Source: a virus (taxonomy: Duplodnaviria > Caudoviricetes). Taken from it: 31,494 nucleotides of DNA. The translations under genes were made by a program, and so were the position numbers. The stretch spans positions 1 through 31,494 of the IMG/VR virus record IMGVR_UViG_3300022917_000022; one strand, given 5' to 3'. A model generated the notes under the pieces. That model was not told the origin of the DNA. It did no database searches and worked only from the letters and a program-made list of their open reading frames with translations. Positions 1 to 31,494 of the stretch are shown in pieces (positions within the stretch are counted from its first letter, which is position 1; every line of letters starts with the position of its first letter).

Positions 1-2
1 AG

Positions 3-152
3 AAGCCCACGGACGGCGCCCACGCAGCCACCGAGCACGGCCACAAGGACGCAGAGGACCAGTTGCCGGAGGGCGGGCTGATCGCGCTGCTGTGGGTGAT
101 GGTCGCGGCGGCTGGCGGGTTGGCTGGCCTCGTGCTCTGGAGTGCGCGATGA
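3..152 (+). CDS. Partial (5' truncated) small membrane protein
   Basis: Open frame KPTDG...GGLIALLWVMVAAAGGLAGLVLWSAR* ending in an ATGA overlap with the next gene; C-terminal hydrophobic helix. Confidence 0.6.
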   Translation, partial: KPTDGAHAATEHGHKDAEDQLPEGGLIALLWVMVAAAGGLAGLVLWSAR

Positions 153-685
153 GCGACGACACCAAGACTCACTACCGCAAGGCCTTCGACAGCCCGTACC
201 TGTCGAGCGCTGACATCGTTGATCCGGTGTCGCTGACGATCCGTCGCGTCATCCTGGAGCAGGACCGCACCAAGAAGACGAAGGACCACTTCAACACCGC
301 CTACTTCGAGGAAAGCCACATCAGGCCGGGCGAGAAGCTGAAGCCCATGATCCTGAACGCCACGAACTCGAAGATGGTGGCGCAGATCACCGGCTCCAAG
401 TGGATCGACGACTGGTGCGGCGTGCCGGTGACGATCTACGTGGACAACAACGTCCGCTTCGGCAAGGAGACGGTCGAGGGACTGCGGCTTGCGAAGGCGA
501 CGGAGCGGCCCCAGGCGCCGGCCCCTGAGCTGGTGGCCGCGGCTGACGTTGCCGCCAAGGCTGGCACCGAGGCCCTGCGCAAGTGGTGGACGGAGCAGCC
601 CGAGGAAGCCAGGCAGATGCTGCTGCCCCGCTTCAAGGGCCTGAAGGCCACCGCGGCGACTGCCGACAGCAAGGTGAAAGCATGA
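149..685 (+). CDS. Phage protein, putative ssDNA-annealing/binding partner of the exonuclease
   Basis: ATG at 149 after GGAG; MSDDTKTHYRKAFDSPYLSSAD...KPMILNATNSK; coupled (ATGA) to the YqaJ exonuclease; function inferred from position. Confidence 0.7.
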   Translation: MSDDTKTHYRKAFDSPYLSSADIVDPVSLTIRRVILEQDRTKKTKDHFNTAYFEESHIRPGEKLKPMILNATNSKMVAQITGSKWIDDWCGVPVTIYVDNNVRFGKETVEGLRLAKATERPQAPAPELVAAADVAAKAGTEALRKWWTEQPEEARQMLLPRFKGLKATAATADSKVKA

Positions 686-1314
686 TCGTCCACAACGACG
701 TTCAAGGCTCCGACGAGTGGCTTGAGTCTCGGCGCGGCGTCATCACTGGCAGCCGCTTTCGGGACGCGCGCGACCGGCTGAAGAACGGCGACATGTCGGC
801 CAAGGCGAAGCTGTATGCGATGGACGTGGCCCGTGAGCGGTTCGGCGGCCTGGTGGCGCCGACCTTCCAGAACGCGGCCATGCGCACGGGCACGGAGCAG
901 GAGCCCGTCGCCCGCCAGCACTACGAGGCCAAAACCGGCAACTTCGTGGACGAGGCCGGGTTCATCACCACTGACGACCGCAAGTTCGGTGTCAGCGTGG
1001 ATGGTCTGGTGGACCATGACGGGCTGATCGAAATCAAGACGATGGTCAGCAGTGACACGCTGTTCCGGGCCGTGATCCTGCAGGACATCGCGGAGTACGC
1101 CGACCAGATCAACGGCGCGCTGTGGCTGCTTGGCAGGAAGTGGTGCGACCTGATCCTTTGGGCGCCTGACCTACCTGTCGGGCGCATGACCATCCGGCGC
1201 ATTAACCGGGACGAGTCTGCCATTGAGTCGCTTGAGGCTGACCTGCTGGCGTTCGAGCGGTGCGTCTCGCAGTTTGAGCAAGACCTGCGGGCTCGGCTTG
1301 AGGTGCCGGCGTGA
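682..1314 (+). CDS. YqaJ-like / lambda-type exonuclease
   Basis: QGSDEWLESRRGVITGS, GTEQEP, SVDGLV...LIEIK (PD-(D/E)xK-type), YADQING motifs. Confidence 0.92.
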   Translation: MIVHNDVQGSDEWLESRRGVITGSRFRDARDRLKNGDMSAKAKLYAMDVARERFGGLVAPTFQNAAMRTGTEQEPVARQHYEAKTGNFVDEAGFITTDDRKFGVSVDGLVDHDGLIEIKTMVSSDTLFRAVILQDIAEYADQINGALWLLGRKWCDLILWAPDLPVGRMTIRRINRDESAIESLEADLLAFERCVSQFEQDLRARLEVPA

Positions 1315-1637
1315 ACTTCCCCAAGCCCCAGCGCTTCAAGAGCGAGTCCTATCGCTGCTTCGTCAGCGGTCACGACTGCTTCGGATGCGGCATCAGCGGC
1401 TACAGCCAATGCGCCCACGCGAACGGCGGTGGCATGGGCACGAAGCGCAGCGACTTGGAGACGTTCCCTCTCTGCGCCACGAGGCCGGGTCACATGGGCT
1501 GCCACGCAATGCACGACCTCTGTCTCGACATGACCCGGGCAGACCGGCGAGAGCTTGAGGCCAAGTACATCGAGAAGATGCAGGCCATTGCGCGCGCGGC
1601 TGGCCGGCCGGAGTTCCGCGAATCGGAGGCGGCATGA
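1311..1637 (+). CDS. DUF968-like Zn-binding His-Me/HNH-like protein
   Basis: CFGC...AHAN...GMGTKRSDLETFPLC...GCHAMHD pattern; GTGA overlap with the upstream gene. Confidence 0.7.
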   Translation: MNFPKPQRFKSESYRCFVSGHDCFGCGISGYSQCAHANGGGMGTKRSDLETFPLCATRPGHMGCHAMHDLCLDMTRADRRELEAKYIEKMQAIARAAGRPEFRESEAA

Positions 1638-2107
1638 CCGTTATCACCCTAACTCGCACGCCCAGCGGAGCCCTCGCTGCTGCTGACGAAGAGACGCGCG
1701 AGTTCGTGGCTCGCCTGAAGATGGGCGCGGGGCTCCGCGGCGACTTCAAGCGCCAGCGCAACCCGCGCTTCCACCGCAAGGCGTTCGCCCTCTTCAAGTT
1801 CGCCTTCGACCTGTGGGACGCGCCGGCTCTCGAATACAAGGGCCAGCCCGTCGCGAAGGATCTGGACCGCTTCCGCAAGGACATCACGATCCTGGCGGGC
1901 CACTACGAGAGCGCCGTGAACCTCCGCGGAGAGGTGAGGCTTGAGGCCAAGAGCCTGAGCTTTTCCAACATGGCCGAAGACGAGTTCGAGGCGGTGTATC
2001 GGTCGATCCTGAACGTGGTTTGGGATCGGGTGCTGAAAAGCAAGGGCTACGGCTCTGCGGCCGATGTTGATCGGATCGTGGAAGAGCTGCTGCGTTTCGA
2101 TTCCTGA
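1634..2107 (+). CDS. DUF1367 family (NinB-like) protein
   Basis: RNPRFHRKAFALF...FRKDITILAGHY...AKSLSFSNMAEDEFEAVY signature. Confidence 0.85.
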   Translation: MTVITLTRTPSGALAAADEETREFVARLKMGAGLRGDFKRQRNPRFHRKAFALFKFAFDLWDAPALEYKGQPVAKDLDRFRKDITILAGHYESAVNLRGEVRLEAKSLSFSNMAEDEFEAVYRSILNVVWDRVLKSKGYGSAADVDRIVEELLRFDS

Positions 2108-2122
2108 ACGAAAGGACACCCC

Positions 2123-2470
2123 ATGAAAGAGAGCGGACTGAGCGCGGGGCATTCTGGCTTCGCAAAAGAGGCTGTCGTCAAAGGCATCCGCTACGTCTCA
2201 CAGCCCGCGCGCGGCTGTAGCGGCTGCGCCTTCGATGAAGGGTGCGGCAAGCGGCCCGACTACGAAACGCCGCCAGGAACCTGCGGAAGCAACAACCTCG
2301 GGATCATCTGGCTCCGCGCCGACGCGGCCGAGGTCGCGAAGGACGCGAGCGAGCACGTCACGCCCGCAGACCGCGCCGGCATCGCTTCCTTCGTCCCTCC
2401 CGATACGCCGCCCAAGGCCGAGGCAGTCGGGAGGGTGTCGTCGTTCAACCGTTCGTGGAGGTGGCTGTGA
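2123..2470 (+). CDS. Hypothetical phage protein (Cys-containing)
   Basis: AAGGA RBS; CSGCAF motif; GTGA overlap with the next gene. Confidence 0.65.
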   Translation: MKESGLSAGHSGFAKEAVVKGIRYVSQPARGCSGCAFDEGCGKRPDYETPPGTCGSNNLGIIWLRADAAEVAKDASEHVTPADRAGIASFVPPDTPPKAEAVGRVSSFNRSWRWL

Positions 2471-3123
2471 ACGAATCCCCGCGGCTCGATGAGGGGCCAG
2501 CGCAGTCGGAAACGCTGCAACTTGCAGCCATTTGCATGGGCATCGCAGCAAGCCCGCAAGGCTTCACGGAGCCGTACATCCGCGCGCGTCTGACTGGCGT
2601 CGCCTCAGAGCTGCGCCGCCTGCACGCTGTAGAGGCATCCCGCACAACAGCGCGGACGCCGCGCAAGGCCGAGAAGCTGCTGCGTGAAGTTCTGGAGGCT
2701 ATGCCCGGCTTACAGGCGGTGAACTGCCTCGGCAGGGACTTGCACGAGCGCGTGTGCGCCGTTGTGGACGCCGCACCCGAGCCGGTGCCGGTGGCATCCA
2801 GCGCAGTGCGTGCGGAGCCCGAAACCGATGCCGACCTGCTGGGCCGCCTCTGCGCCGCTGATGCTCTGACGCCAGGCCTTCCGCTGGCCTCAATGCTGCG
2901 GGATGACGTGCTGGTTGGCGACTATCAGCGGCGTCTGTTGCTTCTGGTGCGGTCCACCCACCAGCCCCAAGCAGCGGAGAGCGTGCCGGCTGTGCGGTTG
3001 ACGGATGACGAGTTGCGGCGCGCTTACTCGGATGCCGAGCTTGGCGTTGGCTTCATCGAGCGGATTCGCGCCGTCGAAACGCTGGTGCTGCAGAAGAACG
3101 GCCTTCGCTTGGGGGAGCTATGA
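2467..3123 (+). CDS. Hypothetical phage protein (mosaic early-gene type)
   Basis: GTG start overlapping the upstream stop; ASELRRLHA segment; ATGA overlap downstream. Confidence 0.65.
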   Translation: MNESPRLDEGPAQSETLQLAAICMGIAASPQGFTEPYIRARLTGVASELRRLHAVEASRTTARTPRKAEKLLREVLEAMPGLQAVNCLGRDLHERVCAVVDAAPEPVPVASSAVRAEPETDADLLGRLCAADALTPGLPLASMLRDDVLVGDYQRRLLLLVRSTHQPQAAESVPAVRLTDDELRRAYSDAELGVGFIERIRAVETLVLQKNGLRLGEL

Positions 3124-3485
3124 GCACGGATCGGGAGCTTTTGGAACTGGCGGCGCAGGCTGCGGGGTATGAGATTCACTCTAACGACGAACGGGCTCCC
3201 GGGGTCTATGTCGTCATTGATAGGAATGTGAAGCATTGGACCCCGCTGACCGACGACGGCGACGCGCTGCGGTTGATGGTGTCGCTGCACCTTTACCTGC
3301 GCCCGATGTCGTTTCTCGGCCCGGATGGCGGCTACGTGGTCGTCGGCGTCGCCGACTGGCCCGGCATCGAAGAACGCGTCATGGACAACGACCAGCACGC
3401 AGCCACGCGTCGGGCAATCGTTCGCGCTGCCGCCGAACTTGGCCGTGCCGTCGCCTCTCTCGCCAAGACTGCGAGCCACACATGA
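3120..3485 (+). CDS. Conserved phage hypothetical protein
   Basis: MSTDRELLELAAQAAG...WTPLTDDGDALRL...ATRRAIVRAAAE, a common small phage family. Confidence 0.85.
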   Translation: MSTDRELLELAAQAAGYEIHSNDERAPGVYVVIDRNVKHWTPLTDDGDALRLMVSLHLYLRPMSFLGPDGGYVVVGVADWPGIEERVMDNDQHAATRRAIVRAAAELGRAVASLAKTASHT

Positions 3486-3871
3486 GCACATACCGCGAAC
3501 GAGTCGAGGCGCACCAGTTCCAAAGCTGGTGGCTTGGGCCGGCCGATGCAAAGAAGGCTGTGTGGCAAGTCGTCAGTATGGAGAGCACCGACGATGCGTG
3601 CCGGCAAGGTTTCGAGGCTGCGTTGCGAATCGGCTCCGCCATCGCCACCGAAGCCGACGCCACCGAGGCGCAGTTGCGGGCGGCGCTGTCCGACAAGGAT
3701 GAGGTTATCGGCGCGCTTGTTGCGCAACTGCATGCCGACCGCCACAACCTGCAGAGTTGGCATGCCAGTGTCGCCGGGCATCTTCAGGACAGGGGCGGGT
3801 TGGAGAGCGATCTTCAGGACATTGACGCAGCGCTTGCCCTCGCCCAGCAGCACAGGGAGCCCAGCAAGTGA
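3482..3871 (+). CDS. Hypothetical phage protein
   Basis: ATGA-coupled start (MSTYRERVEAH), coupled stop. Confidence 0.65.
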   Translation: MSTYRERVEAHQFQSWWLGPADAKKAVWQVVSMESTDDACRQGFEAALRIGSAIATEADATEAQLRAALSDKDEVIGALVAQLHADRHNLQSWHASVAGHLQDRGGLESDLQDIDAALALAQQHREPSK

Positions 3872-4182
3872 GCGAACATTTCATTCTGGACAACCGCAAG
3901 CCGGTGCCGTGCGACCTGATGACCTGGGCGCGAATGATGCAAGACGCCGGAGGCCGACGAGTCGCAGCCACAGAGATCGAAGGCTCGCGCGTCAGCACCG
4001 TATTTCTTGGGCTCGATCACTCCTTCGGCGATGGGCCGCCACTGCTGTTTGAAACGCTCGTCTTCGGTGGGCCGTTGGCCGGCGAGATGGAGCGCTGCTC
4101 CACATGGGAGCAAGCCGAGGCCCAGCACAAAGCGATGTGCGCTCGCGTGAAGTCCGCGGAGGAGGACCCCAGCAATGGCTGA
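3868..4182 (+). CDS. Conserved phage hypothetical protein
   Basis: VSTVFLGLDHSFGDGPPLLFETLVFGG...RCSTWEQAEAQH, a recurrent phage family. Confidence 0.85.
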   Translation: MSEHFILDNRKPVPCDLMTWARMMQDAGGRRVAATEIEGSRVSTVFLGLDHSFGDGPPLLFETLVFGGPLAGEMERCSTWEQAEAQHKAMCARVKSAEEDPSNG

Positions 4183-4495
4183 AGAGAACAAGGCCGCGGC
4201 GGGGCACACCCCGGGGCCGTGGCATGTCGGCGTCGGCGGCAACTTCCACGAGAACCGCGTGTGGACGGCCGCCATGCGCCCAGTCGTCAACCTCTGCTCG
4301 TTCAGCGGGTCCCCGGCCGACTGCTGTGCGGTCGCGCAAGCAAACGGTCTCCTGATCGCCGCGGCTCCCGACCTGCTGGCGGCGCTGCAACAGGTGCTGG
4401 CAGCCATGGAGGACCAGTCACCAGCCGCCTATGCGCCCGCCGAAAGCGTGGTGCGCGCCGCCATCGCCAAAGCCACCGGAGCCCGCAATGTCTGA
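4175..4495 (+). CDS. Conserved phage hypothetical protein (HTPGPW...NxxLIAAAPDLL family)
   Basis: HTPGPW and ANGLLIAAAPDLLAAL motifs; GGAGGA RBS. Confidence 0.85.
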   Translation: MAEENKAAAGHTPGPWHVGVGGNFHENRVWTAAMRPVVNLCSFSGSPADCCAVAQANGLLIAAAPDLLAALQQVLAAMEDQSPAAYAPAESVVRAAIAKATGARNV

Positions 4496-4715
4496 CACCC
4501 AGGCCGCCAGCAAGTGGCAGCCTATCGCCTCGGCGCCCAAAGACGCGGGCTTGTTGCTGCTGTTGGTCAATGGCATTTCAACGGCTGGCGGATGGGTCAG
4601 TGACGTAGACCACGGCGCCGATTGGGAAGGCCAGTTAGGCATGGCCGGCTGGTGGCATTTTCAAGGCAGCGACGCTCAACCGACTCACTGGCAGCCACTG
4701 CCGCCACCGATTTAA
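4488..4715 (+). CDS. DUF551-like protein
   Basis: WQPIASAPKD ... PTHWQPLPPP signature. Confidence 0.85.
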   Translation: MSDTQAASKWQPIASAPKDAGLLLLLVNGISTAGGWVSDVDHGADWEGQLGMAGWWHFQGSDAQPTHWQPLPPPI

Positions 4716-5132
4716 TCCACTGGAGCAATGATGACGACGAGAGCCGAGCACTTGGAATGGTGCAAGCAGCGAGCGCGCGAATACTGCGACCGCGGCGATG
4801 CCATGAACGCGCTTACTTCAATGTTCAGCGATCTGGAGCAGCACCCAGAGACCGCGGGGCACAAAGGATCGCAGATCGGCCTGATGTTGATGCTGGGTGG
4901 GCAACTCAGCGAGCCGGCAGAAGCGCGCCGATTTATCGACGGTTTCAACTGAGTGGCAGCCATGAGCGACACCCAGGCCGCACACGGCAGAGATTGTCCA
5001 AAGGCCGCGCATCTTGGCGAAGGCTACTTGCACGCCGCCGACGATGATGGGCCGTATGACGTGGACGGCGTGGCCTACTGTGGCCGATGCCACGGATGGC
5101 TTGGTGCGTCAGTGCGCGACACCCAGGCCGCA
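4494..5132 (+). repeat. Three dispersed copies of GACACCCAGGCCGC (4494-4507, 4968-4981, 5118-5131) encoding DTQAA
   Basis: Exact 14-bp matches read directly; copies 2 and 3 extend to 17 bp. Confidence 0.85.
4728..4952 (+). CDS. Conserved phage hypothetical protein
   Basis: GGAG RBS; TRAEHLEWCKQRAREY...RRFIDGFN. Confidence 0.8.
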   Translation: MMTTRAEHLEWCKQRAREYCDRGDAMNALTSMFSDLEQHPETAGHKGSQIGLMLMLGGQLSEPAEARRFIDGFN

Positions 5133-5708
5133 GCACTCATCACGCCCGAGGCGCTGCAAGCCGCCCAAGAACTGATCGACATCGTGCTGCAGCAGTGCGG
5201 AGGCTTCCTTTCTGGGCCAGGCTTCGACGCTGCCCAGAAAGCGCGAGCGCTGAAGGCCGCACTCGCCGCGCCTGCCGAAGGGCCGCAGGCGGTGGCGCCG
5301 GAGTGGCGCGATCACGTCGAACAGCGCATCAGGACGTGGCGCCAGCGCACGATGAACAAGTCCGGCGACATGCTCGCCATCGATGACTTCATGGGCCAAG
5401 AGTCCATCGATGACTTGGTGGACTTCGTGTGCGACGAGTGGGCGGCACCCACCGCGCCCGACAAGGCCGAGCCAGACCTTGCGGCCGAGCTGCAGGAGTG
5501 CCGGCAGGATGCGGAGCGGTATCGGTGGCTGCGCGAGAGAGCACCCGGTGAGATCGTCTTCGACCACACGGAGAGGCAAATGAACGGTGGTAGCCACTTC
5601 GTGTTGCGCGTTCCGTTCGACGGTGAGCCTGTACACAACGACGCGCACAGCGCGCTGAAGCTGGACGCCGCTATCGACGCTCTGCGCAGGAAGGGCGGTG
5701 CAGCGTGA
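4962..5708 (+). CDS. Mosaic hypothetical phage protein (Ead/Ea22-like C-terminal DAERYRWLR segment)
   Basis: DAERYRWLR...LDAAIDA motif; N-terminal Cys/His cassette. Confidence 0.75.
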   Translation: MSDTQAAHGRDCPKAAHLGEGYLHAADDDGPYDVDGVAYCGRCHGWLGASVRDTQAAALITPEALQAAQELIDIVLQQCGGFLSGPGFDAAQKARALKAALAAPAEGPQAVAPEWRDHVEQRIRTWRQRTMNKSGDMLAIDDFMGQESIDDLVDFVCDEWAAPTAPDKAEPDLAAELQECRQDAERYRWLRERAPGEIVFDHTERQMNGGSHFVLRVPFDGEPVHNDAHSALKLDAAIDALRRKGGAA

Positions 5709-5971
5709 GCGCGAATGTAGCGATTGCACAGATGGTGAGCGCGCTCAAGGGCTACGGGCGCGACCTGCGCATGTCTTGGCCGGAGGACATCAGCACGCGA
5801 GAGGTTGACTACGTGCTTGAAGTGGTGGCCCTACAGATGCGAACGTATCGCCGTATCGCAGAACTCCGAGAGGCCGGAATTCGCTCAAGGGGCGACCTTG
5901 AATGGAACTCTTGGTTTGAGGAAGGCCACCCGGCGCGCGTGAACCTCCCGAACAACAGCACAGGACTCTAG
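5705..5971 (+). CDS. Hypothetical phage protein
   Basis: GTGA-coupled start; fills the gap before xis. Confidence 0.6.
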   Translation: MSANVAIAQMVSALKGYGRDLRMSWPEDISTREVDYVLEVVALQMRTYRRIAELREAGIRSRGDLEWNSWFEEGHPARVNLPNNSTGL

Positions 5972-6029
5972 CCATGACAACGCTGCAAGACCACTGCCGC
6001 GGGATGAGGGGGTGAACAATGGAGCCATC

Positions 6030-6239
6030 ATGGCGAAGCTAATCCCGCTCGAGACCTGGGCCGCGAGCCGCTACGACCCGCCGCCGTCTGCCTGGGTGCT
6101 GCGCAAGTGGGTGCGCGACGGCGAGATTTACCCGGCGCCGGAGAAGGTCGGCAAGGGCTGGCGCGTGCTCGAGACTGCCCGGCGGCTTACCGGCGACGTT
6201 CCCGTAGGCGGCGGCCTGCTCGAGCAATTGCAGGCATGA
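6030..6239 (+). CDS. xis: Excisionase, lambda Xis family
   Basis: LETWAASRYDPPPSAWVLRKWVRDGEIYPAPEKVGKGWRV closely resembles lambda Xis; GGAG RBS; directly upstream of int. Confidence 0.92.
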   Translation: MAKLIPLETWAASRYDPPPSAWVLRKWVRDGEIYPAPEKVGKGWRVLETARRLTGDVPVGGGLLEQLQA

Positions 6240-7297
6240 GCCCCGCGCGTCGTAGCATCAAGCGCCGGGACTGGCCTCGAGGTCTGCGCGAGACCCGGCC
6301 CGGGTACTACTCCTGGGATCACCCTGACGGGCGGTCGCTGGCAATCGGCCGGGTTCCGCTGGCCGCGGCGAAGAACGAGGCCATGCTGGCGAACCAGCAC
6401 GTTGCGGCGCAGCGGCCCGGCCTGCTCGAGCGCGTTACCGGTGTCAGCAACACCGTCGCCGCCCTGCTCGAGCTCATGCCGGTACCGGCGAACAAGAACA
6501 CGGCCAAGAGCTGGCGCAGCCTGGACAAGATCATCGGACTCGAGCTCGGCGCCATCCGGTGCAGCGAGCTCAAGACGAAGGACTGCGCCGGCTTGCTGCG
6601 GAAGCTGATCGAGTCCGGGCGGGAGCGGACGGCCGAGGCGGTGCGCTCGAGGTTGATCGCCGTCTGCCAATACGGCCAGGCCGAGGGCTGGCTCGAGAGC
6701 AACCCCGCCGAAGTGACCCGTCGTCCGGAGGTAGAGGTGAAGCGGGGCCGGTTGACGCTCGAGGCCTTCAAGGCGATCCGAGCTCGAGCCCACGAGGTCG
6801 CGGAGTGGCTGCCGCTGGCGATGGACCTGGGCATTGTCACCGCGGCCGACCGGTCGACCCTGGCGGCGCTCGAGCGCAAGGACATAGGGCCGGAAGCGCT
6901 GACAGTTCACCGCGGGAAGACCGGGGCCCTGCTCGAGATCCCGCTACGCATCCGTCTGGATGTGCTCGAACTCGAACTCTCAGAAGTGCTGAAGCGCCGG
7001 ACGGGCGTCGTCTCGAGACACATCATCCACCACGTCGCCCAGTGGGGGAACGCTCCGGCCGGGTCGCCTGTCTTCCCGGACCGCATCAGCAAGGCCTTCA
7101 CCGCCGCTCGAGTGCTGGCCGGCATCCCGGACGAGGCCGCGCCCACCTTCCACGAGATCCGGAGCCTTTCCAAGCGGCTCTATGACGCGCAGGGGAACGT
7201 GGACACCAAGGCACTCCTAGGTCACGCGACGGAGCGCATGAGCGAGCTCTACGCGAACCCCCGAGGGGCTGAGGCCATCAAGGTCCGCGTTGGCTGA
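6236..7297 (+). CDS. int: Tyrosine integrase, lambda-Int-like with N-terminal arm-binding domain
   Basis: ATGA overlap with xis; N-terminal MSPARRS...GYYSW..P.G; KTG, PTFHEIRSL (HxxR), LLGH and C-terminal Tyr (SELY). Confidence 0.93.
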   Translation: MSPARRSIKRRDWPRGLRETRPGYYSWDHPDGRSLAIGRVPLAAAKNEAMLANQHVAAQRPGLLERVTGVSNTVAALLELMPVPANKNTAKSWRSLDKIIGLELGAIRCSELKTKDCAGLLRKLIESGRERTAEAVRSRLIAVCQYGQAEGWLESNPAEVTRRPEVEVKRGRLTLEAFKAIRARAHEVAEWLPLAMDLGIVTAADRSTLAALERKDIGPEALTVHRGKTGALLEIPLRIRLDVLELELSEVLKRRTGVVSRHIIHHVAQWGNAPAGSPVFPDRISKAFTAARVLAGIPDEAAPTFHEIRSLSKRLYDAQGNVDTKALLGHATERMSELYANPRGAEAIKVRVG

Positions 7298-7328
7298 TCC
7301 GAACGCGATCCGAACGCGAAGCGAATTC
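7296..7328 (+). repeat. Integrase arm-type sites: GATCCGAACGC x2 plus degenerate GAAGCGAATTC; related CCGAACACG at 7478-7486
   Basis: 11-bp-period tandem direct repeats flanking the core, as for lambda P'1-3 arm sites. Confidence 0.75.
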
Positions 7329-7428
7329 ACCTACGCTGAAGTGTGTTGCCCATGCAGACGAACAACACTGATGTTTTCGCCTGTGGAATCAATGACTTAG
7401 GCTCTTTTCGGAGCCACTTGAAGACCAT
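7327..7428 (-). CDS. attP mini-ORF: replacement N-terminus of a host LMW protein-tyrosine phosphatase (MVFKWLRKEPKSLIPQAKTSVLFVCMGN|TLQRR*)
   Basis: Manual translation of the - strand; SVLFVCMGN matches the LMW-PTP P-loop start (VLFVCxGNICRS) and diverges right after N; alternative TTG start at 7392. Confidence 0.75.
   Translation of the reverse strand: MVFKWLRKEPKSLIPQAKTSVLFVCMGNTLQRR
7387..7399 (+). promoter_or_regulatory. IHF binding site
   Basis: AATCAA-TGAC-TTA matches WATCAANNNNTTR exactly. Confidence 0.8.
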
Positions 7429-7451
7429 AAAATGCGTTGCGTCAGCGTCAA
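7424..7451 (-). promoter_or_regulatory. Sigma70-like promoter directed into the att core
   Basis: TTGACG-N16-TATGGT on the - strand. Confidence 0.5.
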
Positions 7452-7454
7452 ATG

Positions 7455-7467
7455 AATCAACAGGTTA
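7455..7467 (+). promoter_or_regulatory. IHF binding site
   Basis: AATCAA-CAGG-TTA matches WATCAANNNNTTR exactly. Confidence 0.8.
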
Positions 7468-7514
7468 ACGCATCAAGCCGAACACGTAGCGCCATCGGCG
7501 CGGAAGGATGAGCA

Positions 7515-7733
7515 ATGACCGACAGATTCCATAGCCTTGTCGTTGTACTTGAGCAGGACATCCGAGAAGACGACGCTCAAAACCTAATCAAGGCGATCAA
7601 ACTGCTGCGCGGTGTCGCGGACGTATCGGGCGCCGTGGCGGACTTGGCATCGCATACGGCCGAAGTTCGTGCGCGCACAGCGCTGGGCCAGCAGATCCTG
7701 GACGTCTTGTTTCCTGAGAAGCCCCAGGGATGA
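7515..7733 (+). CDS. Conserved phage hypothetical protein
   Basis: AAGGA RBS; VVLEQDIREDDAQNLIKAIKLLRGV. Confidence 0.8.
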   Translation: MTDRFHSLVVVLEQDIREDDAQNLIKAIKLLRGVADVSGAVADLASHTAEVRARTALGQQILDVLFPEKPQG

Positions 7734-7927
7734 GCATGGACGACGACATCAAGGCGATGCGCCTGGAGGCGGAATGGCTCGCATCCGGTGACGCCGAGCA
7801 CAGAGACCCCGTGTGGCTTGCGCTAAGGCTGAAGGAGACGGCGCCGCTGATCGCCCGCCTTTTGGACCGCCTGGAGGAACTGGAGGAGCGGTGTGATCCG
7901 TCGCGCCAAGATCCGAAGTGGTACTAG
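7730..7927 (+). CDS. Hypothetical protein
   Basis: ATGA-coupled to the upstream gene. Confidence 0.65.
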   Translation: MSMDDDIKAMRLEAEWLASGDAEHRDPVWLALRLKETAPLIARLLDRLEELEERCDPSRQDPKWY

Positions 7928-7930
7928 CCG

Positions 7931-8134
7931 ATGCCCGAGCACTTCCCCACCCCGTGCTGGCAGTGCCACTTCTTCGACGGGTGGACTGCCGGCGGGACTC
8001 ATAGCGTCTGCTCGGAGCCGAGGTCATGCAGGGTAACCGCCGACCCTCCTAGGGGATGCGTGTTCTTCGTCAGAGAGCCGTTTACTGACGATGCGATGCC
8101 GGTGGAGTACACGGGGTGGGCTCGTCAGAAGTGA
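7931..8134 (+). CDS. Small Cys-rich (putative metal-binding) protein
   Basis: CWQC...C...C...GCVFFVREP; starts 3 nt after the upstream stop. Confidence 0.7.
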   Translation: MPEHFPTPCWQCHFFDGWTAGGTHSVCSEPRSCRVTADPPRGCVFFVREPFTDDAMPVEYTGWARQK

Positions 8135-8203
8135 AGCGGAGTCGGGCAAGCCGAGTGGTGACCTGCACCACTTGCACCCAGCCTTCCCAGGCCCAGCGAT
8201 CCC

Positions 8204-8458
8204 ATGAGGTCCAACTTCGGTTTCCAGGGCGACCTTAACGCGGCCCACTCGACTGTCACCTACCTGCCCTGTTCCTGCGGTCGCGTTGGCTACGTCCGCG
8301 CGCTGGCTTGCGAAAGCGCTCGTCTCTTCTGCGGTGGGGGCCGACTACCGCCCGCTAGCTGTTGCGCCACGTCAGTCGCCGCTCTGGCTGACCGGAAAAG
8401 GCGAAAGCCCGCAGACTTCAACCCGTCCGAGCCGGCAAGCTATGGCACCGTGTGGTGA
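8204..8458 (+). CDS. Possible hypothetical protein
   Basis: ORF only; no recognisable motif. Confidence 0.3.
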   Translation: MRSNFGFQGDLNAAHSTVTYLPCSCGRVGYVRALACESARLFCGGGRLPPASCCATSVAALADRKRRKPADFNPSEPASYGTVW

Positions 8459-8531
8459 CCTTCGGACGAGAAGAAGGCGTGCGAGCCTTCTGGGAGAGAC
8501 GATACCAAAGCTTGCCGGCTAATGGTGCCTA

Positions 8532-8717
8532 TCAGTTTAAACCCGAGGCTGTATGTACGTCCAGCGCTTTTGGTGATATTCGCGCGCGCGCATCAAACCG
8601 CCTCAGTTCCCGCCTCCACGACTCAGCAAGCGCCGGCCAGCCGATGAACTCGGCCTGTGCGATGTGATCGAGGATGCGCCTGCGGGTCCTGTTCTCGCGC
8701 TTCTTCACCGGGGCCAT
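8532..8717 (-). CDS. Possible hypothetical protein (MAPVKKRENR...)
   Basis: ORF only, at the distal end of the - strand gene block. Confidence 0.35.
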   Translation of the reverse strand: MAPVKKRENRTRRRILDHIAQAEFIGWPALAESWRRELRRFDARARISPKALDVHTASGLN

Positions 8718-8840
8718 TTCGTCGCCTCGTGCATCAGCGCTCTCCCGTACTCGGCCTCCCGCGCGATCCTCTCCGGCGTCGTATCGATCAGGTAGCGCGG
8801 GTCCCACCCGTTCCCGGGCCTGCGCTCGCGCGGAGCCGGA

Positions 8841-9254
8841 TCAGGCGGCTTGCGGCGGAACTTGGGCGGCGGGCGTGGCATTGGGATAGCGCCGACGAAG
8901 TTCGAGCACGGCAGCGGCCGACCAGTTGGCGAACTCGCCGATGCCCTTGGTTTGGCGCATGACGCCGTATGGATCGTTGCCGATCTGGGCGAGCATCGCC
9001 TCCCAGAACAGTTCGTGGTCGGGCTTGTCCAGCAGAGACTGGCCCATCGTGATGTGCTCGCGGGTCGCGGCGGCTCCATCAAGGACCGCGGCGGTCGCCG
9101 ATGCGTTGGCGGCGAGTTCGGCTTCTGTCGAAGCGCGGCGCAGGCGCAGGCTCTCGTACGCGAGATGCGTCTCGTAGGGCGCATTTGCGGGTGGTGGGGC
9201 CGGCAGCGGCGGTAGCGTCGGCGCTGGCGTTGGGGCTTGGGTGGGGTCGGCCAT
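8841..9254 (-). CDS. Hypothetical protein with Pro-rich N-terminus
   Basis: Tightly packed in the - strand operon; MADPTQAPTPAPTLPPLPAPPP. Confidence 0.7.
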   Translation of the reverse strand: MADPTQAPTPAPTLPPLPAPPPANAPYETHLAYESLRLRRASTEAELAANASATAAVLDGAAATREHITMGQSLLDKPDHELFWEAMLAQIGNDPYGVMRQTKGIGEFANWSAAAVLELRRRYPNATPAAQVPPQAA

Positions 9255-9263
9255 GTGGGTCTT

Positions 9264-9440
9264 TCAGGGCTGCATCGGCGCCAGCGGTACCAGCACGCCG
9301 TGGTTCTTGGCTGCAAAGTCGCGGGCCGACCCTTCGTCTCCGAGCTTGGCGATGAAGCCATCACGGAGCACGACGAACCATGCCCAGGGCCCCGGCTTCG
9401 CGAGCGCGGCGGCTTGTTCGGGGGTGAGTTCTGCTTTCAT
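9264..9440 (-). CDS. Hypothetical protein (58 aa, MKAELTPEQ...)
   Basis: ATGA overlap with the upstream gene; GAGG RBS. Confidence 0.65.
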   Translation of the reverse strand: MKAELTPEQAAALAKPGPWAWFVVLRDGFIAKLGDEGSARDFAAKNHGVLVPLAPMQP

Positions 9441-9655
9441 CGGCGCCTCATCACTTCGGCTTGCAGCTTGGTGACAAGGCCCTCGGTGTGGTGGCGCCAC
9501 TCCCGCAGCCCTTTCACTTCGGCCTGCAGCGTTCGCAGTTGCTCGGCCATCACGGCAAGCTCCGCACGCACGCCAGCCTTTGCGGCGAGGTATGACCCCC
9601 ACACAGCACCGACTGCGGTGATAGCGGCAACGCCGAGTTGGACGAACGGGTCCAC
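9437..9655 (-). CDS. Holin/antiholin-like small membrane protein (N-terminal TM plus coiled coil)
   Basis: GTG start; MDPFVQLGVAAITAVGAVWGSYL TM followed by a heptad segment and a basic tail. Confidence 0.6.
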   Translation of the reverse strand: MDPFVQLGVAAITAVGAVWGSYLAAKAGVRAELAVMAEQLRTLQAEVKGLREWRHHTEGLVTKLQAEVMRRR

Positions 9656-9656
9656 T

Positions 9657-9908
9657 TCACGGCTTCCCGCCGAGCATCGTGTGGAGCTTCTCGAACACGC
9701 CCAGCTTGACGGAAGCAATCGCCACGGCGGTCAGAAGCACCCACCAGAACACGCGCAGCACGGCTCGGCCCACCATCTTCTGGACGTGAGACGACCACGT
9801 ATCCAGGACGCGGCCTACCTGCTCCGGGTCTTGCGCTCGCTCTACGAGTTGCTCGGTGACGATCTTGGCAATCTGAGTGGCCATCGCCAGTTCCTTGTCG
9901 TTCATCAC
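9657..9908 (-). CDS. Holin-like small membrane protein (C-terminal TM)
   Basis: GAGGGAG RBS; AVLRVFWWVLLTAVAIASV TM. Confidence 0.6.
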   Translation of the reverse strand: MMNDKELAMATQIAKIVTEQLVERAQDPEQVGRVLDTWSSHVQKMVGRAVLRVFWWVLLTAVAIASVKLGVFEKLHTMLGGKP

Positions 9909-9912
9909 TCCC

Positions 9913-10278
9913 TCACCTTCGGGCGTACTCCTGGGCGAGCGCGGCCACGAACAACGCAGCGAACACGCTCACCCAGCTCATGGGGATGCCGAGAGCGACA
10001 TCACACAAGTTGGCGCCCTCCGGCAGAGATGGCTTGCGGTCCATGGGGAACGCCAGCCGGCAGATCGGGCGTTGGAACGCCTCGAATGCGCCCCACGTCG
10101 CGATGCAGCGAACGACAAGGCTTGTTGATGCAGCGCCAACGTAGACCCAAAGGGCCCACGCTTCGACGCCGGAGAAAACGAACTCCCAGGCCGCCCTGGT
10201 GCCCCACAGAAGCGCCAAGGCTTCAGGGGCGAAGTACGCGGCAATCGCCACGCTCAGCAGGGCGGCCTCTGGGGTCAC
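9913..10278 (-). CDS. Multi-pass membrane protein (about 3-4 TM)
   Basis: GTGA overlap with the upstream peptide gene; several hydrophobic helices; Cys pair in a loop. Confidence 0.75.
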   Translation of the reverse strand: MTPEAALLSVAIAAYFAPEALALLWGTRAAWEFVFSGVEAWALWVYVGAASTSLVVRCIATWGAFEAFQRPICRLAFPMDRKPSLPEGANLCDVALGIPMSWVSVFAALFVAALAQEYARR

Positions 10279-10454
10279 TCTTCCCCCGACCCGCCGCCGC
10301 GTTGAACGTCCATCAGCAGCACGGTGCTGCCGCTGACGCTCTGACCCGGAAGGAGCGTCATCTCATTGCCGTCCACGACGACCGAGACGGCGAAAGGGCA
10401 GTTGTTGGTGAAGGTCGGATGAATACCGACGGCCTTGAGGATCTTTGCAAGCAT
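10275..10454 (-). CDS. Small peptide/protein (59 aa, MLAKILKAVGI...RGGGSGEE)
   Basis: ATG 2 nt after the tailspike stop; coupled to the membrane gene. Confidence 0.65.
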   Translation of the reverse strand: MLAKILKAVGIHPTFTNNCPFAVSVVVDGNEMTLLPGQSVSGSTVLLMDVQRGGGSGEE

Positions 10455-10456
10455 GG

Positions 10457-11842
10457 CTACCACCCCGAGTTGGCGACGTTGCTCACCAGCAGCGTCACGT
10501 TGTACGGCTCAGTCCCGGCCCCGCCGGTGAGGTTGATGTTCGCGGCGTCCACCGTCACGGACAGCGGAGACCACTGGTTGCTGCCAGTCTTGAAGCTGGC
10601 GAACGCTCCGAGGATCAGCTTGTAATAGGTGCCGCCCTTGCCGTGCGCGACGGTCGCAGCCCCACCCACCAGGTTGCCCGCGAAGTCGTTGTTGAAGAAC
10701 GCGCGGTTGTTCTGGATGCTGAGCGGCCAGGCCGTCGTGGTGACGACGAGCGGCTGGGCGGTGAAATTGAAGGGCTGGTCTACCCCATCGAAGACCGGCG
10801 AGCGCATGGTGAACGCCGTCGATGGAACCGTGAAGTTGATCCCGTAGCCGGGAGCCGGGATCGAGTTGAATCGCGCCGAGTCGATCGCGATGCTGACCAG
10901 CGGATCGTCAACCCGCAGGCCATCGCCGCCGACGTTGTACACGTAGGCGTCGAAGCTGATCTTTGCCCCCGGCGCGTTCTTGATCCACACCCCGTGCGAA
11001 GCGCTCGAACAGATCCAGACCTTCGCGGGAAAGTTGATCCACATCTGCGACGGATCAGGGTTGTCGATCACGCAGTTGCACCGCGTGGCGGCATCCAGGA
11101 ACACGGTCGGCGAGAAGAACACTTCGCGGTTCGTCTCGTCTACCAGCGTCTGGTCGATCACCACGTTGTCGCCGTTCGCTGCGATGTCCCCGCTGCCGAA
11201 GGCGATGCCACCGAAGGCACCGCCCACCCGCAGGCCAACATCGCACAGCGTGATCTTGTACTGGTCCATGTAGAGGCCAGCCTTGGGGAGCGCCCCAACC
11301 AGGCCGTTCACCTGAACGCCATCCTTCTGCGCCCTGGCCGTGTAGTTCGTGAAGTAGGTGTTGTCCACCCCGTTGAACCGGATCCCGTGCCAGAGGCGCC
11401 CCAAGCCGTCCTGCCCATCCGGGATCACGTCGATGACTTCGGAGCGGCACAGGCGCATCAAGTGAATGCCGATGCCACCCGTCATGACCGTGGTGCTCGT
11501 GACCCGGAAGCCCTGGAGCTGCACCTTGATGCTGTTGGCCGAGAGGGAGCCGATCGACAGGATGTCGTTCGTCGTGTTCGCGCCCGAGTAGACGAACTGC
11601 ACGGACTCGGAGTTGTCGCCGACCATGCCCCAGTTGCTCGCGGCTGCGATGGCCACCGCAGAGCTGAGCTTGTACGTGCCGTTGGGGATGTAGCCGATCT
11701 TGCTCTTGGACTGGAGGTAGGTTGCGAACGCCAGCAGGGCCGCGGAGCAGTCGTCGGCTCCCGTGGGGTCGGCCTCGAAGTCCGCAACGAAGTCGATCCG
11801 CTGGTTGAGCTTCGTGGCGTTCTTGAATGCTTTGCTGCTCAT
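10457..11842 (-). CDS. Second tailspike/depolymerase (beta-helix, pectate-lyase-3-like) without head-binding domain
   Basis: DFEADPTGADDCSAAL...YIPNGTY beta-helix cap directly after a very short N-terminus. Confidence 0.85.
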   Translation of the reverse strand: MSSKAFKNATKLNQRIDFVADFEADPTGADDCSAALLAFATYLQSKSKIGYIPNGTYKLSSAVAIAAASNWGMVGDNSESVQFVYSGANTTNDILSIGSLSANSIKVQLQGFRVTSTTVMTGGIGIHLMRLCRSEVIDVIPDGQDGLGRLWHGIRFNGVDNTYFTNYTARAQKDGVQVNGLVGALPKAGLYMDQYKITLCDVGLRVGGAFGGIAFGSGDIAANGDNVVIDQTLVDETNREVFFSPTVFLDAATRCNCVIDNPDPSQMWINFPAKVWICSSASHGVWIKNAPGAKISFDAYVYNVGGDGLRVDDPLVSIAIDSARFNSIPAPGYGINFTVPSTAFTMRSPVFDGVDQPFNFTAQPLVVTTTAWPLSIQNNRAFFNNDFAGNLVGGAATVAHGKGGTYYKLILGAFASFKTGSNQWSPLSVTVDAANINLTGGAGTEPYNVTLLVSNVANSGW

Positions 11843-11845
11843 GGC

Positions 11846-14206
11846 TCAGAGGGGTGTGAGGACCAGGGCGAGCACGCCGCAGTCGTTGGCCAGGGTGTCG
11901 GCACCGTCTCCACCTATGCGCGAGATGCGCAAAAACATCGTCGTGTTGGCGGCGATGGGGAGGTCTGCAGCGAGGGTCGTTTCCTTCACCACGTCTTGAG
12001 CGGGAGCGGCCACAGTGAAGTTGCCGGCGCCGGAGTCCGCGGCGTTGATGTTTGTGGTGTCGGCCGCGTTGAGGTAGCCGATCGCGAACACGACGTTGCC
12101 GGAGCCAGCCCCGGCGTTCGTCCACACCAGCTTTACCCGGACGCGGGTTGCCGCGGTCGCGTTGAAATAGGCCTGGCACCCCAGGATCTCGGTGCCGGCA
12201 GCATCGAGCAGCCAAGCCTGACGGCGCCCACCGCCGACCGTGCCAAGGGTTGGGGACCCCGACACCGCGGTCATGGCCGCGGCGGGCAACGCGAGGGGCA
12301 GCAGGTTCAGCGCCTCGCCCGTCGAGGCAACGGTGATGGCCTGGGTCGTCGAGAAGTTCTGCAGCACCGCCCGGCTTTCGTACTTCCCGGCAAAGCTGGA
12401 CATCAGGAGGCCCGTGCCGAGGTTCCCGCTGGCGCCGGGCGAGCCGTTCACGGCCGTGCCGTAGTCGCGCCCACTCATGTGCGCGCCCAGCAGCAGGCTC
12501 GATGCAGCGGTGGCTGCGCCGATCTTGACTCCGCCGCCATCGGCTGCCGTGGGTGCGTTCTGCGCCACGTTGCGCACCGTGCCGTCGATGCTCAGCACGC
12601 CAAACCACGTCGTCGCGTTGACGAACCAGCGGCCGATGTTCGAGACCGCGCCCGGCTTGATCGTGAGGCCGGCGGCTGTGGCCTGGTTCAGGACCACCGC
12701 ATCGCTGCGGGCGTTGGACATCGCGCCGCCAACCCACACGATATCGGCCAGCGACGGAGTTGCAGCGCAGCCGTCCAGGGCGAACAGAACGTCGGCGGTG
12801 GCGATCGACCCGACACCGCCAAGGTTGCCGTCAGCAAAGCACCCCGTGAAGATGACGGACGCGATCTTGTCGCTGGCACGAGAGGTGCGGAGCTGCACCA
12901 GGCGGTCGGCCTGCTGGAAGAGGCAGCCGGTGAAGAACACCGTATCGCAACCATCGATCAGCAGCGCGAATTCGGCCATCGGGTCGCGGCTGCCGTCCGT
13001 GGCGATCTGGCCGGCGATGCTGGTGCTGGTGAACGAGAAGGCCGCGGTCGTCTTTGCGCCCGCGTCGTAGTTCTTCACCACCACCGCGCGCGATCCGCTC
13101 TTGCGCTTGGCCGCGAAGTTCAGACCGGTGTAAATCTGCGACGCCGACACGCCGCCGTTCGTGCAGCCGTTGACCTCCAGGCAAACCAGGTGGTTCGCAA
13201 TGCGCGCGTCGTGCGTTCGCCAGCCGTCAACCCGGACCACCTCCACGCCGATCCCTGCGTTATGGTCCAGGCCGTTCGTCACATCGACGGTCATGCCCTC
13301 GATGCCGCCGCCGTACAGCAGCGTGGTGGCGGGGTCTGACGAAGCCCACCTCAGCGAACCGGTCGTCGCCGACTCGTTGACGATCTGCGTCGCCAACATG
13401 CCCTCGCCCACCAGGTAGACATGCGAGTAAGCGATGTTGATGCGGCCCGCCAGGCGGTAGTAGCCGCGCGGGAAGAAGATCTCGATCGGGCCGGAAGACG
13501 TGGCGCCCAGTTCGTCGATCAGGTCCTGAAGAGCGTCCGTGACGATGACGCCATAGGAGCCGATCACGCCTTTGTCGAGAACGCTCACGCGCTGGCGCAG
13601 CTTGTCGCGCACGTTCGTCGCAACAGAGTCCGCCCCTGCCGGGGTGTACGGGATCAGTGACGCATCGCTGAGGGTGGATCGGTTGAACCCAACTCCTGCG
13701 GTGGCGGTGATCTCGTCGCCTTCCTCCAGGTCGTACCGGAAGGTGATGCCAGTTCCGTCCGCGTCCTCGGTGTAGTCGATGTCGCGGCGCATCCCGAGGC
13801 CGTTGCGCTCGATGCGAACCGAACGAATGCCTGCGGTGAATCCGATCTCGGAGAAGGCGATGGAGCGCTGCCCCGCTACAGCGACTTTCGTTTCCTCGTC
13901 GAACTGGTTGACGGAGGAGCCGTTGGCGCTTGCCTCGTAGCTGACCTGAACGCCGGTCCGGTCCTTGATGAGCTGGGAGTAGACGCCGGGGACATACACC
14001 TTCGCGGGCGTCCCCGACCGGGCGATGTACCCGTTGATGGTCTTCAGCGGCTGGGCGGCCGGCTGCGATCCGGTCACGTCCCAGTAGACCGGCAGGGGGC
14101 TGGTGATCGGGTTCTGGTTCTCAACGCCGATGTAGACCGAGCCTCCCTCCAGGGGGCGGCCGTCTCGACCAAGGAACAGCGGGAATGGGGTGTCGATTGC
14201 GAGCAT
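11846..14206 (-). CDS. Primary tailspike with P22-like head-binding N-terminus, beta-helix body and C-terminal beta-sandwich
   Basis: PFPLFLGRDGRPLEGGSVYIG N-terminus; YTPAGADSVATNVRDKLRQRVSV neck; IFFPRGYY beta-helix start. Confidence 0.88.
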   Translation of the reverse strand: MLAIDTPFPLFLGRDGRPLEGGSVYIGVENQNPITSPLPVYWDVTGSQPAAQPLKTINGYIARSGTPAKVYVPGVYSQLIKDRTGVQVSYEASANGSSVNQFDEETKVAVAGQRSIAFSEIGFTAGIRSVRIERNGLGMRRDIDYTEDADGTGITFRYDLEEGDEITATAGVGFNRSTLSDASLIPYTPAGADSVATNVRDKLRQRVSVLDKGVIGSYGVIVTDALQDLIDELGATSSGPIEIFFPRGYYRLAGRINIAYSHVYLVGEGMLATQIVNESATTGSLRWASSDPATTLLYGGGIEGMTVDVTNGLDHNAGIGVEVVRVDGWRTHDARIANHLVCLEVNGCTNGGVSASQIYTGLNFAAKRKSGSRAVVVKNYDAGAKTTAAFSFTSTSIAGQIATDGSRDPMAEFALLIDGCDTVFFTGCLFQQADRLVQLRTSRASDKIASVIFTGCFADGNLGGVGSIATADVLFALDGCAATPSLADIVWVGGAMSNARSDAVVLNQATAAGLTIKPGAVSNIGRWFVNATTWFGVLSIDGTVRNVAQNAPTAADGGGVKIGAATAASSLLLGAHMSGRDYGTAVNGSPGASGNLGTGLLMSSFAGKYESRAVLQNFSTTQAITVASTGEALNLLPLALPAAAMTAVSGSPTLGTVGGGRRQAWLLDAAGTEILGCQAYFNATAATRVRVKLVWTNAGAGSGNVVFAIGYLNAADTTNINAADSGAGNFTVAAPAQDVVKETTLAADLPIAANTTMFLRISRIGGDGADTLANDCGVLALVLTPL

Positions 14207-14213
14207 CGCAGCC

Positions 14214-16220
14214 TCAGTGAATCGTGCGGTCCGGCTCGGTCTTGGGGACCGGCTTGGTTCGACCGGGGGCTTGCTTCTCGGGGCCGTTCAGGGCGTCCTC
14301 GATGCGCTTGCGCAGGTTGCGGTCCTTGATGGAGCGCGCAGCCAACCGAGTAGCCGTGGTGATCGGCGCAGGCGTACCTGTCAGCCCGGAGAAGGTGATG
14401 TCCGCAAACGCTGTCAGCAGCGTGGCCGCGGTGTTGCTGGTGTTGGCGCCGGCCTCTGGGGGGACGGTCTTCACGTACTGGGCGAGGTCGCGAAGGTCGC
14501 GCATCTGCTGGGCGCCCTTCTTGCCGAAGATGAAGTCAAGCCGGCCGTCCACATCGAGCGCGCGGATGGCCTTGTCCATCGCCGCAGCAGAGGCGACGCG
14601 GTTGCCGGCCGCGTCAGTGGCGACGTTGCCGAAGGTCTGGTCACGAATCCAGGTGGCCGTTTGACCCTGAAGCTCGCGCCATGCTTGCTCGCCCTCGGGA
14701 CCGGATCGATGCAGCACACGACGAACGTTGCGCACGTCGTCAAGCGAGCCCTTCAGAATCGAGTGGTCGAAGACATCCTCGAACGCCACTTGCCGATCCG
14801 CCGAGCCGCGCTTGTTGTTGACCAGCTTGGCGATAACCGCGCGGTCCTCGTAGTTCTGGGCGAACCGCTGGCGGGTGGCCCGCGCCGATCTGTAGAGGTC
14901 GCCGCCCTTCCCCGCAGTGGCCTCGTCCACCAAGCCGCGGAGGATGGTGGACTGCCGCACGTTCGTCGGCTCGAAGTCAGTAGCGCGGCTGATGGCCTGG
15001 CGGAAGGTCTCCGCGATCTTGAGTGGCACGGCCTGCGGCACAAGCTGTCCGTCTTGCTCGACGGCGAGTCCCAGTTGAAGCGCGCGCCTGCGGGCCACGT
15101 CCAACAGGGGAGCCGTCGCGGTGTCTGGTGCGCTCTCGTTGAGGTGCTGCACGACGCTATCCAGCGTCAGCGGGGCTTCCATCTCGCCGGCCTGCTCGGC
15201 AGCCTTGTAGGCGGCGCGAATGGCCGCCTTGTCCGCCGCTGCCTGCTTCATGAGAGCCGAATCAACCGCCATACCTGCAGCGCGCAGCGTGGGAGCCTGG
15301 GCGCCGGTCTGATCGATCCAGGCGTCGAAGTTGTTCAGGATTCCCTGGTTCTGCTCCACGATGCGCTGACGCAGAGCGGTTCCCTGTTCGGGGAGCTTCG
15401 AGGTCTCGGTCTCGAACTTCAGCTGAGCCGGGTCGCGCGTGGCCTGGCCCTTGGTGAGGCGGATCGGGACAGGAAGTTCACTCGCGAGCGCCACGCGCTG
15501 CGTTGCCATGTCCGTCCCTGCCGCACCCACGCTGCCGTAGGTGCCTGGTGTCGGGGTCTCCGACTTGCGGACGGCCTCCATGGCGCGCCGGGGTAGCGTG
15601 GACACGCCTTCGGCCATCGTCTCGACGCGCTGCACTGCGCGGGCCACTGCGGCCCCAGCAACGTTGCGAGCCGGCGCGGAGAGTTCGCCGACCATGCCAA
15701 GCTGAGGCGCCAGACCAGCGAGCGGCAGGAGCGCCTGAGCTACCGGCGCGACGTTCTCTTCCACCATCCGCTGACCTTCAGCGGTGCGCGGTTCGTAGGT
15801 GAGCGCCCGAGCCCCGGAAGCGGCCGCCTGCTCCACAAGGTTCGCCGCCTGCGGGGTGCCGAAGTTGCCCGCAAGGATCTGCTCTGCCAGGCCCTTGAGA
15901 GTGCCGCCGATCATCCCGAGCGTGCCGCCAACGACACCGGTCCCGGTGGTCAGTGCCGCCTCGCCGGCGCCCACAGCTTTATCAATCAGGCCGGGTTCCG
16001 GCGTCGGCTGCGTCACCGGAAGATCGCCAGCCAGGATTTGCTTGCCGGTCGCATCCAGGCCAGTCGGGATCAAGTCCGCAGAACTCTGCGCGCGGCCCTT
16101 GATCTCGCCGCGGCGGATAGCCTCCACCTTGGCCTTCAACTCGATGGAATCTGGCGGGATGGCGTCGGGGATGTTCCGTACCGTGATCCCGTCCTTGGTG
16201 GTGATGCTGTACGTCATCAC
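14214..16220 (-). CDS. DNA ejection (injection) protein, gp16-like by position
   Basis: Large Ala/Gly-rich helical protein, third of three ejection genes before the tailspike. Confidence 0.75.
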   Translation of the reverse strand: MMTYSITTKDGITVRNIPDAIPPDSIELKAKVEAIRRGEIKGRAQSSADLIPTGLDATGKQILAGDLPVTQPTPEPGLIDKAVGAGEAALTTGTGVVGGTLGMIGGTLKGLAEQILAGNFGTPQAANLVEQAAASGARALTYEPRTAEGQRMVEENVAPVAQALLPLAGLAPQLGMVGELSAPARNVAGAAVARAVQRVETMAEGVSTLPRRAMEAVRKSETPTPGTYGSVGAAGTDMATQRVALASELPVPIRLTKGQATRDPAQLKFETETSKLPEQGTALRQRIVEQNQGILNNFDAWIDQTGAQAPTLRAAGMAVDSALMKQAAADKAAIRAAYKAAEQAGEMEAPLTLDSVVQHLNESAPDTATAPLLDVARRRALQLGLAVEQDGQLVPQAVPLKIAETFRQAISRATDFEPTNVRQSTILRGLVDEATAGKGGDLYRSARATRQRFAQNYEDRAVIAKLVNNKRGSADRQVAFEDVFDHSILKGSLDDVRNVRRVLHRSGPEGEQAWRELQGQTATWIRDQTFGNVATDAAGNRVASAAAMDKAIRALDVDGRLDFIFGKKGAQQMRDLRDLAQYVKTVPPEAGANTSNTAATLLTAFADITFSGLTGTPAPITTATRLAARSIKDRNLRKRIEDALNGPEKQAPGRTKPVPKTEPDRTIH

Positions 16221-17494
16221 CAGTCCACCACGACGTTTCGCTGGGCTTGGCCCGTGGACGACGGGTCGGCAGACGGCGCCGGCTTCTTCGGGTCGCCGAA
16301 CTTGGCGCGCATCTGCTTGTCGGCTCGGACAATGATCCGCTCGACCTTGCCAAGTTCGTCCATGAACTTGTCTTCGTCCTGGAATCGGTCCAAGTTGGAG
16401 GTGATGTTCTTGAGGAACAGGATGTCCTTGTCAGACATCGCGCCCTTGAGCTTGTCCAGGTTGGACGCCGCCAAGGTGTTCTGCAATTGCTCGATCTTTC
16501 CGGCGGCGGTGCGGGCCTTGGTGCCGGGGATTGCTCCTCGCATGCCCAGCGAGCCGGTAGCCGCGCGCAGGCTGTCTTCGTCGGAGCGAAGCTCGGTCAG
16601 CAGGTTCATTGCGTCCTGCAGCGTGGCTTGGCCTCCTTCGTACTCGGCCACCTTCTCGCGCAGCTTCTCGTCCAGCGAGCGGCGGGCTTCAGCGATCTTG
16701 AGGGTGAGTTCCTCGCGCTTGAGCGAGTTGCTTTCCTTATTCGCCGCAGCGTTCATTGCCGCGATGCGGTTGGACTCCCTCTTGATCGAGGTGTCATCCA
16801 CCAGGTGCTGAATCTCGACGCCCTTCTTGCGCAGATCCAACAGGACCGACTGCTCGCCGTAGCGGGCGGTGATCCCCTTCAGCTCAGCATCAGATACCGC
16901 CGACTTGGCATCGGCCTCGGCCTTCGTGAGCGTCGAGGGAGCCAACGCCTGTGCACGCTGCTCCGTCCCCAGCTTGCCGAGGTTCTCCAACAGCTTGTCG
17001 CCGCCAGGAATGCCGCCAGCGAACGCCCAGAGACCCCCGGATACCCATGGCTGGCGCTGCTGCACACCTTCGAGCATTCGCTGCTCGAATTCCGCGGGCT
17101 GGCCGGACTTCTTCAGGGTATCGACGCGGGTCTTCAGCAGCCTCTCGGCCACGTCGTTCTGCCCGGACTGCAGGGCAGCGAGCGTCGTGCCAACATCCCG
17201 AACGACGGACTTCTGCTGCTCCTCGTCCATCGAGGAGTAGATGTCCTTGTAGGCTTCGCGGTGCTCTGGGTACTTCAGCCTCAGCGCATTGATAGCCTGA
17301 AGGCTGGGCGCCTGCATGAACGACGCGAGGTCGCTTTGATACTGCTGCGCGCGAGCCTGCTGGGCCTGCTGCTGCTGCTGCTGCAACTGCACGTTGCGCA
17401 GCGCAGAGCCGACCTGCAGGCCGCCCATGATGCTCTGCAGGAAGTCGTCCTGCTTCGGCATCGCGGCGCTGTAGTTGATAGGCTCGATTGCCAC
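16217..17494 (-). CDS. DNA ejection protein, gp20-like by position
   Basis: MAIEPINY..., Gln-rich coiled coil; LKGAMSDKD motif. Confidence 0.75.
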   Translation of the reverse strand: MAIEPINYSAAMPKQDDFLQSIMGGLQVGSALRNVQLQQQQQQAQQARAQQYQSDLASFMQAPSLQAINALRLKYPEHREAYKDIYSSMDEEQQKSVVRDVGTTLAALQSGQNDVAERLLKTRVDTLKKSGQPAEFEQRMLEGVQQRQPWVSGGLWAFAGGIPGGDKLLENLGKLGTEQRAQALAPSTLTKAEADAKSAVSDAELKGITARYGEQSVLLDLRKKGVEIQHLVDDTSIKRESNRIAAMNAAANKESNSLKREELTLKIAEARRSLDEKLREKVAEYEGGQATLQDAMNLLTELRSDEDSLRAATGSLGMRGAIPGTKARTAAGKIEQLQNTLAASNLDKLKGAMSDKDILFLKNITSNLDRFQDEDKFMDELGKVERIIVRADKQMRAKFGDPKKPAPSADPSSTGQAQRNVVVDW

Positions 17495-17503
17495 TTCGAG
17501 CTC

Positions 17504-18217
17504 TCAGAAATTGATGGGAGGCATGCGCATGCCGCTGCCGCCGGCTACAACGCCGGCACCCGGTGCCGCGGCGGCCGCTCCTCCGCCACCAAACCCGCGA
17601 AGAGCGGCGAAGGCGCCAAGCCCTTGCAGAGCTGTGCCGAACACGCTTCGGTTCACGCCGCCCTGCGCAAGGACTCCACCGGCCTGAGCCGCGCCCTGCT
17701 GCTGCAGCAGGTTCGAGATCGCGCCGCCGGTTTGCAGACCAGCCGCACCGACACCAGCCGCGGAGTTCTGGCCCAACTGGGTCAGCCCACCGAGTCGGCT
17801 GTATTGGTCGCTGATGAGCTGCGACAGAAGCGCGGGGCTGAACTGGGCGAGCGCCGCTTGCGTGTTGCCGCCGCGGAGTCCACCGGTAGCCGAGGCGTTC
17901 GAGAGGATCGAATCGTTGCCCTGCTGAAGCAGCGCGGCGAACTGCGGCGATGCCTTCAGGGCGTCGATCGATGCCGATTGCGCGTCGTTGCCGTTCAGTC
18001 CGATCAGGTTCTGCTGAGCGGTCAGGGCGCCCGGGCCTGCGTCGGTGTACGGCTTGAGCAGTTCCTGCAATTGAGCAAGGTAGCGCTCGTTGGACGCAAT
18101 ACCCGCCTGCGCCGATCCAGCCTGGATGTTGGCCGCGTTGGTGGCGGCGTCGGCAGCCTGCGAAGCGCCCGTGATGGGGCCCAGGATCGAGCCGATGGCC
18201 TTTCCGACGAAGCTCAC
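17504..18217 (-). CDS. DNA transfer/ejection protein, P22 gp7-like
   Basis: ASATGGLRGGNTQAALAQF...LGQNSAAG motifs. Confidence 0.85.
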   Translation of the reverse strand: MSFVGKAIGSILGPITGASQAADAATNAANIQAGSAQAGIASNERYLAQLQELLKPYTDAGPGALTAQQNLIGLNGNDAQSASIDALKASPQFAALLQQGNDSILSNASATGGLRGGNTQAALAQFSPALLSQLISDQYSRLGGLTQLGQNSAAGVGAAGLQTGGAISNLLQQQGAAQAGGVLAQGGVNRSVFGTALQGLGAFAALRGFGGGGAAAAAPGAGVVAGGSGMRMPPINF

Positions 18218-18669
18218 GCCTCACCCCACTGGCGGCGCGTCAGGCCAAGCACATACACGCCGCGGAGTTCGCCGCCCACCATGGCTGCATCGCGGCGGAA
18301 GCCCTCGTCCACGAACCCCAGGCGGCGGCAGTAGTTCCGGGCCGCCTCAAGGCCCTCGATGACCTGGGCGGTCACTCGTTGAACCATGGGATGCCCGAAG
18401 CACCACGCGATGCAAAGGCGCCCGAGTTCGCGGCACCACGCCAGAGCCTTGCGAGTCAGCAGTGCGTGCAGGTCAAGCTCGATCCATCCCGACTCGATGA
18501 CGAGGAACGCGCCCACGAGCGAGCCCTCGACATAGGCGCCGAGGTAGTGGGCGTTCGGGTGATCGATGGCCGCGACGGGCCGGTGATCGTGGCCAGCGCG
18601 AGCAACGTACGGATCGGCACAGATCGCCGAAACGGCGTCCAGATCCGACAAGGGCTCCACTGACAGCAT
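18214..18669 (-). CDS. GNAT-fold protein, P22 gp14-like (DUF2824-like)
   Basis: ARNYCRRLGFVDEGFRR GNAT motif; position between the needle and gp7. Confidence 0.8.
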   Translation of the reverse strand: MLSVEPLSDLDAVSAICADPYVARAGHDHRPVAAIDHPNAHYLGAYVEGSLVGAFLVIESGWIELDLHALLTRKALAWCRELGRLCIAWCFGHPMVQRVTAQVIEGLEAARNYCRRLGFVDEGFRRDAAMVGGELRGVYVLGLTRRQWGEA

Positions 18670-18756
18670 CGCTCTCCCTCACGGGGTTGGCGAGCTGCTG
18701 GCGGCTCTTTTTCTCAGCGGGCCGCTACCGCGCGGCCGGGTTCGCGCGATTCTAGC
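18670..18756 (-). promoter_or_regulatory. Structured leader, copy 1 of a repeated element
   Basis: TAGAAT-CGCGC...CGGCCCGCTG-N7-GAGCCGCCAGCAGCTC...CCC-GTGA-GGG before the ATG; shared with 30143-30231. Confidence 0.7.
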
Positions 18757-19287
18757 TCAAGCCGCGTCCCACAGGGGAATTAGCCTGTTCGAGCCGTTCA
18801 CACTGACTGCCAGCCACCCGACAATGGCGGTGGTCGCGCCTGGCTTGTTGGCGGTCAACGCCGCTACTGCGGCGCCTGTCGTCACGGTCCGACTGGTCAG
18901 GGGTGTGGCCCCATCGAGCGTCTTGTTGGACAGGGTTTGAGAATTCGTGGTGCCAACGACGGCGCCAGTCGCTCCATGGGCCGCGGTGAGCGCTTCGTGC
19001 GCGTCGATGTCGGCCTGAGCAACGTTTGCACTCGCCTGCGCGGTGTTCGCGTCAGACTGAGCAGCATCGGCTGCGGCCTGGGCTGCGTCTGCGGCGGCTT
19101 GGGCGGCGTTCGCTGCTGCTTGCGCCGCATCAGCAGCGGCTTGAGCTGCATCCGCTGCTGCCTGAGCCACCACCACCGCATCCATAGAACCAGAGGCCCC
19201 ACGTTGGAGGGCCTCATACGCCCGCTGTAGTTCAGGGGTCGGCAGGAAGGACGCGATCTTGTCGCGCGTAAGCAGTGGGAGGCTCAT
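18757..19287 (-). CDS. Tail needle / plug protein, gp26-like
   Basis: Follows gp10; LTRDKIASFLP N-terminus; tandem AQAAADA heptads (coiled coil). Confidence 0.8.
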   Translation of the reverse strand: MSLPLLTRDKIASFLPTPELQRAYEALQRGASGSMDAVVVAQAAADAAQAAADAAQAAANAAQAAADAAQAAADAAQSDANTAQASANVAQADIDAHEALTAAHGATGAVVGTTNSQTLSNKTLDGATPLTSRTVTTGAAVAALTANKPGATTAIVGWLAVSVNGSNRLIPLWDAA

Positions 19288-20711
19288 CCCAGCCCCTCGA
19301 TCTGCGCCTCAAGCCGGGCGAACGAGTCGGGATAGGGGTTGTTCATCCCGCGGAGCCGGAATGTTCTGTAATGCCGCACCTGCCCGATTCGGCGCCACGC
19401 CGTTCGCTTCAGTCTCTGCCCGGGGTACGTGAGGGCAGAGGGCTTCGGTTGGCTGTAGGTCTCGCCGTCGTCGCTGTAGGTCAGGAACACCGAGGCGCCG
19501 ACAGTAGGCGTCGGGCTGAGCGGGGACACGGCTTGTCTCCCAGGAAGGCGCACCAGTTCGAGGTCATGGATGATCGCTCCACGCCCTTCGTTGTAGAGCA
19601 TCACGGTGTCGAACTGCCACGGCACGGTTTCGCCGAACTGGCGCGCGTCACCCTCGGTGAAGTACCCGAACTTGTTGGTTTGGATGTCGCCGAATAGCCA
19701 CTTGTCATAGGCTCGAACGAAGTTGCGGGCCCTGAACGCCTGATCCCCGTTCGCCCCTGATGAAAGGGTGAACCACACGGGCTCCTGGAGGATCGCAGAA
19801 GCCGCCGCGTCGTAGACGATGGTCTTGTCCGGCAGGTGGATGTAAAGCCAATCGTGCAGCTTGTCGGAGCGCGCCTCAACCACCAACGACGCAAGCTCGG
19901 CCTCGGTGTAGTCCTGCAGCGTGCGCTCGATCTGCGCGGTTGCGATCTTCGACACCTGCCCGGGCCCACCGATGTAGACCGACAGGGATTCGTTCAAGCC
20001 GCCGCCGACGAACGCGAAGTTGTCGAGGTAGTAGCAGCTCGCGTGAAGCCCAATGCTGCCCTTGGGGATCATCGCTCCCTCCACGCGCTGGAATGGGAAG
20101 CCAGAGCCGCCGACGTTCTGGAACACCTCGACCGTGTAGCGGTTGACCGCGTACACCTCGTTCCTGATGTAGAGCAGGCTGTTGACTGGATCGGGCGATG
20201 CCTCGCTCGAACCGTATTTCAACGGGTTCACGCTCATGGGGTCGTTCAGGTCCGTGACCACGAGGCTGGCCCCATCGGTGGTCATGTAGTAGCCGGCCGC
20301 CCAGATCACATCGAGGGCGGTGCCAAGGTCCGTGTCGGTTACCTCGGTGACGCCGGAGCCGTGGATGAAGTAGAAGAGGCGTCCAGCGGAGGCGATGGCC
20401 AGTCGGTCGAAACCATTGACGAGGATGACGCGCTTCCCGTCGTCGGCGATGAAGCCCATGAAGTCGGTCGATTGATCCGCGTTCACACGGACGAGGAACG
20501 AGCCGGCGACGCGGTACATGACCCCTTGCCAGTTGATACCGCCCCGATCCGTGTAGGCAGAGGTCGCGAACTCGACCATGCCCTCAGCGCTCCGCAAGTA
20601 GCCTTTGCTGATGCCCTGGTCTGTTGGCACAGGGACAAGGTTCATCGGGTACGACGTGCGGAAGTTCGCCTGCGCGTCTACCGTGATACCCGAAAGCACT
20701 GGGATTTGCAT
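19284..20711 (-). CDS. Packaged DNA stabilization protein / tail hub, P22 gp10-like
   Basis: MQIPVLSG...FRTSYPMNLVPVP...GYLRSAEG; YGSSEASPDP; about 475 aa as for gp10. Confidence 0.9.
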   Translation of the reverse strand: MQIPVLSGITVDAQANFRTSYPMNLVPVPTDQGISKGYLRSAEGMVEFATSAYTDRGGINWQGVMYRVAGSFLVRVNADQSTDFMGFIADDGKRVILVNGFDRLAIASAGRLFYFIHGSGVTEVTDTDLGTALDVIWAAGYYMTTDGASLVVTDLNDPMSVNPLKYGSSEASPDPVNSLLYIRNEVYAVNRYTVEVFQNVGGSGFPFQRVEGAMIPKGSIGLHASCYYLDNFAFVGGGLNESLSVYIGGPGQVSKIATAQIERTLQDYTEAELASLVVEARSDKLHDWLYIHLPDKTIVYDAAASAILQEPVWFTLSSGANGDQAFRARNFVRAYDKWLFGDIQTNKFGYFTEGDARQFGETVPWQFDTVMLYNEGRGAIIHDLELVRLPGRQAVSPLSPTPTVGASVFLTYSDDGETYSQPKPSALTYPGQRLKRTAWRRIGQVRHYRTFRLRGMNNPYPDSFARLEAQIEGLG

Positions 20712-20720
20712 GCGGATCTC

Positions 20721-21356
20721 TCAAATGATCAGATACACATCGCCGTTAGGTGCGAGCATTCGAGTGCCTTTTGTTCCGGCCATCTCAGCAAGCTTGAGAG
20801 TTGCGCCGCTTGGCCTCTTGGCCCCGACAATGACTTCGCCCTCGTAAACAAGCGGAAGACTTAGGCGAGTCCTGAGGTTCACCGCAACGCGCGCGTCAAT
20901 GACTGCATACGGGTCCGGGGTTCCCACGAAGATAAGAGGCGCATAGGTGGACAGCACCAGAGAACGGACACCCGGGATCAGCGTCGGACTCTGGTTTGCC
21001 TGCGCGACCGTCGGGACGTACGTCGTCAGCGACAGCGCCCGCGTGAGCGGGGTCACCGTCAGGTTTGCCGTCTGAATGAGCGTTGGCGCGTAGCTCGCAA
21101 GCGTCAGCGCTGTTCTCGGCGGAACCAGCGTCACCGCCTGCAGCACCGTGGGCGCGTAGGTCGTCAGCGTCAGGGCTGTGACGCCGGGCACCAACGTCAG
21201 CGTTGTCGTCTGCGTTACGGTGGGCGCAAAGGTTGCGAGTACAAGCGCCACGACTCCGGGGATCAGGGTCGTGGTCGTGCCTGCCGCAAGGCTCGGCAGG
21301 AAGGCCCGGCGCCGGGCAATCCGGCGAGGGGCGGGCTTGTACAGGTTGCGGAACAT
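20721..21356 (-). CDS. Putative fibre backbone protein with five approximately 24-aa repeats
   Basis: T-L-x-P-G-x-x-A-L-x-L-x-T-Y-A-P-T repeats; basic N-terminal peptide. Confidence 0.75.
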   Translation of the reverse strand: MFRNLYKPAPRRIARRRAFLPSLAAGTTTTLIPGVVALVLATFAPTVTQTTTLTLVPGVTALTLTTYAPTVLQAVTLVPPRTALTLASYAPTLIQTANLTVTPLTRALSLTTYVPTVAQANQSPTLIPGVRSLVLSTYAPLIFVGTPDPYAVIDARVAVNLRTRLSLPLVYEGEVIVGAKRPSGATLKLAEMAGTKGTRMLAPNGDVYLII

Positions 21357-21637
21357 CAGCCGATCAAACGCAGCTTGCCTTGCTCGTCAAACGCGCCAAG
21401 TACGGCCAAGCGCTGCTGAACCGACAGCCCCAAGAGCATGCGAGCCAGCGGCCTAGCCGCCTCACCCAGCTTGCGTAAGGTCCGCTCCTCAACCTCCTCG
21501 GCGATCATCGGGTAGTCGCCGTCATGCCCGACGATCTCGTAACGCTTCGTCTGCTCTGCGCACCACTCAGCCTTGCGCTCGTCGCTCCAGCGGCAGCCGC
21601 GCGGCAGGTCATCGGCGGTGAATGTCTTGCCCTTCAT
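21356..21637 (-). CDS. Hypothetical protein (possible assembly chaperone)
   Basis: AAGGAG RBS; charged helical 93 aa inside the structural module. Confidence 0.7.
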   Translation of the reverse strand: MKGKTFTADDLPRGCRWSDERKAEWCAEQTKRYEIVGHDGDYPMIAEEVEERTLRKLGEAARPLARMLLGLSVQQRLAVLGAFDEQGKLRLIG

Positions 21638-21647
21638 GTGTTGCTCC

Positions 21648-22109
21648 TTAGCCGACTTCTTGGCAGATGAGTTGACCGGTGATCGTCAGCGAGTCGGCTG
21701 CCGCAGGAATCTCCAGCGTTGCCCGCAGACCAGAGGTCAGCAGCACCTGCTCCTCTTGTGTGAATCGCACTCGATCAGGCATGCGGACGTTCCAGCCGTA
21801 GGAACCGCGGGTCACGATCGTTCCGCCTGAAGCCTTGGTGGTGTTTGCCTGCTCGGCAACGAAGGTTGCGGCGGCGTTGGAGGTATCCATTGCGGTCGGC
21901 GTTGACGCACTGCCGCCAGAGCCGCTCGTTGTCTGTCCGGTCTTGACCGTGAGCAACAGGATTTCTTCCGCGGCATCGCCCGTGTCACTGGTCTGCGCGA
22001 TGTCGTACCCGAGCACCACCAACGGCTTTGTCGAGGCCGCCGTCACCTCGGAAAGGTCGACGTTTGCGTTGCCTGTGTAAGTGAACGGAACTCCAAAGAC
22101 GCCTGACAT
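21648..22109 (-). CDS. Putative structural/adaptor protein (beta-sandwich)
   Basis: GGAG RBS; Thr/Ser/Gly-rich beta-type sequence. Confidence 0.75.
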   Translation of the reverse strand: MSGVFGVPFTYTGNANVDLSEVTAASTKPLVVLGYDIAQTSDTGDAAEEILLLTVKTGQTTSGSGGSASTPTAMDTSNAAATFVAEQANTTKASGGTIVTRGSYGWNVRMPDRVRFTQEEQVLLTSGLRATLEIPAAADSLTITGQLICQEVG

Positions 22110-22118
22110 GGCTTTCTC

Positions 22119-22823
22119 CTAGAAACGAAGCATTTCGGCGAAGCGAGCGCCGCGGTTGAAGGGGACGTGAGACGCAGCGGCAGCGGCGCCGGCCTTGAAA
22201 GCCGCTCCCTTGATGCCGTAAACGCTGAACACCGACTGAGTGCCGTTGAAGTTCTTCACACCGGCCGCCCCGGCGCTGAGTTGGTGGTGGCCGTCATTGG
22301 CCAGTACACCGATGTCAGCGAAGCTGAAGTTCGTTAGCCCAGTCATGCCTGACCAGACAGAACCGCCGTGGATGATCGCGACGATGATGCAATCGTCAGT
22401 GTTGGCGGTCGTGATGCTCCAAGGCACCGGGTCCACAGAACCGACGTTCGAGTCACCCTGCAGGCTCACTTCATTGCCGGTGTAGAACGCGGCGGTATCT
22501 CCACCCTGCAGCTCGATCATGCTCGCCGCCCAGACCGCCGATCCAGACAGGGTGCCGTTCATCGTCTGCGATCCGCTGCCCGGGATGTTGGCGTGATAGC
22601 AGAGCTGCATGCGGCACGTTGATGTCACCGTGAGCGGCGAGCCGATGAGCGTCATCGTGCCGCCGCCGGAGAGGGTCGGTGCGGTAAGCGTAATGGTCGT
22701 GCTCTGCCAGATGAGCAGACCGACTGCTTGGCGGCCAGCCGTCAGCGTCAAGGCGGCAGACGCCGGGGATGCGCTTGTCCCCGAGCTGTCTGCCGATACG
22801 CCGGCACCTAGGGTGATAGCCAT
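22119..22823 (-). CDS. Putative virion adhesin/fibre domain
   Basis: Ser/Thr/Gly-rich tandem beta domains; C-terminal AAAAAS linker plus basic peptide. Confidence 0.7.
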   Translation of the reverse strand: MAITLGAGVSADSSGTSASPASAALTLTAGRQAVGLLIWQSTTITLTAPTLSGGGTMTLIGSPLTVTSTCRMQLCYHANIPGSGSQTMNGTLSGSAVWAASMIELQGGDTAAFYTGNEVSLQGDSNVGSVDPVPWSITTANTDDCIIVAIIHGGSVWSGMTGLTNFSFADIGVLANDGHHQLSAGAAGVKNFNGTQSVFSVYGIKGAAFKAGAAAAASHVPFNRGARFAEMLRF

Positions 22824-24007
22824 CAGCTCACCCGCATGGCGCAGATCGCCGATGTACCGGAGTTCATGCGCAGGTACACCTGAACGCCGGCAATGTGGAA
22901 CTCCAAGAAGCGGCCGTATGTGCCGTTGGCGCTCGCGGCAGGCACCGTGACTCCACCAGGGGTGACGCTAGTCACAACCCAGGCATTGCCGCCTTGGTAT
23001 GGATTCGAGGCGGGCGGCGTGACATAGCGAATCGAGTTGCCCGTGTCAGCCATCAGCACGAAACGGTCGTTGACCGAGTCCCAGAAGCCGCTGGTGTACG
23101 GGTCAGTTGGAAGCGATGCTGACGTGGTGTTCAGGCTCGGCACATACCAGTCGTTCCCGGTGCCGTTGTTCGTCCTGTAGAACTGAAGCGTCGTGCCGCC
23201 ACCGATGCTGGCGAAGATGCCGCGGTTGTTGTCGATGGCGCCAGTTGACCGGTCGTAGGTGCCGCTCCAGTTCTTGGTTTGAGCACTGATGCTGTGCGTG
23301 TTCGCCGCGCAGTCGTAGTAGCCGATGCGGTCGAATTGACCAGTCGGCATGTACCAGACGCGATCACTTGAAGTCTCGTAAGCCGCCAAGCTTGCTGGCG
23401 CACTACTCGGCATCGAGGCCAGCGTGCTGAGCCAGGGCTGAGAAGCGCCGCTGAAGCCGGGGCTTGCCTGCAAGAAGTTGAAGCGATCCAGCCGCGTGTT
23501 TGAACTGGTGTCGCTGTACCTGTACAAGCAACCCATGCGCAGCAGCACGCCCCTGGAGGCCCCAGGGTAGACGATGCCGCTGTAGGAGTGGCCTGTGACG
23601 GGGTTGCCGTTGCCGTCTACGTCGGCGTTCTGGATGATGGGAGAAGTTCGCCCACGCAGGAGATTCCACGTCGGGGATCCCTCCATCGGCCCCCATGCAT
23701 ACAGCTCGTCGTAGCTGATCGTGTGGCCGCCGCCTACAAGGACGAGGAAGGTCCCTGCCGTGAACGTGGCGCCGATGTATAGGCCGCCAGTGACCAGGAT
23801 GCCCCCGGAGTAGCTGTCAACGATCTGGTCGCCGCTGGTCAACATGGCGCCGCTCGTGCTGAGCGTGCTGTTGCTGACGTTCGACCAATCGCCTACAGCA
23901 AGGGACGTGATCCAGGAAGGCGCGACAGCAGGCGCAGTGGCGCCGCGCAAAGCCACCGCAGGAATGCGGGGAGGCTTGGGCAGGCGACCGAGTGCACCGA
24001 TGTACAT
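22823..24007 (-). CDS. Putative beta-propeller (Kelch-like) receptor-binding protein
   Basis: APSW..., LVGGGH, GHSYSG, YD..., W motifs of propeller blades; basic/Pro-rich N-terminal peptide. Confidence 0.65.
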   Translation of the reverse strand: MYIGALGRLPKPPRIPAVALRGATAPAVAPSWITSLAVGDWSNVSNSTLSTSGAMLTSGDQIVDSYSGGILVTGGLYIGATFTAGTFLVLVGGGHTISYDELYAWGPMEGSPTWNLLRGRTSPIIQNADVDGNGNPVTGHSYSGIVYPGASRGVLLRMGCLYRYSDTSSNTRLDRFNFLQASPGFSGASQPWLSTLASMPSSAPASLAAYETSSDRVWYMPTGQFDRIGYYDCAANTHSISAQTKNWSGTYDRSTGAIDNNRGIFASIGGGTTLQFYRTNNGTGNDWYVPSLNTTSASLPTDPYTSGFWDSVNDRFVLMADTGNSIRYVTPPASNPYQGGNAWVVTSVTPGGVTVPAASANGTYGRFLEFHIAGVQVYLRMNSGTSAICAMRVS

Positions 24008-24009
24008 CG

Positions 24010-24474
24010 TCAGGTGATCGTCAAGATCCCCGATGCGTTGGCCTGCACGGTCAGCGTGTTGCCGGCCGTGGTGACAGGAACGTCAGCCGGCGTCGAGTCA
24101 CCAAGGAAATGGCCCAGGATCGGGTTTAGCTTGCCGTTGAGCGTTCCGAGGTAATACAGGACCGCACGCCGCCACACGGGAATGCCCGCGCCGCTCGCAG
24201 TCCACGATGCGTTGCCCATGGTGAACGTCACAACGCCGCCGGCCTGGCTCAGCGTGGTTGATGCAGGGGTAGCTCCACCGGTCGTGTACCCGTTGCCGTT
24301 GGCGATCTCGTTGCCGGAAGCGACAGCCCACAGCTCATCGGTAGCGTTGTTGGGAGTCCATGACGAGGTGACGAGAGCCAAACGCCAGTTCGCTGAGCTT
24401 GCGGCCAGCAGGTTTGTCGCGTTCTCGAAGTTGAGCTTTGCGAGATTGGGGATGACCCATGCGGCAGCCGCCAT
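24010..24474 (-). CDS. Small virion fibre subunit (GNGYTxGG family)
   Basis: RLALVTSSWTP...NEIANGNGYTTGG...WTASG...AVLY...GILTI pattern common in phage structural regions. Confidence 0.75.
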   Translation of the reverse strand: MAAAAWVIPNLAKLNFENATNLLAASSANWRLALVTSSWTPNNATDELWAVASGNEIANGNGYTTGGATPASTTLSQAGGVVTFTMGNASWTASGAGIPVWRRAVLYYLGTLNGKLNPILGHFLGDSTPADVPVTTAGNTLTVQANASGILTIT

Positions 24475-24484
24475 GATTTACCTT

Positions 24485-24946
24485 TCAGCCGATGCGGTAC
24501 CAGGAGGCCTGCACCGCATCGAAAACCAGTCGAAAGAAGCCGCCAGCGGCCATCGTTGTAGGGGCGCCGCTCACGCTCGTGGCGCCGCTGCCGACAATGG
24601 TCAGCGTGGTTACCGCCTGCGTCGTGTGCACAACCACCTGCTGTCCGTGCTCGCACGTAGCAACTTGAGGGAGGGTTACCGTCCCAGCCGCGTAGCCTGC
24701 AAGAGGGGTCAACAGCAGGAACACGCCGCCGCCCTCCTGAATGGGGCTAACGGTGACGTTGAAGCCGCTTGCAGCCGGCGACGAATACTGCGAAGTCAGG
24801 TCGTTGGCTGCGGTGAGTTGTTCTTGCAGAAGCGCGGTCAGTTGCGACACCGACGCGCGCCGGTCCTGCCCGTTTGTGGCGTCTCCGAACGGGATCTGAG
24901 ACGACGCGGAGAAGTCGCCCTCGCTGAGTCTTTGGATGGCAGCCAT
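24485..24946 (-). CDS. Conserved virion protein downstream of gp4
   Basis: NGQDRRASVSQL...LLTPLAGYAAGTVTLP...WYRIG; GGAG RBS. Confidence 0.8.
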   Translation of the reverse strand: MAAIQRLSEGDFSASSQIPFGDATNGQDRRASVSQLTALLQEQLTAANDLTSQYSSPAASGFNVTVSPIQEGGGVFLLLTPLAGYAAGTVTLPQVATCEHGQQVVVHTTQAVTTLTIVGSGATSVSGAPTTMAAGGFFRLVFDAVQASWYRIG

Positions 24947-24948
24947 GG

Positions 24949-25437
24949 TTACTCCGATGCGATTGCGAGGCCGCCGCCCTCGGCGATGGAGAGCGGGCCG
25001 GTGTCGGGCGTCGGCATGAACGGGCTGCGGTTGACCGGAGACAGGCGGTTGCCTGCGCCGCGCGGCATGGTGTTCGGCTGTTGCTGCTCCACGGGGGTCG
25101 CAGCGTCAGTCAGAAGCGTGTCGTACCCAGCTCGCGCGGTGAGGCGGGTCTCTGAAGAGACCGTCTTGCCGAACACCGGAGCCAGGCGCAGCGCGAGGTT
25201 GGCGTACACCGTCTCGTTGGCTGAGTCGGGGATGCCCGATGCGTCGTCCAGGTTCGAGGCGTCGGGCGTGGAGGGCATGCGATAGCCCACCGCGATGCCC
25301 AGGGCCTCCCACGTGCCCATCATCGCGTCGAGGCGCCGAAGACCTGTTGCGCGCTCTTCCGGCGTTAGGTCGAACTCGTAGTCGGCAATCCCGATCTCCG
25401 AGAACGCCTCAGCCAGGAGTTGCGCCTTGGTCCACAT
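24949..25437 (-). CDS. Head-to-tail adaptor, P22 gp4-like
   Basis: AFSEIG...GLRRLDAMMGTW...NLALRLAP.FGK...MPRGAGN. Confidence 0.88.
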   Translation of the reverse strand: MWTKAQLLAEAFSEIGIADYEFDLTPEERATGLRRLDAMMGTWEALGIAVGYRMPSTPDASNLDDASGIPDSANETVYANLALRLAPVFGKTVSSETRLTARAGYDTLLTDAATPVEQQQPNTMPRGAGNRLSPVNRSPFMPTPDTGPLSIAEGGGLAIASE

Positions 25438-25439
25438 GG

Positions 25440-25709
25440 TCAGCCCTTGGCCTCGATGAGGTCCGCCAGCTTCTTGTCGCTGGTGCGGCCATCGAACTTG
25501 ATGCCGAGCTGACGCGCGCGCTGCTCAAGCTCTGCCCGGGTGGGCGGCGCGTCTTCGAGGGCGTCCTTGGCCTTGTACTGGTCATCAAACCAGCCCGCGG
25601 CCAACGCCTCTCGGTAGTCGGCCTCGGTGTGCACGGTCAAGAGGTCGTAGCGGCCACTTTCCAGCTGCCACTGCGTACCGACCTTGAACAGCATGCGCGT
25701 CTGATCCAT
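25440..25709 (-). CDS. Small conserved protein with C-terminal HeH/LEM-like motif
   Basis: PPTRAELEQRARQLGIKFDGRTSDKKL; usual position after the coat gene. Confidence 0.8.
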   Translation of the reverse strand: MDQTRMLFKVGTQWQLESGRYDLLTVHTEADYREALAAGWFDDQYKAKDALEDAPPTRAELEQRARQLGIKFDGRTSDKKLADLIEAKG

Positions 25710-25717
25710 GGAGACTC

Positions 25718-25749
25718 CAAAGAAGGGGGACGCCGTTGCCAGCGTCCCC
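25718..25749 (-). terminator. Rho-independent terminator/attenuator after the coat gene
   Basis: GGGGACGCTG-GCAA-CGGCGTCCCC hairpin (GNRA loop) followed by CTTCTTT. Confidence 0.75.
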
Positions 25750-25762
25750 TAAGGCCCCTGCG

Positions 25763-26986
25763 TCAGGACTGGTTGGCGAGGATCAGGCCGCACTTCTCCG
25801 GGTCCAGCACCGTCGCGGCGTACAGCGTGGTGTGGCGGACGAAGAGCTTGCCGGTCTGCGCGTTCAGTTGCGCCACCATTACCAGCGGAACACCGTTCTT
25901 GGTGGTCGCGGTCATCACCTCAGCGCCCGTGCCGGCCGGGAACTGCAGGCGGCCATAGTCCAGCGTCACCGCACCTTGCGCCCAGAAGGCGTTGACGGGC
26001 TTGGTGACGGTGTTCAGGAACGTCAGCGGGGCCGTCGCGGCAGCCTGCGCGGTGACGTTCTGGTACGGGCCGGTGATGATGATCTTCGGCGTGATCGTCA
26101 GGTTGGCAGTGCCGCCGCCGGAGATGACGCGGAACGTCATCGGCTGGCCGGTGTCGCTCTTGTCGATCATGTGCACCGCGTTGACGTTCGCGATGGTGAA
26201 AGCGTCGCCGTTCTTGATGTTGGCGATGTTCGCGCCAGCCACAACCAGCACGCCGTAGCGGTTGTCGGTAGGCAGATCTCCGGTCATCGCCGTGACGGTG
26301 TGCGACGTGTTCGCGTTCACCGTGGTGGACGTGACCGTGCCGATCGCCGCGAGGTTCGCCACGTTGTCGGTGCGGAAGGTCGCAAAGTTCGCGATGTCCG
26401 GCACCTTCGAGCGCTCGTAGGCCGACAGGTTGCGATCGCCCAGGTACGCGCGGTTGCCCAGGTCCTTCGCCACGTCCTTGTAGTCGAACGGGTTCATGAA
26501 CAGCTTGAGCGAACTCGACGTGATGCCGCGCGAGACCGCCAGGGCCTCAGCGGTGGCGCCGTCGTCCCAGGCCAGGACGCCGACCTTCTTCACGACGATG
26601 GAAGCACTCGCGGCGACGGCGGCGTACAGGTTCTTGTCCACCTCGGCCGCCAGACGGACCGCCGAAGCGGTGCCCATCTTCTTCATGTGCTGCGGGTCGC
26701 GCAGCTCCTTGGCGTCGAGTTCGTAGATCACGTTGTCCGGCGAGCGGTACACCGTGGGAACGAAGCGCTCGATCACGTCGGTGCGCGCAGCCGCGGACAC
26801 GTCCAGGCCCGTCACGACGGCGGCGTGATAGCTCTGCTTCTTGTAAAAGGTGTCCCCCGCCCGCTGCATGTCCGTTGCGTTCGGGTAGGAGGTGTCTGCC
26901 TCCATGGAGATGACGCAGGCTGCGTCGAAACCTTCCACGAAGTTCTCGAACATCAGTTCGAGGTCTTTGGCGAGTGCGTTGGGCAT
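25763..26986 (-). CDS. Major capsid protein, P22 gp5 (coat) family
   Basis: MPNALAKDLELMFENFVEGFD...MQRAGD; 407 aa; follows the scaffold. Confidence 0.92.
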   Translation of the reverse strand: MPNALAKDLELMFENFVEGFDAACVISMEADTSYPNATDMQRAGDTFYKKQSYHAAVVTGLDVSAAARTDVIERFVPTVYRSPDNVIYELDAKELRDPQHMKKMGTASAVRLAAEVDKNLYAAVAASASIVVKKVGVLAWDDGATAEALAVSRGITSSSLKLFMNPFDYKDVAKDLGNRAYLGDRNLSAYERSKVPDIANFATFRTDNVANLAAIGTVTSTTVNANTSHTVTAMTGDLPTDNRYGVLVVAGANIANIKNGDAFTIANVNAVHMIDKSDTGQPMTFRVISGGGTANLTITPKIIITGPYQNVTAQAAATAPLTFLNTVTKPVNAFWAQGAVTLDYGRLQFPAGTGAEVMTATTKNGVPLVMVAQLNAQTGKLFVRHTTLYAATVLDPEKCGLILANQS

Positions 26987-27108
26987 CTGATGCTCCTAAT
27001 GGATGAGTTGTCACCGCGGCTGTTGCCGCTGCTTGAACTCATCCGCTCAGGGCCGGATGGGGGCCTCAACGCCTGCTCGTTACGGTGAGCGACTCCGGGG
27101 GAACAGGG
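26987..27108 (-). promoter_or_regulatory. Structured leader of the coat gene with alternative stems
   Basis: Inverted repeats 27001-27009/27036-27044 and 27040-27045/27054-27059; AGGAG RBS. Confidence 0.6.
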
Positions 27109-28005
27109 TCAGGCGCTCTTGCGCTTTTCCTGCTCTCGCTTGGCGGCGTAATACGCCGTGTAGTCCCTGGTTTCTCGGGCCTTCTGGTGCAAGGCTTCGA
27201 GGTTGCGCGACGCTGCAGCCGCGTTGACTGCTGCGCCCGTGTTGGTGGGGCGGCGATCGGGGGCCGGGGGCTTCTTCACGTTCTCCACCTTCATGGTTGC
27301 CTGCACTTCACCCAGCGCGATGGCGAAGTCAACGGGGTCGTTGATGGCCGCCAGCTCCTTGAGCTTCTTCGGGCTGTTGTGCAGAGCCAGGACGATCAGT
27401 TCGGGCTTCTTCGCCCCCTTCAGGAGGATGCCTTGCTGAACCACGCTCAGCGTGTTCTGCACGTTCTCCTCGGCCTCGTCGAAGTTCTTGACGGGCAGAG
27501 CGGTCTTGCTGCGGTTGTAGGCGTCGAGACGGGCCTGCCAGGCGGTGCGCTGGGCTTGCTCGGCCTGCTCGCGCTCGGTCCGCTGCCTGGCCGCGGTGTT
27601 CTTGCGCTCGGTCCACGCCTCCAACTCGGTCGCGAACTGCTCTTCATCGAAGTTGCACGCTTCGAGCGTGGGCTTGTTGCCGACCACGACGGCCTGCTGC
27701 TGAGCGGTCGCGCCCTTCAGCCGCGCGTTTTCCTCTTCCAGGCGTCGGGTGTTGCGCACCAGTTCGCGGTTCGTCTTGCGAAGCTCGCGAACCCACGGCG
27801 TCTTCTCGGCCTGCTGGGCTTCCACGTCCTCCGCGGGCTCTTCGCCCAGGGACACCACGAGTTCTTCGGCTTCGTCGGCCTCAACGCTCTCGGCCGCCAC
27901 CTCGTCGGCCACAACGACTTCAGCAGTCTCGCCCTCCAACGGAGGATCAACCTCGACCACGGTTTCGTCGGTCGGGGTGGCTTCGTCGTCGGTCGGTGCT
28001 GGCAT
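27109..28005 (-). CDS. Scaffolding protein
   Basis: GAGGAGG RBS and ATG at 28005; acidic N-terminus, WVRELRK, KPTLEACNFD, basic C-terminal helix; lies between portal and coat. Confidence 0.9.
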   Translation of the reverse strand: MPAPTDDEATPTDETVVEVDPPLEGETAEVVVADEVAAESVEADEAEELVVSLGEEPAEDVEAQQAEKTPWVRELRKTNRELVRNTRRLEEENARLKGATAQQQAVVVGNKPTLEACNFDEEQFATELEAWTERKNTAARQRTEREQAEQAQRTAWQARLDAYNRSKTALPVKNFDEAEENVQNTLSVVQQGILLKGAKKPELIVLALHNSPKKLKELAAINDPVDFAIALGEVQATMKVENVKKPPAPDRRPTNTGAAVNAAAASRNLEALHQKARETRDYTAYYAAKREQEKRKSA

Positions 28006-28041
28006 GTGCCTCCTCGGGGTTGCCCGGCTCAATGGGCCGGG

Positions 28042-28070
28042 AGTCTAAAACCAATCGATCTAACGTGCAA
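28042..28070 (-). promoter_or_regulatory. Sigma70-like promoter upstream of the scaffold gene
   Basis: TTGCAC-N17-TAGACT in an AT-rich gap, followed by a CCCGGC/GCCGGG hairpin (28023-28041). Confidence 0.65.
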
Positions 28071-28084
28071 CGTCTAAATGACTT

Positions 28085-30142
28085 TTAGTGCTGAAGACCC
28101 GCCGGAGGCGTGGCCGCATCACGCATCAGCGTGGCGAGGTCCACGAACTGGCCGACCTTCGCGCCCTGGGTCTTGGCGAGCGTCTCCTGCGTCTGCGCCT
28201 GCTTCAAACCAGCGGCTGCGATGGTGTCGATGGTCTTGGCGTTGGCCTGCTTGGCGTTGGCCTGCGCCTCTTCCGCGGCGGCCTGGAGGTACTGGGCCTG
28301 CGGGTCGGGCGGCTGGTTGGCGGCCTCCTGGGCCAGTTGCTGGCGCTCTTCCTCGCTCGGCTTGACGACGCCCATGCGGACCAGCTTGGCGCGGAAGTAG
28401 TCGCGAGCCTCGCCGAGGCCTTCGCCCTCCATGTTCATCATCGCCAGGCCAGTGAGGATCGATTGAATCTCGGGGTCGGCGGTCATCTGCGTCATCGCGG
28501 TGAGCGCGCGAACGGTCGAAGCGCGCTTGCTGCTCGAAGACGGACCCACTTCCACATCCACATCGAAGCTGGCCTTGCTGAAGTCGTTCTTGACGTACTC
28601 CCGCATGGCTTCGGCGTCGTAGGCTGGATCGTTGACGACGACGCTGGACGGGGCGCCGTTCTCGTCCACCGCCTTCATCCGCCGGGACTTCTCAACGGCC
28701 ACGTCCTTCATCATCGAGAGCCAGATTTCGCCGGAGCGCTTCATGCTCTTGGCGAGGTTGCTCATGTAGATGAAAACCTGCATGTCCAGGCGCTGCTGGA
28801 TCAGCTCCACCGCCTTGCCGCTGATGTTGGGCTGCAGTTCCTCGCCGGCCTGCTGGTTGCCCAGGAGGTCATTCAGCGCGGTGTATGCGATCTCGATCAG
28901 CGCCGCCATCGCGGGCGGGATCTGCGGCGCCCTGGTGTACGGGATGGTCGTTGGCGGAATCTTCGCGCCCGTCGCTGGATCGGCGATGCCGTTGATGAGC
29001 GCATAGGGGTAGCGCTTGATGTGGTCCTCGGCCCACCGCGTAGCATGTCCCGCCACCTGCTCGGCCGTCAGCAACGGCTTCTCGATGTCGAAGCGGCCAG
29101 CCATGTCGGCCAGCCACGACAGCAGGGAGTTCGTGAGGCGCTGGGCGTCCTTGGCCAGGCGAACGTGGCCCATGCAGCGCTCGATGCCATCCACGACCAG
29201 CCGCTTGCCGAACACAGGAACGATGGGGATGCACTTCCCGGCGATTGGTCCGCAGTCTTCGAGGATCCGGCCCCCGCTGAGGATGTACTTGTGCACCGAT
29301 CGGGTCTTGACGCGCTTCTCCCGCACCTTGCGAAAGCCCATCGCGTGCAGCTCTGCCAGCTTGCCGGGCTCGTCGTCCAGCTCCTGCTGAGTGACCCGCA
29401 TGTCCGGCTCGTCATCCACCAGCCCGCGGAAGAAGTGCACAAGCTCGCGCTTCTCCTCCACACGGTAGAACTCGCACACCCACACCAGATCGGCCGTCAC
29501 CCAGTCGAATTGACACTGGTTGATGCCCTTTTCCCAGGTGGTCGGGTCGTCACCCCACTCCTCTTTGTAGGCGTCCCGGGTGTACGAAGTCAGGACGTAG
29601 CAGCGCTTGGCATCAGCCTTGTCGTAACGCTTGGCGTCCAGGTCGAAGAAGACGCACGTGTCCGCGTCCGTGATGGGCTCGATGACGACGCGCTGCTTGT
29701 CGTTCTCGTCGTCGTACTCGTCTTCGTAGCAGGCCCGAAGTCTCCATGCTCCGTACCCACCACCGACTGCCTCCTCGAAACCGTTGTCGTAGGCCTCTTC
29801 AGCGGTGCATGCCTTCTCGTCAGCCCGGTACAGGCCATCGCACACATCGGCCATCTCGTCGTTGTCGCCGTCCTTGGGCGTGAAATCGACGGTGATGCGG
29901 TTGTTTCGGTACTCGCTGAAGATGCGAATGATCGCGAGGTGGACCTTGTTGAACTCGAAGCGGGGCTTGTTCTCGAACTGCTCGCCGAGGGGGCCCTCCC
30001 ATTGCGCGCCGGCAATGGAATAGAAGCGGCGGTCTTCCACCGCCTGCGTTCGCTCTTCTCGTTGGGCTTCCTGGATCGCGTCGAAGTCCGCCATTGCCTC
30101 GGCGTGGATCTTCGCGTGTCGGTCCGCTTTGCTCATGCTCAT
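28085..30142 (-). CDS. Portal protein, P22-like
   Basis: DRRFYSIAGAQWEG...NKPRFEFNKV, EEAVGGGYGAWR, GHVRLAKDAQRL, NISGKAV; C-terminal helical barrel. Confidence 0.93.
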   Translation of the reverse strand: MSMSKADRHAKIHAEAMADFDAIQEAQREERTQAVEDRRFYSIAGAQWEGPLGEQFENKPRFEFNKVHLAIIRIFSEYRNNRITVDFTPKDGDNDEMADVCDGLYRADEKACTAEEAYDNGFEEAVGGGYGAWRLRACYEDEYDDENDKQRVVIEPITDADTCVFFDLDAKRYDKADAKRCYVLTSYTRDAYKEEWGDDPTTWEKGINQCQFDWVTADLVWVCEFYRVEEKRELVHFFRGLVDDEPDMRVTQQELDDEPGKLAELHAMGFRKVREKRVKTRSVHKYILSGGRILEDCGPIAGKCIPIVPVFGKRLVVDGIERCMGHVRLAKDAQRLTNSLLSWLADMAGRFDIEKPLLTAEQVAGHATRWAEDHIKRYPYALINGIADPATGAKIPPTTIPYTRAPQIPPAMAALIEIAYTALNDLLGNQQAGEELQPNISGKAVELIQQRLDMQVFIYMSNLAKSMKRSGEIWLSMMKDVAVEKSRRMKAVDENGAPSSVVVNDPAYDAEAMREYVKNDFSKASFDVDVEVGPSSSSKRASTVRALTAMTQMTADPEIQSILTGLAMMNMEGEGLGEARDYFRAKLVRMGVVKPSEEERQQLAQEAANQPPDPQAQYLQAAAEEAQANAKQANAKTIDTIAAAGLKQAQTQETLAKTQGAKVGQFVDLATLMRDAATPPAGLQH

Positions 30143-30231
30143 GGCCGCCCCTGTAGGGTGCTATGAGCTGCTGGCGGCTCGATCTACGCAGCGGGCCGGT
30201 CTTGCCGGTCGCGATCTCGGGCGCGAGTTTA
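30143..30231 (-). promoter_or_regulatory. Structured leader, copy 2 of the repeated element
   Basis: TAAACT-CGCGC...CGGCCCGCTG-N8-GAGCCGCCAGCAGCTC...CCC-TACA-GGG before the portal ATG. Confidence 0.7.
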
Positions 30232-31494
30232 ACGCGAGCGGGCGTAAGGCGACACCATGGGGATGTCTTCGACCTTCGGCGTTGTCTCCTGCGCAACCAC
30301 GGCGGGGAACAGTTCGGCCAGAGCCCATATGTGCGCGTCAGCCCGGTTCGGCGACTTCGGGCCCGTGTATCCGGCCGTGGAGAAAGCGCACATCTCGTCT
30401 TCGAGCTTCGGAAACAGGCCGACGTGCCGCACCTTCCCGTCGTCGTAGAGAGCCGAGAACGGCTCCGCGCGCTGCACCTTGCCTCGGCTGGCCGTGACCA
30501 TCTTGAACGGCACGCGCACGCCGGCCTTGGCTGCCGCGGTCTGGACGACGAACTTGACCATTCCTCCGCCGAAGTTCGTTTCGCCGACTATGGCGTCCGC
30601 CTTGTGCCTAACGAATGCCTCGACCGCGATCCGGCCCCATGTCGAGGGCCCACCCTTGACTGTCAGGTCTTCGAGCAGATACACGCGGCCGTCAGTCCCG
30701 AGCGCATCTACGACGATGCCAATCTCGTCGTTCTCGATGTTCGCCTCGTCGTCACTCGCTCCAGACGGGTCAACCGACACGATGACGCGCTGCAGCGCAG
30801 GGGTCTCGCCGTCGATCGAGCGCCACCGGTCGATCACGGACTCGTCAAACAGCGCATTCGGCGTCGCGTCAGCGTACAGCCCATGCACAAAGCGGCGCTT
30901 CATGCGCTCGCCCATCCCGTCTAGCGTCTGCAGGTACTCAGGCGAGAGGTTGGCGCGGTTGTCGTAGGGGTTGATGAGGAAGCGGACATAGTTCTCCGGG
31001 TTGCGCAGCGGCTCTCCGGTGTCCGGGTCTCTCTTCTGGTGGAAGACCTTGTAGGTCCAATGCGCCTTCGACGGCGGGTTGCAGTCGTAAAGCATGCGCA
31101 GCTTGAGCGGCTTCGTTTCCCGGCCTTCGAGCTTCTGTTCGGCCAGTTGGGCCAAGCGCGTGACCAGCATCTGCTGGTGGGCCCACCCGAGTTGCGAGCA
31201 CTCGTTCGGGTAGATCGTGGCGTACTCATTGCCGAGGATCTTCTCCATCCGCTCTTTGTCGTCCAGGCCGCCGAACCAGATTTCGGACCCTTCGCCAAGC
31301 GTGGCGTACCAATGCGTCTTGTTGAGCGTCCAAGGCACGCCAGGGAAGGCCAGCGACATGACCTTTGGCCACGTGTCGTGCACGATTGCCTGGATGACGT
31401 GGTTGAAACGGTAGCGCGCGATCAGGTGCCGCGAGCCTGGGGCTTTCAGCGCCCGCATGGCAATGGCGCGGCAGTTCAGGAAGGTCTTGCCCGA
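30229..31494 (-). CDS. terL: Terminase large subunit (5' end outside the window)
   Basis: Frame open to the window edge with SGKT (Walker A tail); YPNEC Walker B-like motif, DCNPP, VSVDPS and SPNRADA nuclease motifs. Confidence 0.93.
   Translation of the reverse strand, partial: SGKTFLNCRAIAMRALKAPGSRHLIARYRFNHVIQAIVHDTWPKVMSLAFPGVPWTLNKTHWYATLGEGSEIWFGGLDDKERMEKILGNEYATIYPNECSQLGWAHQQMLVTRLAQLAEQKLEGRETKPLKLRMLYDCNPPSKAHWTYKVFHQKRDPDTGEPLRNPENYVRFLINPYDNRANLSPEYLQTLDGMGERMKRRFVHGLYADATPNALFDESVIDRWRSIDGETPALQRVIVSVDPSGASDDEANIENDEIGIVVDALGTDGRVYLLEDLTVKGGPSTWGRIAVEAFVRHKADAIVGETNFGGGMVKFVVQTAAAKAGVRVPFKMVTASRGKVQRAEPFSALYDDGKVRHVGLFPKLEDEMCAFSTAGYTGPKSPNRADAHIWALAELFPAVVAQETTPKVEDIPMVSPYARSR

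Follow-up and report, generated by a model that had tools for sequence, protein, structure and literature searches.

A phage attP arm that would rebuild the catalytic-loop end of a host tyrosine phosphatase gene on integration

The phage attachment site described here very probably recombines, through its long arm and core, into the P-loop codons of a host gene for a protein tyrosine phosphatase of low molecular weight (LMW-PTP; ptp) and rebuilds the gene in frame, as its relatives do. The initial annotation had proposed that the phage arm would rebuild the gene on integration, and three lysogens of related phages, with a phage-encoded N-terminus and an open frame, bear the rebuilding out for relatives. 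The stretch of DNA analysed (the window) is the whole virus record of 31,494 bases, whose portal and coat proteins were P22-like by Pfam profile search. The insertion target uvrB-ptp-iscR was observed in relatives, and we infer it for this phage.

The xis-int pair sits immediately ahead of attP, as a lambda/HK022-type attP requires, and attP is located in the 217-bp gap after int. The integrase (Int) is 33.7% identical to HK022 Int, 35.8% identical to the best match from a cultured phage, and 64, 57, and 54% identical to the integrases of three ptp-inserted prophages. A search for cultured phages with similar attP DNA gave none (24 matches, all chance-level). The features of the module are as follows.

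6012..6239, + strand: excisionase (Xis; Pfam Exc, E 8.5e-12)
6236..7297, + strand: lambda/HK022-type tyrosine integrase, 353 aa (Pfam Phage_int_M; PHROG integrase)
7299..7323, + strand: tandem repeats CCGAACGCG in the short arm, likely arm-type sites for Int (repeat family D1)
7327..7428, - strand: 33-aa mini-ORF of the free attP (translation; homologous arms fused to full phosphatases)
7344..7359, - strand: att core GTCTGCATGGGCAACA with the codons for V-C-M-G-N of the host P-loop (exact 16-bp identity)
7387..7399, - strand: IHF-like site TAAGTCATTGATT, with TTG 7392-7390 inside it (9/9 consensus match)
7400..7415, - strand: hairpin GGCTC-CGAAAA-GAGCC (predicted fold)
7424..7451, - strand: sigma-70-like promoter match TTGACG-N16-TATGGT (motif and matrix scan)
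7455..7467, - strand: a further IHF-like site, TAACCTGTTGATT, with the Cys codon 111 nt downstream (consensus match)
7478..7491, + strand: distal arm-type repeat CCGAACACG, likely the outer end of the long arm (repeat match)

By sequence matches, a short core is thus flanked by arm-type repeats (positions 7299, 7310, and 7478) and two IHF-like sites. The repeats at 7299..7323 are presumably arm-type sites, as in the lambda att architecture, and both IHF-like sites were scored against the IHF consensus. The hairpin forms the 5' end of the leader predicted for a TTG start and overlaps a possible inverted arm site. Six small ORFs at 7515-8889 (+) lie beyond attP and are read in the direction of xis-int; they had no Pfam or PHROG match, and integration would sever them from the early transcript. 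No terminator-like site was found in 7200-8300, and a LexA-like box occurs at 8549 of the window.

The - strand frame of attP, MVFKWLRKEPKSLIPQAKTSVLFVCMGNTLQRR followed by a stop, runs from ATG 7428-7426 to TGA 7329-7327 and encodes 33 aa. All that the initial annotation had read there, the frame with its motifs and an in-frame TTG at 7392, is present in the sequence. Beside Int, attP encodes ...VLFVCMGN, a look-alike of the LMW-PTP front end. The first 24 codons of the mini-ORF (or 12 from TTG 7392) would serve as the replacement N-terminus, and the IHF-like site 7387..7399 lies within them, in agreement with the overlap claimed earlier. The core at 7344-7359 was exactly identical over 16 bp to 6 of 12 matched host-genome loci (uvrB-ptp-iscR, group I LMW-PTP), the 12 being P-loop pattern matches among 41 genomes related to a Rubrivivax metagenome-assembled genome (MAG). 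A host LMW-PTP gene with this nucleotide core, the target of close relatives, does exist, and the claim that the core lies in P-loop codons near the 5' end of that gene was confirmed. Its extent, given earlier as about 7344-7371, is corrected here: exact identity with host genes spans 7344-7359, and over 7360-7371 the likeness to the host is in amino acids rather than DNA. Junction comparisons gave 14-20 bp of DNA in common, centred on TGC ATG GGC AA. The 7-bp overlap is likely ATGGGCA at 7353-7347, directly after the Cys codon 7356-7354, a position deduced from the imperfect inverted flanks GTCTGC/ACACAC. The P-loop Cys is the catalytic nucleophile; with the crossover likely just after its codon, the nucleophile would be supplied by the phage.

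Relatives of Int were collected in three scans (7, 20, and 34 loci). The P-loop peptide was encoded downstream of int, on the opposite strand, at 7 of 53 relative loci, of which 8 end at most 15 bases from int and could not show it. Among relatives at least 56% identical, the ptp motif was downstream of int in 6 of 9 and was not found there in the other three (L027, L058, and L031). Two of the seven loci with the peptide (L001 and L004) were free attP sites resembling that of the window, four (L008, L009, L010, and L053) were prophage ends with a stranded piece of the phosphatase gene behind uvrB, and one (L030) was assigned to neither group.

Both junctions were recovered in three genomes, namely Cupriavidus respiraculi, Pelomonas sp. 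V22, and the Rubrivivax MAG. The far junction joins MKKFSVLMCCMGN to ICRSP in C. respiraculi, and sequences ending in MRKAAVLFVCMGN and MRKPKMAVLFVCSGN to ICRSP in the Rubrivivax MAG and Pelomonas sp. V22, respectively. The insertion locus was uvrB-ptp-iscR-iscS in 3 of 3 lysogens, with iscR-iscS following the rebuilt phosphatase in each. The inserts were a myo-type prophage of about 47 kb in C. respiraculi, a podo-type prophage of about 58 kb in the Rubrivivax MAG, and a sipho-type prophage of about 43 kb in Pelomonas sp. V22; all contained terminase, portal, and tail genes and a related Int at the stub end. Pfam Terminase_6C found no terminase in the three prophages, and PHROGs found terminases in all of them. 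The rebuilt proteins (L060-L062) had no internal stop, scored above the Pfam LMWPc cut-off, and kept CX5R and DPY/FY, so that the fused frame at the att junction, whose closure the initial annotation had named as a counter-case, is open in the close relatives. Their first 9-27 residues, Cys included, are phage-derived. In these lysogens the insertion lies in the 5' coding region and an in-frame N-terminus is supplied; for the window's own phage, the location in the 5' coding region is read from core identity only. No junction of this very phage was found, and the sole DNA run with the stretch, possibly its source, has no loose end at the core; no RNA run was listed with it. The far junctions of two further genomes (G004 and G005) were not found in their trimmed records. 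One more genome (G406) had an arm-type junction, for which the search gave no Int and no stub.

To cover a broader set of arms, an arm pattern (IHF-like site, 21 free bases, P-loop codons) was used. It matched 7 viral and 44 metagenome loci, one of which is the window, and undercounts arms with other IHF spacing (e.g., L001). From 57 entries, removal of 7 duplicates left 50 loci: 13 attP sites with Int (including the window), 3 proven lysogen junctions, 17 full-length arms that also have a second IHF-like site (assigned partly by eye), 2 truncated arms without detected Int, and 15 loci without arm hallmarks. The last 15 did not enter the selection tests; several of them are native genes located behind kdsB or uvrB. 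Like the window, twelve further free attP sites adjoining an Int end after CMG[NS]. The position of the IHF-like site within the coding arm was shared by the window, 4 of the 5 other arms recovered by way of Int, and L131, which came from a search without an IHF term. The best match for the second site was at -109 to -112 in most arms and at about -123 in a subgroup.

The pattern leaves codons -11 to -5 free; in 35 arms they contained 0 stops in 198 must-code codons (17.1 expected), and codons upstream of an ATG in the same arms had 3 stops in 32 (3.5 expected). With one arm per 60% cluster, 0 stops were counted in 161 codons (13.75 expected; 0 of 20000 shuffles), and attP arms only gave 0 in 75 (5.4 expected; 61 of 20000 shuffles); the arms in these tests are related to one another. 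The residue at -7 was K/R in 22 of 29 arms (6.4 expected), and that at -6 was hydrophobic in 23 of 29. For the 6 arms that did not come from the pattern, the shortage of stops was not significant (0 against 1.55; 3790 of 20000 shuffles), and K/R was present at -7 in 6 of 6. By these codon comparisons, the arms are under coding selection.

Among 401 genomes of the host family, the arm pattern matched only the known lysogen, with 0 matches in the 400 others; lysogens are therefore rare, and chance does not place the pattern in native genes of the family. No second stub was found upstream in the 51 pattern loci. Five loci (L086, L089, L106, L112, and L115) had FG-GAP, TSP3 repeats, and peptidases upstream of arm-type junctions; as such cargo is typical of islands, non-phage elements may use the same site. 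Apparently native phosphatase genes also had this IHF-like site, 43 nt ahead of Cys, namely L087 and L076 (uvrB upstream), L082, L084, L098, L099, and L103 (kdsB upstream), and L083 and L114. Several of them lack an ATG and seem to start at the TTG in that site. These genes may be scars or domesticated arms.

In the native context, the ptp start overlapped the uvrB stop in 6 of the 9 native loci in which that stop was located (five four-base overlaps and one one-base overlap), and the uvrB-ptp gap in lysogen stubs was 0-17 nt. Native Rubrivivax-group phosphatases (L122-L128) carried an N-terminal extension of 24-30 residues with an amphipathic start, e.g., MIKRLKDWL, possibly a membrane-targeting helix.

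Summarizing the above results, we propose the following course of integration. Int, likely with IHF at two arm sites, would recombine the core 7344-7359 with uvrB-ptp-iscR. The 5' stub of the host gene would remain behind uvrB and end in a stop, the arm would give the first beta-strand and the catalytic Cys codon, and the host would give the remaining P-loop residues (ICRS) together with the D-loop; all this was seen in relatives, in which the exact point of crossover is deduced. Since the native ptp starts at the uvrB stop or at a distance of up to about 20 nt and would then be displaced 43-58 kb from uvrB, transcription would likely come from the arm. A promoter in the arm would be needed because the native ptp is coupled to uvrB and the next genes of the window point away. 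In this phage, translation would begin from TTG 7392 or ATG 7428.

The promoter match consists of TTGACG at 7451-7446 and TATGGT at 7429-7424 with a 16-nt spacer, its -10 overlapping ATG 7428. It was the only promoter-like site in 7200-8300 (1 against 0.3 +/- 0.5 expected) and was weak, at 9.2 bits by matrix score; about 5 of 60 shuffles reached that score, and the opposite strand gave 9.1. A TAAAAT hexamer on the + strand (7428-7433) overlaps the same -10. From a -10 at 7429-7424, transcription would be expected to begin near 7417, so this promoter and ATG 7428 are incompatible. Thus, both motifs named by the initial annotation are present, but they are not a pair, as the transcript would start about 10 nt downstream of the ATG; the promoter match is compatible with TTG 7392. 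No position-conserved promoter was found across the betaproteobacterial arms, and in several other arms the distal IHF-like TTGAT is a candidate -35, with a -10 ending near -75.

An ATG was present in codons -11 to -5 of 15 of the 35 arms and absent from the other 20, and in 6 of these ATG-less arms TTG(-12) was the only ATG/GTG/TTG in the open upstream frame. The arm pattern itself fixed TTG(-12); the window, L131, and 4 of the 5 other arms found through Int also have this TTG. The TTG/IHF spacing is shared by a sister phage that uses a different target, so recombination geometry may set the position of the TTG. In favor of ATG 7428, MVFKWLRK of the window resembles the native amphipathic start. 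The window has CAG at 7383-7381 (codon -9) where many relatives have ATG, and no clear ribosome-binding site was found for ATG 7428 or TTG 7392. We consider a start at TTG 7392, fed by TTGACG/TATGGT, to have about an even chance, and one at ATG 7428, fed by another, putative upstream promoter, to be somewhat less probable than that.

Among other explanations, the best surviving one, which we nevertheless regard as unlikely, is a regulatory takeover. Here an IHF/Xis-gated new promoter and an altered or removed amphipathic helix would change the level or location of the enzyme to the benefit of the phage. The coding region does overlap IHF-like and arm sites, integration does uncouple ptp from uvrB, and native Rubrivivax-group N-termini begin amphipathic (MIKRLKxWL; hydrophobic moment 0.39-1.00). 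The moments of the arms vary, those of the window (0.61) and L069 (0.69) being alike and that of L061 (0.21) unlike the native ones. However, the residue-by-residue mimicry of the host strand by the arms is what repair predicts, no conserved phage-regulator site was found, and neither of the two uvrB upstream regions checked had a LexA-like box that would point to SOS control of uvrB-ptp. Just outside the arm of the C. respiraculi prophage (L060), a perfect LexA-like box (CTGT-N8-ACAG) was seen beside what by eye resembles an ATP-dependent ligase-domain gene; the Cys codon lies about 215 nt downstream of the box. As to the earlier claim that the phosphatase comes under phage control, no sign of regulation by a phage protein was found, and in the available account of the dusA precedent the element merely gives weaker expression (PMC8409611). 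It is similarly improbable that widespread proteobacterial phages and islands use the catalytic loop as a hotspot and rewire it, resetting tyrosine-phosphate signalling. The rewiring would comprise a start codon in an IHF site, a promoter over a recombination arm, and a rewritten membrane-seeking helix, a combination to which we give little credence. The purpose of the in-frame rebuilding would likely be to keep the enzyme working, with an ultra-conserved target site used free of cost, and not regulation.

It is very unlikely that the arm of this phage is a relic that recombines untranslated, its integration knocking the phosphatase out. Such a relic would fit the replacement of the ATG at codon -9 by CAG, the lack of a clear ribosome-binding site, the weak promoter match, and the folded leader predicted. 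On the other hand, that ATG is missing from 20 of 35 arms, the 19 of them tested had 0 stops in 133 codons (11.45 expected), and in six of the 20 TTG(-12) is the sole upstream candidate. The window also retains K(-7), S(-5), and VLFV.

The kind of phosphatase was judged from the rebuilt proteins. The nearest structure was 4LRQ (E 2e-45), with YfkJ at 1.5e-27 and Wzb far lower in the ranking at 1.6e-11. The W-loop and D-loop read SAGTHAYH and DPYY in L060, SAGTHGHH and DPYY in L061, and SAGLESFH and DPFY in L062. By the W-loop and D-loop criteria for group I LMW-PTPs in the accessible text of PMC7948962, the target is, on its motifs, a group I enzyme with a CX5R P-loop, an aromatic W-loop residue, and a DPYY-type D-loop. 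A Wzb/group II target was rejected, as the rebuilt proteins scored 55-65 bits with the Wzb model against a cut-off of 243 and their context was uvrB-ptp-iscR, not wza-wzb-wzc; the Wzb-type assignment of the initial annotation is replaced accordingly. C. respiraculi has a separate, uninterrupted, and more Wzb-like gene (L063). Elsewhere in the window, 10457-11842 and 11846-14206 (-) encode adjacent proteins with weak pectate-lyase-like matches consistent with tailspikes (E 2.7e-5 and 4.6e-4, both under the Pfam cut-off), for which no PHROG or NCBIfam match was found. The least probable explanation, also suggested initially, is that the phage tunes through a Wzb-type target the polysaccharide that its tailspikes bind: those two sub-threshold matches are its sole basis, and it is contradicted by the group I aromatic/His W-loop and DPYY/DPFY, the low Wzb scores, the insertion between uvrB and iscR-iscS in all three lysogens, and the intact L063 that C. 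respiraculi keeps.

The possibility, raised initially, that related integrases insert at other loci was absent for close relatives and did occur for distant sister integrases. In Paraburkholderia phenoliruptrix (L019/L163 and L165; G444:C12), a sister Int lies mid-gene in an apparent OmpR-type response regulator, and the same apparent target was seen in Burkholderia sp. 8Y (L025 and L160; G445:C5), L022, and the free attP L042. The regulator was recognised by eye, and the insertion separates its receiver domain from the one that binds DNA. At the far junctions the frame is open starting at a phage ATG, MKGKEKSSLLGM being joined to YRFDT... and MTAA to YRFDS..., without amino-acid mimicry of the host; such fusions would yield a receiver-less DNA-binding protein. 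In Paraburkholderia madseniana (L006/L014), a 5' stub, MQTHKRRVKTRHIILAVMCLMYFISY, lies just downstream of a sister int and resembles the start of an MFS transporter. The ptp-linked integrases, 33-64% identical to Int of this phage, formed no single clade in a FastTree phylogeny of 57 integrases (L053 and L044 left out), so this use of ptp is either ancestral or arose repeatedly.

The site appears to be an unreported integration hotspot, used by integrases that did not group together in this tree and by three phage morphotypes. The replacement N-terminus is kept open by selection, which implies a cost to hosts that lose this little-understood phosphatase, and natural lysogen/cured pairs make both that cost and the effect of the swapped N-terminus directly testable. 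For annotation, attP mini-ORFs and stranded stubs of this type are liable to be missed. The conserved core is also a candidate landing site for engineering Burkholderiales (exact pattern in 12 of 41 genomes).

The lambda/HK022 module has xis-int followed by attP, tandem repeats in the short arm, and two IHF-like sites in the long arm, and the same order was found here. In contrast to lambda and HK022, which are not known to rebuild the 5' end of a gene, the long arm here is at the same time coding sequence subject to selection. From end to end, the rebuilt protein could be aligned with VcLMWPTP1 (PDB 4LRQ; YfkJ/PtpA-like group I), with CX5R and DPYY alike; the difference from a native group I enzyme is the phage origin of the N-terminal residues of the lysogens, with Cys among them.

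Islands often rebuild their target genes, according to the accessible part of PMC12884075, one supplement of which gave no match for an LMW-PTP att target. The accessible text of PMC8138268 lists clusters at prfC and guaA, and the word phosphatase does not occur in it. The mainly open-access literature covered yielded no report of an LMW-PTP att target, the candidate papers checked being unrelated, and the TIGER survey (PMC7192596) may list it. In the available text of PMC8409611, the dusA elements (IMEVchUSA3) likewise use a tyrosine integrase to enter a conserved gene within its 5' coding region; they bring an altered N-terminus with the frame restored, as in the ptp relatives, and supply a new promoter. 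They differ in target and integrase family, and their promoter was measured and found lower than the native one, whereas the ptp promoter is predicted. SXT/R391 ICEs in prfC match the ptp case in mechanism, as far as the parts of PMC8409611 and PMC8138268 at hand describe it; they are conjugative elements with an IntSXT-type integrase and release factor 3 as the target. The authors of PMC8409611 state, in the same portion, that the effect of the swapped N-terminus is not known for dusA and prfC. The mechanism is thus already known and the LMW-PTP target appears new; compared with dusA, the elements in ptp are tailed phages that use a lambda-type Int/Xis pair, and their crossover likely splits a catalytic loop.
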